DNA of 63,737 nt, the filler included, from Globobulimina sp. (taxonomy: Eukaryota): the NCBI GenBank assembly GCA_003354225.1. It is 16 parts of 16 records of this genome, joined end to end, with 100 filler letters (N's around TTAATTAATTAA, not from the genome) between each part and the next. Parts side by side here need not be neighbours in the genome. Positions count along the whole stretch, not along the records: positions 55,868 to 59,752 come from PIVH01001932.1; 15 more parts are not named here. One strand, written 5' to 3'. Position 1 is the stretch's first letter. Each line of letters starts with the position of its first letter. The notes beneath the pieces are model-generated. The model worked only from the letters and a program-made list of their open reading frames with translations. It was not told where the DNA came from and did no database searches. A program made the translations under genes and the position numbers. Positions 1 to 63,737 of the stretch are shown one piece after another.

Positions 1-407
1 GCTGATGATGGTTGTGCTGATTCGATAGTATCATGCTGCAGCTGTACAACATTTGATTTATTATAACAACAACATTGATATGTTGCAAATAATAAATATG
101 AAATAAACATAATAAATGTAACAAATTCCGGATTAATTAGCCATTCAACTGATGCTTTTGCAACACACCAAGGACAATGTGGTCCGGTCGTATTATGTAT
201 ATCACAATGTTTTAATTGTGCTGCTGAAGTACTTCCGAAATAGCAGCCACAATTAAATATTGCACCACAGAACGGAGTCTGAAAATTCTTCACAAACAAA
301 TAAATCACCACAATCACTATTATCACTTCCAATATACGATATAACCAAATCTTCCACCTGCCGTTTTTGGTGCAATTCCTTAATTCTGTGCAGTCGCAGT
401 TGTGCAT
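1..407 (-). CDS. Cys-rich membrane protein, 3'-partial (absent from ORF track)
   Basis: Manual translation from ATG at 407, open to window start: MHNCDCTELRNCTKNGRWKIWLYRILEVIIVIVVIYLFVKNFQTPFCGAIFNCGCYFGSTSAAQLKHCDIHNTTGPHCPWCVAKASVEWLINPEFVTFIMFISYLLFATYQCCC... Two hydrophobic segments flank a Cys/His loop. Confidence 0.75.
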   Translation of the reverse strand, partial: MHNCDCTELRNCTKNGRWKIWLYRILEVIIVIVVIYLFVKNFQTPFCGAIFNCGCYFGSTSAAQLKHCDIHNTTGPHCPWCVAKASVEWLINPEFVTFIMFISYLLFATYQCCCYNKSNVVQLQHDTIESAQPSS

Positions 408-610
408 GTTCTGACAGTTGAGTTACAGTTGTGATTATCACAATTTTCTAAATTTATTATTGTTTGCCAAAAAAAACACTGGCACGAGACGCAAATAAAT
501 ATGTTTAGAGTATTGAAAAATTATATATGTTAGCATATGATCATCAACACTTTACGCGGGGATCAATCTGATTTATTATAGATATATTTTGGAATGTTGC
601 GCCGTCGCAT

Positions 611-1825
611 TTAATATTCAGTTTCCAATATAGATGCAATACATTTACAAACAAACATTTTCATTTTTTGCACATGAAAATCTGTCAAAATCTGGCAAAT
701 GTGATCGGAATTAGTTGGCATTTTTTTATTTTTATCCAATAATTTAGATTGTGATAACGTATGTTGTTTTCTGTTGTTTTGTGTAAAATAGTCAATTCCA
801 CGAAACTCACATCCAAAATCATTCTGTCCATCTAAAATTATATGATTACACAATAAAGCAACACAAACAGTGAGTGGATCGTGCAAATATGCGTAACATT
901 CGTTTCTATCGCATTTCCAGACAAATATCTGAGCATAAGACCATGCAACAAATGACCACTTCATATATTTTAATACAAATCGGCCTTTATCGTTATTATT
1001 ATTTAAATAGAAATCAATCCATTTCATTATCATTTTGCAATCATTTGGTGTGAAATATATTTTTAATGTCATATCGACCGGAATTAAAATCAATTTATAT
1101 GCGAATTTGCTCTCTTTTGCTTTGTTAAATATAAAATTAAACGCACATTTATCGCTCCTTATATTTGTATCCCTGATCTCTGTTATTATAAATCCGGACT
1201 TCCCGCCATGTTTTTCATCCATAATTAGCTGTTTATATCCATCTGTATTCAATATACAGCCTAAGAAACCACCCATAATTGTGATTGAATTTATTCTTTG
1301 TAGAAAAAGTGCGTCTTTTTTAATTGCTTTGGCAATATTACTCAAAGGACCAATGCAAATAATATTCAATTTATTGTCTGTATTTTCATATTTCTTTGCG
1401 AAATGCACCAACGCATCGACTGCATAGATTGAACGTTTCTGTTTCTCCGCTTTTGTAAACAAATCAAAACAATTAATAATCATAGAAAATAAATAAAATA
1501 TAATGAAGATAATGTTTGTGATTGTAAATGGATTAAAGAATTTATTGTTTAGTTTGGTTGAACTTCCCACGCAAATTGGAATATCATTCACAAATTGATG
1601 GACGTCGAACAGTTTTAATAATGTTTTACATTGTAATGCTTTTAATGCTGGTAAAAATCCAACAGTCGTAATTGCGCATAATTTGATAGATTTGCTATTT
1701 GGTTGCTCATTATTACAATTTTTGATAGCACCTAGTAATGTTAGTACAGCTAAGTCGTCGTCAATATCAACGCCAATGTCAGTATCTAATATTATTGGTA
1801 CAGTTTCTCTTACTTCACAAGACAT
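611..1825 (-). CDS. Inosine/uridine-preferring nucleoside hydrolase family protein
   Basis: N-terminal IILDTDIGVDIDDDLA Asp cluster, ICIGPLSNIA, IMGG, LIPVDMT and LHDPL motifs. First ATG at 1825. Confidence 0.9.
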   Translation of the reverse strand: MSCEVRETVPIILDTDIGVDIDDDLAVLTLLGAIKNCNNEQPNSKSIKLCAITTVGFLPALKALQCKTLLKLFDVHQFVNDIPICVGSSTKLNNKFFNPFTITNIIFIIFYLFSMIINCFDLFTKAEKQKRSIYAVDALVHFAKKYENTDNKLNIICIGPLSNIAKAIKKDALFLQRINSITIMGGFLGCILNTDGYKQLIMDEKHGGKSGFIITEIRDTNIRSDKCAFNFIFNKAKESKFAYKLILIPVDMTLKIYFTPNDCKMIMKWIDFYLNNNNDKGRFVLKYMKWSFVAWSYAQIFVWKCDRNECYAYLHDPLTVCVALLCNHIILDGQNDFGCEFRGIDYFTQNNRKQHTLSQSKLLDKNKKMPTNSDHICQILTDFHVQKMKMFVCKCIASILETEY

Positions 1826-1994
1826 TAATGATACTGCAAAACTTTGCAAAACTTTTAATTTTCAAATGCAATATTGCATAATCACGATGAGCTGAATTAT
1901 GAACACAAACAAAAACAAACAAAAATAATTTGTATACACTAAAAAACATTATAAAAATCGCAAAACAATAACGTTAACTCGGAGTCCATAGCAA

Positions 1995-3875
1995 TTATCC
2001 GCTGTAAAATACTGCTTTTTTATCAATTGGACCATTTTTGGTGGAAAACAATTGTTTGAGATGTCGATTATTTTGAATAAATTGAAAAATATTCTGTTGT
2101 TTCTTATCATCATTTGTTATATATTGAGAATTATTTGCGCTGTCTCCAACTTCTTTTCTTGTCAATAGAAATTGATCTATTTTTTTAAACGCATTTATGT
2201 AAACAACAATTAATTCGTTACATTTCTTTCCTAAAATCAGCATAAAAGTGCCAATCTCTTTATTTTTCAAAAATCCTTTTCTTTCGATCTCACATTCATT
2301 ATAAAAAATATCCAGAAATATAGATTGCGCATATTTTTCTATGTCATATAAATCCGCCACAATATGGCTCATTGCAATGAACCATTTCCAAAATGTCTCA
2401 AAATATTTAATATAAACTGCCTCATATTCAATCTGCCCATTCGTGCACTGAACAAACCAATTTACAATCAACTCTTTCTCAAATTGTATTTTTTTTAATT
2501 GCGTAATATCATGGAAATGCTTGCAAAGCGGTCCTTGGAGATCCCGTAATTTTGCATAGTTTGTATTATTTTTATCAGCAATGGCCGCCCAAACACTATT
2601 TGCATATTTATCCTGAATATATTCATCATACTCTGCGATCGCAGGCGTATCCCATAACTCGTCCGTATGACTGCTTTGTATCTGTAACATCAGCAGCGGA
2701 GCATTTGGATTATTTTTCTGATCCTCTTCTTGAACATCGTCGGCATAAATTATTTGACTCACTCGGTAGTGGTTACTGACGCTTTCCTCACTCATCACGT
2801 CCTCCTCATGTTCGCTGATGGCCAGCAACTCCGATTCCTGCGGTTGCAGTGTCGCAACTGGCGTTGCATTGAAATTATATGAATCTGTATCGTAATGATT
2901 CATCAATAATACTTTCAATTCGTTGAACGGAATGCCTTGCAAAATGGGCTGCAAATCATCCAAATTCTTTGCTTCCTGAATGCTACAAATCGTATCCGCA
3001 GTGTCCTGGTCCTGCTCTTCCAGAATGGCTGGACTTTGCCGACGAGCTCTATTATTATTTAACATATTTTTGCGCGTTGGCTTTTGTATTTGTACCGTAA
3101 CATTATATTGAAGGTCGTCTGGATGCATCGACCTTTCTCGCAAATGATGGATATGCCGCAAACTGCCTAAGTGCGAGCCAAAGGTTCGTGAGCCATTTAT
3201 TGCTCGCGATCTGTCATCAAAGAGTCTGGGGATTGTCTTATGAAAGTCAGTGATCCAGCCACTATGTGTCGTGTTCAATTTCGTCACAATGGAATCTAAA
3301 TTAATTGCAGTGTCCTCAGTGTCTTGTGTGCGACACAGAAATTGGTAGAAGGCCGCCACGCGTTTGATATTTCCAGGCTTGCCGTCAAATAAATGGTGCA
3401 ATTCATCATTTTGTAGCACTTCTAATATGTCAAACGAATAATAGCAGAGTTGCACAAATAGCTCGGCAATGTCTTGTTTGTTTAGCGGATTTATGAGCAC
3501 AATGTCAAATTTATACTGTTTATCTTCAAAGATGGATAAAAACGTATCATTGCGTGATAAACGTGGCTGCGTTGCTTTTTTATGCGTCGGTTCCACAAAT
3601 ACTGACTGTTCTAACTGCACAGATTGCGGTCCATTGCGTAGTAACTCTTTGACAACGCTGGTTTGTGCAGTCGCGGTGCTAACTAACTGTGATATGGCGG
3701 GCGCGACGACTGTAGTTGGAATGGCACCATATCCGTTATTCGGCGATACATGTATTTTATGCTGGTATTCCATGGTAAAAATGCAGGGACTTCGATCGTT
3801 TTTATTCTTGCACGCGAATTCGTCCATAAAATGGTATACTTCGTCATTATCCCAACAATCCACATTAAATAACAC
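1995..3875 (-). CDS. Protein with C-terminal STAT-like linker and SH2 domain, probably 5'-partial
   Basis: FETFWKWF...DLY...FLKNKEIGTFMLIL...LIVVYI resembles the STAT linker-SH2 signature (FWxWF...GTFLLRFS). Acidic low-complexity middle region. Confidence 0.6.
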   Translation of the reverse strand: MLFNVDCWDNDEVYHFMDEFACKNKNDRSPCIFTMEYQHKIHVSPNNGYGAIPTTVVAPAISQLVSTATAQTSVVKELLRNGPQSVQLEQSVFVEPTHKKATQPRLSRNDTFLSIFEDKQYKFDIVLINPLNKQDIAELFVQLCYYSFDILEVLQNDELHHLFDGKPGNIKRVAAFYQFLCRTQDTEDTAINLDSIVTKLNTTHSGWITDFHKTIPRLFDDRSRAINGSRTFGSHLGSLRHIHHLRERSMHPDDLQYNVTVQIQKPTRKNMLNNNRARRQSPAILEEQDQDTADTICSIQEAKNLDDLQPILQGIPFNELKVLLMNHYDTDSYNFNATPVATLQPQESELLAISEHEEDVMSEESVSNHYRVSQIIYADDVQEEDQKNNPNAPLLMLQIQSSHTDELWDTPAIAEYDEYIQDKYANSVWAAIADKNNTNYAKLRDLQGPLCKHFHDITQLKKIQFEKELIVNWFVQCTNGQIEYEAVYIKYFETFWKWFIAMSHIVADLYDIEKYAQSIFLDIFYNECEIERKGFLKNKEIGTFMLILGKKCNELIVVYINAFKKIDQFLLTRKEVGDSANNSQYITNDDKKQQNIFQFIQNNRHLKQLFSTKNGPIDKKAVFYSG

Positions 3876-3895
3876 AAAGCAAATGTTGTACTGTT

Positions 3896-3995
3896 NNNNN
3901 NNNNNNNNNNNNNNNNNNNNNNNNNNNNNNNNNNNNNNNTTAATTAATTAANNNNNNNNNNNNNNNNNNNNNNNNNNNNNNNNNNNNNNNNNNNN
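3896..3995. other. Artificial 100-nt contig spacer (first of 15)
   Basis: N-run + TTAATTAATTAA (stops in all six frames) + N-run. Identical spacers at 7891-7990, 11886-11985, 15880-15979, 19872-19971, 23864-23963, 27855-27954, 31846-31945, 35834-35933, 39822-39921, 43810-43909, 47796-47895, 51782-51881, 55768-55867, 59753-59852. Contig lengths never increase, running from 3895 to 3885 bp. Confidence 0.99.
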
Positions 3996-4229
3996 AATTC
4001 TATCAGGCTTTTGCCAGATGGCTCAAGGGCGGAGATTACCATTGAAAGTGCCGGAGATAGCACCGAAGAAACCGACGTGCTTGAACTCATTGCTGACCAC
4101 TGGAATAAAATTGGAATCAAGATATTTGTTCGAGCCTCTCAACGCGAATTGTTCCGGCGAAGGGCACGTTCAGGTGAATCTCAAATGTCGGTATTTCCCG
4201 GTTTCAATACTGGATTGGCCACAAGTCAA
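3996..4229 (+). CDS. Fragment of a bacterial ABC transporter peptide-binding protein (family 5, DppA/OppA-like)
   Basis: IRLLPDGSRAEITIESAGDSTEETDVLELIADHWNKIGIKIFVRASQRELFRRR resembles alphaproteobacterial SBP family 5 C-terminal region. Visibly GC-richer than the sequence downstream. Confidence 0.75.
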
Positions 4230-7200
4230 ATGAAAGTAGAGCACAAAGTTGACAATAGTCACCATACGCAAGTTAAAATATTCATTCTCGCCAAATGTGT
4301 GACTCGTCCAATTGGTTGTTGTGCGTGGATATGTTTTACATTGATATATATGATGATATTTTTATTCATTTTATATTATCCATCCAATACAATGTGTCTA
4401 TCATTTAAATTGAGCGATTTTAAAATAATGGAAAGCAAAATATCAAGTGATTTCTTCCAAAAACAATTGGCCTCCGCAACCAGCTTTAAGTATGGAATTA
4501 CATACTTATTTTTTGTTAAATAATATACTACATTAACTACAAATAATTAAAAGGAAACTTTATGTGAACACAAAAGATGATGTTCAAAGAAGAAGATTAC
4601 AAAACAACAATACAAATGCACAATATACATATTCGACAATATGGACATACGATGACTATATATATCGCAAATGGGCAGCTATTTTTTTGGAAGTATTCTA
4701 TTTCAGTAAAAATAGTGATAATATTTTAACGACAGACTTATTGAATAAAGTTCATCGAATTGAGCAAGGAATGAAATCATGGAATAACTACCATAATCAT
4801 TCATTGTTATTAAGGTGTCGCCAGCCACAATGTTCAGTAAATGCCGATGTATATATTGAATCACCGCCAGGTTCGTTAACCACTTATTTATATCCCCAAA
4901 CGTTTGCTGATTATTATATTTATGATGGTAACGGTGCTGAATTATGCTGTGACATTAAATCAACATTGCGAGAATATGTCAATATTGATATCAGCACAGA
5001 TTTCTTCGATTTCAATTTTGATCTCGTTGAGGTAAAATCAAAATATTTAGCTGCAGTATATCCGTTTGGTTATATGAATATAAATGAAACCAGACAAGAT
5101 TTGATTAATTTTGTCATGAGCTTTGAGAGTTATTTTAACCATCATTTACCAAATGATATTACATCAGATATTGGCATAGCTTATACAGATTCGACGGGAG
5201 CTCTCATTGATAATGAAATATTAACGCATTTCTATTCTGATTTAAATCTAGCGATCATATCGTTGATATTAACATTTATTTTGGCATATTGTTATATTCG
5301 CTCAGTGTTTATAACCGTGTTTGGATTAATTGGCACATTATCTGCCTTCATTCCATGTTTTGTTATCATGAATATTGTGTATGGTGATTCATTTAATTTC
5401 ATTGGTTTAATATCAATTTGGATAATATTAGGCATTGGATCGGACGATATCTTTGTGTTTCTATCATCATATCGCCGTTCCTCAATATATTTATCTGATG
5501 CGGAAAGAATGTCATTTGCATTTCGCGAGGCTGGTTCCGCGATGTTAGTGACCTCGGTCACCACTGCCTTTTCATTTTATAGTTTATGCTTTTCAAAGAT
5601 ATCACCTGTTCCGCAGTTTGGTTTTTTTGTGGGAACCTTAGTGATTTTAAATTATCTTATTGTTATGACATGGTTTCCTGCCATTCTTCAAACATATATT
5701 TGCTTAATTAGATGGTTAAAAAAACACAATTCTTCGCTGGCTAAATGTTCCAAGAAATGTAATGTTATACCAATGTTAGACGCTGATCATGCGATGGATA
5801 ATGATGATGATTTAATTAATGATAATTCAGATATCGATGATGCTGAAACCTGTACACAGTCGCAAATGGAAAATAAAATAACATTTAAAGAATATGAATT
5901 TTCAAAATGCACAAAAATATACTTTATTATTATGAAAAAATATCATTTGGGATTTATATTAATCGGATGTGTATTAATATTATCTGTTTATTTTACTTAT
6001 TACTGCACAAAAGTTTCAATCGGTAATCAAAGTATTAAATTATTGCCGGAGAATACAAATTGGGGACAATTGCAAATTGCAATGAATAGCATTGATATTA
6101 ATAGATATGATTATATTGGCGGTGGTGGTGGAGGCACTGGCTTTGACATGAAAGGAAATATCATAGTAAGCCACACCAAGAAACCAACAAATTCCCCAAC
6201 AACACTCAAACCAACCAAACATCCCACTGTACCCACTGTAGCAACTACGCATAAACCAACAAACCACCCAACTGCACCAATAACAACAACTACAAATGAG
6301 CCAATCCGTAAACCAACATTTACTGCAACCAATACGCCATCATATGCTCCCACTAAAAGACCAACAAATAAGCCACAAACAACCACCAATATGCCAACTT
6401 CTTCGCCCATTCATAGTAAACCAACAATATCTCCAATAATATCATTTGTGACTGATATCCCAACATTATCTCCAATTACTATGATGCCCACATATAGCGG
6501 AGAAACGAAAACAACCACATCCCACACTACGATAAATCCAACACGTTCGCCAATTACAATAACAACTATAGCTAATAAACCAAGCAGTTTACCATCAACA
6601 ACTCCAACGGAAGCACCAACTGTTAAATCCACAGATAAACCCACAAATATACCAACTGGTAGTCCAACAGCACCATCATACCAAACTACATTTTCTCCAA
6701 CTTATTCGTCTCCGTTACAAACAACATTTGTATGCAATAACGATTTAACGCCATTCCAAGAAATACGGATTGGTGATCCATTTTGGTGTAAGGTAGAATT
6801 ATATGATAATAATTACACAGCAACGTTTTTAAAACCATCACAATTAGCAGTTGTATTTGATGGCATTACTGATATTGCCGGCTGCGATACATTCAATTCA
6901 GATTCACCGTATTATATTAATTCTGATGATAGAAAATGGTGTTATATGGACAAAGCATATTGGAATACAAGCGAATATGAACAAATATCCAATTACATTT
7001 ATCAATATAATGCAGCAACATATATACCAACACAACCCCAATGGTTACAAATATCATTGATGATTTATTACGAAAATAAATGGAATTTAATTGAAACTAC
7101 GTATAATTTCACAATTGTTGAATTTTATTCAGATTTTACGAAAGAGAAAGTTAGTATCCATGATTCAATAACAATTTATTTATTATTTGGAACAGAATCA

Positions 7201-7890
7201 GTGACTGATTACAGCACGACATGCTCACACAATGCAGCACCACACGGTACTGTTAATTTTAATGATAATTTCAATATTTACTCGTCATTTGCACAAATTC
7301 GAGCAATTGATTTATGTCATGCTTTGCTAGAATTAGGTGAGAATAACGAGATAATGTATAGACGCGATGACAAACAAAAACATTGTTTGATGAAAGAATT
7401 TAAACAATATTTAAATGCATCCTATCCAAGTATTCATTATCCACTCTTAAATAAAACACAATTTAATACGTTGATACGTGAATATATACTTAAAAATGGG
7501 GATTCTTATGGTTCGTGGATTGGATTCATTGACAATGAATACAGTTCGTGGCTGGGATGGGATGCAAATAAAACAACAATAAAATGGATGTATCAAATGG
7601 TTGAAACACAGATTGATTCCGGATTATCTGCATCAGCTCTGTATGAATGGTATGATAAATGGCAGGATTTTATAACTGATTTTAATAAAGAAAGTGATGA
7701 CTCATTTATTGGTTTGCAAACCTCCGGTTCCTATATCAAAATGGAAGTTGAAATTGCATTTTTAAATGGATTCATCAAATCGGTGGCTTATACCATTATT
7801 GTTTGTGGTGTGATAATGATTATTTTCACACAGAATATTGCGTTATCATTGATTGTGTGTTTGTACATTGTTATTATTGTAATTTGGGTG
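4230..7890 (+). CDS. Dispatched/Patched-family sterol-sensing-domain RND protein, 3'-partial; intron 4490-4553
   Basis: LGIGSDDIFVF and AGSAMLVTSVTTAFSF SSD motifs, multiple TM segments. A 64-nt GT-AG intron joins the 4230 frame to ORF 4564 in frame (SFK/KLYVNTK). Confidence 0.88.
6175..6720 (+). repeat. Pro/Thr-rich mucin-like coding repeat (PTxxPT)
   Basis: KPTNSPTTLKPTKHPT...SPTAPS repeats inside the second extracellular loop of the Dispatched-like protein. Confidence 0.85.
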
Positions 7891-8091
7891 NNNNNNNNNN
7901 NNNNNNNNNNNNNNNNNNNNNNNNNNNNNNNNNNTTAATTAATTAANNNNNNNNNNNNNNNNNNNNNNNNNNNNNNNNNNNNNNNNNNNNCTATCGACTG
8001 CCTTTGTTTCTCATATCATCGCTAATTCAACTACATTCACATAACAACAAGATGCTATCCAGTATATGGGTGTGAATAATAGAGAGGCGTC

Positions 8092-8739
8092 ATGGGAAGA
8101 AAAATTGCCATTATTGATGAAGAAATCAAGATGAATGCTGATGAGTTCATTACCGGAGGAAACACCCTAAAGCAGACAACACAAATAGCCAAAAAACTCT
8201 CTGCTGACAAGGGGCTTGTTTACTTAAACCTCACTGCAGGCGGCAAACATGAAGATGCCATTAGTATAACCGGCAACCAGTTAAAATGGCCCTATGCTGC
8301 GCCCGGTCCGTGGAAAGATTATCATGGATACAGCGGCCATAGAAGCATGCCGCCGAATTATATGCCTGATGGCGTGAACGTATCTCTGCATGCGGAAATT
8401 AAAAAAGCAGTGGAAACGACAACCAGTGATTTTGATAAGCGAGCCAAGATATTTGCATGCGGAAAAATACCGACACCTGAATTTGCAAACCAAATTTTGG
8501 AAGAAGGAAGTGGTGATTGTGTGAGTGTTTGCAGGGCAATCCTGTGTGATAGTGAATGGCCGAACAAAGGAAAAGATGGCCGTTCAGATGAAATTGTAAA
8601 CTGTATTTATTGTAATCAATGCATGAAAACGTGCGGAGAGGGTTGTACACAGTGCGTTCAATGGAAAGAAAAAGAACATCCCCTGGAGCACTTTGGATTT
8701 CCGCCATTTATAAAAATGAGTGAAAAGAAGAAAAAATGA
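8092..8739 (+). CDS. NADH:flavin oxidoreductase (Old Yellow Enzyme family), C-terminal half only
   Basis: MNADEFITGG, ACGKIPTPEFANQILEEGSGDCVSVCRAILCDSEWPNK, and CIYCNQC Fe-S motif. In-frame stops lie just upstream, so the N-terminal barrel half is missing. Confidence 0.8.
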   Translation: MGRKIAIIDEEIKMNADEFITGGNTLKQTTQIAKKLSADKGLVYLNLTAGGKHEDAISITGNQLKWPYAAPGPWKDYHGYSGHRSMPPNYMPDGVNVSLHAEIKKAVETTTSDFDKRAKIFACGKIPTPEFANQILEEGSGDCVSVCRAILCDSEWPNKGKDGRSDEIVNCIYCNQCMKTCGEGCTQCVQWKEKEHPLEHFGFPPFIKMSEKKKK

Positions 8740-8775
8740 TTTCCCGGAAGAAATAGATAAGTACCAATGTAGTTT

Positions 8776-8813
8776 AAAGGGGCAGGTCTTGTTTGAAGGC
8801 TTGCCCCTTTTTT
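8776..8813 (+). terminator. Rho-independent terminator
   Basis: AAAGGGGCAGGTCTT-GTTTG-AAGGCTTGCCCCTTT stem-loop followed by a T run, 36 nt after the stop at 8739. Confidence 0.85.
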
Positions 8814-8900
8814 ATTCAACCAAAGAAAACCTGGTCCTCAGGGCCAGGTCATAGAAAAAAGGCTCTGCCTATTAAACGTGTACGTTCACGCTTACTCCAG

Positions 8901-9053
8901 CATGGAATACTGGAATGTTGGAATACTGGAATAATGGGATTAAAAGGGTAAAATCGTTATTAGATAATACAAGATAATACAGTTATTAAAATCAGATGTT
9001 TTCCTTATTTAAACCCAATCTTCCAACAATCCATTATTCCATTATTCCATATG
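8901..9053. repeat. Inverted pair of tandem octamer arrays (TGGAATAC-type)
   Basis: Left arm TGGAATAC TGGAATGT TGGAATAC TGGAATAA TGGGATTA. Right arm reverse complement reads TGGAATAA TGGAATAA TGGATTGT TGGAAGAT TGGGTTTA. AT-rich spacer between; lies between convergent genes. Confidence 0.9.
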
Positions 9054-9113
9054 CATGTTTGGTTTTTTTACTAAACGCAAATGGGGTAAAATCAAAGCAG
9101 GGCTGCCCCGGTT

Positions 9114-9557
9114 CTACTTCGGCTCAATCTGAGCTATAACAGGCGCGACACCACAGGTGCCTTCCGGGCTCAGCATGTGCTCCCGGTATTTCTTGAATCT
9201 ACCCTGAAAGTGTTCGTCGAGCTGATTCTGGTCGTATTCCACTGTATGCCAGACCTGGGCTCCCAGTTCTTCAGCCTGCTCCCGTGAGGCTTCCACATCA
9301 TCGACGTTAAAAATAACCCCGATGAGGCCTTCTCCTTTTTCTTCGATGATCTGTTTAACGAAGCTGTCACGGTCGGGAAGAGGCGCGACAAGTTCTATTC
9401 CTGCGTCCCAGCTCATGGCCACTTCAATTCCAAATGCGGCGGCATCTTCGGCATTGGCACCGGAGAATGTGGCGCCGAGAAGTTTGGAGTATACTTCAAT
9501 TCCATTTTGAAGATCATTTACGGCTATCGTGACTCTGTTAACGCCCTTAGGTTTCAT
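9114..9557 (-). CDS. VOC/glyoxalase family protein (methylmalonyl-CoA epimerase-like)
   Basis: VNRVTIAVNDL, IELVAP, GEGLIGVIFNVDDVE motifs. Strong AAGGAGG Shine-Dalgarno upstream. Confidence 0.88.
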   Translation of the reverse strand: MKPKGVNRVTIAVNDLQNGIEVYSKLLGATFSGANAEDAAAFGIEVAMSWDAGIELVAPLPDRDSFVKQIIEEKGEGLIGVIFNVDDVEASREQAEELGAQVWHTVEYDQNQLDEHFQGRFKKYREHMLSPEGTCGVAPVIAQIEPK

Positions 9558-9736
9558 TGTTCCTCCTTTTTGAAAAAATGTGAACCTTTTAATCTGAAAT
9601 GGCTGGCGAAGGTCCAGGTGTATGTCAATATTAAAACCAATAATTCCTGATTATATCGTATTTTGGGGAGCATTTATTGATGTTCAAATAACGCATTTAA
9701 TGCTAATAATTTCTATTAACATTTCACATACCATTT

Positions 9737-9856
9737 ATTTGCAGGGGCGAACCCGTGTGTTCGCCCTGGTGGTTATCCTGAAGAGAGAGTTATTTCGTAT
9801 ATACAAACGTCAAGGCATAACGACCGGGGCAGACACATGGGTCTGCCCCTACAAAT
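9737..9856. repeat. REPIN-like element: inverted pair of GTAG-family REP palindromes
   Basis: TGCAGGGGCGAACCCGTGTGTTCGCCC (9740-9766) and GGGCAGACACATGGGTCTGCCCCTACA (9827-9853; reverse complement TGTAGGGGCAGACCCATGTGTCTGCCC). Each forms a hairpin, with compensatory stem changes between the two. Confidence 0.88.
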
Positions 9857-9917
9857 TTAACATAATCGGATTTATTGGCATTCGATTATTATCCTATCCT
9901 CCCCAAAATTCGTTATA

Positions 9918-9934
9918 ATCAGAATGATTCTCAT
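9918..9934. promoter_or_regulatory. Fur-box-like palindrome
   Basis: ATCAGAATGATTCTCAT is a palindrome with one mismatched pair, resembling TGAGAATnATTCTCA. It lies 17 nt upstream of the -35 box. Confidence 0.45.
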
Positions 9935-9951
9935 ACTGTTTGAATGACAAC

Positions 9952-9980
9952 TTGACAGCTAATCATGATATACGTATAAA
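9952..9980 (+). promoter_or_regulatory. Sigma70-type promoter
   Basis: TTGACA-N17-TATAAA upstream of CDS 10045, which has a GGAG Shine-Dalgarno. Confidence 0.75.
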
Positions 9981-10044
9981 AATGGAATAAAAATTACAAC
10001 CGATAATTGATTTTATTTAAATACACCAGAATGGAGAAAAAGCC

Positions 10045-10854
10045 ATGTTAGACGAAAATACACTGACAAATATTCGTGAAAGCGGGATCGTTCAGGGAAG
10101 TGAAACAGTTGCGGAAAGAAGCAAGGTTCTTAGCGAATCCTGCGGTTTCAGAATGGTGGAAAAGGCTGAATACGCATTGATTGCCAGCTGTTTTAATCCG
10201 TTTATGGAAACAGCGGATATGACATGTTTCCAGAAGCTTCTGGATTATTTTAAGATTGATTACACGCTTTTGCCTAAAGAATATTGCTGCGGCAATATAT
10301 TATTCCGCCAGGCCATTGATGAAAAAAACAATGCGGATATCGAAGCAGGCAATCAGGTCACACCGGAATTTTTTGAGAATAACCTGAAGCAGGCCCGATC
10401 CGCGGGAGCAGGAAAATTGATACTGTATTGTGCCGGATGCGATATGATCTATGAGCGATTCAAAAGCCAGGTCCCTGAAGACATATTATGGTATCCAACA
10501 CTTCTTGCCGAACATTTTAAAGGGGGGCGACTTGACCTGAAAGCGGATTATTATCCCGGCTGTCATTACTATCGCCGAAAGCTGAACAATACAACGCCGG
10601 ACCTGGATGCTGTGCTGAGCATTTTAAACCGTATAGACGGACTGGAACTGAATCATCTTAATCACAGGTTGTGCTGCTCAAAACCGAAACAATCTGAACT
10701 GCTTATTCCTGAAATAAAAAACAGGCTGATTATAACGCCCTGTACCGGGTGTTCGCTGTTCCTCAGACAGGCCCTTCAAGAAAAAGGCGGCTATCGTGTC
10801 GTGTTGCTGCCGGAGTTGCTGTGGGCATCTATCAGCGGTCAGGAGATAGATTAA
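10045..10854 (+). CDS. CCG-domain Fe-S protein (HdrB/HdrD/GlpC-like)
   Basis: EYCCG, YCAGC, YYPGCH, LCCS and TPCTGC motifs indicate two cysteine-rich CCG domains. Confidence 0.82.
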   Translation: MLDENTLTNIRESGIVQGSETVAERSKVLSESCGFRMVEKAEYALIASCFNPFMETADMTCFQKLLDYFKIDYTLLPKEYCCGNILFRQAIDEKNNADIEAGNQVTPEFFENNLKQARSAGAGKLILYCAGCDMIYERFKSQVPEDILWYPTLLAEHFKGGRLDLKADYYPGCHYYRRKLNNTTPDLDAVLSILNRIDGLELNHLNHRLCCSKPKQSELLIPEIKNRLIITPCTGCSLFLRQALQEKGGYRVVLLPELLWASISGQEID

Positions 10855-10984
10855 TAGCTGTTAAGCTGTTGAGCTATTAAGCTGTTAAGCTCTTAAGCTG
10901 ATAAGCAAAAAAATGATAACATCCGTATTTGGCTCAACAGCTTACCAGCTTACCAGCTCAACAGCTAAATAGCTAACAGCTATT
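10853..10984. repeat. Inverted pair of tandem octamer arrays (AGCTGTTA-type)
   Basis: AGCTGTTA AGCTGTTG AGCTATTA AGCTGTTA AGCTCTTA AGCTGATA, then GCTCAACA GCTTACCA GCTTACCA GCTCAACA GCTAAATA GCTAACA. Perfect 11-bp terminal IR AATAGCTGTTA/TAACAGCTATT. Fills the whole stop-to-stop gap. Confidence 0.92.
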
Positions 10985-11659
10985 TTATAACGGTTTTGCC
11001 TCATCCTCGAAATTGCCTGAAATTTCAGATAATTTTTCTATCAACTTCGGGGGATACTTTTCCCTGTACGTTTCCATTATCTCGGTAAGGGGGAGATCCG
11101 CATAATGACCGTAGTCGTGCAAATACTCCATGTGCCTGTTTCCTTTTGCATCATACTCATGAAAAAGGGAATCGGTTTTTCCGTCAAATTCAAGTGGTTT
11201 GATACTGAATTTCTCACATAGCGACAGGTTAAAGGCCGGTGTGGCCTTGACCCATTTCCCGTTCAGAAAAAACTCTGTATAACCGTGGTAATAAAACACT
11301 CCTGTTTCCATGGCTTCTCTGAGTTTATCCGTAGTGACATGGTTCTTCACAGCTGCGTAGCCGAGTCTGCTCGGAATACCGATGGCTCTTCCGCAGGCAG
11401 CCAGCAACAATGCCTTTGTCACACAGTATCCTTTCCTCACGTTGAGAATATAACTCGCCTTGATCAGTTGAGGATCAAGGTTGATATTATAAGGATCATA
11501 ATAAATATCATCACGGACGGCGTAAAAGATGTTTATCGCTTTTTCCATGTCACTTTCAGCATTTCCGGCGGCATTTTGTGAATAGTCTAAGACCGTCGGG
11601 TTATCGCTGTCTATAAAGCCTGTTGCTTCAAGATATTTGCCGAAATCGTTGTCTTCCAT
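10985..11659 (-). CDS. Transglutaminase-like family protein
   Basis: GYCVTKALLLAACGRAIGIPSRL, YHGYTEFFLNGKWVKATPAFN. GGAGGA Shine-Dalgarno. Confidence 0.9.
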   Translation of the reverse strand: MEDNDFGKYLEATGFIDSDNPTVLDYSQNAAGNAESDMEKAINIFYAVRDDIYYDPYNINLDPQLIKASYILNVRKGYCVTKALLLAACGRAIGIPSRLGYAAVKNHVTTDKLREAMETGVFYYHGYTEFFLNGKWVKATPAFNLSLCEKFSIKPLEFDGKTDSLFHEYDAKGNRHMEYLHDYGHYADLPLTEIMETYREKYPPKLIEKLSEISGNFEDEAKPL

Positions 11660-11985
11660 AAAATTCCTCCACCTCTTTTTTTACTGTGTATTATTGCATA
11701 TTTTTAATCCAAATCACAACACTATTGAACTTCATTCAGCAGTTCTCGATGAACAAGAAGTGTTTATCATTTCATTTTTTTGTGGTATTCATATCAAACA
11801 AATATAAAAAAATGAGATCCTGCATCCCTGCATCCAAAAATTACATTCCAAAAAGTCAGGATCTTCCCTTCTAATGCTCTCAATANNNNNNNNNNNNNNN
11901 NNNNNNNNNNNNNNNNNNNNNNNNNNNNNTTAATTAATTAANNNNNNNNNNNNNNNNNNNNNNNNNNNNNNNNNNNNNNNNNNNN

Positions 11986-12034
11986 TGTGCCTGCCTGCCT
12001 GTGCTTGCCCGTCTATGTATGTTTTTAAGCTCAT
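11986..12034 (-). CDS. Start of next phage gene, 3'-partial
   Basis: ATG 2 nt after the stop of 12037-13179; MSLKTYIDGQAQAGRH runs off the contig. Confidence 0.5.
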
Positions 12035-12036
12035 GT

Positions 12037-13179
12037 CTATACTTGACTTGGGTAATTGACATCTGAAACAATCAGCCCGTTAATTATTAATTTTATCAAA
12101 CCGTCCTCTAGATCTTCATATTCAGCTATCCCGTTTTCAATAATGGATATAGATCCGTTTATTGTTAATATTTGCGAAGCCTCAAAGAGTCGTTTAAGAT
12201 TGTTTGCATCAGTTCGGCTAAGTAAAAATTTTAGCCGCTTAGATGTTCTTGAGTTAACTAAATCTAATTGATTAAATCCTTCTTGATTACTGGAGGAGTC
12301 CTGAATCGACTCTTCCGTGACGTTAAAAATCGTAAATGGAGTTCCAAAAGTTTCAGTTTCAATACTCGCTCCGTCATCAAACGAGCAAAACAAAGTATTT
12401 AGATCTGTAAGTGCCAATGATGGTAACTGTACATCAATGTCTGTGTAAACATTCAATAATAATTTATGCAATGATTCACCGATAGAAGTGTCCTCGATTA
12501 CATCATATCTAAATATAGGCAATGAATTAACAGAAGGACCAATAAAAGTACTTAGATCTGATTTTAATTGTGTGATATTTTCAGGCGTATCATAAAACAC
12601 TATCGATTTGCCCTTGTGGTAAATAGCCTTTACTAGAATGTCTTGCGAGCCCTCACTTTTTTCATATAACTGCTCAAAAGGTATGTTTATATCAATTACA
12701 TCGTAATTAGAATAATAAGTCTGAGCATTAACAGTTAAAAAGTTCGATGTCGCCCCCTTTGGGGTGGCCCTATTTATTAGTGTTCTATTTGTTCTATAAG
12801 TAAATGCGATTTTCCATGTGTTTGTATGTCCTAATCTTTCAGGCGCCGTCCATACAAAATACTCAGGCGATCTTCTATCGACTACATGTCTTATATTCTG
12901 GGCCAAGTCTGTTATTACTATGTCAGGACATGACTGAAGGGACTCAACTTCGTTTAATTCGTTATTTTGGACATAAAACTCAACATAATAACCATTCCAT
13001 CTAGTTTCCTGAATGGTACGTGTAACACCATTGCTTACATCCGTAACAACAATAGGTAATATACTTGCCGGGTGTATTCTAGCGTTTTTAAATTTCTGAT
13101 TAGTGGTGTCCTGATCAGTAATTAGTCCGTTATGATCTACCCAGTCGCCATCAGAATCCCTATATGATATTTTTATCAT
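12037..13179 (-). CDS. Phage hypothetical (putative tail) protein with internal domain repetition
   Basis: 380-aa ORF downstream of tape measure. Two C-terminal segments end alike (LHKLLLNVYTDIDVQLPS / LIKLIINGLIVSDVNYPS). Confidence 0.6.
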   Translation of the reverse strand: MIKISYRDSDGDWVDHNGLITDQDTTNQKFKNARIHPASILPIVVTDVSNGVTRTIQETRWNGYYVEFYVQNNELNEVESLQSCPDIVITDLAQNIRHVVDRRSPEYFVWTAPERLGHTNTWKIAFTYRTNRTLINRATPKGATSNFLTVNAQTYYSNYDVIDINIPFEQLYEKSEGSQDILVKAIYHKGKSIVFYDTPENITQLKSDLSTFIGPSVNSLPIFRYDVIEDTSIGESLHKLLLNVYTDIDVQLPSLALTDLNTLFCSFDDGASIETETFGTPFTIFNVTEESIQDSSSNQEGFNQLDLVNSRTSKRLKFLLSRTDANNLKRLFEASQILTINGSISIIENGIAEYEDLEDGLIKLIINGLIVSDVNYPSQV

Positions 13180-13199
13180 GTTGCTGATTTACAAAAAAT

Positions 13200-13532
13200 T
13201 TACTTACTCAGTATGATGTTGTAGTCCTGACAAAATATAATTAAACTTCGCTCTGAAACCGTAATTAGATGTTTGCCTCTTATTTTTTTTACATCAAACT
13301 CGCCATTACATGCTATCTTGGTACTCCTAACTTCGATATTTATACTGTCTTTTGCAATCACATATGTTCCTGTCAATGTATTACATTTAGTCTTTCCAGA
13401 AAAAACCCCATTATCAAACACCAAAGTTAATTTATCATTTTGATAGCTTCCATTCGGGCCATTAAAGCAAGATTCTTGTTTCGAGCACCCAATAATTAAT
13501 AAAATAGATAATAATACAGCTAATTTTTTCAT
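13200..13532 (-). CDS. META-domain (HslJ-like) lipoprotein
   Basis: MKKLAVLLSILLIIGC lipobox; FSGKTKCNTLTGTY and STKIAC match META domain cysteine motifs. Likely start is ATG at 13532. Confidence 0.82.
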   Translation of the reverse strand: MKKLAVLLSILLIIGCSKQESCFNGPNGSYQNDKLTLVFDNGVFSGKTKCNTLTGTYVIAKDSINIEVRSTKIACNGEFDVKKIRGKHLITVSERSLIIFCQDYNIILSK

Positions 13533-13554
13533 GATTTTGTTTTTAAGTGTACAA

Positions 13555-13585
13555 CAAAGATATAACCATATTGACAGACATACAA
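13555..13585 (-). promoter_or_regulatory. Bacteroidota-type primary sigma promoter (-33/-7)
   Basis: Minus strand TTG-N20-TATCTTTG fits (T)TTG...TAnnTTTG, 22 nt upstream of the META ATG. Confidence 0.65.
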
Positions 13586-13594
13586 TGATATTTA

Positions 13595-15286
13595 TCATAA
13601 TTGTACTTTTAATTTCGCTTTACCTTCTTTTAAATTATGCCTTAATTCAATCGCCTCCGTTGATCCTATGGCTGCGATAATTTCCTGAGTCATATCAAAT
13701 AAATCCAACCTTACAGAGGGATTGTATTCAATATCTTCAATTTGATATAGTGGTTTTGGCTCAATGTCAAGCAAGGAACCAAAACCTATTTTAAGCCTAT
13801 TAGTCATATCTGCATCATCTCCATATCTAGATTTATTCACATAAGAAAAAATGTCAATTGACTGAAGGTTGTTGTTAATTATGCCTGCAGATACCTGAAC
13901 TAATCTTACGGCTCCTGTGTCTTCTGCTTCAATTAGCGAATAGTCACTTTTATTTATCTCTATTTTAGAGCTTTTTTGTAAAACTACATTGGTATTCAAA
14001 TCTACTAAATTTTCTCTTACTATTCGCTGCCCGTCTAACAGTAAGCTGCTTGAGAGATATGTAATATCAAATGCTGCAAACGGATCTCCTGACGGTATCC
14101 ATATACCAATAGCATCCTTAAATTTAAAATTTTCATAAGTCGGCAATGAATTTTCTTTTAATTTTCGTTGCTGTAAATTGCCCGTTATAGATGTCAAGTC
14201 TATTGTTCCAGACGTGCCTAATTCTGTCCGATGAATCAACTTTAGTGAACTTCCAGAGATATACCAAGTTAGATCAAAAGCGGCACGCATCCACTCCATA
14301 ACATCTGCAAATGATAAAGAGGCTGTATTACCAAATTCGCCAACCAACTCTGATGATTGGCATATGTGAAGTCTTTCTATATCAAACACAGGTGTCCATT
14401 GATGCCCCGTGTAGGTGACATCCGACGCCGTAAAACTTAACGAACTATCTATTTCGCTAATTAGTAGATTTATGACGTCAATCAAAGTTACTGCGTTTCT
14501 AGCAAATGTAGTAACTACGCTATAAACAGAGCCGACAACAGCAGGAAGTGTTACCCATAGCTTTGTTGTCGGGAAAAACCTATTGGCACCTATGTAGTAA
14601 TTGTTTATTATTATTTCTGTATAAATTTGAGAGTTTTCAGGTTCGGGCTTAAAGTCGACCCCGACTGTACGATACTGGTGTACATTATTTGCACCTGTAG
14701 CCACAAATATAAAATACTGCCAGCGTGTATCTTTTACGCCCCCAAGCGCGATAAATATATTCGGCTGTCCGTTTACCATGTAGTTATCTTGGTACGCAGC
14801 AGGTGTGTAAGGAGTGCTTGGAACTGAAAAAACGTCATAGGCGACTGTAGTTACAGTGTTCTGTAATACATATCTATCCGTAATAAAGTTAAATACGCTT
14901 ATCTTATTCCTTTCATTTCCAAATATATTGCTATAATTATCATCAGAGTTGCTAAATCCTGTTAATTTAATAAATCCCTGGTTTTCATCTGTCTCAGTAT
15001 CTACATTACAAATGCCCTTTATTATAGGCTCGTAAATTTTCGTTGAAAAATTCCATTGAGAAACCCTGTAATTTATCCAATTTTGAGAGTAATTTAAACC
15101 AAAGCCAATAATGCTATCATAGTCCTGACCAGTTAATTTTACCGATCCTTCTAGTGATATGATTTGTCTGGCTGGGCCCTCATCCGATCTTGTCTTAACA
15201 AAATCGGGCGCAGAGTCTTTTAAGTCAACCTCAATATAAGAAGGGCTTGCATTTAATTTGGCTACTTCAAACTTAAACTTTTTCAT
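13595..15286 (-). CDS. Phage tail-associated protein (hypothetical)
   Basis: 563-aa ORF translationally coupled to the tape measure gene. LSFADVMEWMRAAFDLTWYISGSSLKLIH resembles tail hub segments. Confidence 0.6.
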   Translation of the reverse strand: MKKFKFEVAKLNASPSYIEVDLKDSAPDFVKTRSDEGPARQIISLEGSVKLTGQDYDSIIGFGLNYSQNWINYRVSQWNFSTKIYEPIIKGICNVDTETDENQGFIKLTGFSNSDDNYSNIFGNERNKISVFNFITDRYVLQNTVTTVAYDVFSVPSTPYTPAAYQDNYMVNGQPNIFIALGGVKDTRWQYFIFVATGANNVHQYRTVGVDFKPEPENSQIYTEIIINNYYIGANRFFPTTKLWVTLPAVVGSVYSVVTTFARNAVTLIDVINLLISEIDSSLSFTASDVTYTGHQWTPVFDIERLHICQSSELVGEFGNTASLSFADVMEWMRAAFDLTWYISGSSLKLIHRTELGTSGTIDLTSITGNLQQRKLKENSLPTYENFKFKDAIGIWIPSGDPFAAFDITYLSSSLLLDGQRIVRENLVDLNTNVVLQKSSKIEINKSDYSLIEAEDTGAVRLVQVSAGIINNNLQSIDIFSYVNKSRYGDDADMTNRLKIGFGSLLDIEPKPLYQIEDIEYNPSVRLDLFDMTQEIIAAIGSTEAIELRHNLKEGKAKLKVQL

Positions 15287-15879
15287 TAACTTTTAGGTTT
15301 ATATTCTTCAATAGGGCTGCCGTCGGTTCTATATATTCTGTTCATCCCATCCTTGCCGGGGACGACCGAAACAACCTTATGCATCGCTGCTAACATTTTT
15401 TTGTTTGTACTGTTAGACGACTCAAGTAGTGCCGCTAAATTTGAGTTACTACCCGCCTCTAATCCTGTATCTATTAAGTTAGGTAAGTTGTCATTGTCAA
15501 TATTTCCAAGCATTTTATTTATTTTCGCAGGAACAACCCTCTCGCCTTTACTTAGCATTGCAGGTATTGAGTCACTTGTGCCAGTTCCAGGGCCTTGTAC
15601 ATATTCTGTACCCTCGGCAAATCCAGCAATTGACGACTTGATCCGACTAAATGTAATTTTAACCAAGCCTGCTAAAACGGCTGCTGTAGCTATACCCGCA
15701 AAAGACTTACTACCAATTTCATTTGCTGTTATTCTAGCAATAGACAAAAGGATAAATTTTTCTGTTATGTCTAGCGCGACCTTAAGTATAGATTTTCCAA
15801 ATGCTCTAAAACTAAGCTCACCTTTTGCGATCATTTCTCCTAAGAATTCGCCAGCCGTTGCAATACCGGATTCTAAAAT
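15286..15879 (-). CDS. Phage tail tape measure protein, C-terminal fragment
   Basis: Ala/Gly-rich helix followed by FAEGTEYVQGPGTGTSDSIPAMLSKGERVVPA, a typical TMP C-terminal motif. Frame open to the contig edge. Confidence 0.85.
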   Translation of the reverse strand: MLESGIATAGEFLGEMIAKGELSFRAFGKSILKVALDITEKFILLSIARITANEIGSKSFAGIATAAVLAGLVKITFSRIKSSIAGFAEGTEYVQGPGTGTSDSIPAMLSKGERVVPAKINKMLGNIDNDNLPNLIDTGLEAGSNSNLAALLESSNSTNKKMLAAMHKVVSVVPGKDGMNRIYRTDGSPIEEYKPKS

Positions 15880-16627
15880 NNNNNNNNNNNNNNNNNNNNN
15901 NNNNNNNNNNNNNNNNNNNNNNNTTAATTAATTAANNNNNNNNNNNNNNNNNNNNNNNNNNNNNNNNNNNNNNNNNNNNAAACATTCTCATATTGATCAA
16001 ACAATCAATAAATCCGAATAAAACACAGGATATTTTTGTCAAAAAGAAAATATATCAAACACACATACAAATAAATTGAAGTCATCCACACAAATCTTAG
16101 ATACACAAACAAGAAATTTATCCTATTACATACAACATGACATCATAGGAATTTGGTACAATGATAAAAATTTAACAGATTTGCAATATACAAATACTGC
16201 AAAAGGAACACAACAAAATGATAAGTAAATTATTATTACAAATCGTATAAAGTAATAAAAACAAATCAGATAAGTTTCAGCAGAAAAATAAATAGTTGTG
16301 ATTTATGCTTTTCAGAACTCGCATGAATCTGTGTGTACTCAACACAGAAGTGATACGACATACACTGAATATTAAGATAGAGAATTATTTCTATGTTACT
16401 AGCGGTTGCTTATGAAAGGTAAGAGGAGGATTAGATCACTTCAAAAAAAGTTTTTTATAATATTTCTTTACCTAATTATAATTCAATTGATAATCAAAAA
16501 AAAGAACTTGGAATAAGTACGTAATTTAGAATAAAATAATACACGATTTCAGCTTCAAAAAAAAACACAATACAACTATAAAATTTAGAAATAGAAAAGC
16601 CATCGTCTTGAAAGCATTATTTACCAA

Positions 16628-18098
16628 TCACTGATCCATTGATTGTATAATGACGGATCTGGGCGATTTTATATCTGTATTTGATGTATTTTGATTCAGT
16701 TTCTTTAACATTTTCCTTAATTCTCTTTTATGAGATTCCACCTCTTTTTCTAAATTCTTATTTTCTACTTTATGAACTTCCGTTTCTTTTGCTTTTCTCT
16801 CATATAAAATCAACAAATTATCTTTCTCTTTATTTGCATTTTTTAATTTTCTTTTAATTTTTGAATTTTTCAATTTTAAATCAGTTTCTTTCTTCTTTTC
16901 CTCATTTAATAAGTTTTTTAATTTCAATATATCTCCATCATATTTTGCATTTAAATTATTTATTATTTCCAAAGATTCTCTTTCCATTTCTTTAATTTTT
17001 GAATCACAATCATTTAATTGTTGTGTTAACGAATTGTTTTCTTGTTTAATTTCAGTTATTTCCGTTTCAAATCCATTTGTCTGTTTATTTAATTCAGTTT
17101 CCATTTCCTCAATTTTTGTTTGATATTTTTTATCTTTTTCTTTCATTTCATTTTGTTGATTTTCATTGATTTCTAATAAATCATTTGTTTCTTTTTTATG
17201 TTGATTTTCGGAGTTATAATGTTCAGAAATTAATACATTTTTTTGTTTCTGTATTTCGTCGTTGTCCCTAATTAATTGTTCAATTTCTGCTTGTTTTATA
17301 CTTAACGTTTCTGTTAATTTATGTATTTCATTTTCTTTTTCTTCATTAATCACATTCAATTTGTCCGATATCAGATTTTTTTGTTTCTGCATTTCGTTGT
17401 TTTCCGCAATTAACTGTTCAATTTCTGCTTGTTTTATATTTAACGTTTCTGTTAATTTCTGACAATTATTTATCTCATTTTCTTTTTCTTTATCAACGAC
17501 ATTCAATTTGTTTGATATCTCATTTTTTTGTATTTCCAATGCATCAATTTTTGCTTTGTATTCTTGATTTTCTTTTTTTATTTCATTCAATTCATTGATA
17601 TCAATCATTTTATTGTCACTCATTTCCTTTTGTTTGGTGTCATCATCGTCGACAATATCATTTATTTGTGAACATTTAGAATTACTCAGTTTTTGTCTCA
17701 GTTTTGCTGTTTCAATATTTAAAATGTTGACTTCTGCTTTAAATGCAGATAATTTATTTAATAATTCTTTTGGAGATATTATTTTTATGATGGTTGTGAT
17801 CGGTAAAATGATACCATGCTTTGGTCTGCATTTAAAATATATCATATTGTCATATGTGCCATTGTGACCATTTGCAATTTCATCTGGTAGTTCAAGACCA
17901 ACATATAATGTATTTTTATTATTAATATCTGTATTCCAATGAACCGACCCGATATACATTACTGTTGCGATGGTCTTTTGTAACAATACCACATCACCAA
18001 CCTATCAAACAACACAAATTATCGTAGAATCTAATTATAAACACTACAATGTATATAAAGTACACCTTTGGAAGTATTGGTTGGAAAAAATCAGCCAT
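16628..18098 (-). CDS. CAP-Gly domain + coiled-coil protein; intron 18002-18065
   Basis: Exon 1 MADFFQPILPK spliced via a 64-nt GT-AG intron to VGDVV...YVGLEL...GHNGTYDNMIYFKCRPKHG. Long coiled coil with a 41-44 aa tandem duplication at about 17230-17530. Confidence 0.87.
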
Positions 18099-18447
18099 GT
18101 TTATTGTCCTCAAAACACACAAAAACTCCAAATGGCTTAATTCCATGAAATCATTTCCAAAATTTAAGCAGTATTTGTGGAACTGTGTGAATTATGAAAT
18201 TAAAATTATTATAAAATTGTAAAAAAAATAAACAGTCAAATCATTGTATAGTAGTTTGTACATGCTCTTATTATATAATTTATTACTGGATACTTTGTGA
18301 GTATCTGATATTACAAATGGATTATGGTGCTGTATTTGATGTCATTATTTAAAATATATCCACTTTTTCACAGCGACATACTTTCCAACCTTAGTACCTC
18401 CACCTACACTTTTTTTAAAAAACTGCATTATTTTCTCTCTATAATAC

Positions 18448-19341
18448 ATGGGTCAACAAACCTCCATAGCATACACCTTCTGTTGCACCGCCTGCTCGGC
18501 GTGTCCCTGTTGCACACACACAGGTTACGACAAATTGGATAAACTTGGACTTATGAAGTTAAATCAACATAATCCTCGTTGCCATACATATACACCACAA
18601 CAAACAAATGATTATAGCAACAGTCAAGGAGTGGATTATCAGTCGAATGGACTCTATGACAATGATAATAAAATTGATGATAACAATATAGGCAAAAAAC
18701 ACAAACACGCAGACGAAAGAACCAAATTTCGCGCCTTTATCATTGCCTATAACAAACAGTACGGATATTTATTATTACGTTGTTATAAAAAAGGCAAAGA
18801 TTTACATTATCAATTACCCGGTGGCCACATTGACAAATCTGAATTGCACGCATGTTCCTTTGAGGAGGCTGCCAAAGTCGCAGCAAAAAGGGAGTTATTT
18901 GAGGAAACTGGCTTAGATGTCGACGATTCAAGGCTGAAATTCTTAAAATTAGGCATTAAAAACAGGGTTTATTTTCAATTATTATTACACGAAACTGACT
19001 CATTAAAAGTGGATGATACTACCTCAAAATCATTGGATGAGGCACAAGATTTCTATTTGCAACTATCCAGCGAACATAATGGCTTTCAATTTGAGAAAGA
19101 CATAAATTGCGCCATTCAAATGATTCAGAAACATTCTGGCGGGAAAAATAGCGATGCTTTGACCAAATATGCAAAAAAAGCAAAGCATGAAAAAAAACAT
19201 TCTCTTTCGCAGTCTCACGAGTCACATTCAGACACACTCTCAAATTCTATGGATAAAAATAAGAAAAAGAAAGGGAAAAAACATAAAAAAAAGAAAAAAA
19301 AACAGAAAAATGATTTGAAATCTGCAGAAACTGAAATATAG
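18448..19341 (+). CDS. Nudix hydrolase with Cys-rich N-terminus and Lys-rich tail
   Basis: LPGGHIDKSE...AAKRELFEETGL Nudix box; SEH motif. Confidence 0.88.
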   Translation: MGQQTSIAYTFCCTACSACPCCTHTGYDKLDKLGLMKLNQHNPRCHTYTPQQTNDYSNSQGVDYQSNGLYDNDNKIDDNNIGKKHKHADERTKFRAFIIAYNKQYGYLLLRCYKKGKDLHYQLPGGHIDKSELHACSFEEAAKVAAKRELFEETGLDVDDSRLKFLKLGIKNRVYFQLLLHETDSLKVDDTTSKSLDEAQDFYLQLSSEHNGFQFEKDINCAIQMIQKHSGGKNSDALTKYAKKAKHEKKHSLSQSHESHSDTLSNSMDKNKKKKGKKHKKKKKKQKNDLKSAETEI

Positions 19342-19971
19342 CTTGCAATCATAAACATATTGTTATCATATTATCATTTTTGAATATACGGGAATGAATT
19401 CAATGAAATGACTAAACTTTTGCATGGGGCGACATGCTTTGAAATTAAATGATCTTTTTTTTTAATTAATAATAGGGACATTTCGTGTGAGTTTATTTGT
19501 ATTTGGGTTTGGGTTAAATTGTTTTTGCTCGATCTCCCATTCATGTTAAAAACTCACATTATTTTTTCAGTTGATTTTGTTTTTTCTTTTCATATATTTT
19601 TAACCTTTTTTTAATTTTTCTTTATTAAATGTATGCATTTTTTTATGTTGTATTGATTAAAATTCATTAAAAAGCTGTAATTTAATTCATTTATATATGA
19701 CTGTCCTTCCATGTTTTCAAGTTTTGTTTTTTTTCTGATACTTTTTTTTTCTGTCCGTACAATATTTGTGTGCAAGGATAATAATATTAGTTCTTCGCCG
19801 TGCGGTGTTTTTCGATAATTTCCATTTGAATCATGGCAAATATCACGACAATAACTCGATTCAGTTTTGAANNNNNNNNNNNNNNNNNNNNNNNNNNNNN
19901 NNNNNNNNNNNNNNNTTAATTAATTAANNNNNNNNNNNNNNNNNNNNNNNNNNNNNNNNNNNNNNNNNNNN

Positions 19972-20132
19972 ATAAGTTGTACCCAATCTTCGCCTGACGC
20001 TTTAATCCAAGGTAATTGTGGTGGTTCCATGTGATTTAGTTCATGCTTCATGTCTTTTAAGTCTTTGTTTTGATCATCATATCTTGTCTTCATTTTTCGT
20101 TTCAACAAAGTTCCAAAGTTAAAGTTTGACAT
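19972..20132 (-). CDS. Hypothetical protein, 3'-partial
   Basis: ATG-initiated frame running off the contig, divergent from 20193. Confidence 0.4.
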
Positions 20133-20192
20133 GAAATCATTTTAAATTAAAAACTGCTTCAAAAACCTCAGTCAATACTGTTAGTTTTTACC

Positions 20193-21293
20193 ATGGCACA
20201 ACATCAGCAAACAATGGCGGATTTTTACGATTCAATACGGCAAACATTCCACGATGACAAAGATGTAACCATCGGCGATGTCGTAGAACTAAATGGCAAA
20301 TACAATTACGTGCAAGGAATAATCAGATTTATCGGAGAAATCCCAAGTTTGCGCCATAAAATTGACGCTTACTTTGGCAATGTATACTACGGCATCGAAT
20401 TATTTTGCTTAGAATCAGGCGAAAACAACGGATGCATTGACAACATCCGCTATTTTGATATCAAAGACAATTTAAAACGCGGCTTATTTGTGAAACGAAA
20501 CAGAATATTACGAATAGTACATTTCAATTTTGATAATCCCCGCGTCACTATCAACGATGTCTTATTTCTCTGCAAATATCACTGTAACGGCGTGATTCGT
20601 TACATTGGTCGCCCTCATTTCGAGTTTGATGATCACCGCATTCGATACGGCATTGAATTGAAGGAAGAGCGCGGCACAAACAATGGCATTGTGAACGATC
20701 GCTGTTATTTTAGTTATTGCCGCTCAGATTATGGCATCTTTTTAACCCGCATTGATTTACAACATTTAATCCAGAAATCGAGGGATTCCTTATTGGTCCA
20801 CGGCTTTTTAGCGTGTCACTCCTTCATCGCCAAGGATATCATTTGTTTAATTAAGTCTTTTTATCACATTATAACACTCAAATCGATCATAGCGAAACCT
20901 GACAAGAACGTGAATAAGAAATATAATTTTTTGGATATTTCTGGCAATGTGATTGGACCCATCGTGGAGTGCTGCGGCTGCGTGGACGGCAATGAGATTT
21001 ATGAGAAAACTGTGATAAACGGATGCTATTCGTTCGAGAAAGCAATGTTATACAATCAAATTAAAAGCATAGGTGGAAAAAATAAAAATGAGATTATTTA
21101 TAGGAAATCTATTTATTCGCATTTGACTACGTCGACGTATTGGAGTACTTATTTCCCACAAACTAATTTGACTACGATCGAGAAACGGAATCCGATGGAG
21201 GTATTGAGTGAGATCGCAAATGTGTATGCTTTATCTGTAGAACAATTACAACAAACTTTCAAAGAAAATGGAATTCAATTATATGTGTTTTAA
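20193..21293 (+). CDS. Tandem CAP-Gly domain protein
   Basis: Two repeats of GxIR(F/Y)IG...YGIEL...G(E/T)NNG...YF. Confidence 0.85.
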   Translation: MAQHQQTMADFYDSIRQTFHDDKDVTIGDVVELNGKYNYVQGIIRFIGEIPSLRHKIDAYFGNVYYGIELFCLESGENNGCIDNIRYFDIKDNLKRGLFVKRNRILRIVHFNFDNPRVTINDVLFLCKYHCNGVIRYIGRPHFEFDDHRIRYGIELKEERGTNNGIVNDRCYFSYCRSDYGIFLTRIDLQHLIQKSRDSLLVHGFLACHSFIAKDIICLIKSFYHIITLKSIIAKPDKNVNKKYNFLDISGNVIGPIVECCGCVDGNEIYEKTVINGCYSFEKAMLYNQIKSIGGKNKNEIIYRKSIYSHLTTSTYWSTYFPQTNLTTIEKRNPMEVLSEIANVYALSVEQLQQTFKENGIQLYVF

Positions 21294-21615
21294 TTTCTTT
21301 TTATATCTTTTAATTTGCAGCTTGCATCCTATTCAAATTTGTTATTTATCCTTGCACGAGATTCAAAGTTTTTAGTTTACAAAAATTTAATTGGTTTATT
21401 CTGGCTCCAAAAGTGTAAAAGTAGAATCTATGTAACATTTATGGGAAAGATGGAAAACACATTGTTTGTGTTGTTGTGAATTATTGGCATCTACCCATCA
21501 AATATGATAAGTTGGTATAAGCACGCAATGGCTATCTTAAAATTATCCATTCGAATGCTTAAAATTAATAAAAATTATCTGATTTTAAAAAAATCTTAAA
21601 TTCAGTAAACAAAAC

Positions 21616-22340
21616 ATGTCGTCATCCCCTGTGACCATCAATGATAAAGTTAAAACTCAATGTGTTACGCATCTACATTTAAAATGCAACTGTACCAATG
21701 AATCATTCAGGTCAAATTAGAAACACATAATAATAGTAAACCAAGAAGTGGCACTGTCAGATTTGTTGGAGAGTTGAAAGGTGAAACTGGCATATATTAT
21801 GGCGTTGAATTGGATGGATCCACTTATACTTCCAACAATGCACCATTTACATTTGTTAAAAAATCTGAGTTACGTGTTGCTGCCCAATCGAATATGATAC
21901 GAGCGACTGTTGGAGACATTGTAAATGTACCAAAGTGTGCGTGTCATGGCATTGTGCGATATATAGGATATCGAGAGGCAGAGCGCAGGCCAGACACAGT
22001 GTGGTATGGGGTTCAATGGGAAGAGCCCAAAGGCAAAAATAATGGCATTGTCAATGGCATCAAATACTTTTTATGCGATGATAAATATGCGATATTCGTC
22101 AAAGAAACACAAATTGAGTGTATACAAAGAAAAAAAACTAAAAAGAAAAAAAAAGGAAAACGTCAGAAACATAGCAAAGAGAAAGTGAATGTGTTTGGGC
22201 AAGATATGGCTGAGAGAGACACTGTGTTTTTGGATGAAAAAAGAACAAAAAAGCATGCCAAATATTTGAAGCAGTTAAAAAAATTCCAGAATACGGAATT
22301 ACAACATTCTGTTTCTTCACATACTCCTAAAAATGATTAG
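21616..22340 (+). CDS. Tandem CAP-Gly domain protein; intron 21649-21710
   Basis: MSSSPVTINDK/VKLETH...GTVRFVGELKGETGIYYGVEL and WYGVQWEEPKGKNNGIVNGIKYFLC. The 62-nt GT-AG intron keeps frame. Confidence 0.85.
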
Positions 22341-22701
22341 TATTGAAAGTATTGTTGATATTCATAATAATTAGAATGAAATGCATATGCCATGTGAGAT
22401 AAATTAATTCTGTGTTACCTCCATTATCTTATATTACATTCATTTCATGCATTTCTATATGTTAAATAGTGTATTTTTTGTGATGATAAGTGCGAGTGTT
22501 TTTGTTAGGACAATGCAAGTGAAATATGTCAATTGTGCTGTAATGTTGTATTGATTTGCATTGTTTGTTGTTTTGTGACTTCAATTTAATTGATTGATAA
22601 CTAGTTAAATAAATTATTTTTAACCAGAACCAATTTGCTAATTTTTTTGAAGCTGTTGTTAGAGAAAAAGATAGAGATTTTTAGTTGGATTAATTGGTTA
22701 A

Positions 22702-23436
22702 ATGGCAGAATCTGTTTACAATTTTTATTATCGCACAAAAAGTGACTTATCTAAAGTGTATTGCATATGGTATCGACAACATGGTCCTTCAGTGATTGTA
22801 GCAGAAATGATTGATGTTGTGGTAAGATTTGCATATTTCCCATATATTAAATTTTCAAAATATTGCACGGAAGAAAATGTTATTTTTGCTGGGGCCTATC
22901 AATACGATGTAAACAAGTTAACATTTAAAGACGACTATAAAATTATAAAACATAATGGATGGTACTCATTTCCTATATATTTGTTCAGTGACACTGGATA
23001 TAAAGCATATGGACATTATGAATGGAATATAAAATGTTGCGGTGCGGAAAGTGCATTAATTGTTGGCATATGCACCAATATTAATTTAGGAATAACATTC
23101 GAACATGTTTGCTTCAAGACATTCAATCTAAATTTGGGAAATTATTATGTACTCTCAAATATGTATCAAGTCGCAATTTCCGTGGAAGGAAAAGCAAGGA
23201 AAGTTTTCAAAAACGAGAAAGAAATGCATCTCATGGAAAAGGGGCATATAATTAAAATGATATTGGAGTTGAATAAAAATAAGGCAAGTTATATTCGATG
23301 GGAAATTGACGGAGCTGAGATTTGTAAACAACAAAAAATAAATGTTTTTGTGAATGATACGATGACTTTTTATCCATTTTTAGAACTTTGTAGTGGTAAA
23401 TTTGATGCTGGTTTGGAAATTCAAATTTTGCAGTGA
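22702..23436 (+). CDS. SPRY/B30.2-like domain protein
   Basis: GHYEWNIK...LIVGICTN...KGHIIKMILELN...FYPFLEL pattern. Confidence 0.55.
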   Translation: MAESVYNFYYRTKSDLSKVYCIWYRQHGPSVIVAEMIDVVVRFAYFPYIKFSKYCTEENVIFAGAYQYDVNKLTFKDDYKIIKHNGWYSFPIYLFSDTGYKAYGHYEWNIKCCGAESALIVGICTNINLGITFEHVCFKTFNLNLGNYYVLSNMYQVAISVEGKARKVFKNEKEMHLMEKGHIIKMILELNKNKASYIRWEIDGAEICKQQKINVFVNDTMTFYPFLELCSGKFDAGLEIQILQ

Positions 23437-23505
23437 TTAATAATCAAAAAACCTAGCCACTGCCACACTTACTTTCCCAACAGAATCCACACATTTTTTT
23501 AACCA

Positions 23506-23863
23506 ATGAGTTTAATCAAAAAATTATTAGGCCAAAAAAAGAAAAAGCCAACAAAACAAAGCCAAACACAGCAAGTCAACAATGCAATCCATAAATTACG
23601 CGAACATGTGGCCATGTTAAATAAACGAAAAGTGCATTCAGAAAAACAAATTGCAAATTACAATAAGACCGCACAACAATGCGTAAAAAGCAAGAATCGC
23701 AAAGGTGCAATGGCCCAAATAAAATTGCGAAAACAGGTCGAAAAAAGAGTAGCAACATTAGAGAATCAAATATTTAATTTGGAGGTGCAAATAATGGCAT
23801 TGGATGAGACATTGATGAACCGCAATATGTTGGATGCCATGAAGACTGCCCGCAATGCGATGC
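23506..23863 (+). CDS. SNF7: ESCRT-III Snf7/Vps32/CHMP4 family protein, 3'-partial
   Basis: AIHKLREHVAMLNKRKVHSEKQI...KNRKGAMAQIKLRKQVEK...NLEVQIMALDE...MLDAMK. Confidence 0.88.
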
Positions 23864-23963
23864 NNNNNNNNNNNNNNNNNNNNNNNNNNNNNNNNNNNNN
23901 NNNNNNNTTAATTAATTAANNNNNNNNNNNNNNNNNNNNNNNNNNNNNNNNNNNNNNNNNNNN

Positions 23964-24723
23964 CATAATCATCATCAGATAGTGTATGATTTGTGTTATT
24001 GCCTTCATACATAACGGGTGCCATGGCCGTGTTTGTTGTGGTTTGCTCTAAGTTTATGTCATCTGTTTGCATAACATCTGGCTCACTCGATATTGAATTG
24101 GAATGTATTTGCATTTGGTTACGTTTCTGAAAATCAATGGAATGGAATGAGAAATATGTGGTTGTTAAGATTGGAATGGAAACCAAAGAATATAAATATA
24201 TGCAATAATGCAATTTGATGAGTTTATATTCTAATAATACACCAACAATACAATGCACTGCACCCCACGACATTGCGTTGTATGATCTAATTTGCCCATA
24301 ACGTTTCTTATCATTTGAGATGATTAATAAACATAATGCGTCTAAAATTGGTGTGGCAAATTCTGACGGAACACTGTTAAATATCATTATAAGCAATGAC
24401 CAGTAAAATATAACAGTGTTATCACGAATGTCGAACCAATAATAAGGTAACAAATATAAGAGAGCTACAACTGCAGTAATCAAATATGCCAGGATCAAAA
24501 ATAAACTTCTTTTGTTTTCATTTTTTAAATCCACAAATGCTGAGATTATTGGCACAATAAAACATATTGCAAAATAAGCTGAACCTAACACAATTCCAAT
24601 CTGCGAATCGGATAAACCTGACTCCAGAAAGATTAATGGCAGAAATCTGGTAATAAATGCACTACGGGCTCCACTCAGAAAATATGTGCTTCTGATCCAC
24701 CACATTTGACATTTAGTTGCCAT
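23964..24723 (-). CDS. MFS transporter (MFSD6/MFS_1_like), 3'-partial
   Basis: FLPLIFLESGLSDSQIG, PILDALCL, YGQIRSYNAMSWG motifs; six TM segments. Confidence 0.82.
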
Positions 24724-24826
24724 GATGTTTGTTAGAAAATTAATATTCACAGCAAAAAGGTGGGGGTGTTATCTGAATCAGTGTATTCAACAAGTTTCTG
24801 ATCATTTGTCAGTATGAATAAAAAAT

Positions 24827-27800
24827 TCAAAGTTTGGAATTCCATTCAATATCATCAGTTAAATCAAAATACCATTTTAAACAATGATCTTTTCGTATTA
24901 AATTATTACAATTTGCAATAATATCCGTATAAACCCTTAATATTTTCCTCATCAATTCTTTATTTTGTGCACTTAAATTAAATAATTTTTTACATAAAAA
25001 CAGTCCATAATTCAAATCATTTAATTTAATCATATTATCCATACAATTACAAATCATAATTAATTTACAAATATTTACAATCATTTCGTCAAATTCCGCA
25101 TCAAACTCATACCTTACACTTATAATTAAATCATCCAATATATAATACACCAATTTACTCATTATATTAATACACATTTTATTAAATAAAGCAGCCATTG
25201 ACTCTCCTCCTAACTGTTGCAAGTTATTATTACTCTCACTTTTAAATATAACATTCCCTAATTTTGAATAAGCGCCACTCCCATTCATCTCACTTTTTTT
25301 TATATCAAATCCAAACGTAATATTAAATGATTGGGATAATGTGTTATAATCCACAGTTTTGAAGAAATTTAATACAATTAATTTCTCAAAATAATACACA
25401 AAATAATTATCATACAACGCATATGGATATAACTCATTTGGTACATTAAAATATGCCGAACGCAATGATAAATATTTGACACTCTGTGCATACAAATAAT
25501 GTACTCGTGAAATAATATCCTTTTCTGTGATTAACTCATTGTTTGCATATAAATGAATAAATGGAATAATATGTGAATATAGAATGGTTGGAGAGCTTTC
25601 TAAAGCTTCCATACACAATGAAAATAAATGAATAATCATTTTATCCCTTGCTTTATATGCAAACGGTATAGAAATTACACATTTTTTATCTGTCACTGGT
25701 TCAAATTTGATGACATTTACCTGTGATACAAAGGGTATTAATATTTCCTGTGGGAATTTTAGAATCGCAGTGGAAATTATGTTGATTAATTGCGATCGAA
25801 TGGGAGTCACAAACGCAAAATGTTCGATTTGCACTGTAACAGTGCATACAGTCACCATTTGTTTTGGATATATATCGGCATAATTCACTGCAAATTGATG
25901 TAGGATTTGTAATAAACAAAACCAAATAATTCCATTGTTCTGCTTGTTGTTATTTGATTTATTTTTCATCCAAATGTACTTATTCACGAAGGAAGAGATA
26001 TCTTTTATCATTTTATATTGCTGAGTATTGACATCTTCTTTTGTGAAATTGGTGCCATTTTCATGTGTCATCTGCATTAATTTTGATATTGTATATGAGC
26101 AATAATTTAAATATGAAATGAATAGTTTGTTATTATTATTGTTCAAGATATCAATTAAACTTTGTAACAATGCATCAAACATAAAATCCATAAAATAAAA
26201 CGAATGCGTTGTTATGTAATTTGTTTCTAGAAAATATTGATTAAAATTGCATAACATTCCCATTGCTGACATTATACATTTCCTCCATAGCTTAGAATTA
26301 TGCATATCTGGGTTCACTGTGTTGGGTATAATATGACAAATATCTCTCTGTATTTGTGTGTTTAATGTCTTTTCAGTTTGGATAAATTCTTCATTGTCTT
26401 GCACCGTAATATCTTTTTTAACGGATAACATCCCACAAAAAGCACAAATATATCCAATACAAAATATTTCATTTCCGTTAAATTGTAATGTTGGTTGATG
26501 TTTATATTTAAATTCAGAGATTTGCGCACAAAGTGTTTGTATAAACACATAACCTTTAAATTGTTGATTAAATTTGTTATCCATTTTAACAATTTTATCA
26601 ACATTGTCTGCGATGTTCCGAAATAACATGCAATACGAAACAAAAAATTCTTCATCAAATTGTTGCGTGTTCTCGATGTTATGAATCAGTATATTTTTTA
26701 ATAAAATATCAATAAACTCCTCAGCAGGAAAAGTATATGGTGTCACATATAAAATACATTGGTTTAAGTAATAAATAACTAAATATTTTGGAACATTTAA
26801 AGTATGATTAAAGATAGAGACTGTACCAAAATATCCGTTATTTAAGCAACATTCAAATATATATCCAATATCATTAATTATTTGCAAATCATTGCTTGAT
26901 TGCATTTGTTTTATTCTTTCTTTGTGTCCATTCAACGTGGAATAATCAATCAAATTATAATCCATTAATTTGCAAATCAAGGCATGACAGCATATTAAAA
27001 ATATCAATGCAGATAAATTATTATTTAATATCGCATATTTATCAGACAATAAAAATATAAATATTTGCTTACAATCTTTCAAATTCAACGTATTTCCTTT
27101 GTTATTTGTATTATGTTCATAGGTATAATGAAATCGAATATATCTTAAAATAATAAACAATGCAGCTTTTACTATGAAATATATCAAATATTTATCATGT
27201 GTTTCAGTAGAAACACTATGCAAAAACACTGATAACTGCGATATTATAAACATTAATTTGGTTTGGTTTAAATGTTGTTGCTGCATTAAAGTGGCTTCAT
27301 CATTGAATGAAGAATAATGATATAACAACAGCAGAAAATTATGAATATCTTGTTTTTTATTTGATAATTTATTTATTGTTTGCTTTGAAATGATATTAAG
27401 ACATTGCAGTGGATATATCATTAATTGTTTTATTTGAAATTCAAAATCAATGATATTATTTAAAGGCGTTAGAAACTGAGAGTTAAACAGTTCATTTTTG
27501 GGCGATTTTGTAAATCTAATTTGATGGTTTAATAATAAGGAAATAAATGGTTCGAAATTGCCTGAAATATCTAATAAATACGTACTGAGCGAGTTTTTAT
27601 CAACTTGTTGAATGATAGTATGATATTTTTGCGATTGGTATGGATTTTGAATCTGTGAATGGAAATAACGGGAATATATTAGAAATAATATAAGATTGCT
27701 GATATCGGTGTAGATGGAGATGTTTTTGTACATATTCGGGTTTGTATTTAATAAAACATCTAAATCATCCAATTCAAGGCTATCTGTATTGGCTGGATTA

Positions 27801-27853
27801 TATGCCGTATGTTTGGTTAATAGTTGTTGTAAATTCTGTGCTGTGGATGATTG
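24827..27853 (-). CDS. Large helical protein with C-terminal PTS1 (SKL); candidate peroxin PEX8; 5'-partial
   Basis: Frame open to the contig edge (about 1,008 codons). Ends RKDHCLKWYFDLTDDIEWNSKL-stop. Leu/Ile-rich helical composition, no catalytic motif seen. Confidence 0.55.
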   Translation of the reverse strand, partial: QSSTAQNLQQLLTKHTAYNPANTDSLELDDLDVLLNTNPNMYKNISIYTDISNLILFLIYSRYFHSQIQNPYQSQKYHTIIQQVDKNSLSTYLLDISGNFEPFISLLLNHQIRFTKSPKNELFNSQFLTPLNNIIDFEFQIKQLMIYPLQCLNIISKQTINKLSNKKQDIHNFLLLLYHYSSFNDEATLMQQQHLNQTKLMFIISQLSVFLHSVSTETHDKYLIYFIVKAALFIILRYIRFHYTYEHNTNNKGNTLNLKDCKQIFIFLLSDKYAILNNNLSALIFLICCHALICKLMDYNLIDYSTLNGHKERIKQMQSSNDLQIINDIGYIFECCLNNGYFGTVSIFNHTLNVPKYLVIYYLNQCILYVTPYTFPAEEFIDILLKNILIHNIENTQQFDEEFFVSYCMLFRNIADNVDKIVKMDNKFNQQFKGYVFIQTLCAQISEFKYKHQPTLQFNGNEIFCIGYICAFCGMLSVKKDITVQDNEEFIQTEKTLNTQIQRDICHIIPNTVNPDMHNSKLWRKCIMSAMGMLCNFNQYFLETNYITTHSFYFMDFMFDALLQSLIDILNNNNNKLFISYLNYCSYTISKLMQMTHENGTNFTKEDVNTQQYKMIKDISSFVNKYIWMKNKSNNNKQNNGIIWFCLLQILHQFAVNYADIYPKQMVTVCTVTVQIEHFAFVTPIRSQLINIISTAILKFPQEILIPFVSQVNVIKFEPVTDKKCVISIPFAYKARDKMIIHLFSLCMEALESSPTILYSHIIPFIHLYANNELITEKDIISRVHYLYAQSVKYLSLRSAYFNVPNELYPYALYDNYFVYYFEKLIVLNFFKTVDYNTLSQSFNITFGFDIKKSEMNGSGAYSKLGNVIFKSESNNNLQQLGGESMAALFNKMCINIMSKLVYYILDDLIISVRYEFDAEFDEMIVNICKLIMICNCMDNMIKLNDLNYGLFLCKKLFNLSAQNKELMRKILRVYTDIIANCNNLIRKDHCLKWYFDLTDDIEWNSKL

Positions 27854-27954
27854 GNNNNNNNNNNNNNNNNNNNNNNNNNNNNNNNNNNNNNNNNNNNNTT
27901 AATTAATTAANNNNNNNNNNNNNNNNNNNNNNNNNNNNNNNNNNNNNNNNNNNN

Positions 27955-30245
27955 TGAGTTCACCAGTATTTTATGAGCCAGTCGCAGGGAAGGATGACGA
28001 TGAAGATGATATATCAGAACAAGACGAAAAAAAGGAACATAAAGAAGCCATATCAGACGAAGATATTCGCGAGGAAATCTTACGCATGTTCGACTCAGCA
28101 AATACTTTAACCATTCAAGAATTAAACGACGTCGACACAGCTAAAATGGTTCAAACACAAAAAGAATATGAGACCTTTGGTAAATTTGTTTGTGGCCATA
28201 AATGTTTCGCGTGGGCCAAAAAAAACAAGTTAATGATAGGCAATGTCTTATTTTTAGTGACTGGCTTATTGATCGCAGAGTTTGTGCTAAAAGACAGGAA
28301 TAAGCAAACATATGAAGGAGTATATTTTTATACAATTTATACGTTCGGACTAATTTTATGTATATCCATAACCAAAATTATACTATATTTGATAATGAAA
28401 TTATTACGGTCCTTAATTAAAAATTCCTGGCGCGTATTTTATATGAAAGACCTTGAAAATCGTTTATTTCTCTCTCTTCTCTGTATTTTATGGTTTTTTG
28501 CTTTTAAGATTTTCGCGAAAATCTACCGCTATGATTATAACGAGAAAATCTATAAAATTGTTAAATGTTTATGGATATCTTCGTGTATGTTTTTGTTCAC
28601 ACATTTATTGATTAGAGCTATTGCATTAAGTTCGTATTTTGATATTTTCCGACAAAGAGTACGTAAATTAAAAGCATATATTTTCTTTATAGAGATTATG
28701 TTAGATTTACCAACCCATAATACTTTATTCTGTATCCCTTTGATGAATTTTTTAATTGATTTCCCAACGAATCAAACCGCCAAAGCTGCAAAACAGACTG
28801 CATCGCATATCGCGTTTACATTTTCCTCGCAAGATATTAATATGACTGCGGATGAAATATTAGAAATCATGGCAATGGCTGACAACAAATTGAATTTTGA
28901 AAGTAATTTCATTTTGGCAAACATTGATGAAGCTGTTCAGCTAAAAGTAGTGTCGGAGTTATTGCAATCTGATATATATAGTATTGATTTGAATGATGGC
29001 AAAGGAACCTCGCAAAAGATTAGTAAAGAAAATTTAAATCGACTGTCCATGTTATTGTCGTGTCTGATAATGTTGAGATTGAATGAAACGAAACGAACTA
29101 AGATTTTAACCAAAGCCAAGCACAATAAATCTCAGTCAGCGAGCCATAGTAAATCGGCATCCATTGGGATTAGAATGAAAAAATTAATAAAATATAAATA
29201 TTTTAGTGCTGGAAAGTTAAGCATGTCAGAAGTGGAAAATAATGATAGTATCAACGAAGAATGTTTTATTCAATCCTTCAAAGAGTATAATTCGCCAAAT
29301 AAGAGATTGTTGATTGATTTAGGAAAGTTAGCGTGGAAAAAATTTAGTGATAAAGATAATGACACCTTACATACACAAATATTAAATATTAATATTTGTC
29401 AAATTATTCATGATTTATTGAGTGTGAAACAGAGCATCGATTCTTATGTAGTTATTATAAGAAATTTGCAGAGAATGATCGATATTTTAACTCCAATTTT
29501 ATTGTTGTTTGTCTATTTATATATTTTTAATTTAGATTTCCAACAAACATTGACATTGTATGTGAGCAGTGTGGGTATTATTGGTTTTTTTGGCGCGTCG
29601 TATTTTGGATCCATATTTGCATCGATTTCGTTTATTATTGCATTGAACCCGTTTTTAGTGGGCGATAAAATATATTTAAATAATGATTTTTATAAAGTCC
29701 GGGAAATATCATTGATTTCGTGTATGTTTGAAAATTTAAGGACTGGCTGGTATCATACGTTCCAAAATAAGTTATTAGCTTCGTCCAAACAGCCAATTAT
29801 TAACTTGACGCGAAGTAAAGTGATGAGGTATAGATGGATTTTATTTTTTAAATCTCAAGTTAATAATGAATTTTTATATCAATTTACTTTGAAATGTAAA
29901 AAAGAAATCGAAGCGGAGCGAGAAAAGGAATTAAAAATATTAGAAAACCATAGGAGACATTTGATTAATGACAAAAATAAAAACCGCAGTTCGTTTTGCA
30001 CATTTGCGGAATTAAAAACTATTAATTTTGAAAGTATTATGTTTAAATCGGTTAAATTGGATGAATATGGCAGGAAATGTGTTTGGCTTGAAATGAAATA
30101 TCAAATTTATTCATGGAATGTAATAACGTTATGCTTTAATTGTATAACAGCTGTTGCCAATAACGAGCGGTACAAAGAATATATATGCAACAATGTTCCC
30201 TTACAAATGGATCATGCTAAGGAAGGATTTGTGAATGATACTTAA
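27955..30245 (+). CDS. MscS-like mechanosensitive ion channel (eukaryotic MSL type)
   Basis: N-terminal TM segments; SISFIIALNPFLVGDKIYL...VREISL...N...IINLTRS. Frame open from contig start. Confidence 0.8.
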
Positions 30246-30506
30246 CATTTACTTTCTGCAAACAAGTTGTATTAATATTGTAATTATATAATATTATATT
30301 TAGTTATTACTAGTTGTATACTTTTGCGTTTGTATACTATCCATGTATAATTCAACGAGATATTGAGATATACATAACCCTCCACTGTATACTGAATATT
30401 TATCTTACGTTTCCGAGAGAAGCATTGTCGCCAAACTTTCGAAAGGGTTGACGTTTTCTAAATTAACGTTAACAGAATTTGTAGCGTATAGCTGGTAACA
30501 ATAACA

Positions 30507-31845
30507 ATGTACATGTTCTCTCTTTGTTTTTTATATGTTTTGATTTGTAATGTTTATGGTAGAGAGATTATTTGTGATAATGAATTAGAATGCACTGGCG
30601 ATATTGGAAGTGTTGCTGCTGATTGGATCTTCGGACGTGGTTATCAGAGTGTATTCCAGTCACCATCGCCCTTATCAAATTATCGAATTTGTTATGGTGC
30701 ACAATCATGCAAACAAACACCACAGATTGATTCAAATGAACTTTATTGTGGTGGAGTAGCGTCGTGCTCAAATGTTGGCTCCCTTAAAACAAGCAATGAT
30801 ATCAGTGCGGAGGCATCAAATGCAATAATGAATACAAATATAGCATCGTGTGCTACCTTTACTCATTGTTATGGTGACAAATCGTGTGCACACTCAACAA
30901 TTGCATCATCTGCTTCGTGCACGTTGTTCGCTCATGGATCATTGTCATTGTTTGAAACAACCATAAATGTCACTGCCGGCACCTTTGATGCATTATTCTA
31001 TGGATATTACGCTGGTTATCATTCCACTATTTATTGTAAAAATGGATCTATTTGCTCAATAAGTTGTGCTCATAACGGATGTGGTGGGTTGTCGTTAATA
31101 TGTGATAACACTGCACAATGTCATGTAGCGAGTGATGGGGTTTCTGCGCTATTACCAGACAGAAATATGACATTGGTATGTTATTATAAACCATTTATGG
31201 ACTTTTTGTTTTCAAAATAACTTTATGTTATTATGAGAAACGTTCGCAAAGAAAGTTGTTTCGAAAACAAAAAAGTTATTTCAAAAATACATGTACGTAC
31301 AATAAGTTATTTTTTTGCATGCATTTTAAAAAAAATAAAAAAACAGAATTCAAACCAAATTTTACATTGGAATTCAACAGAAATAACAACAGAAAATAAT
31401 AAAGAATGTTCAGCCCAGAGCACTGATAAAACATTTGATAATCACCAGCAAAGAACTGAAGCAGATCTTACTTATACAACAGATGTTGGACCAATTTGTT
31501 GCAGAGCATCTTCGTCATGCACCTCTTCGTCAATATCTTACAATAGCAACACAGCTGCATCTGTTGTATGTAATGGAGATGCTTCGTGTGCGTTTTCAGA
31601 CTTAACCTCAAACAGTAATCATTTAATGGTTGCATGTTCTGGTTCTTGGGCCTGTCATAACGGCTCTATCGCCGGAAATGGAGGAACTGCATATTGCCTT
31701 GGATTGAAATCATGTTATTTCACAACAATAACGCAAATATCAAATGTTTATTGTACTGGTTACTGGTCATGTCACAATGCCACCATTTCAAGTTCTGGAG
31801 CAAATATGACTGTGTTTCTAACTGGACATCGATCTGGAGATCACC
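30507..31845 (+). CDS. Secreted Cys-rich repeat protein (CxGxxSC repeats), 3'-partial; intron 31176-31346
   Basis: Signal peptide, many CxGxxSC units. A 171-nt GTATGT...CAG intron joins ORFs 30507 and 31233 in frame. Confidence 0.8.
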
Positions 31846-32024
31846 NNNNNNNNNNNNNNNNNNNNNNNNNNNNNNNNNNNNNNNNNNNNTTAATTAATTA
31901 ANNNNNNNNNNNNNNNNNNNNNNNNNNNNNNNNNNNNNNNNNNNNTATATATATAAAAAAATAAAATAAGAAAAAAAATAAAAAAAAGAAAAAATTAAAA
32001 ACATATTCTTGTATTATAAGAGTG

Positions 32025-34468
32025 TCACATACATTTATTGCCGATTTTTGATTGAAGGAAAGCAGCCCATGTTTCATGTATTTTATTTGTTAATGCCGTT
32101 TGCTCGGTCAATATATTAAATAATTCTTTATCATCCATCTTGTCATTCTTATGAGATAATAATGATACCATCGCAGTAATGGTGCTCGCTAATTGCACCG
32201 CTTGTATTTGCGCAGATAATCTTGCACGAATTAACTGTTGTTTTTCAACACATTTTGAGGATTCTAACATTTTTAATGTGAATGGGCCAACACAATCAAA
32301 TGATGGCGATATTGGTTGTACAGCAGATTGGCCGCAATAATGTTCGATTAACGTCATAAGAATTGGCGAGTTAATTATTCCCGGTGCTAAGACATCATTA
32401 TTTAAATATCTTTTAAATAAAACATATGCTGTGGGTTCATAAAATCGCATAATATAAGTTAGAATTGAATCAGTTATAAATATTTACGATATTCCTTACA
32501 ACAAATACATTGTAACAGCAATTCAAATAAATAACAGATTAATTGCACATTCCATTGAGTATTAATGGTTACATTTCTGTCATCGAGCTCCATAAAAGCA
32601 TGGCAACAGCACGATATCACATGAAGCCAACAAATTTTATGTATTCCTTTAATTTCATCATTTACGCAGTAGAATACTTTAATAATTGTTGCTGTCAAAT
32701 TAAATATATCCACACTCAAATTTAATAAAATTAATCGATTTGCTACAAACTGGAAATACCAATGATATTTATCATATTTTTTAATATAAGCTTTGCAATC
32801 CGGAATCAATAAAATTGTAAACAAATCATCGAATAAAGCGTACAAATCCCGCTCTTCAGACTTATATCCAATTATCTTTTCAATTGCTCCCAGCACGGCG
32901 CGATTATCCTTTTGCTCATCAATAAACTCAATCTCTTCCATCACGGTTCGATTATTTTGCCCAAATACTATCGTAACCCCTTCCACCTGATAAATAAACC
33001 TCTTTTTGTACCCATTCCCTGTCTCTCTCCCGGGGACTCTCATTGTTTTTACTTTTTCAGCAAGTTTTCTCGTTTGAGCATAGTTTTTAATATTTCGCAC
33101 AATTGTGATTGCTTTGCCGCTTTCATTGTATCCAATATCGCCCGGCGTTGTGCCTTCTAAATTAATGAGTAATGTGTATGGTGCCAAATACATTTCTAAT
33201 CTATTTTTCTTTGGCCGTTCTTTTATCTCTTGGCCACTTTGCAAAATCTCCACAATACACTCTACAAACTCACTCCTCTTCATTTTGTTCAAATGGCCGC
33301 ATCGCATTCTTATAAAATCCCATTGTTGTTTAATTTTCTCTCTCTGTTGCTTTTGCAATTTTTCCTCGCTTTGTATAATATCGTTACATCCATCACTTAA
33401 ATGAGTAAGCCGTGCACGTGCGAACACTAACTGTTTTTCGTCAAAATCTAACTGTTTTTCATCAAAATTAGCAATAAAATTAATGGATATATCATAAATA
33501 CAGCCTTTTGGGCCAAAATGTCGCCCATAAATATTATCCCCAATATGAAAATTATCATTTTTCTTTTTGGGATTAAATATTTTTTTATTATGTGCAAGTA
33601 ATGGAATTTTTAAGCGCACGAATACTGTGTAATTGCAACTATCATTACAATCAAAGCCAATGCAAAACTGCGCGCATAACACAATAATATCATACTGTAC
33701 AGACATGGCGACACAGCGAATAATGCCATACAACAATGTATCAATTTTATCATCACATTGAAATTTATATTGTTTGAAGCGAGAAACCGCTTTCTTTAAA
33801 CGGCCAAATACTGATTTTGTGTTTGCACTTCGTTCCATTGAAATAAATCGCATTTCATTGTCAGAAATTGCAATGAAAAATACTTCGTTTTTGCAATGAA
33901 AAATACACTGTGCGGATTCTAAAAAACTGTCTGAAAACAGACGAGAATTAATTAATTGTTGTTTTGTTATTTCATCAATTTTATTTAATAGGAATATGTT
34001 TTTATTCATAATATTCCTCTCTAACTCCATGCGTTTTTGTTGCGTAATTTGTAGAGTGGTAAATGCGACGGCACACAAAACGCACTGTCCGTCAGATTTA
34101 TTATTAATGTTTCTTCCAACTCGCGATCGCGTACAATGTTTAACTTTGATTTTATATTCCAATGTTTTCATTATGTCCCAAATAAATAATAGATACTCAC
34201 GTGATTTTTTTGATTGTAAGTTTAATATCAATTTCCAGTCAGCGTCTTCAGTATATTCCATAATCATTTTCATTTCAGACAATTTTAATTGAACGTTTGC
34301 ATATAATTCGGCATTACCAACTTCTGTGTCTGGTGGGGTAGGTCTACCATTTAAATGTGGTGTGGTATATGGGATGAGCGTCCGTTCATTATTTGCTTCA
34401 GTGTGTAGACTTAAATGATGCAATGGATAATCAGGCTGCCTGTATGTTGACATTGTTAGTAAGAGCAA
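32025..34468 (-). CDS. Hypothetical protein, probably one gene split by a frameshift near 32475
   Basis: ORFs 32474-34468 and 32025-32450 are 23 nt apart. Adding one T gives a continuous KYFITDSILTYIMRFYE. Contains an FDEKQL duplication. Confidence 0.5.
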
Positions 34469-34579
34469 TATTATTCAAAGTGACTACAAGTTGTCATTAT
34501 ATATTAGGTTACAAATAATGACTCATTCAGATGCAAACGCTTGCTGTGGATCAACATACATCAACATATGCTGGTAATT

Positions 34580-35090
34580 CTATCCGATCTTTATATTCAA
34601 TGCAATTGACGGCCAATCATAAACCATATCGTAAACTGTGTATTTATTGTTTGGATAATATGTTTTGTTCATGAGACCAGTTGGATTATTTGGAATTGTT
34701 ACAAATTCGATCAAATCCACATTATTAGATTGAGAATACGATGCATTCCATGCACTTAACGACGGATTAAATTGTGCATAATCTTTATATTGGCTGTAAT
34801 ACGGAGTTTGGGCAAAAACGGTTAAAACTTTATTCTCCATTTTATGAAAGGCGTAAATTATTGCATTGATTAATTGCGTGGCACCGTTGCCGATTACTAT
34901 AAATTTATTATCTGTCTTGACATTGCCAATCAATTTATGGATATTTAAAATGGAATCACGCAAATAATAGTTAATTCCGTTATGTTTTGGGATTGGGATA
35001 TGCGGAGGGAATAATATTATTGAATTGAGTTGATATCCAGTTCGATAATACGCATCAATCACCGTATTTGTATGTGCTTGTTTTGATGGT
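34580..35090 (-). CDS. Alliinase / tryptophan aminotransferase (TAA1/TAR)-like PLP enzyme, internal fragment
   Basis: ILNIHKLIGN...IVIGNGATQLINA...TPYYSQY...IEFVTIPNNPTG...VYDMVYDWP match the Alliinase_C family. The PLP-lysine motif is missing. Confidence 0.8.
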
Positions 35091-35232
35091 GAACGGTTTT
35101 CTCATCACATGTTCGCATCGGACTAACCGTCAAACTTGGTTGGGCGACAGGCATTTCGAGGACCCGTAGCCAGTGGCAGCCGTGGACTGTGAACAAGCAC
35201 GCGGTGAGCTCCCCCAGTGAGGAAAAATACCT

Positions 35233-35816
35233 TTAATCGCCGCCTCGTGAAGAGGTTTCAGAAGCCACTCCGTCCGTCACTCGCATCCCGCAGTGTTGGA
35301 AGCAAAAAGGGCACTTGATGTGTGGGACGGTGAGGAAAGCCTCGGGACACCGCCTCTCCATTGGGCAGTGCTTGTGCACACGTAGAGTTTTCCGCTGTCG
35401 CATTCTCCTGCCCATGAGATTCTCGTTGTCCTTGACCTTGTGTAGATCTTGCGAATCTGGCACGAAGTTCTTCTGATCGGGGTGATGGTATTGTTGCAGG
35501 GCTGCGTTCTCTTTCGTGCGATCGAAGTCCGCCTTGCTGTCCACGTTTTGCAGGTTGATGACTCGAAGTTCTTTCACCTGCAGTTTTCAAGCGGTTAGAA
35601 TAGAGGCTGCGGTCTGCTAGGGGCTCTGCCCCTGCAGCTTCGGTTCGATCCCGAACGGTCTCCAAGGTGCGCCTCCACCCTCTTGTCTAGTTTTGCACAG
35701 CAGGAGGAAAAAACTGGAAGTATCCTTGCATCTCGAAAGGCACGCGGCGGAACAGGTTTGCTCACCGAGATGCCGCTTGCTTTTGCAATTTTCCTTAAGG
35801 TGTCTCCTGCTTGGAC
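35233..35816 (-). CDS. LysM-domain protein with Cys/His-rich C-terminus from a GC-richer eukaryote; intron 35578-35765; 5'-partial
   Basis: Exon 35816-35766 (VQAGDTLRKIAKASGIS) splices via GTGAGC...CTAAC...TGCAG to VKELRVINL, reconstituting a LysM motif. HKHC...C...HIKCPFCFQHC follows. Confidence 0.75.
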
Positions 35817-35958
35817 CTAGTAGGTATCAAGGANNNNNNNNNNNNNNNNNNNNNNNNNNNNNNNNNNNNNNNNNNNNTTAATTAATTAANNNNNNNNNNN
35901 NNNNNNNNNNNNNNNNNNNNNNNNNNNNNNNNNGGTAATATAATCCAGGCTCATTTAT

Positions 35959-36582
35959 ATGAAAAATATAAAGTATGGAAACAGTGGTTTAAGTTTCATA
36001 TCAACCGGCATTGCATCATTAATTGTTGGCATTGCATCTAAAAAGGTAAAAAGACGAAAAATATTTGTAATTCTGGGTGGTTTGTTGTTTACTTCTTTTG
36101 TGATATTTATATATGTCGATGCTGATAATTTAGCGTTGGGAGTGGTGATTTTATTGACTGTGTTGACTGGCATCGCGTTTTCATGCTTTTCACCATTAAT
36201 ATTTACAATTTGTAGAGAGTATAATTGGTATTATGGCAATGCAGAGACAGCGACGGGGTTTGTAAATGCTATCATGGCTACTTCTGGATTTTTTGCGCAG
36301 TATACAATTGGAGTACTGTTAGATTTACATTATGAAAGGAGAGGAAATGCTGATTTGGATGATGAGAGCAATAGGAATTATACTGTTGGTGACTATAATT
36401 TTGCATTTATTATTGTTCCGATATGTGTAGGGATTGCAATGCTGAGTGCAGTATGTTTGAAAGAAACGTATGGTATTAATGTTGATTATAATGACAGCAA
36501 AACAGAAACGCAAAGCCAATTGCAACAGTATGAAAAAACAATGGATAATGCAGAGTTAACCAATTTAAATCCCACTGAGTAA
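35959..36582 (+). CDS. MFS transporter C-terminal half, 5'-partial
   Basis: IASKKVKRRK loop, ETATGFVNAI, CLKET motifs; about five TM segments. Confidence 0.8.
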   Translation: MKNIKYGNSGLSFISTGIASLIVGIASKKVKRRKIFVILGGLLFTSFVIFIYVDADNLALGVVILLTVLTGIAFSCFSPLIFTICREYNWYYGNAETATGFVNAIMATSGFFAQYTIGVLLDLHYERRGNADLDDESNRNYTVGDYNFAFIIVPICVGIAMLSAVCLKETYGINVDYNDSKTETQSQLQQYEKTMDNAELTNLNPTE

Positions 36583-36688
36583 TTAGTCTGCAAATACGTT
36601 AGCAAAATTACATTTCAGTTTTAGTATACATTCCTGTGAACAGATCAACAATTAAAAAAATGTTAGTAGCATTCGACTTACTCTGACC

Positions 36689-37585
36689 ATGGGTAACAAA
36701 GCGTTTTCTAAATGTCAAGAATGTGAAACTTACAACAAATATATCACATCCTGTACAAAACCAGCAACTGCTGAGGATCAAAAATTGCAATTGATTGAAT
36801 CATTAGAACATTATGACTTACATTATTTAGCAGATTTAATAGTTGCCTTTTTACCGGACATATCATATGGCATTGTTCCAATCACACCAAATGATACAGA
36901 CATCAATAAATACGTATCCTTATTCCATCCTCATGTCGCCTCAGTCGATGCAAAAAAGAAAAACTATCCATCATGGAAAGAATATTTAAAAAATGCAAAC
37001 GGCAGGGGACGAAATATCAGATGTGTGCTATTTGGGAATGAAATGATTGGCAAAACCGCATTAATCCGATATTTCAAGACGCGAGATTTTGTAAAAGAGT
37101 ATGTTGAAACCATAGAAGGCGATCACCAGATACCGTTGTGGATGAATAAAAATATGAAAACGTGTCTGAATATACATGACACCGCAGGCATTGTAGAATT
37201 CCATGATGAATATGAGAAGAGATTGAATATTGAACAGAATAATTTCTATTTATGTTGTTTTGCCATAAATGATAAAAAGAGTTATGATGATACAATGGAT
37301 ACAATTGATACAATCAAAAGAAGCAAACTGGAGAAAGATAGTAACAGTGAATATGGCATGGTTTTAGTTGCATTAAAATGTGATTTGAGAAGTGATAGAG
37401 ATGGTGATATTAAGGACATTATTGATAGAGATGGTGTTATTGACACTTGCAAACGAATGAATATACCATATATTGAGACCAGTGCGAAATATGGAATCAA
37501 TGTTCATGTTCTATTTTATCAAATTGTATATGAAATGTGGATACAACGTTTCATCAATTCCATGACACTTAATTCGCACTTGTAA
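36689..37585 (+). CDS. Atypical Ras-family small GTPase with N-terminal extension
   Basis: GNEMIGKT (G1), YVETIEGD (G2), DTAG (G3), LKCD (G4), ETSAK (G5). MG start, no CAAX. Confidence 0.87.
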   Translation: MGNKAFSKCQECETYNKYITSCTKPATAEDQKLQLIESLEHYDLHYLADLIVAFLPDISYGIVPITPNDTDINKYVSLFHPHVASVDAKKKNYPSWKEYLKNANGRGRNIRCVLFGNEMIGKTALIRYFKTRDFVKEYVETIEGDHQIPLWMNKNMKTCLNIHDTAGIVEFHDEYEKRLNIEQNNFYLCCFAINDKKSYDDTMDTIDTIKRSKLEKDSNSEYGMVLVALKCDLRSDRDGDIKDIIDRDGVIDTCKRMNIPYIETSAKYGINVHVLFYQIVYEMWIQRFINSMTLNSHL

Positions 37586-37649
37586 AAACGTAAGGAGTTA
37601 ACGTAAGGAATTTGTACATGTTACATTGCAAAAAAGGTTTTATTATTTC

Positions 37650-39558
37650 TCAATACAACAATGCAGATGCAGACGTTTGTTTGTTTATCCATGACATTTT
37701 GACACCCATTTGGTCCTCATCTCTGTTTGCGAATATTAGCGTTTCCCCATCTGATAAATTAGTCTCATTATCCGAATCACTTTCCGTTATTGTTTGATTC
37801 TGTGAAAAATTCATTTCATTATTTCCATCCGCTTCATATGCTAAACTCCATCCATTTGGATCATCCTTCTCCTCCATATATAAGGTTTGTCGATTAATAT
37901 TCCGTTTCCGGCATTTACAAATGCGCTTAAACGACAAATAAAAGGCAACTACAAAACATGCGAATGCTGCAGCGGGGCCAAAATACACTGCGAGCTGCGT
38001 AGAAACATCCAGCAAATCCAACATCTGTCTATATTGATACAGCAATGCAGCGGGAGGAATCCCTTTTACTTTCACATAAAATTGAGGCACAATCAATGTC
38101 GCAATATTTTGAAAGTTGGGGCATTCCAACTGTGGCCGCGAAGAGGCACAGCGATATATTGCAACAGATATTTGCGCTGCGAGCTGCGATGTAAACGTGG
38201 TGCCCAAATCCGTATCAACTGCAAAAAATGTGTCATCCATAGTTCTGTTGGGCATTCGCAAACCCATTTTCCTATTCAAATTATCTCTGTAATATGGAGC
38301 ATCTAAAAAGTATGGTTTTGAGTTGAATTGCAACGCATTATGACCATTTGTTGTGGTTAGATTCAATAAACCATCGTATAAATTCAATTGTATTCGCCCG
38401 TTATATGAATGTTGATAATACTTCCAATTGGTGGATGAAGCATTTTTCGCTGCCTTATATTCTATGCAATGTGCACATATGGTCAAATGCTGCACATTTA
38501 GTGATAAAAAAATATATAAACAACATACCTTTGGGATCAATAATATATTTAACAACATTTACTCCGCCAACAGTTATGGTCCCATTCCGAATGAATTGAA
38601 CTGAGCGATACTTGTCCATCAGCCATACATTGTGTATTGTTTGCATAGACCTCAAGCTTTTATATGGCCATTGTTTGGGCTCTCTGCAACCCGCAATATC
38701 GACGGGGCCGTCCCACAATGATGACTTTGTTTCGTTGATCTCTCCAAAATATATTAATTGACGCATTTTATTTTTATCGCCTTTGCCCGTATACTCTGAT
38801 ACATAGACAGTGGAATTGTCAATGTATGCTTTAGTTTCATTGAGCATAGCAATGTTAGAGTGCAGTCCTTGTTGCAGTATGATTTGAAATGTTGGATTTA
38901 AGTTGGCGGTGAATAACGAAAATGAAAATCCGTCCGTTGCAGTACGTATTAATTGACAGCAACTCAGAGAAATCCTGTTGTAGCTGCACTGTTTGCCTTC
39001 TCTGCACAAAGCCAGTATGGCCAAACCAAATGGATTGAGCATATTTATTGGAGGGTACGGCGTAATTGTATTGTTATGGTATGTATTCCAGGTGCTATGG
39101 TTCCATAATTGTAACACCTGTGGATCCATTAACGATTCATTTAATATGTATTGATATTCATACTTATAAGTTACAATTTCGTTATGATTGTGGTCATGCT
39201 TAAAAATGACATCTCTGCGTAATTCATAACGATTGAAGATGAATGGTCCAATTTCTGTTAGTTTTGGGTATGCACCATCGAGCACATCATCCGGGTTTGT
39301 AGTGTTGAATAAGTAATAATAAAATAATTGTATACCACAGGTATCATCACATGTGTTTTCTTTCCACGTATCATAACTTTCAGAACTATTGGATGCTATG
39401 ATTAAGCGTTCAGCGCAGGCTCTGTCAAATGCTGATCTTAATGCATGCGGAACAACAAAGAATTGAAACAATAGACCAACAGCAGCAATATATAATGCAA
39501 TCTCAATGAATAATATGAACCGGTATTGGCATTTTGGAGTGTATGTGTGCTTCCTCAT
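37650..39558 (-). CDS. CD36/scavenger receptor class B (LIMP-2-like); intron 38462-38528
   Basis: YYLFNTTNPDDVLDGAYPKLTEIGPFIF; N- and C-terminal TM segments. A 67-nt GTATGT...TAG intron joins the two ORFs (DPKE/YKAAK). Confidence 0.88.
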
Positions 39559-39607
39559 GGATATGGAAAACGAGAACAATTAATTCACTGAAGAAAGTTT
39601 TTCGACA

Positions 39608-39821
39608 ATGGTGGATACAGCGTGTAGAGGCGATGTATTATTAATGAAAAATGGAGATCTTGGAGTTGTGCGTAATATGTATCAGAGCAAAAAGTACAAC
39701 ACATATGTTGTCGAAATAAAGGGAAAACCACAAAAAATAATTGGAGAAACACAACAAAACAATCATAAAAATGCAGTGAATGGAAACCATTGCATTCGAA
39801 TCAAATTAAACAAAAAAAGTC
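39608..39821 (+). CDS. Hypothetical protein, possibly degenerate CAP-Gly, 3'-partial
   Basis: GDVLLMKNGDLGVVR start; runs off the contig. Confidence 0.4.
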
Positions 39822-40184
39822 NNNNNNNNNNNNNNNNNNNNNNNNNNNNNNNNNNNNNNNNNNNNTTAATTAATTAANNNNNNNNNNNNNNNNNNNNNNN
39901 NNNNNNNNNNNNNNNNNNNNNTGATAAAAACTGATAATTACCGAAGTTTGATTGATTGTACCTTTTGTTATTGTTCGTAGAATAATTATTTGTTTCTGTG
40001 AGCTGTTCTTTTTGCTTTTTTGAGCCTATGTATCAGGGACAAATGACACATACTGTTATCAACAATATTCCATAGTATTGCATAATAAATAAATCTTTTT
40101 GTCCACACAGCATTAAAAAGACCGAACAGTGAATTGCTGTTATTTTAACTTTAGCCAACTTCAGTATAAAAACTTTCATTTGGA

Positions 40185-41696
40185 ATGTACGATACTACAG
40201 CTTCAGTTCGTAATATTTGTGGTATTATTGGCTTAACGTTACATTGGTTGATTTATCTGCCGTTAATGCTATATTATTTTAAGAAATTCTATGATTCACG
40301 AAATGAAATTGCGCTCCAAAAACGTCATGTGAACCTATGTTATATTACATTTATAATCTTATTTATTTCTATCATGATCGATCGTACGTGTTGGTGGCTA
40401 TTTATATCTCAATTATTTGAACCAGCCATATGGATTATGTTAGTGACATATCCCCCAATAACACTTGGCATTCATTACTGTATGTTATTCAGATTTTGGA
40501 TGGTTAGATATGATTTTGAATATTCTTTCATTTCTTCCAACTTCCAATGGCAAAAGTTAATTAACTCTCAATTTGTCACTGATTATCAATTGAAAACAAA
40601 TTGGTGGTTACTTAATCGTAATACGTATGGCAACGATTTATGGCTCGCGAAACGTTTCTTTGTTCCATTTATTTGTCTTGTAACCATTAGTTACATAAGG
40701 TGGGGCTTTGCATACATTGATTGGTACCATGAGCTTATTCCATCTTTGGTTGATTTGTTATTTATAATTATTCCGATGATTTGTTGCGCCATTTTATACT
40801 TTAAAACACCGATTATTGAGGACTCATTTTTTATTCGTTCGGAAATGAAATTAATATTTGCTGCTTATGGTTGTTTGTTATTAGCTTATTGTTTGTGGTG
40901 GATTTTGGTGGTAATATTAAGAATTCAGTGGTTCGAATTAATTGAAGCATATTCCATTGTCATTACACACTTTTCCATATTTATTATCATGTCAAAACAC
41001 GCCACTTCAGACTCAGACAGCAACACTAATAATAATAGTGATATAACTGTGAATTTACCGCAAATATTGTCCAATGAGCATACATTTTCAACATTTATGA
41101 ACCATGTAATGAGCGAATGGAGCATAGAGATTCTTATCAGGTATGTTTTCATAATAATATTATATGTATAATAAATTAAAAATTATTAAATAATTAATAG
41201 TTTTGTTGAATTAACTCAATTTTTACAATTTTTGGTTGACAAAAATAATGATTTAAAAAATAAATTTGAAAAATATAACGCGATCCGATTTCCATTAACC
41301 GTCCCAAAAACATCGTTGATCGCAGATAATGCATCAACTGCTGAGGCAAAACAGATTGGAGTTGAATTATATGAAAAATATCTTAATTCCAATTCAAATT
41401 TATGTATAAATATATCATATGATTTAAATATGAGAGTATGGAATTGCTTGAATAAACAAAATGCCAAACATGCTCCAGATAATATAAGCAATATAGAAAT
41501 TCATCAAATACAAAGTATAGAAAGAAATACAAGCGATGAACATGATGAATATGATGAAATTGTAGAGTTATTTGCTTTGTTTGATCAAGTTCGAACTGAA
41601 ATGTATGCATTGTTACGACATTCATTTTCAAGATTTAAGAAATCAAATGAATATTACAAAATCGTTCAATCCAAGGAAGAAATATGTAAATCCTAG
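40185..41696 (+). CDS. 7TM-RGS protein; intron 41141-41200
   Basis: About seven hydrophobic segments, then FMNHVMSEWSIEILIS/FVEL...LYEKYL...INISY...LLRHSFSRF (RGS). The 60-nt GT-AG intron keeps frame. Confidence 0.85.
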
Positions 41697-41747
41697 CAAT
41701 ATCTTTAAAAAACCGTACATTGATCGCATTTCCGCAATGTGTTTTCT

Positions 41748-41809
41748 TTATTATAATTTGTGACATGTATTTAAATTTTAAAAAGAGTTATTATAATTTG
41801 TGACATGTA
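41748..41809. repeat. 22-bp direct repeat, two copies 40 nt apart
   Basis: TTATTATAATTTGTGACATGTA at 41748-41769 and 41788-41809 between convergent genes. Confidence 0.8.
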
Positions 41810-41982
41810 AAGAGTAATTGGTGCTTTCCTTACGTAAGTGACATACAAATGTACAGTTTAACAATAACAGCCATATATTTAGAATGTTGACAATAAGAGA
41901 TGAACAGTCGAAGTAACTGACTGAGTTTTTGCGTGAATGAGTACATATTGCAATGTTGAAAGCAAGCTTATTAGAAACAGAG

Positions 41983-43809
41983 TTATATTGCGTTACTTTG
42001 CATTTGGGCAAACCTCCATAATCTTTTTAGCAAATATGTATCATTGACATCAAATCGATTTGTTTTATTTCTAACTCCATTGTTATAACACCGGATTAAT
42101 TCGACTATGTCACTTTCCTTCTTCACACTATTTATAATTGCCTCTCTTGTATATATTGCGTTATATGAAAATATGGGATTAAATTCTTTTATTTTGTGGT
42201 GAGCTAAATTCATCAGAAACAGTTTCTGTTCATTTTGTATATTATTGATTTTCTCCATCAAAACATTCAAATCATTGATTGAAGTAATCCCAATTTTATA
42301 TTTTAATTTATTTTGAAGATCATCCTCAAATAAAATAAATCGTATATCATTCATTTTATTCTTTTCAAATTGATCAAAATATCGATTAAATGACCCAGTC
42401 AAAATATTTATTTCTTCAAACCAGAATCTATCAAACTGTTCTTTAAACGGATTAGTATTACCATTAATATTCCCATTATCAACTACAAATCCGTTATTTG
42501 CCGCAGATTCATTGCTGTTTTGATTATTATTCCCTTGTTCCAAGAATGTATTTAAATCATTTTGTGCATTATCATGGTTTGGATCCAATGCTAAAACCTG
42601 TTTTAAGTGATATTCATATTGGTCAAACATGTTCATTTTATAAAATATTTTGCTGATTCCATAGTGATTATTTATCGAATCTGGCTTATATTTCAATGCG
42701 TTTTCAAATTCTATTCTAGATTTTTCATATTTATTTTGAGTGTATAAATATTGCCCAAAATAATAATGCAATAAACTAACATCAACATACTGACTGTCTG
42801 CGGATTGGATGGCTAATTTATAATATTTCTCAATTTCATTTATATCTCGATTTAATTTCTCCAAACACCTGGTATAACCTGTATATATTTGGCTTTTTTT
42901 GCCAGTAAAGTTATTGTTCTCCATTTCATTGATACATTGTTTAAAATATATCTCAGAGTCTAAATATCTCTCTTGTTTCAATAAAAAATACGCATATTCC
43001 ATTCTGTGCAAGTAATGTCTGCTGTGTTGTATTGCATTTTTATAATAAAATTCTGCATTCTTGCAATGTCCTAAAAAAGCCAAACATTTTGCATATCTCC
43101 GTTGCATTTCTGAATCTGTCGGAACCATATTCAATATTAGCGGTAGAATGTTGGCAACGGTCCAATCTCTCCCTTTTGGTGCTAATTTCCTTACAATTTT
43201 AAAGATTTTAGCAAAGTACAAAAAGTGTTGTTTATATGGCTGGTCTGTCCAATTCTTATTTATCCATTGTATTACGGGTAACTCCATCACCTCGTAATCA
43301 TTCCTCATGGCTCCAATCTCTTTTTTTATATTACGGTATATATTCCCATCTATATCTTTGATCGTTACGTTTTTCGATAATGTATTCAAATGTATTCCAT
43401 TCATATCATATTCATCCAAACTGTAAACGCCCACAATTTGCTCAATTTCTTTTAAATGTGCCATGGACAATGCATTCAATATTTTATTATCGTCAGAATA
43501 CACAAAATAAGAAATACAATCATTGCAAACCAAATTAATATTTTGCTCTTTATCATCAATATACAATACCTGCGTACATAAATTATTTATTTCTGTACAG
43601 CTGTCAGTTAAATAAAAAACAGCATTCAATATATCATTTTTACACTGCATAACATTTTGTTTATTAAAATATTTAACCAAACCAACACGGCCTAAAGCTT
43701 CAATCATGACATTTTCGTTAATATGCACGGATAATATGGCTAATTTGATATTATTTTTCGAGTTAAATAACTGTTGGAAATGTAAATGCAATCTATCGAT
43801 GCGATCGCC
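41983..43809 (-). CDS. TPR-repeat protein with HAD-like N-terminus and SAM-like C-terminus, 5'-partial
   Basis: LAILS...VLYIDDKEQNI (HAD-like); AEFYYKNAI, YYFGQYL...ALKYKPD, VLALDPNH (TPR). Confidence 0.7.
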   Translation of the reverse strand, partial: GDRIDRLHLHFQQLFNSKNNIKLAILSVHINENVMIEALGRVGLVKYFNKQNVMQCKNDILNAVFYLTDSCTEINNLCTQVLYIDDKEQNINLVCNDCISYFVYSDDNKILNALSMAHLKEIEQIVGVYSLDEYDMNGIHLNTLSKNVTIKDIDGNIYRNIKKEIGAMRNDYEVMELPVIQWINKNWTDQPYKQHFLYFAKIFKIVRKLAPKGRDWTVANILPLILNMVPTDSEMQRRYAKCLAFLGHCKNAEFYYKNAIQHSRHYLHRMEYAYFLLKQERYLDSEIYFKQCINEMENNNFTGKKSQIYTGYTRCLEKLNRDINEIEKYYKLAIQSADSQYVDVSLLHYYFGQYLYTQNKYEKSRIEFENALKYKPDSINNHYGISKIFYKMNMFDQYEYHLKQVLALDPNHDNAQNDLNTFLEQGNNNQNSNESAANNGFVVDNGNINGNTNPFKEQFDRFWFEEINILTGSFNRYFDQFEKNKMNDIRFILFEDDLQNKLKYKIGITSINDLNVLMEKINNIQNEQKLFLMNLAHHKIKEFNPIFSYNAIYTREAIINSVKKESDIVELIRCYNNGVRNKTNRFDVNDTYLLKRLWRFAQMQSNAI

Positions 43810-43909
43810 NNNNNNNNNNNNNNNNNNNNNNNNNNNNNNNNNNNNNNNNNNNNTTAATTAATTAANNNNNNNNNNNNNNNNNNNNNNNNNNNNNNNNNNN
43901 NNNNNNNNN

Positions 43910-46270
43910 CAAAACTTAATCAGAAAGCACATAAAAATTCAAACATTGCAAAAATTCCAACAATAATTTCAGAGCAATTAGCAGAAATCTATGATTCCGA
44001 TTGTATTTTAAATACCAAAGCAATTATAAATGTATCAAATTCACAAATTATATATTTGATACAAAATTATTTTATTCAAACAACAGGAAAATTGAATAAT
44101 TATAAGGAGAAAATCGTAGCATACTTTAAAGTGCGTAAAATTAATGGGATTAGATTTGTTTTGATGAAAAGAAAAGAATTCGCGTCCGCAATGATATCGC
44201 AATGTGATAATAATAAAAAATTGGGGGGATCGTTAGTTTCATTGTATGCCAAAATGATGAAATCCGATTCTAATACAATTACTCGACAATTACAAGAATA
44301 TCAAAGCAATGAAACGACACTGAAGGAGGAAATGAAAGAAAACTCTAAAGAGTATGCGGAATTGCTGCATAATTGTCCATCAATACAAAGGATTTCATTG
44401 ATATTGACTCATTTTGAAGAATTAACTGACAAAGTTACGTTTTTATACATTTCTTGACCATCAGATATAATCATTTATATCTTTGAAACATAACAGGTAT
44501 CGATGATGAATACAAAATATCCGTATGATATGAAAGAACTTTTATTATCTTTGCACGGCTATGATGTGGTAAAATTGTTGAATGACATCGAGCATTCAAT
44601 CACGCACAAATGGCCAGATACCTTCAAATGCAAAATGCAAAACGAATGTATTCATTTAAAGCGAGCATTGAGAGATCGAGATTCGATGCAATGCAAAGCA
44701 TTAGATTTAAAAAAGCAATTATTTCTGACAAATAATGCAAAAGATTTTGTGTATATTAGCATGTTAGACAGAGCACACTGTGTATTGAGGCACTCCGAGG
44801 ATATTAATAATAATATAACAAATACAATTAAATCCTTCACCGACGATATCACAAATATTAAGATTTCAAAAGAAAAACAAGCACCGATATATAGCACTGG
44901 TGTTTATATGGAATATCATAGTATGTACTTTGTGTCATTTCAGCTATTTATAAAGACAAAAACACAAAACATTAAGCTCTAAGACCATTACATCCAAATT
45001 TATTTGAAGAAATTACAAGAAATAAGATTCATGAAATAACTGTGGATCAATTTGAATCCGAATTAGAAGCATCCAAATTATTTATGCAAACAGGTAATAA
45101 TGCAAATGAATGGAGATCCTGCAAAACAGACAAAAGATATGGGATTAAAATAGATGAAGTGATGCATATCGAACAAGTATTGACCATCAAATCTTATTGT
45201 AACCTGTCAGCATTTTGTAAATCATTTCGGGAGTCATATAGAAAAATTAATATTGATGATACAAAAGATGACATAATCAAAAATCATTGCAATTCATTTT
45301 ATTGGTTTGGCAGATTCCTAACCACAGCAATCGAATTTTGGGGTAAAATACCAAAAAAGAAAGACAATTTTTACCATGGACTATCGTGCAGATTTATGTT
45401 CAATCAATTTTCCACTGTCTACGAAATACCAACATCAACAACCTGGGTTTTGTCCATTGCCCAGGAATTCAGCAAAGGCGCTGGAATTATCATTAAATTG
45501 AGTCCAAAGTATACGACTGAAATAAATAATTCTCGATGTCTGGATGTCTCAGAATTGAGTAATTTTAAAAGAGAATCTGAGAAATTAGTTTAGTACAAAT
45601 ATATAAATAAATATATATATGTTAAATAATTTAATATTTGATTTGGTTGCTATTAATTTAGTTTGCCGGCATGACCGTGTTAACAATTACAAACATATTT
45701 AATCCACCGGATAATGGCTGGCGTGGCTATGGTGAATATATTGCGGTGTTTTTATATTTTGAACGAATAATCGAACAAACAATTTATCAAAGATCTTATT
45801 ATAATTACGGCGTAGTTACAAGTGAAACCAGCGGAAAATGGAAAGAAAGACAAAATAAATATTTAGTTCCTTTGCTGATTCATCAAATGAACAGAAATCA
45901 TAATTATAAATATAATAAAAAAGCAGGTGATGCATATGAACAACAACAACCCTTTAAAGTGAATAAAAGGCCAAAGGATGACTCATCGGATGAGGATAAG
46001 GATGGGGATGATGAGAAAATTGAAGAGATTCCAAAATATGTGTATGCATTATTTGAACATTTTTGTGACAATAAAAGAGAATATATTGACCTCAGCTGCA
46101 TCAATGATGAAATAATTAATATGAGTCCATCATTGCAACAGATATTATTTGTTGATGCCGTCAATTATGACTTTGGAATTAATGACGAAAGCATAATATC
46201 AATATTTCCAAATTTGAAAGAATATAAAAATCATTTGGATTATTGGATATGTGTCGGTCAGAAGATGTGA
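43910..46270 (+). CDS. Multi-exon protein with ADP-ribosyltransferase-like domain, 5'-partial; introns 44434-44496, 44921-44976, 45588-45661
   Basis: Three GT-AG introns (63, 56, 74 nt) join four ORFs in frame. FYHGLS...PTSTT...IAQEF...GIIIKL...LDVSELSNFKRESEKL/FAG. Confidence 0.7.
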
Positions 46271-46739
46271 CTGAACGCTTTGTAATCGAATAATTATTAT
46301 CCTTATTATGCAATATGTTAAATATTTTTTAAGGTTTTATGCTGTGTGTTTTCGCTTTAACAACTTATTAATTTTTTTTTGTGTTTGCTTTTTTGTTGTT
46401 TTCTGTGTCCTTGGTATTTTTAGAATTAATTTTTGTATAGATTTTTCCTGTAAGGTTTCACTTCAACGATATATTCCGAAAAGATAACCCCCCCCTTTGT
46501 ATACCGAAAATCCAATTATAAATTTGTTCTGACTTTGTTCTGGATTTGCAAACCCAAGACAAAGTTATAACAAACACAGAACAAACTCAAGACAAACCTA
46601 TAGCAAACTGTTTCTGGATTTGCAAAGCGTTTCTCAGATAATTGAATTAAATGTATACAACTCATCGACTCATCGCTTGAATTCATTCTCATACTTAAAA
46701 AACTCTCAGAGTAAATACTAAAGAGTGAACAAAAACACA

Positions 46740-47735
46740 TCAAGATCCCTTACATTGTAACACTACATGTAATGCTGCTTCCTTTTGGATATTAAACTCC
46801 GTTAGAGTCCGCAAATCATCTAACTGTTTCCCATGAAACATTAATCTCTGTTTTTTTGGTTCCAATCCTTCTTTATCCCAAATCTTCTCTTTAACTTTCC
46901 AAATCGTATCATTTTCATCATATTTTATTACAATTGTTTTTCCAGTCAATGTTAAAATATAAATATATTCTTCCGATTTTAATACTAACTGCAATGTGTA
47001 ATGGGCAAAAATATTATAATCCGACAAAGTCTGCTCCTCATTCAATGTGTTTCTGGTATATATTAATCGATATTCTTTTGGTGGAAGCTTAAGATTTATT
47101 CCTTCTTTATTTAATATTTTATTTTTAATATTTGCGATTTTATTATTTGGATATCGATCAACATTCAATTTAATTAATTCACCATTTATTATTTTAACAT
47201 AAATTTCTATTTCGTTTTCTTGTATTTTTTCATCATTTTCATTGTTTTCAAAATTCATATCTTCACCAAATACTTGATCAAAATCATAATCATTAATATT
47301 TGCTATTAATTCTTTATCATCAGAGTTTAAATCAACAACTTCTTTTTCTGCATTATTTGCAAAATTGGTATTCATTTGATTATCGTTATCATTATTTTCC
47401 GATTCGATATTTTGAATTTCACTGTTTTTAGACGATTTCATTGCTTTTTTTAATCTCTTTTTTTCTTTTTTTAGCGCTTTTTTCTCTTTCCGAGTTTGTT
47501 TCTTTTTTACTTTTTTAACTTTTTTTTCTTCTTTTTTCTGTTTTTTGTTATTATATTTATGTTTAATTCCAATCTTTGTTTGATATTTTATATTTTTTGC
47601 TTTGTTTTTGTAGGATTTTAAAATGTTTTTTATTTCATCTTTTAATTTTTTCTTGCTTAAATTATGTGCATTCTCTAGAAGTTTTTGTAAAGCAATTTCT
47701 TGTTCATCTAAGTTATAATTTATTATACATTTCAA
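46740..47735 (-). CDS. Protein with Lys-rich region and two C-terminal ubiquitin-like domains, probably 5'-partial
   Basis: ILTLTGKTI...[46 protein letters not shown], plus a second copy upstream. Ends CKGS. Confidence 0.85.
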
Positions 47736-47920
47736 TGTGCAATCTATTTTTATTTATATCTCAACTTAGTAACTGTATTTCTTTTGTTTTTTTCTNNNNN
47801 NNNNNNNNNNNNNNNNNNNNNNNNNNNNNNNNNNNNNNNTTAATTAATTAANNNNNNNNNNNNNNNNNNNNNNNNNNNNNNNNNNNNNNNNNNNNCGAAA
47901 AAAAAAAAAAGAAAAGGAAA

Positions 47921-50498
47921 ATGCGAAAAAGATATATATTGCGAGCGCCACCTAAAAAAAAACAAAAAATTAAAATATTAGAAATTCAAAATAATGTAAT
48001 TGCAAATTCTTTAATGTCAATAAATAATGCAAATAATGAGAAAAACGCAAATATTGATGATGAAAATAAGAATAATGTGGATAGTTTGGATGATTTATTT
48101 TCATCTCAGACAAAGGCTGACATACAACAGCCACAACAGCCACAGCCACAGCAGCCACAGCCACAACAGCCACAGCCACAGCAGCCACAGCCACAACAGC
48201 CACAGCCACAGCAGCCACAACCTCCGCCGCCGCCGCCGCGGCCAAAAAGTCCAGAAATGATACAATATCAACAAAGATTGGATATTTTGCGAGATTCCAC
48301 AAACAACACAGTGTCAGAAACAATATCCGATTCAGACGAAGCATCGCAAAGCGATTCATCCGAATCGTCACAAAGCTTTATATTACCAACTGACTCTGAC
48401 AGTGATTCATATGAATCAGGAACAGACTCTGAAGTCCACAGTGACAGTTCTTTAGCGTCGACACTGTCATTTCACTCTTCTGACTTTGAACCAGCTCATC
48501 CTCCAAATAATGATAATACAAAGTAGTTTTTTTGTGTATTTTGTGTGTTTTGCGTGTGTTTTTTGATGTATTTTTATGTATTTTTATGTATTTTTATGTG
48601 TTTGATTTCATAATTTTATCAATGTTTTTTAATGAATATAAAGGAAAAAGCACGCTATTCGTCGTCACACAACAACGGTTCGGCAGAAACGCCAAACAAT
48701 CAAACGTTTAGAGCAAATATTAGCTGCCGAACCAACTCGAACGCTTAGAAGTGGCTGTGAGCAATTATGCGCAGAAAGAGGTGATGATTCAACTGAAAAG
48801 TATATATATGAACAATTATATAATAAAAAAGATAGATATAACAGCAATGAAGTTGTAGGAACACGCCGCAATCTACCTGGCCAAGGTCGAAAAAGAAGCG
48901 AAATTAGACAGAAACTTTTCGACGGAGTAACTGCATATTTTGAATATTATAGATATGATTGTAAAATGGGAGTTACTGTCTATGACATTGCAGATTTTTT
49001 CATTAAAACTGCAAAAGATATCCATTATTTGCAATATAAAAATCAAAATTCATATAAAGACGCTCAAATGTGGATTAAAAATAATGAAATTAAATATTAT
49101 TGCATGAATAGTAAAATAAAATTTAAACCAGAATATATCTCTGCAAAAGTAGGAAAACAACAAGAAATTATAATGGATATTATCGCCAAACATAATATAA
49201 ACATTACAAACATTTATAGTTTGGATGAAACAATGATTTGGCATGATTTTTGTATTCAAAATCTCACATTATCATATAAAGGGAGAAATTCAGAGGTATT
49301 CTGTGTCCCAAATGATAAAGAGACAACTACGTTTGTTTGTGTTTGGAACTGGGATTAGTTAAGTTTCATTACATTAAAAAAAATGTTTTTTTACTGAAGT
49401 TTCACTTTAGTGTCAACATTTTTGGATTAACCATTGATAGATATGATGCAAAAGTTGGCATTGAGTTTATTCCAAAACGTATAAATGGATTGAGATTGTG
49501 GTGGATGCGTGTTCCATCCAAGTGGGTAAACGAAGCCATATATCAGTTATTGATATTATTTTGTTTTAGATTGAAGAGAAATGAAATGGAAAATATAAAT
49601 ATACATAATTTGAATGAAAGAGAATGGTTTTTATTTCAGGATGACTGCGCGCCGGGACATAAATCAAACGAACACTGGCTGACACATTTATTTGCTGTTT
49701 TACACGGTAAATATAATAGAATTGCAGCGAATATTACTGCATGGTCTCAGCTTGCAGATCATCCATTGTGTAATGGACAATTAAAACGTAAAACAAGAAG
49801 GAAAGGAAGAGCATTTGTGAGAGAAGCAATTATAAAAGGACTGGAAAATAAGTCCGAAAAAAAAAAAGTAATTCCAAAAATTAATTGGAAACAAATGGAT
49901 GAAATCATAGGGTCTGTTTTGGATGATATAAACAAAGAAAATGGAGTGAAAAATATCCAAAAAGCATTCAAAAATAAGTTTGATTCGGACCATTATGATA
50001 AACATTTAGCTGCACAATTGGAACTCTATGAAGAGCTCAAAAAAAATGAAAGTAAACAAAATTTATTTCCAGACAAAGAACAATATTATTTAAACAAAGA
50101 AAAGGCTGAAGCCAAAGAAAGCATATTTATGTAGTTGTGGATGGAGATATTGCAGTAAATATAAGAAAAAAAGAATAGAACAACATAATAAAACATGTCC
50201 AATTAAGTCAGAATATGGTGTTGTACCCGCATATGAACCAATAAATATTGATAACAGTGATGAATGGTTGGTTGAATTTCAAGGAATGAAACAGAGATTA
50301 AATGATCATAAATGTATATTTGATTTAAAAAACAGAAAAATTGAATGGACAGGACATAATAACATAGATATAAAAGGAACAATTATTCGGGATTTAGGTA
50401 GTGGAGAGGTTCAAGTAAAAACAAGAAATGATGTAATTTATAATTGTTTTGTAAAAACATTGCATTTTCATGGTACACCGGAAATATGGAGAGGTTGA
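47921..50498 (+). pseudogene. pogo-like DDD transposase; introns 48523-48643 and 49358-49410; +1 frameshift near 50115
   Basis: Spliced product has an HTH region (RRHTTTVRQK...LPGQGRK...GVTVYDI), NIYSLDET, DKETTT, KWVNE, FQDDCAPGH and IAANITAWSQLAD. After the frameshift, YLCSCGW...HNKTC. Confidence 0.78.
48125..48240 (+). repeat. 15-nt coding tandem repeat (QPQQP)n plus poly-Pro
   Basis: CAGCCACA(A/G)CAGCCA repeated about six times, then CCG runs. Confidence 0.9.
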
Positions 50499-50718
50499 TC
50501 AGTATTTTTATTGTTTTTGTTGTTATTTTTATTTATAACTTATTTTGTGTTGAAACTGCGGCTATGAAAAAAATGTGTTTTTCATTGAATTTCACGGATT
50601 TGAAAAGTAGGTGTTTTTGATGAAAAAGTAATGAAATTCAATGCAAAGTGAGTTATTTCGATGAAAACATTGTTTTTCAATGGAAAGTCATTGATTTTTC
50701 TAATTCACGGTGTTACAG

Positions 50719-50901
50719 TATATGGTATTTATTGAACAAAAGAAACAAAGAAAGCAATTTAGTAAATTGTCAAAGATGATCGAAAGATTCAGTAAAACAA
50801 ATGATACGATCGGAGCTAAAGCGTATTTTTATGGATGGATTGATTGTAAACATAAGTTACACATTTTGATTGATGAGGTTCTGGCCTTGCAACCTTGGTA
50901 G
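50719..50901 (+). pseudogene. 3' remnant of a host gene abutting the transposon end
   Basis: Coding-like frame YMVFIEQKK...GAKAYFYGW...LHILIDEVLALQPW-stop begins at the TA next to the candidate TIR. Confidence 0.5.
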
Positions 50902-51075
50902 ACTTTATAATTCACAACTTGTTAAAACTTCTGCTTTATTGTTTATAAAATCCGATACGTTTTCCAGCCACAATAACTTTGGAAAACTTTGGAGTTAAGG
51001 ATTACATTTTTGTGATTGACGTTATGTGTGACGCAATGAATGCTTGTTAAATCTTTTTTGCTTTATATATTTTCT

Positions 51076-51781
51076 ATGCCTCTTCCAAAACGCATCAAAA
51101 CCAAAGGTTCAAATCCGAATGAATCCATTAAATATAGAGCTTGGACTGATGATGAAATATTTGCTTTCAATCACAACAAAGCATTAAATAATTCATATGT
51201 TAAATGCATAGATCATGAGAATTGTTCGAAACCAATCAGAATATTAAATAATTACAAATCGCATCTTCAAACAAAACATAAATCATATTTAGCAAATAAT
51301 AAATCCTATCAATATTACACTTTACATCAAAATATCCATAGTACACAATGGCAAATAAATTTAATCAAAACCAAAAGTCGCAAACGAAAATCATTGGCGC
51401 GCATTGACACCGAACGCAAAACTAAAATTGCCAAATATAATAATTTTTGGAGTGGATCCGGCTTCCAATCAATTACTGAAATAACTGAATTAGACGAAAA
51501 ATCTGACAGTTTGCAAGATATTCATTTAAATTCCATTGTATGCCCTCCTCAGTTGGAAGATATATATCATTCATCTGGCTTGCGACTAAAATATATACCA
51601 AATAAAAATAATATATTTACATGTTTTTGCACCGTATGCAATCGAGCAATTATGAAGAATAAACAATATGATTCGAGTAAGATCGATGAATGGTTGGCTG
51701 TTAAAAAAGCAGTACACTCACATTTCAACACAGCAGGCAATATTCATTCGGCACACTTAACACTAGGAACTTGTTTTGAGA
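51076..51781 (+). CDS. Zinc-finger protein (BED/C2H2-like), 3'-partial, possibly transposon-derived
   Basis: CIDHENC-x12-HLQTKH and FCTVC...HFNTAGNIH. Confidence 0.55.
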
Positions 51782-51881
51782 NNNNNNNNNNNNNNNNNNN
51801 NNNNNNNNNNNNNNNNNNNNNNNNNTTAATTAATTAANNNNNNNNNNNNNNNNNNNNNNNNNNNNNNNNNNNNNNNNNNNN

Positions 51882-52171
51882 ACGGTAATGTTTCTGTTGA
51901 TTGTTTCTGTGGTGTCGGCGATTATTGTTTGTGGTGGAGACAGTGCAATGGCTAAACCAATACCAACGCCAAGCAATGCAAATAACATTGTAGCGCCAGT
52001 TAATGATAACCATGATAAGCAAGGAATGCATTTGCACCACTCATCTTCATCAAATTCGACATGCATTGGGTCATCATTTGGATCCACTGCCACATCCAAT
52101 GGCAATTTCTTTTCATTTTTTGATTCATCTGTTTGTGCGCATTCCGGTGTTTGTTTGTCTTTGTCTTGCAT
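51882..52171 (-). CDS. Membrane protein N-terminus, 3'-partial (possibly DAACS/SLC1 transporter)
   Basis: Acidic N-terminus, then TGATMLFALLGVGIGLAI TM segment. Confidence 0.45.
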
Positions 52172-52440
52172 TGCTGGAGAAATGAGAAAAAGTCGAAGGT
52201 TTTTTTATCGCTAGCCTCACTTCAAAATTTCTAACGTTATCGCGTTAATCACTAAGATAAATCTCCGAAACGTTTCTGTGATTCATTGTAGTTCGTAAAC
52301 GATCGCAGTTATCGATCGTATCACACTCAAAAAAAATAAATTTAACTTGTCATAATAAATAGAAAAAAAAAATATAAACACACAACAAAAAAAAAACAAT
52401 AATAAGTAGTAAATAAGAAAAAAAAGTGTACCGATATTAT

Positions 52441-53370
52441 TTACATTAATTCATCACTGTCCTCACTATCCATGAATTCATAGTCATTATCAAGTCGTTC
52501 CTCAAACTCCTCCCGAATTTTTAATAGATCAGGATCCAATTTGTACAATTTATGCACTGCAAAATCGATGGTTGCAACCGACCGTCTTCTATAAAAACTA
52601 TTTATTTTCATCACAGCAACGCGCTGCGTGATGGGTGTGATACATTTGATTGTTGACGAAGCCCTCTTCAATCTAGTCATTGTTTTGTGTTCCCAATATC
52701 CGCAAGATCGACTCCCACAGATTGGCGGTTTGATATAGGGCGGCGATGAGGATGTATCGTCTGATAATTCTAAGCTCGCATCCTGGCAATTTATAGTAAT
52801 GCTACATCCATATCCATCCACAGGCGGTTGCGGTGTGTCTGTTGGCTCCGGCGTGTCACTCTCGTTTTCATTGTCATTCAAGTCGTCCGAAGACAACAGA
52901 TCCAAATCAGAAATCATTGGCGTATTTTCTGGAGAAAAAGGACCATTTATATCTATATTTAAATAGCAGTTGACATTGATTGCAGAAAATATGTATTTAT
53001 AAATTGGCATTGCTTTGGAAAATGGACGGATGTTACTCACATCATTTCGTTCTGTTTGTTTGGTTCGTATTTGTTGGATGTTGTTGACATATTTGACCTC
53101 CATAAATTCATCGTTGTTGTCATAGGATATGTCGATGATATTGCCTTTAAACCATGAACGAGATGACGTTGAATATACTTCAACGAATGAGCTGACTTTC
53201 CAGAGACTACGGATCCATAAATCTAGCTGATTCACCGAGTTTAATTGTTTTTCGTTTTCTTCGATTTCATCCAATAAGAAATCAATGGTTGAGGCGGGTA
53301 TCTTGGTTAAGTCCATTGTATCCATTTTAGTGTTTAAAGATCTGTTTGGGTTGCATGCACGTGGTTGCAT
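52441..53370 (-). CDS. Hypothetical protein with Tudor/Agenet-like domain
   Basis: WKVSSFVEVYSTSSRSWFKGNIIDI...EVKY...IRPF. Confidence 0.55.
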   Translation of the reverse strand: MQPRACNPNRSLNTKMDTMDLTKIPASTIDFLLDEIEENEKQLNSVNQLDLWIRSLWKVSSFVEVYSTSSRSWFKGNIIDISYDNNDEFMEVKYVNNIQQIRTKQTERNDVSNIRPFSKAMPIYKYIFSAINVNCYLNIDINGPFSPENTPMISDLDLLSSDDLNDNENESDTPEPTDTPQPPVDGYGCSITINCQDASLELSDDTSSSPPYIKPPICGSRSCGYWEHKTMTRLKRASSTIKCITPITQRVAVMKINSFYRRRSVATIDFAVHKLYKLDPDLLKIREEFEERLDNDYEFMDSEDSDELM

Positions 53371-53571
53371 GTAATAATTAAATACTTTACAGAAATTTGA
53401 GCTAAAAATATTTGAGTAAATTCCAAAAAACGTTAATGCACAAACCAGGTTTGTATAAGTATAAGATGACTAGTGTGAGAGGGCAGGTTGAAGTGAGCTA
53501 GTCATCGATCTGCATAAGAACAGCCCACGTGGAACAACTCCTAATGGTAATAAAAAGTACATGGGAATCAA

Positions 53572-54795
53572 TCATATTAAATCATCAGTGTGACAGTGAT
53601 ACAATTTATTTGCAGTATCTATATTTAAACATTGTTTTGCTGTATTTCCATTGTATCCTTTCAATATATTGTCTTTCAATATACATTTATCCGAATTAAA
53701 AAGATAATGGCCACGGCCATAATCTTTATGTGATTTCTCTACGATTGGATAACAATAATTATCTTCAAACACACTCCCAATACATGTTAAACTCACCCAT
53801 TCCTTTTCATCTATTTCTCTGTGTAAATCTACATCTGCATAATCATCAAAAATCATTATACATCCAAATGGCTCTGTATCTAAGCGTTTAGTTGCTTGTC
53901 CACAATTTTTGAACACACAATTTGATACATTGACATTTTTAGCAAACGGTGTAATTTCGATGGCAATTTGACTCCCAATAAACGTGCAATCAGAAGCAGA
54001 AAATTCCGAATCTTTCCGGACCAGTACATGCAGAGAGTATTCACTGGCTTCACTGAGTGGTGTCTGCATAATGCAGTTTTTCATCCGTAATGTACTACCC
54101 ATCCACAGGGGGAATGCGCCTGTCTCTAAATCGTCAAAACCTGAAACAATAATGTTGATGTTTTCAATATATAATTTGTTGGATATCATTAGCTGCGCAT
54201 TCATATAAAATTTTACATCATGTCCAATGCCAATTAATTGGATATTATCATTATTATGCAAATCATATTGTTGATCAAATTTAATGGCATAACATCCATT
54301 ATGTAAAAACATTCTGTTGATCTTACGGAGTTTACAAAGGTTAAATGCGGTTTGCAAATCATGGACTGGTCCGATATAACCAAGTTCAGCTTCGACTTCA
54401 TGTAAAACGGTTCGATGTTCGTCGACTATTAATGTTGTACCAGGATTATATAATAACTGCCTCGGATGTATTGATTTGTACATTTTGTTTAAGTATTTTT
54501 TTTGATTTTGATTTGCATAAATTTGCCATTTTTTACTGACTGCTTTTGTATGGGTGAATCCACCAAATGATAAAATATATTGTGTGATATCATCAGGAAA
54601 GATATGGTCCGTTGATAGTGAATTATAATAGGCAGTACGTAGTGATTTAGCATTAAATAATTCGATTTGCTGATTTGCAAACACTTTGATTGCATGCACA
54701 GGAATACTTTTTAATAAATTCACCAAATCCAACACATTATTCGCTGAATTGATAAGAGACAGAATATGTGGTTTGAAAATTGACACCGAAGCCAT
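53572..54795 (-). CDS. F-box-like + right-handed beta-helix protein
   Basis: IFPDDITQYILSF...AVSKKW (F-box-like); LHNGCY, IENINI, MKNCIM, SDCTF, SNCVFKN beta-helix turns. Confidence 0.72.
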   Translation of the reverse strand: MASVSIFKPHILSLINSANNVLDLVNLLKSIPVHAIKVFANQQIELFNAKSLRTAYYNSLSTDHIFPDDITQYILSFGGFTHTKAVSKKWQIYANQNQKKYLNKMYKSIHPRQLLYNPGTTLIVDEHRTVLHEVEAELGYIGPVHDLQTAFNLCKLRKINRMFLHNGCYAIKFDQQYDLHNNDNIQLIGIGHDVKFYMNAQLMISNKLYIENINIIVSGFDDLETGAFPLWMGSTLRMKNCIMQTPLSEASEYSLHVLVRKDSEFSASDCTFIGSQIAIEITPFAKNVNVSNCVFKNCGQATKRLDTEPFGCIMIFDDYADVDLHREIDEKEWVSLTCIGSVFEDNYCYPIVEKSHKDYGRGHYLFNSDKCILKDNILKGYNGNTAKQCLNIDTANKLYHCHTDDLI

Positions 54796-54881
54796 CAGGA
54801 TTTTTTTTTTTTGAAAAAGTATGCTGAAAAAAATAAATTATAAATTTTAACCATAAAAATAAAAAGGCTATGCACAATAAA

Positions 54882-55611
54882 TCAATCATTATTATAGTTG
54901 ACTGTGTTGTATACATTTAGGTGACTGAGACGTGATGGCACAGTACATATTGATATGACGCATAACACACAAATTCCTATCATCGCCCATGGTATTATTG
55001 CAACAAAATAAGTGTTTCCTTTGATATGGTCTTCATCAAATATGGAAAACAGTGAGTTTTCAGGTTCTTTTCCGTGAATAAAAGCATTGTTGATTGTTCT
55101 CCATTGTCCTACATTATGACATTTCCCATGCAAACATTTTGTTTTTCCTCCACAACAGTCATTATGATTCGTGCATTTTTCCATATTTTTCATACAACAA
55201 AATTTCTTTGCGGTCTCCAATGCATCATTCCATTTCACAGAATGTGAACATGTGATACCATGCATCCTCTCATCTGTTGAACCATCACAACAATCCTCAG
55301 TCATATTGCAGGTTTCCCCAATATTACATTTAGCAACACCTGTTACATACTATTATACTATTTAAACACAAAAAATTGCATATAAAGTACAAACTAATTA
55401 TGTTAGGTTTTGTGGTTGTCAGTTCTATAGCATTTGGTGTTGGATAGGGGGTATGATGCAGTGTTGGTGCGTATGATGGATAATATGTTGGCTTATTAGT
55501 CAGTATTGTTGCTTTTAATATATTACGGATTAATGTTGTTGTTGGTCTTGGTGATGGCTCCGGTGTTGGGAAATTTGTTGTGCTGCTTGTTGATGTACTG
55601 ACGAATACCAT
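54882..55611 (-). CDS. Pro/Thr-rich, Cys-rich single-pass membrane protein; intron 55340-55394; start uncertain
   Basis: A 55-nt GT-AG intron joins the PT-rich ORF to CNIGETC...DCC...CTNHNDCCGG...CLHGKC and a C-terminal TM segment. Confidence 0.6.
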
Positions 55612-55867
55612 TACTATTATATTTAAATGAACCGCAAATAACTATCTATTGTTTGTCTTTTGGCCATATTCCGCCTACAGTATCAATCGCATATTCCAAT
55701 ATATACTAATTTGTGCAAGACGAAATATGAGCCAAAATTCTTAAGTAATATTAGGAAAATTATTTTCNNNNNNNNNNNNNNNNNNNNNNNNNNNNNNNNN
55801 NNNNNNNNNNNTTAATTAATTAANNNNNNNNNNNNNNNNNNNNNNNNNNNNNNNNNNNNNNNNNNNN

Positions 55868-56098
55868 TTAGGTGTTGAACGAGGTATAATTGCATGGTCT
55901 GGTCGTTGGAAATTAAGAGATTGCTTTTATATATATGTAAATTACTCGGAAGGGGATATGATGAGTCTTTCGTATATTTATTTCAATGCTAAACAAGACA
56001 TTAAGTTTCAATATAATAAATTATTTGATTTTGATAAAGAAGAAGCAGATTATTATTTAGATCATTTTCATAATTCAATTAAATCATTAACTATATAA
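55868..56098 (+). CDS. Tyrosine recombinase C-terminus, 5'-partial (absent from ORF track)
   Basis: LGVERGIIAWSGRWKLRDCFYIYV matches the GxxxxxIxxxGRWxSxxxxxY box II of DIRS/phage-integrase YRs. Stop at 56096-56098. Confidence 0.78.
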   Translation, partial: LGVERGIIAWSGRWKLRDCFYIYVNYSEGDMMSLSYIYFNAKQDIKFQYNKLFDFDKEEADYYLDHFHNSIKSLTI

Positions 56099-56559
56099 TC
56101 AATATTATACGGAAGGGGTTTTATTATTTTATTTGTTTATTTCAAGTATGTTATTTTATATTTGTTGTTATGTTGTTTGGTATTTGTTATTAGGTATAAT
56201 AAATTATAATATAATATTTCCCCCCGTTGTTCACAGTGATTATACTTTCAAATCTTATCTCATCATATCCTAAACACACACATAGATATATTATATATTA
56301 TTTATATATTGATTGGATAACAAACAATCAAAAGTTTTGACTGTATTTATAATTAAGGAATAAGATTAAAACACTATGTTGTATTCGTGGAACAAGGGTT
56401 TTGATTGGTGACCTAATTTAATTCTTATTTATATTTCTATATTATTATCTTACTTCAGTTTTTATCTTACTTCAGTTTTTATTTAAGTCTTTAAAATTGT
56501 TTTGTTTCCTTGCATACGTAAGACACCCAAACCTATATAGAATTAATTATATTATCACT

Positions 56560-59434
56560 ATGTCCTTTCACTTCAATGTTAGCAATGCATTAAATGGAGT
56601 TAACATGAAACAAGCAACAGCATTAAGAATAGTTAAAATGACCACACCGCCGAGCACTCTTAGCAGCACAGAACCTGATGCAACAATTTCGAATCGTCTC
56701 ATTAATCAATATGATGCAATCAATTTAGGTTTTACATTCATTAAACATACAAGACCCAAAGTAAAGAATGATCCGACAAAAGGCCTTGATATTGGCTTTA
56801 CAATCGCAAAAAATGGTGATTCAACGCAAGAATTTCGTGAATTACGTTTATTAACAAGCAATTTATTAATCGTGGATGATCAATCTGATCCGCTATGGAC
56901 AAGAACCGATGCGAATCATCGCGCATTTCCGCAATCCTCAGACGATTATAAGATGAAATTTGTGCGAAGAATTAAAGAACAATCAATCAATATTATGACA
57001 TCAGAATTAGTAAATTATTTAACACAGCACACATATGCAACATTACAAGTCATTGAAACCTTATTAACCGCAACGAGAGGAACGCCGAATAATTATAATG
57101 AAGAACAAGTATTAGAATTCACAAAAGCATCCCAAACGTTCGTTCAATTTAATCAATTCGTGGTCGATGCAAATAAAAATAATAGCACTTACAAGAATAC
57201 GGCGAGTCGCAAATTATATGTTTATTATGGATTAACAGAAACTACGATGGCATTCAAAGCAATAAACTTTAAACCAGATTTTAAAAATATTGATGCATTA
57301 ATTGCTGAATTTATTGAGCCTCTTAACAAAGAGCAAGAATATAATTTATATAAAGAGAAGATTTTATCATCGTTTCCAAAACAAAAAGACAACAACAACA
57401 ACACCAATAATAACAATAATAATACACAGTCAACGACGAGTAACAATAATCAAAACAATGCATGGTTTAATAATTTAGATCAAGTCCATAACGGAGGTGC
57501 GGGTGCAGGGAACAACAAAACTCCGTCGTTATTAGAAAAATTAAATAAAGGCAATAAACAACGTGAATTGGCAGAAAACATTAGCAGTCAAAGGAGCGTC
57601 GATCGTAATCTCAATGTAAATGTAAAAAATGATCGTTTCAATTCGAATTTAATTAATAATGCAAATAATGTGCAAGAAAGTGTCCGTAATGACATCAAAA
57701 CTAACAACAAAGCAGCATTAGTCTCAGGATTAACATTCATGCATCCTGGCATTGAGGATGATGATGATATAAATTTTACAGAATTAATCAACAAATATGG
57801 TGGTAACCATGTAACGGATGCTGACATTCGTCAATCTTTGATGAAGAGTATGTGTCTCTTCTTTTCGTATACTCTGTCTTTTCTGTCCGTAAATATGTAT
57901 TGTTGAAAATATTTTCGTTTTTGGTGTGCATTTTTAGTATCTGACAGTTGTTTAAATATGTTCAACTTTTCTATATTTGTTGTATACGCAAACCTTGTTT
58001 TATACAATAAAAGTAAAAAACTGTCAAAGTAAAACATTACTAAAGTGAATATTTTAAAAAAACCCCTCCCTTATTCCTCAACAAACTTTAGATTATTATG
58101 ATTTTATGGAGTATAAGAAGGATCAAAATGAATTAAGTAATCAAATTAATGGCAATCTATCAAAAAAGAAACGCACTTCGGCACAAATTGCATATTATCG
58201 TTTATGTACAACAGGAGGTGCTCCTATCATTAATATATTACGTTATTTTGCATTAATTGGTGAAATAAATTGGTCGCATAAACACAACAACATTGATGCA
58301 GCAATTAGTAGTTTTATGAAAGAAGATAATGCAACATATCAATGTGCATTAATGATTTCAACGTCATTATCAGAATTAAGTGAAATTCATCGAAATAAAG
58401 AAGCTGCAAAAGATAAACAATTAGCCGCAACTATTCAGAGTGCATATTTACACATTGCGAGCCTGCAATGGATGGCATTCGCAAAATTTATGCAAAAAGA
58501 ATTAGCATTGATATTAAAAGGAGAGGAAGGTTTGAAAGCGTTGAACCACTTTCTATTGAAAAGAAGGAAAGAAATTTTAGATCGAGGCAGCGTCGCTGGC
58601 ACTGATTTAAGTGAAAGGAACACATTAAACGAATGGAAATTATCTCTCCTATCAACAGAACATTACAATAGCAAAGCAACGAGATTATTCAATGCAAATT
58701 TATCAAATACACAGTCAATTCCCGCCAACAACACTCCAACACAAAAACCGTATATTCCAAGACGTCAACCAAGATATCGTGGAGGCAGAGGTCGTAATGG
58801 CTATGGTGGTGGACACAGAGGTGGTCCAAGAGGTGGTTTTCGAGGTCATCGTGGTGGAGGTCGTGGTGGCTACGGTGGTGGACACAGAGGTGGTCCAAGA
58901 GGTGGTTTTCGAGGTCATCGTGGTGGTGGTTATCGAGGCCATAATGCAAGAGGTAACAGAGGCGGATATCGCGGTGGATATCAAGGTAATAATCAACATC
59001 AATACAATCAAAATGTGAATAACAATGGTAATGATTATCAGCAGTCGCAATATGAACAAAATTATCAACAATCTCCGCATCAACAACAACGAAATAACTA
59101 TCAACCACCGGCAAAAAGAGGTAAATTCAATCAAAGTGGATATAATCAAAACAATTCTGGTTATCAACAAAATAATAATCAACAAATTATGAAAAAAGAA
59201 GTAAACACTCAAAAGATGCAATGTTACCATGTAAGAAATGGCATACTTTATGGTGGACCAGAATTGGTTCAATATATTTGTGCGTATCACGAAAAAGGCA
59301 GATGTTTCTATAGTCAATGTCATGAAAGATGCGATTGGCATCATATGTGCAGATTTTGTTTTGCAATTGATCGACATATCGGTGATAGATGCGATAGTCG
59401 AGGAAGTGGAAGTGTTTATGGTTACGGCAGATAA
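56560..59434 (+). CDS. Gag-like protein with RGG repeats and C-terminal zinc fingers; intron 57848-58091
   Basis: A 244-nt GTATGT...TTTAG intron joins ORFs 56497 and 58106 in frame (LMKN/YYDFM). Ends CAYHEKGRC...CDWHHMCRFC...HIGDRC. Confidence 0.72.
58799..58930 (+). repeat. 69-nt coding tandem duplication (RGG box)
   Basis: GYGGGHRGGPRGGFRGHRGGG occurs twice with near-identical DNA. Confidence 0.9.
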
Positions 59435-59852
59435 AGATATTGCATTATATATATTTCATCATTGACAGTTATAATTTTACACTATTATTTTCTTTTTATA
59501 TTATATATTTGCAGTGTATATATATATTCTATTATAGTTATTAGATTTATTTATTTATTTTATTTGTGGATATTATTTGATTTGTGGTCTATTAATTGAT
59601 TTGTTGACATTTTAATATATATTCAAATTTATTTATTTTATCAATTAATAATCGCTGGGGAGGGGTAAATTGTATGTCACGCATTTTTTTACTAATATAT
59701 AATATATATATTATTACTAATATATATATTATAACTAATATATATATTATATNNNNNNNNNNNNNNNNNNNNNNNNNNNNNNNNNNNNNNNNNNNNTTAA
59801 TTAATTAANNNNNNNNNNNNNNNNNNNNNNNNNNNNNNNNNNNNNNNNNNNN

Positions 59853-60204
59853 GTTGGAAGTATTTGGCACACATTACACGGAAATCCTCGCCGTCTAAGT
59901 AATAATTGTGGCCACTCGATTCATCGCAATTATATTCTAATATTAATTGTTGCTTTAAGAGATGTAACTGGTGGTACGATTGTTTTATTATTTCATTGTT
60001 TCGATGAGTTTGTTCGTCATTTAATTGTAATTGTTTTTCATCCGCAAGTAAGGAGGCCCGTAATTCAGTTAACTGTGCGATTAACTCTGTTTGGGGCATT
60101 CCGTACTTTTCTCTAAAGCGCTCCTTGTATACTGCGATTTTACGCTCTGCTTCTTTTGCTTTTTTTAATGCTTCAGAGAGTGCAGTAGAAACAGCAGATG
60201 CCAT
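59853..60204 (-). CDS. Coiled-coil hypothetical protein, 3'-partial
   Basis: ATG at 60204, heptad-rich, divergent from the YEATS gene with a 50-nt gap. Confidence 0.55.
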
Positions 60205-60254
60205 GATCAGAGTGAATAACTTGAGCAAGGAAAATCAGACAATTGCAAGCTATA

Positions 60255-61608
60255 ATGAAGGTCTCTAAAGTGCGAAAAATTGATGCAGAAACAACAGAAT
60301 TGAAAGAAGAACTGTATATTGGTAATTTGCATCACACCTCGACACACATTCATAATGCTCATTGTTGGGCAATGTTTATATCAACATCACCGACAGATGT
60401 TGTACCTCCCATTACCATTAAATCTGTTAAATATCATTTACATGAAACATTTCGCCCAAATACCATAACTGTCGAAGAACCACCATTTTATTTAGCTCGT
60501 AGAGGATGGGGGTATGTGTTACTTATATTTCATTGCAATTGTATTGGGTACTATCAATTCAATGTCATAATACACAGATATTTTGATGTTATAGCTGGTA
60601 TATACAGTATTACGTTCATTACATTTTTAATTTGAAACACATGCATGCCAACAATATGCAGATATTACCTTTAAATCGGAATATTGTTCAAAAGCAGAAG
60701 AAAATAAAACAATAACAGCAGTACATTCAATTCATTTTGGTTCACCATTATTGACTCACGACATCCAAACCAATCTACCATATATTATCTGCTCTGCTAA
60801 ATTACAGAAAGATATCGCCCGGCAACGAGAGCAAGGTGTTGCAAATAGTTCGGGTGATTTTGTCACAAAACAATACGTTCCTGAAATAGTACTGAGCGGA
60901 TTCTCTTTGACAAGGAAACAACTCAAAGATGTATTGAATTCGAGCATTAGTATACCTCAAGAAGTTATAAATGTAATTGTTGAATACGTGTCAATATTTT
61001 CAATTGGTGACACTAATAATAATGCGGAGGGATTATCTCAATTATTGTCGACGAGAGTTGTGTTAAACAATTGTTTTGCAGTTGAATTTGTTGTTCATTG
61101 TCCCATATTGGAATTGGTGGTCATGAATTGTGGTGGCTGCGACATACAATATTCCAATATAGAAAGGTCAGTAAGGATTAAAAATTCAAAGTCAATAAAT
61201 CTATATAACAAAGGTGAATGTACTAGTTATCGCTTTGAGAAATGTGATGCTATAAATGTTGAAGCATTGGACAGCAGGAAAAGAGTTGTATTTATGTCGT
61301 TATTTAGTGAACGTTTATGCTTTAAAATGTTCAACGCCTATTTTCCAAATGATTCATCGAAATGTGTTGATCAGTTCCCTGTTTATGATGATGTTGTAAT
61401 TGGAAAGGAGGCAAATGTGCACGTGGCGGATCCGGATTCATTGAAGCAAACAAAAGGTGGAATTATCGATGGATGGAAGAAATGGTTTGTTGAAGGAAAT
61501 GATGAATGTTATTTGACAATTTTTAGAAAAGATAGAAATGTTTCTACATTTGGAAGGAAGACAAAGTTTTCAATTGGTGTTGGAACAAGTATGATACCAT
61601 TAATGTGA
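60255..61608 (+). CDS. YEATS-domain protein fused to a C-CAP-like beta-helix; introns 60512-60577 and 60598-60661
   Basis: IGN...HCWAMFI...IKSVKYHLHETF...EPPFYLARRGWG/YFDVIA/DITF. The 20-nt micro-exon 60578-60597 completes the domain in frame with ORF 60751. Confidence 0.82.
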
Positions 61609-61714
61609 ACAAAAAATGTTTAATTGCTGTGTACTTTGAAGGTAGAAAGTAGTTGAAAGTTGAAAGAATTTTTAGTAGAAAACATTTTAACTCGCACTAA
61701 CATCCTGACAATTT

Positions 61715-63373
61715 TCAACATTCTGCAAGTTGATCAAGTTTGGCAATAAATTCGTCATCCCATTCATCATCAAAATCAAATTGAAATTCATCTGATTTAT
61801 CATCATCATCATTAATCTTTTGCCTTTTGGCATTAATTGGTGATATTATCTCTTTTTCAGCAGCATCAATATCATCAGAAAATAATTGAATTAAATCTCT
61901 TTTCAATGATTTGTTTGAATTTGATTTATTTGGCACATTATCCGATTCCGATGTTATTGATATTGGAGTTTTAAATAAAATATTTTCAATTAACGGGGTT
62001 GTATTTTTATTCTCTTTCTCTTCCATTTCAAATAAATATGCGGGGATATGAATTGGTGGCGATATAAAACGTTTGCAATCCGGATCAAAACATTTTTGTT
62101 GAACAATTTTCTGTTTACATTTTACTTGAAAATATATACAATTACTTTTATGACATCGTGCGATATTCATACAAAATCTATTCTTTTCCACTGAATACAA
62201 AATGCATGATATTTCTTTCAATAATGTCCATTTTGTAATTTTACCTTCATTTCTTTCGCCATCATATAATACATTCTCACAATTTATATCTTTTGGTATT
62301 TTATTCATTGTATCAATCCATGGACACGTTGCACGACACCAATTATTTACAATTCCTTTCATCCAATCATCTAACAATGGATATGGCGATGATTCTAAAT
62401 TTATATTATGATTATTGTGATTATATGACAATGACTTGCAATATGAATAGAAGTCTCCTTCGAATTGTATAATTTGCGTATTTTCATCAATATCAACAGC
62501 ACAAATTAATGTATCTAAAAAATCAATAAATTTCTGTTTAAATGTTGGTTTGTGACAACAATGCGATTTTATTTTCCTATTTTGATTGGCTGCATAGCCC
62601 AAATATGTACTATTACAGTTACCACTGCTACTGTTATTATGTATATTTTTTAATTTTGATGAATGAATAAGTCGAAAACATCGGTTTTTTGTATATACGG
62701 CTTCATCAATAAATAATATCCGATTACAATCTGCGCAATTTTGCGGATCCATGTTATAAATAAATAACTGATCAATTTCTGAATAATGACGCAATCCTTT
62801 TTTACTTTTACTAATTTCTCTCATATCATCACACATTTTGCGCACAAATATGCCACATTGCTGATTATTTTTAAACACTGCGTTTGTTGGAAATATTATA
62901 ATTAAATGACGTGAAAATTTAACATTTGTCGATGACTCTAAATCAATAATATCCGATTTGGTTATTGTTATATTTAAGTGTTTCAAAATATATTCTATTA
63001 AAAAATTGATAAATATATTCATTAATTTTTGTCCATTTGTATTTTTATTATATTCTATTTTATATTCAATATCGAAATATAATTTACATTTAAATCCTTG
63101 TCGAATCACTTCATAATAACATCTATCTTTGGCTTTCATTGATTTATATCTTTTAAAAAAATGAATATAATTTGTGACTAAATAATTTCTTTTACCGTAT
63201 GCATTATCATAATAGATTTCTTTTGCGAATATTTGTAAGTTTTGATTAAATAATTTTTTTCGAAGATTAGACATTTCAAATGCTTGCAATTGTGTATTAA
63301 ATACCGACCATATCGGTACAGAATGTCGACACTCAAATATATCCAATTCTATTATTTTGTATCGGATTGTCAT
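61715..63373 (-). CDS. PRIMPOL: DNA-directed primase/polymerase PrimPol
   Basis: YYEVI...CKLYFDIE (motif I), KFSRHLI (motif II), FIDEAVYTKNRCFRL (motif III), UL52-type zinc finger RFCMNIARCHKSN...QKCFDPDC, acidic tail. Start uncertain. Confidence 0.93.
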   Translation of the reverse strand: MTIRYKIIELDIFECRHSVPIWSVFNTQLQAFEMSNLRKKLFNQNLQIFAKEIYYDNAYGKRNYLVTNYIHFFKRYKSMKAKDRCYYEVIRQGFKCKLYFDIEYKIEYNKNTNGQKLMNIFINFLIEYILKHLNITITKSDIIDLESSTNVKFSRHLIIIFPTNAVFKNNQQCGIFVRKMCDDMREISKSKKGLRHYSEIDQLFIYNMDPQNCADCNRILFIDEAVYTKNRCFRLIHSSKLKNIHNNSSSGNCNSTYLGYAANQNRKIKSHCCHKPTFKQKFIDFLDTLICAVDIDENTQIIQFEGDFYSYCKSLSYNHNNHNINLESSPYPLLDDWMKGIVNNWCRATCPWIDTMNKIPKDINCENVLYDGERNEGKITKWTLLKEISCILYSVEKNRFCMNIARCHKSNCIYFQVKCKQKIVQQKCFDPDCKRFISPPIHIPAYLFEMEEKENKNTTPLIENILFKTPISITSESDNVPNKSNSNKSLKRDLIQLFSDDIDAAEKEIISPINAKRQKINDDDDKSDEFQFDFDDEWDDEFIAKLDQLAEC

Positions 63374-63737
63374 GATTAATCTATTAAATATACACAATTA
63401 AACAAACGTACGTTGTTTGACTAACGGTGACTCCATATCCATGATCAAAACTAGTATTTTCAAAAAACAGTATGAATGAATGAATTAGTGTGCTCTTCGG
63501 ACCTATTCCACAAAAAAGCACCTCGAGAATTAGCACCACCACAAAAAGTATATACTCTGTTTCATCATAGAAATGAATGGTAATGAAAAAATGACCAATG
63601 ACAGGCATCATAATAATCCATAATATCCAAAATATTATCTCTCCGATGGTTTACTAAGATTAAACTGTATATTCATTGCATGACTGCATGTATGATATTG
63701 AGAACAATCAATTTTGAGCTAAATTTAATACTGCGAA

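Follow-up and report, generated by a model that had tools for sequence, protein, structure and literature searches.

The gene order at 55868-59752 in the Globobulimina sp. DNA analysed here (the window, a stretch of 63,737 nucleotides with filler included), where the end of a tyrosine recombinase (YR) gene precedes a gag-like gene, is most simply explained by the limits of a single contig, and not by a new kind of element. We lean towards reading this contig as a fragment of an ordinary-order, Ngaro-like YR retroelement that crosses a 3′-to-5′ junction by way of terminal repeats. The spliced gag-like gene downstream is a better lead than the gene order. The features on which these readings draw are collected in Table 1.

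Table 1. Features along the contig and its two flanking linkers, in window coordinates.
Feature	Position	Strand	Basis or remark
Artificial linker, not biology	55768..55867		One of 15 identical linkers
Tyrosine recombinase C-terminus, 76 codons + stop, cut by contig start	55868..56098	+	G-R-W and Y-I-Y motifs; similarity to P0034
Non-coding 3′ tail of the element carrying the recombinase	56099..56235	+	DNA conserved in second copy L001
High-copy repeat zone, candidate terminal (A/B) repeat	56258..56517		Unitig depth, breaks, 17-nt tandem repeat
Exon 1 (ORF1), 429 codons + 1 base, no known family	56560..57847	+	ORF, splice reading
Proposed spliceosomal intron, 244 nt	57848..58091	+	GTATGT...TTTAG, phase 1, 28% GC, each of the three frames interrupted by stops
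Exon 2, gag-like ORF2	58092..59434	+	Own ATG 58106; helical domain, linker, zinc module
AT-rich tail ending in TA-type simple repeat (59695-59752) at contig break	59435..59752		Sequence; depth
Artificial linker before next, unrelated contig	59753..59852		One of 15 identical linkers

First, the limits of the observed order are those of the assembly. The window consists of 16 contigs of 3885-3895 bp, in order of size, split by artificial linkers of the composition N44-TTAATTAATTAA-N44, and 55868-59752 is exactly one of these contigs, 3885 bp long, with both its ends adjoining linkers. The earlier note had taken the upstream place of the recombinase and the lack of an RT behind gag as observations on the genome; since the stretch is one whole contig, both describe contig ends and not the element, and the position of the gag-like gene relative to any RT lies outside the contig. 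No RT or RNase H was found on the contig, no RT or YR families among 38 long ORFs of the window's other 15 contigs, and no copies of the YR tail, ORF1 or ORF2 on those contigs; an RT would lie beyond the contig. The proposal of a new RT-YR-gag order depends on where a contig of 3885 bp begins and ends, and permutation is unnecessary as an explanation. We consider a genuinely permuted YR retroelement very improbable: the order at 55868-59752 is what speaks for it, together with the variation of domain order and repeat layout among YR elements described in the available part of one paper (PMC4157794), but the region is bounded by contig ends, so that no single element is seen to have this order; any element of the form A1...B1A2B2 gives such a junction when copies lie in tandem, when it is circular, or when an assembler walks through its repeats; and a repeat is located exactly in the spacer.

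Second, the recombinase is real. Judged by its sequence, the 76-aa frame is genuinely the tail of a tyrosine recombinase; it is open from the first base of the contig and closed by a TAA at 56096-56098. This agrees with the earlier note, which had recognised a GRW...Y C-terminus ending at 56098. The G-R-W motif is followed by Y-I-Y, the catalytic Tyr region, and then by a tail of ~50 aa; the fragment aligns with residues 169-228 of a relative, P0034, at 48% identity over 64 columns (E 3e-18). P0034 in turn matches the Pfam family PF00589 (Phage_integrase) at 35.3 bits, above the cut-off of 27.1, along positions 54-168 of the 172 in the profile. The fragment by itself has no Pfam match, so that its membership of the family is established via the relative and not directly; the Phage_integrase profile search suggested for this segment thus succeeded with P0034 and failed with the fragment. 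Both motifs are invariant in the three aligned YR sequences, and both YR relatives carry H-S-L-R just upstream of the position matching the contig start; only the last part of the R-H-R-Y tetrad is on the contig, the position of the box I Arg lying outside the fragment. A sequence search of the PDB with P0034 returned 0 matches at E <= 1. When the YR alignment was used for profile searches, nothing was found among genome contigs and viral contigs, and L001 was the only match among metagenome contigs.

Third, what follows the recombinase is element DNA leading into a repeat. The DNA alignment with L001 extends ~135 nt beyond the YR stop, where it reaches the end of L001, and so the spacer begins as element DNA. 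Further along, in the one sequencing run that provided depth and unitig data (the stretch is in one of the three listed runs, and the run may be the source sample; no RNA run is listed as containing it), the summed depth is ~84 in the spacer repeat and 5-16 on either side, making the repeat about ten times as deep as its flanks. The high depth may partly reflect low-complexity AT sequence; a 17-nt tandem repeat lies within the zone at 56445-56482. The listed unitigs end at 56393 and resume at 56480, leaving 56394-56479 unbridged among them, and loose ends occur at 56367 and 56402; the bridging of 56098-56560 by reads, on which the earlier note had made its reading depend, was therefore not borne out around this deep repeat. 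One contig holds a back-joint from 56509 to 56116 (depth 3.3, 19 unmatched letters between), as would be expected of an A2-to-B2 path. We infer that the spacer repeat is an A/B terminal repeat. No B...A...B repeat was found within the contig, and a scan of the partial contig for inverted repeats turned up nothing beyond short, AT-rich pairs with 72-89% complementarity. DIRS1-like elements have inverted terminal repeats, an internal complementary region and a methyltransferase domain; Ngaro elements have RT and RNase H in one element and are without a methyltransferase.

Ngaro, VIPER and TATE elements have A1 at their 5′ end, and B1-A2-B2 follows their YR, according to the available text of three papers (PMC8547959, PMC4157794, PMC6681497). 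With an element of the order gag - RT/RNase H - YR in an AT-rich protist genome, the contig would start within the YR, the last gene, pass through the 3′ non-coding tail, enter the high-copy terminal repeat, come out on the 5′ side of an element, in the two-exon gag-like gene, and end at a TA repeat ahead of any RT. Two routes would lead to this junction. By one, a short-read assembler would walk from B1 via A into the 5′ interior and not from B1 via A2 to B2, an artefact of the A1-[ORFs]-B1A2B2 layout through the shared A repeat. By the other, two copies would truly lie head to tail; TATE, in the part of the source available, is found as tandem copies that give YR-side to gag-side junctions as on the contig (PMC6681497). 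A third origin, a captured junction of an extrachromosomal circular replication intermediate, strikes us as a long shot, even though circular double-stranded intermediates belong to the classical model of YR retroelements and their sequence would look like the junction seen here: the excerpt that gives this model reports DIRS-1 extrachromosomal cDNA to be mostly linear and single-stranded, with a junction that could not be amplified (PMC7192593), and the depth over the genes here, ~5-15, is no higher than that of ordinary sequence in the same run. Since a tandem, a circle and an assembly path give the same junction sequence, the present data do not separate these three.

Among known systems, Ngaro elements (order DIRS) resemble the proposed element: in the available description of Ngaro elements, such as those of Cafeteria burkhardae (PMC8547959), the YR is the last gene, with H-x-x-R and the catalytic Tyr, non-coding repeats directly follow it in an A1-[ORFs]-B1A2B2 arrangement, and the first gene is gag-like, poorly conserved and defined mainly by position. 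The contig differs in that no RT/RNase H is visible on it and split direct repeats are no more than hinted at, and its gag-like gene differs in having 876 codons when spliced, an intron, and a CCCH + C-x2-C-x5-H-x4-C module. VIPER and TATE of kinetoplastids share the 5′ A1 and 3′ B1-A2-B2 layout with the proposed element, and some VIPER gag-like proteins have a CCHC box, although with retroviral x4 spacing; both differ in placing the YR before the RT, and the likeness is one of layout, as far as the partial source extends (PMC6681497).

Fourth, the downstream gene is a two-exon gene, as its reading frames and a transcript match indicate. It lies on the same strand as the YR tail, 461 nt away (stop at 56098, ATG at 56560), as the earlier note had it, and its Cys/His pattern is real; the gene is, however, not one ORF. 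Unspliced, ORF1 spans 56560-57906, with its stop at 57904-57906, and ORF2 (58106-59434, 442 aa) is in a different frame, so that reading the two as a single gene requires an intron, the removal of which joins them into 876 codons. In BLASTP, one Nonionella transcript protein matches across the ORF1-ORF2 junction. Among the relatives, P0033 is spliced at the transcript level, P0011 and P0032 apparently retain the intron, and one in a foraminiferal transcriptome is an expressed, stand-alone ORF of 733 aa. A CD36-like gene in the window offers several possible GT-AG pairs, one of them sharing the AAG|GTATGT donor, and we draw no evidence from it. ORF1 has no Pfam family, no homologue among proteins of near length and no Atlas match, and its AlphaFold model (mean pLDDT 31) is unusable. 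After the last stop at 59432-59434 come 318 nt of AT-rich DNA that run to the contig end in a TA-type repeat, just as had been noted; the summed depth of this TA repeat (59638-59752) is 5168 in the one run.

ORF2 has a helical domain (~58163-58705), followed by a basic, disordered linker rich in RGG, N and Q, which contains a 69-nt tandem repeat (58788-58930), and then by a zinc module of the CCCH + CCHC type (~59279-59392). The module is conserved: C392, C400, C409 and H412/H413, as well as the knuckle C415-x2-C418-x5-H424-x4-C429, are invariant in all six aligned sequences. Based on sequence similarity, ORF2 belongs to a diverged, multicopy family; an Atlas search gave 27 matches among 1.84 billion representatives, 12 of which extend beyond the low-complexity region, half of these 12 being NCBI proteins from short contigs, and some relatives with the CCCH + CCHC pattern come from foraminiferal transcriptomes. 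Against Pfam, ORF2 has no gag, zf-CCHC or other match at E <= 10 beyond noise. The model of the whole 442-aa protein gave 0 Foldseek matches at E <= 0.001 against pdb and BFVD, and 0 chains at Z >= 5 in a wide VIA-align search, where the best (Z 4.7) were generic helical hairpins. A profile search of genome contigs and viral contigs with the ORF2-family alignment found nothing, and no locus linking the family to an RT or YR was found in the contig searches. The architecture resembles that of retroviral and LTR-retrotransposon Gag in its sequence of helical domain, basic region and Cys-His knuckle, and a need for unspliced genomic RNA beside spliced mRNA may be shared as well; it differs in the x5 spacing of the knuckle, one residue longer than the retroviral C-x2-C-x4-H-x4-C, in an additional CCCH site before the knuckle, and in the lack of any match to a capsid fold or a Pfam family in these searches.

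These results bear on a further explanation, which we hold to be rather unlikely, namely that the two genes are unrelated neighbours or falsely joined: a YR element, which may be a remnant of Ngaro type or a DNA transposon of Crypton type, would then stand beside a lineage-specific, multicopy, RNA-binding zinc-finger gene that is not gag, the two having met through an insertion or through a dispersed repeat that misled the assembly. The failure to detect a gag family or capsid fold for ORF2, the intron, the expressed 733-aa relative and the high-copy repeat left unbridged by the listed unitigs all favour such a view, and the related contig L001 is a proven chimera in which bacterial DNA (50-56% GC) is joined to the AT-rich YR tail; as L001 is from the same record set, the join in our contig could also be false. 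The nearest Atlas clusters to P0034, moreover, are small eukaryotic YR-only proteins, and the cluster at rank 16 has DUF3504, which we treat as a lead only. Speaking against it are the common strand and short distance of the two genes, the occurrence of the diverged ORF2 family on many short contigs, and the combination of helical domain, basic linker and CCHC-like knuckle, which fits a nucleocapsid-type protein. As to Cryptons, the available text of one paper (PMC3212892) describes eukaryotic YR-only proteins that are a few hundred residues long and whose genes often have introns, in elements that, unlike the one proposed here, have no long terminal repeats or gag, and states that Crypton YRs match DUF3504 and those of DIRS/Ngaro do not. 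P0034 has no DUF3504 match at E <= 1 and so differs from the DUF3504-type Crypton YRs, other Crypton groups lying outside that comparison. Returning to the ordinary-order element, the downstream gene would be the gag of the same element family as the YR. In its likely mode of working, RNA left unspliced would yield just ORF1 and be the template for copying, and spliced RNA would yield an ORF1-ORF2 protein of 876 aa, predicted to bind nucleic acid through its RGG region and its CCCH + CCHC module.

Finally, if the ordinary reading of the gene order holds, its lesson is mainly one of caution: gene order at the edges of concatenated short contigs is uninformative about the element, and elements with terminal direct repeats would routinely produce 3′-to-5′ junction contigs. 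To our knowledge, Foraminifera have almost no transposon annotation, and the present analysis points to YR elements in this group together with a so far unnamed gag-like protein family with a helical domain, an RGG linker and CCCH + CCHC. We found no literature on foraminiferal YR elements or a spliced Ngaro gag, a weak negative given that the search reached little of the subscription literature and none of the original Ngaro/DIRS reviews (Goodwin, Poulter, Butler). We tentatively entertain, as a possibility we would not yet favour, that the gene is the gag of a foraminiferal YR retroelement family in which a spliceosomal intron is retained at a conserved position. The element's genome would then be the unspliced RNA, which encodes no more than ORF1, and splicing would fuse ORF1 to the predicted nucleic-acid-binding CCCH + CCHC domain. 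For such retrovirus-like splicing that sets protein ratios in a recombinase-type retroelement, there is transcript support from a relative, P0033, which is spliced, beside the apparently intron-retaining P0011 and P0032. The gene offers the first transcript-level hint of splicing in such a gag-like gene and, should it prove to be a retroelement gag, the survival of its intron through reverse transcription would bear on how genomic RNA and mRNA are kept separate.

First, the earlier note had proposed for 55868-59752 a new permuted order RT-YR-gag (YR, tyrosine recombinase), a head-to-tail tandem or a circle junction. The window, 63,737 bases long, is broken up by fifteen identical linkers; the 16 pieces measure 3885-3895 bp and are ordered by falling length. 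The window is thus a set of separate contigs and no continuous locus, which matters for any feature spanning or adjoining a linker. The region is exactly one such piece, with a linker adjoining both its first and its last base, and therefore statements about what stands before the recombinase or after gag describe contig ends. The contig stops 318 nt past the gag-like gene, within a TA repeat whose depth is very high, a typical assembly break, so that "no RT after gag" describes the contig end and not the element. The other window contigs are unrelated, and their genes are ordinary eukaryotic ones apart from a few that look bacterial; on the neighbouring pieces none of 38 long ORFs belongs to an RT or recombinase family, and the other window pieces hold no copies of the three contig proteins. 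Amid these AT-rich eukaryotic contigs, two stretches of higher GC or with bacterial-type domains suggest that the assembly also includes contigs from bacteria. An ORF on the next contig, judged by its zinc motif, looks like a PrimPol-type primase-polymerase.

Positions of features along the window
Feature	Position	Strand	Detail
Linkers	3896-3995, 7891-7990, ... 59753-59852		scan for N runs; each N44-TTAATTAATTAA-N44
Bacterial-looking stretches	7991-11885 and 3996-4520		GC of 40-43%, or domains of bacterial type (CCG cysteine-rich, transglutaminase core, weak SBP_bac_5 match)
Recombinase frame	55868-56098		76 residues, open from 55868; TAA stop at 56096-56098
G-run/T-rich sites	56111-56130		right after the recombinase stop
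	58057-58074	complement	in the intron, other strand
	59654-59666		in the tail past ORF2
Tandem repeat	56445-56482		17-nt unit
ORF1	56560-57906		
Predicted intron	after 57847, before 58092		GTATGT donor, TTTAG acceptor; 244 nt, 28% GC, stops in all frames
ORF2	58106-59434		
Tandem repeat	58788-58930	+	69-nt unit, 2.1 copies, 94% matches; codes for the RGG/GGHRGGPRGGFRGH block in ORF2
Minus-strand "ORFs"	58689-59377	-	low-complexity shadows of the 69-nt repeat
ORF on next contig	61718-63397	-	560 aa; Herpes_UL52/UL70 primase zinc-motif match, E 1.9e-6

Second, the recombinase fragment has no Pfam match by itself, and its identity comes through relatives. A word-indexed search of longer proteins found one, P0004 (74% identical, E 1.8e-30), and a second search with the P0004 tail found P0034. 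On the Pfam Phage_integrase profile P0034 scores 35.3 bits, above the cut-off of 27.1 (E 1.2e-8), over positions 54-168 of 172, and its residues 169-228 align with the fragment at 48% identity (E 3e-18). The recombinase C-terminus that the earlier note saw ending at 56098 is thereby borne out, the profile check succeeding via P0034 but not on the fragment alone. G-R-W and Y-I-Y-V are invariant among fragment, P0004 and P0034, and the two relatives carry H-S-L-R-K-G-F-A some 20 residues ahead of the point where the contig starts; because of these motifs the fragment is, at the level of sequence, a tyrosine recombinase end, with a predicted H/W position, catalytic Tyr region and family-specific tail of ~50 residues. 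Crypton recombinases match DUF3504 whereas those of DIRS and Ngaro do not, according to excerpts of PMC3212892, which also describe all eukaryotic YRs known at that date as encoded by mobile elements; P0034 has no match to DUF3504 at E <= 1. Its Atlas neighbours are Phage_integrase proteins of small size from eukaryotes, and one set among them, at rank 16, bears DUF3504; this placement serves as a lead only and fits retroelement and Crypton alike.

P0004, the closest of the recombinase relatives, is carried on L001, a 2823-bp contig whose first ~2.3 kb (50-56% GC) encodes bacterial-type proteins, one transporter-like ORF and one URO-D-like ORF, and whose last ~0.45 kb (23-33% GC) encodes the recombinase tail. 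L001 is a chimera, the two parts being fused in frame by accident. Throughout 1-2823 its + strand has an unusually strong excess of G over C (skew 0.3-0.6) and an excess of T over A. The DNA similarity of L001 to the window extends ~135 nt past the stop codon, to ~56235, where L001 ends, and therefore the 461-nt spacer begins as DNA of the element that carries the recombinase.

Third, the order of recombinase and gag has a ready parallel in elements with split direct repeats (A1, A2, B1, B2). Ngaro elements are laid out as A1-[ORFs]-B1A2B2 (excerpted in PMC8547959), VIPER and TATE have A1 at the 5′ end and B1-A2-B2 at the 3′ end, TATE occurring in tandem (parts of PMC6681497), and the internal repeats of Ngaro and VIPER lie downstream of YR (parts of PMC4157794). 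The contig runs from the YR tail through the ~135 nt conserved tail and a high-copy repeat to the gene, 51 nt past 56509, an order that fits the YR - B - A - gag arrangement expected of such elements. We consider it somewhat likelier than an even chance that the contig shows a Ngaro-like element of ordinary order, read through its terminal repeats; a head-to-tail pair, a circle, or a path in which short-read assembly leaves A2 by the A1 exit would give this sequence alike. With both region ends being contig ends and the order explicable by terminal repeats, the proposed new permuted order is not upheld, and a true RT-YR-gag element appears very improbable. A captured circle would yield the same junction and seems just as improbable, work on DIRS-1 suggesting, in the excerpts of PMC7192593, that circles make up a minor fraction at most.

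Of three public runs listed, one contains the contig and may be its source. Summed depth over the Logan contigs of that run is 5-16 in the genes, rising to ~84 at 56258-56517 and to 5168 in the TA repeat at the contig end; a high-copy repeat separates the recombinase side from the gag side, and low-complexity AT sequence may account for part of the spacer depth. Among the Logan pieces listed, loose ends occur at 56367 and 56402, a variant path omits 56186-56363, and unitigs end at 56393 and resume at 56480, leaving 56394-56479 unbridged; 160 further pieces lie outside those listed, so a link across 56098-56560 is neither confirmed nor refuted. One Logan contig (depth 3.3) leaves at 56509 and, after 19 other letters, rejoins at 56116, a single-contig hint of an A2 -> B2 path. 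Within the contig no long direct or inverted repeats were found besides the 17-nt tandem repeat. The collection holding L001 includes chimeric joins, and therefore the join within 55868-59752 is not assured; that recombinase and gag-like gene are unrelated neighbours or falsely joined is the less likely, but still sizeable, alternative. At the three G-run/T-rich sites a short run of G precedes T-rich sequence (GGAAGGGGTTTTATT-like), which may be a shared 3′-end signal, or chance.

Fourth, ORF2 has gag-like features. In an AlphaFold model built from a 13-row alignment, residues 20-200 form an all-helical domain modelled with confidence (pLDDT ~90), followed by a disordered RGG/N/Q-rich stretch (209-364) and a small, confident Cys/His domain (367-435), a three-part layout that matches nucleocapsid-like protein logic. 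C392, C400, H406, C409, H412, H413, C415, C418, H424 and C429 are invariant in six aligned sequences, in keeping with the CCCH/CCHC fingers first noticed, and the predicted pattern is a CCCH-type site, then C-x2-C-x5-H-x4-C; VIPER carries the retroviral box (part of PMC6681497), whereas the ORF2 knuckle is one residue longer. ORF2 matches no gag, CCCH or CCHC family in Pfam, and its model finds nothing at E <= 0.001 in PDB and BFVD (Foldseek) and no chain with Z >= 5 (VIA-align). "Gag-like" is nonetheless reasonable, because the gag-like ORFs of YR elements are defined largely by position (PMC6681497, in part) and zinc fingers occur in some groups only (PMC4157794, in part). Among 1.84 billion representatives, 27 proteins matched ORF2 at E <= 0.001. 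Fifteen of them, confined to a low-complexity stretch (query residues 125-363), were left out and 12 aligned; 8 of the 12 have the N-terminal domain and 9 the Cys/His module. Among ten relatives of traced origin, seven come from NCBI, where they are unnamed and lie on contigs of 822-4296 bp (six ORF2-family matches and P0004), one is from JGI/IMG, and two have EukProt names that point to transcriptomes of Foraminifera, one of Globobulimina and one of Bolivina; two Nonionella proteins fall in the cluster of the Bolivina one. P0011 (Bolivina) and P0032/P0033 (Nonionella) share one 90%-identity cluster and identical stretches across two genera, which suggests that the data sets are cross-contaminated or that their common source is very recent, and they are therefore not two independent witnesses. 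That this zinc-finger gene belongs with a retroelement is plausible.

Finally, the "gag" is a same-strand gene with gag-like features, as first described, but it consists of two ORFs in different frames. ORF1 received no assignment from Pfam, near-length proteins, Atlas or its AlphaFold model. The earlier note's observation on this contig is, overall, partly confirmed. Removing the predicted intron joins the frames into 876 codons. P0033 (733 aa) has ORF1-like and ORF2-like parts in a single frame, matching ORF1 residues 356-400 (E 1e-5) and ORF2 residues 18-128 (E 5e-13); against the spliced model it yields just one BLASTP segment (model residues 356-562, P0033 residues 247-455; 29% identity, E 1e-18), which spans the exon junction at residue 429/430. 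Because P0033 matches both parts in one segment across the junction, the predicted splicing is supported by a relative's transcript, as distinct from RNA of the source organism. From one point onward P0011 and P0032 have the sequence of P0033, and before it their 45-residue N-terminus is hydrophobic and unrelated; that point aligns, in a gapped stretch, within ~10 residues of the junction, and we infer that this N-terminus reflects intron retention. The ATG of ORF2 itself falls where P0005 and P0009, two database relatives, start, and therefore a stand-alone ORF2 product is possible. What is of most interest here is that the gag-like gene has a predicted, conserved intron, which a relative's transcript supports.
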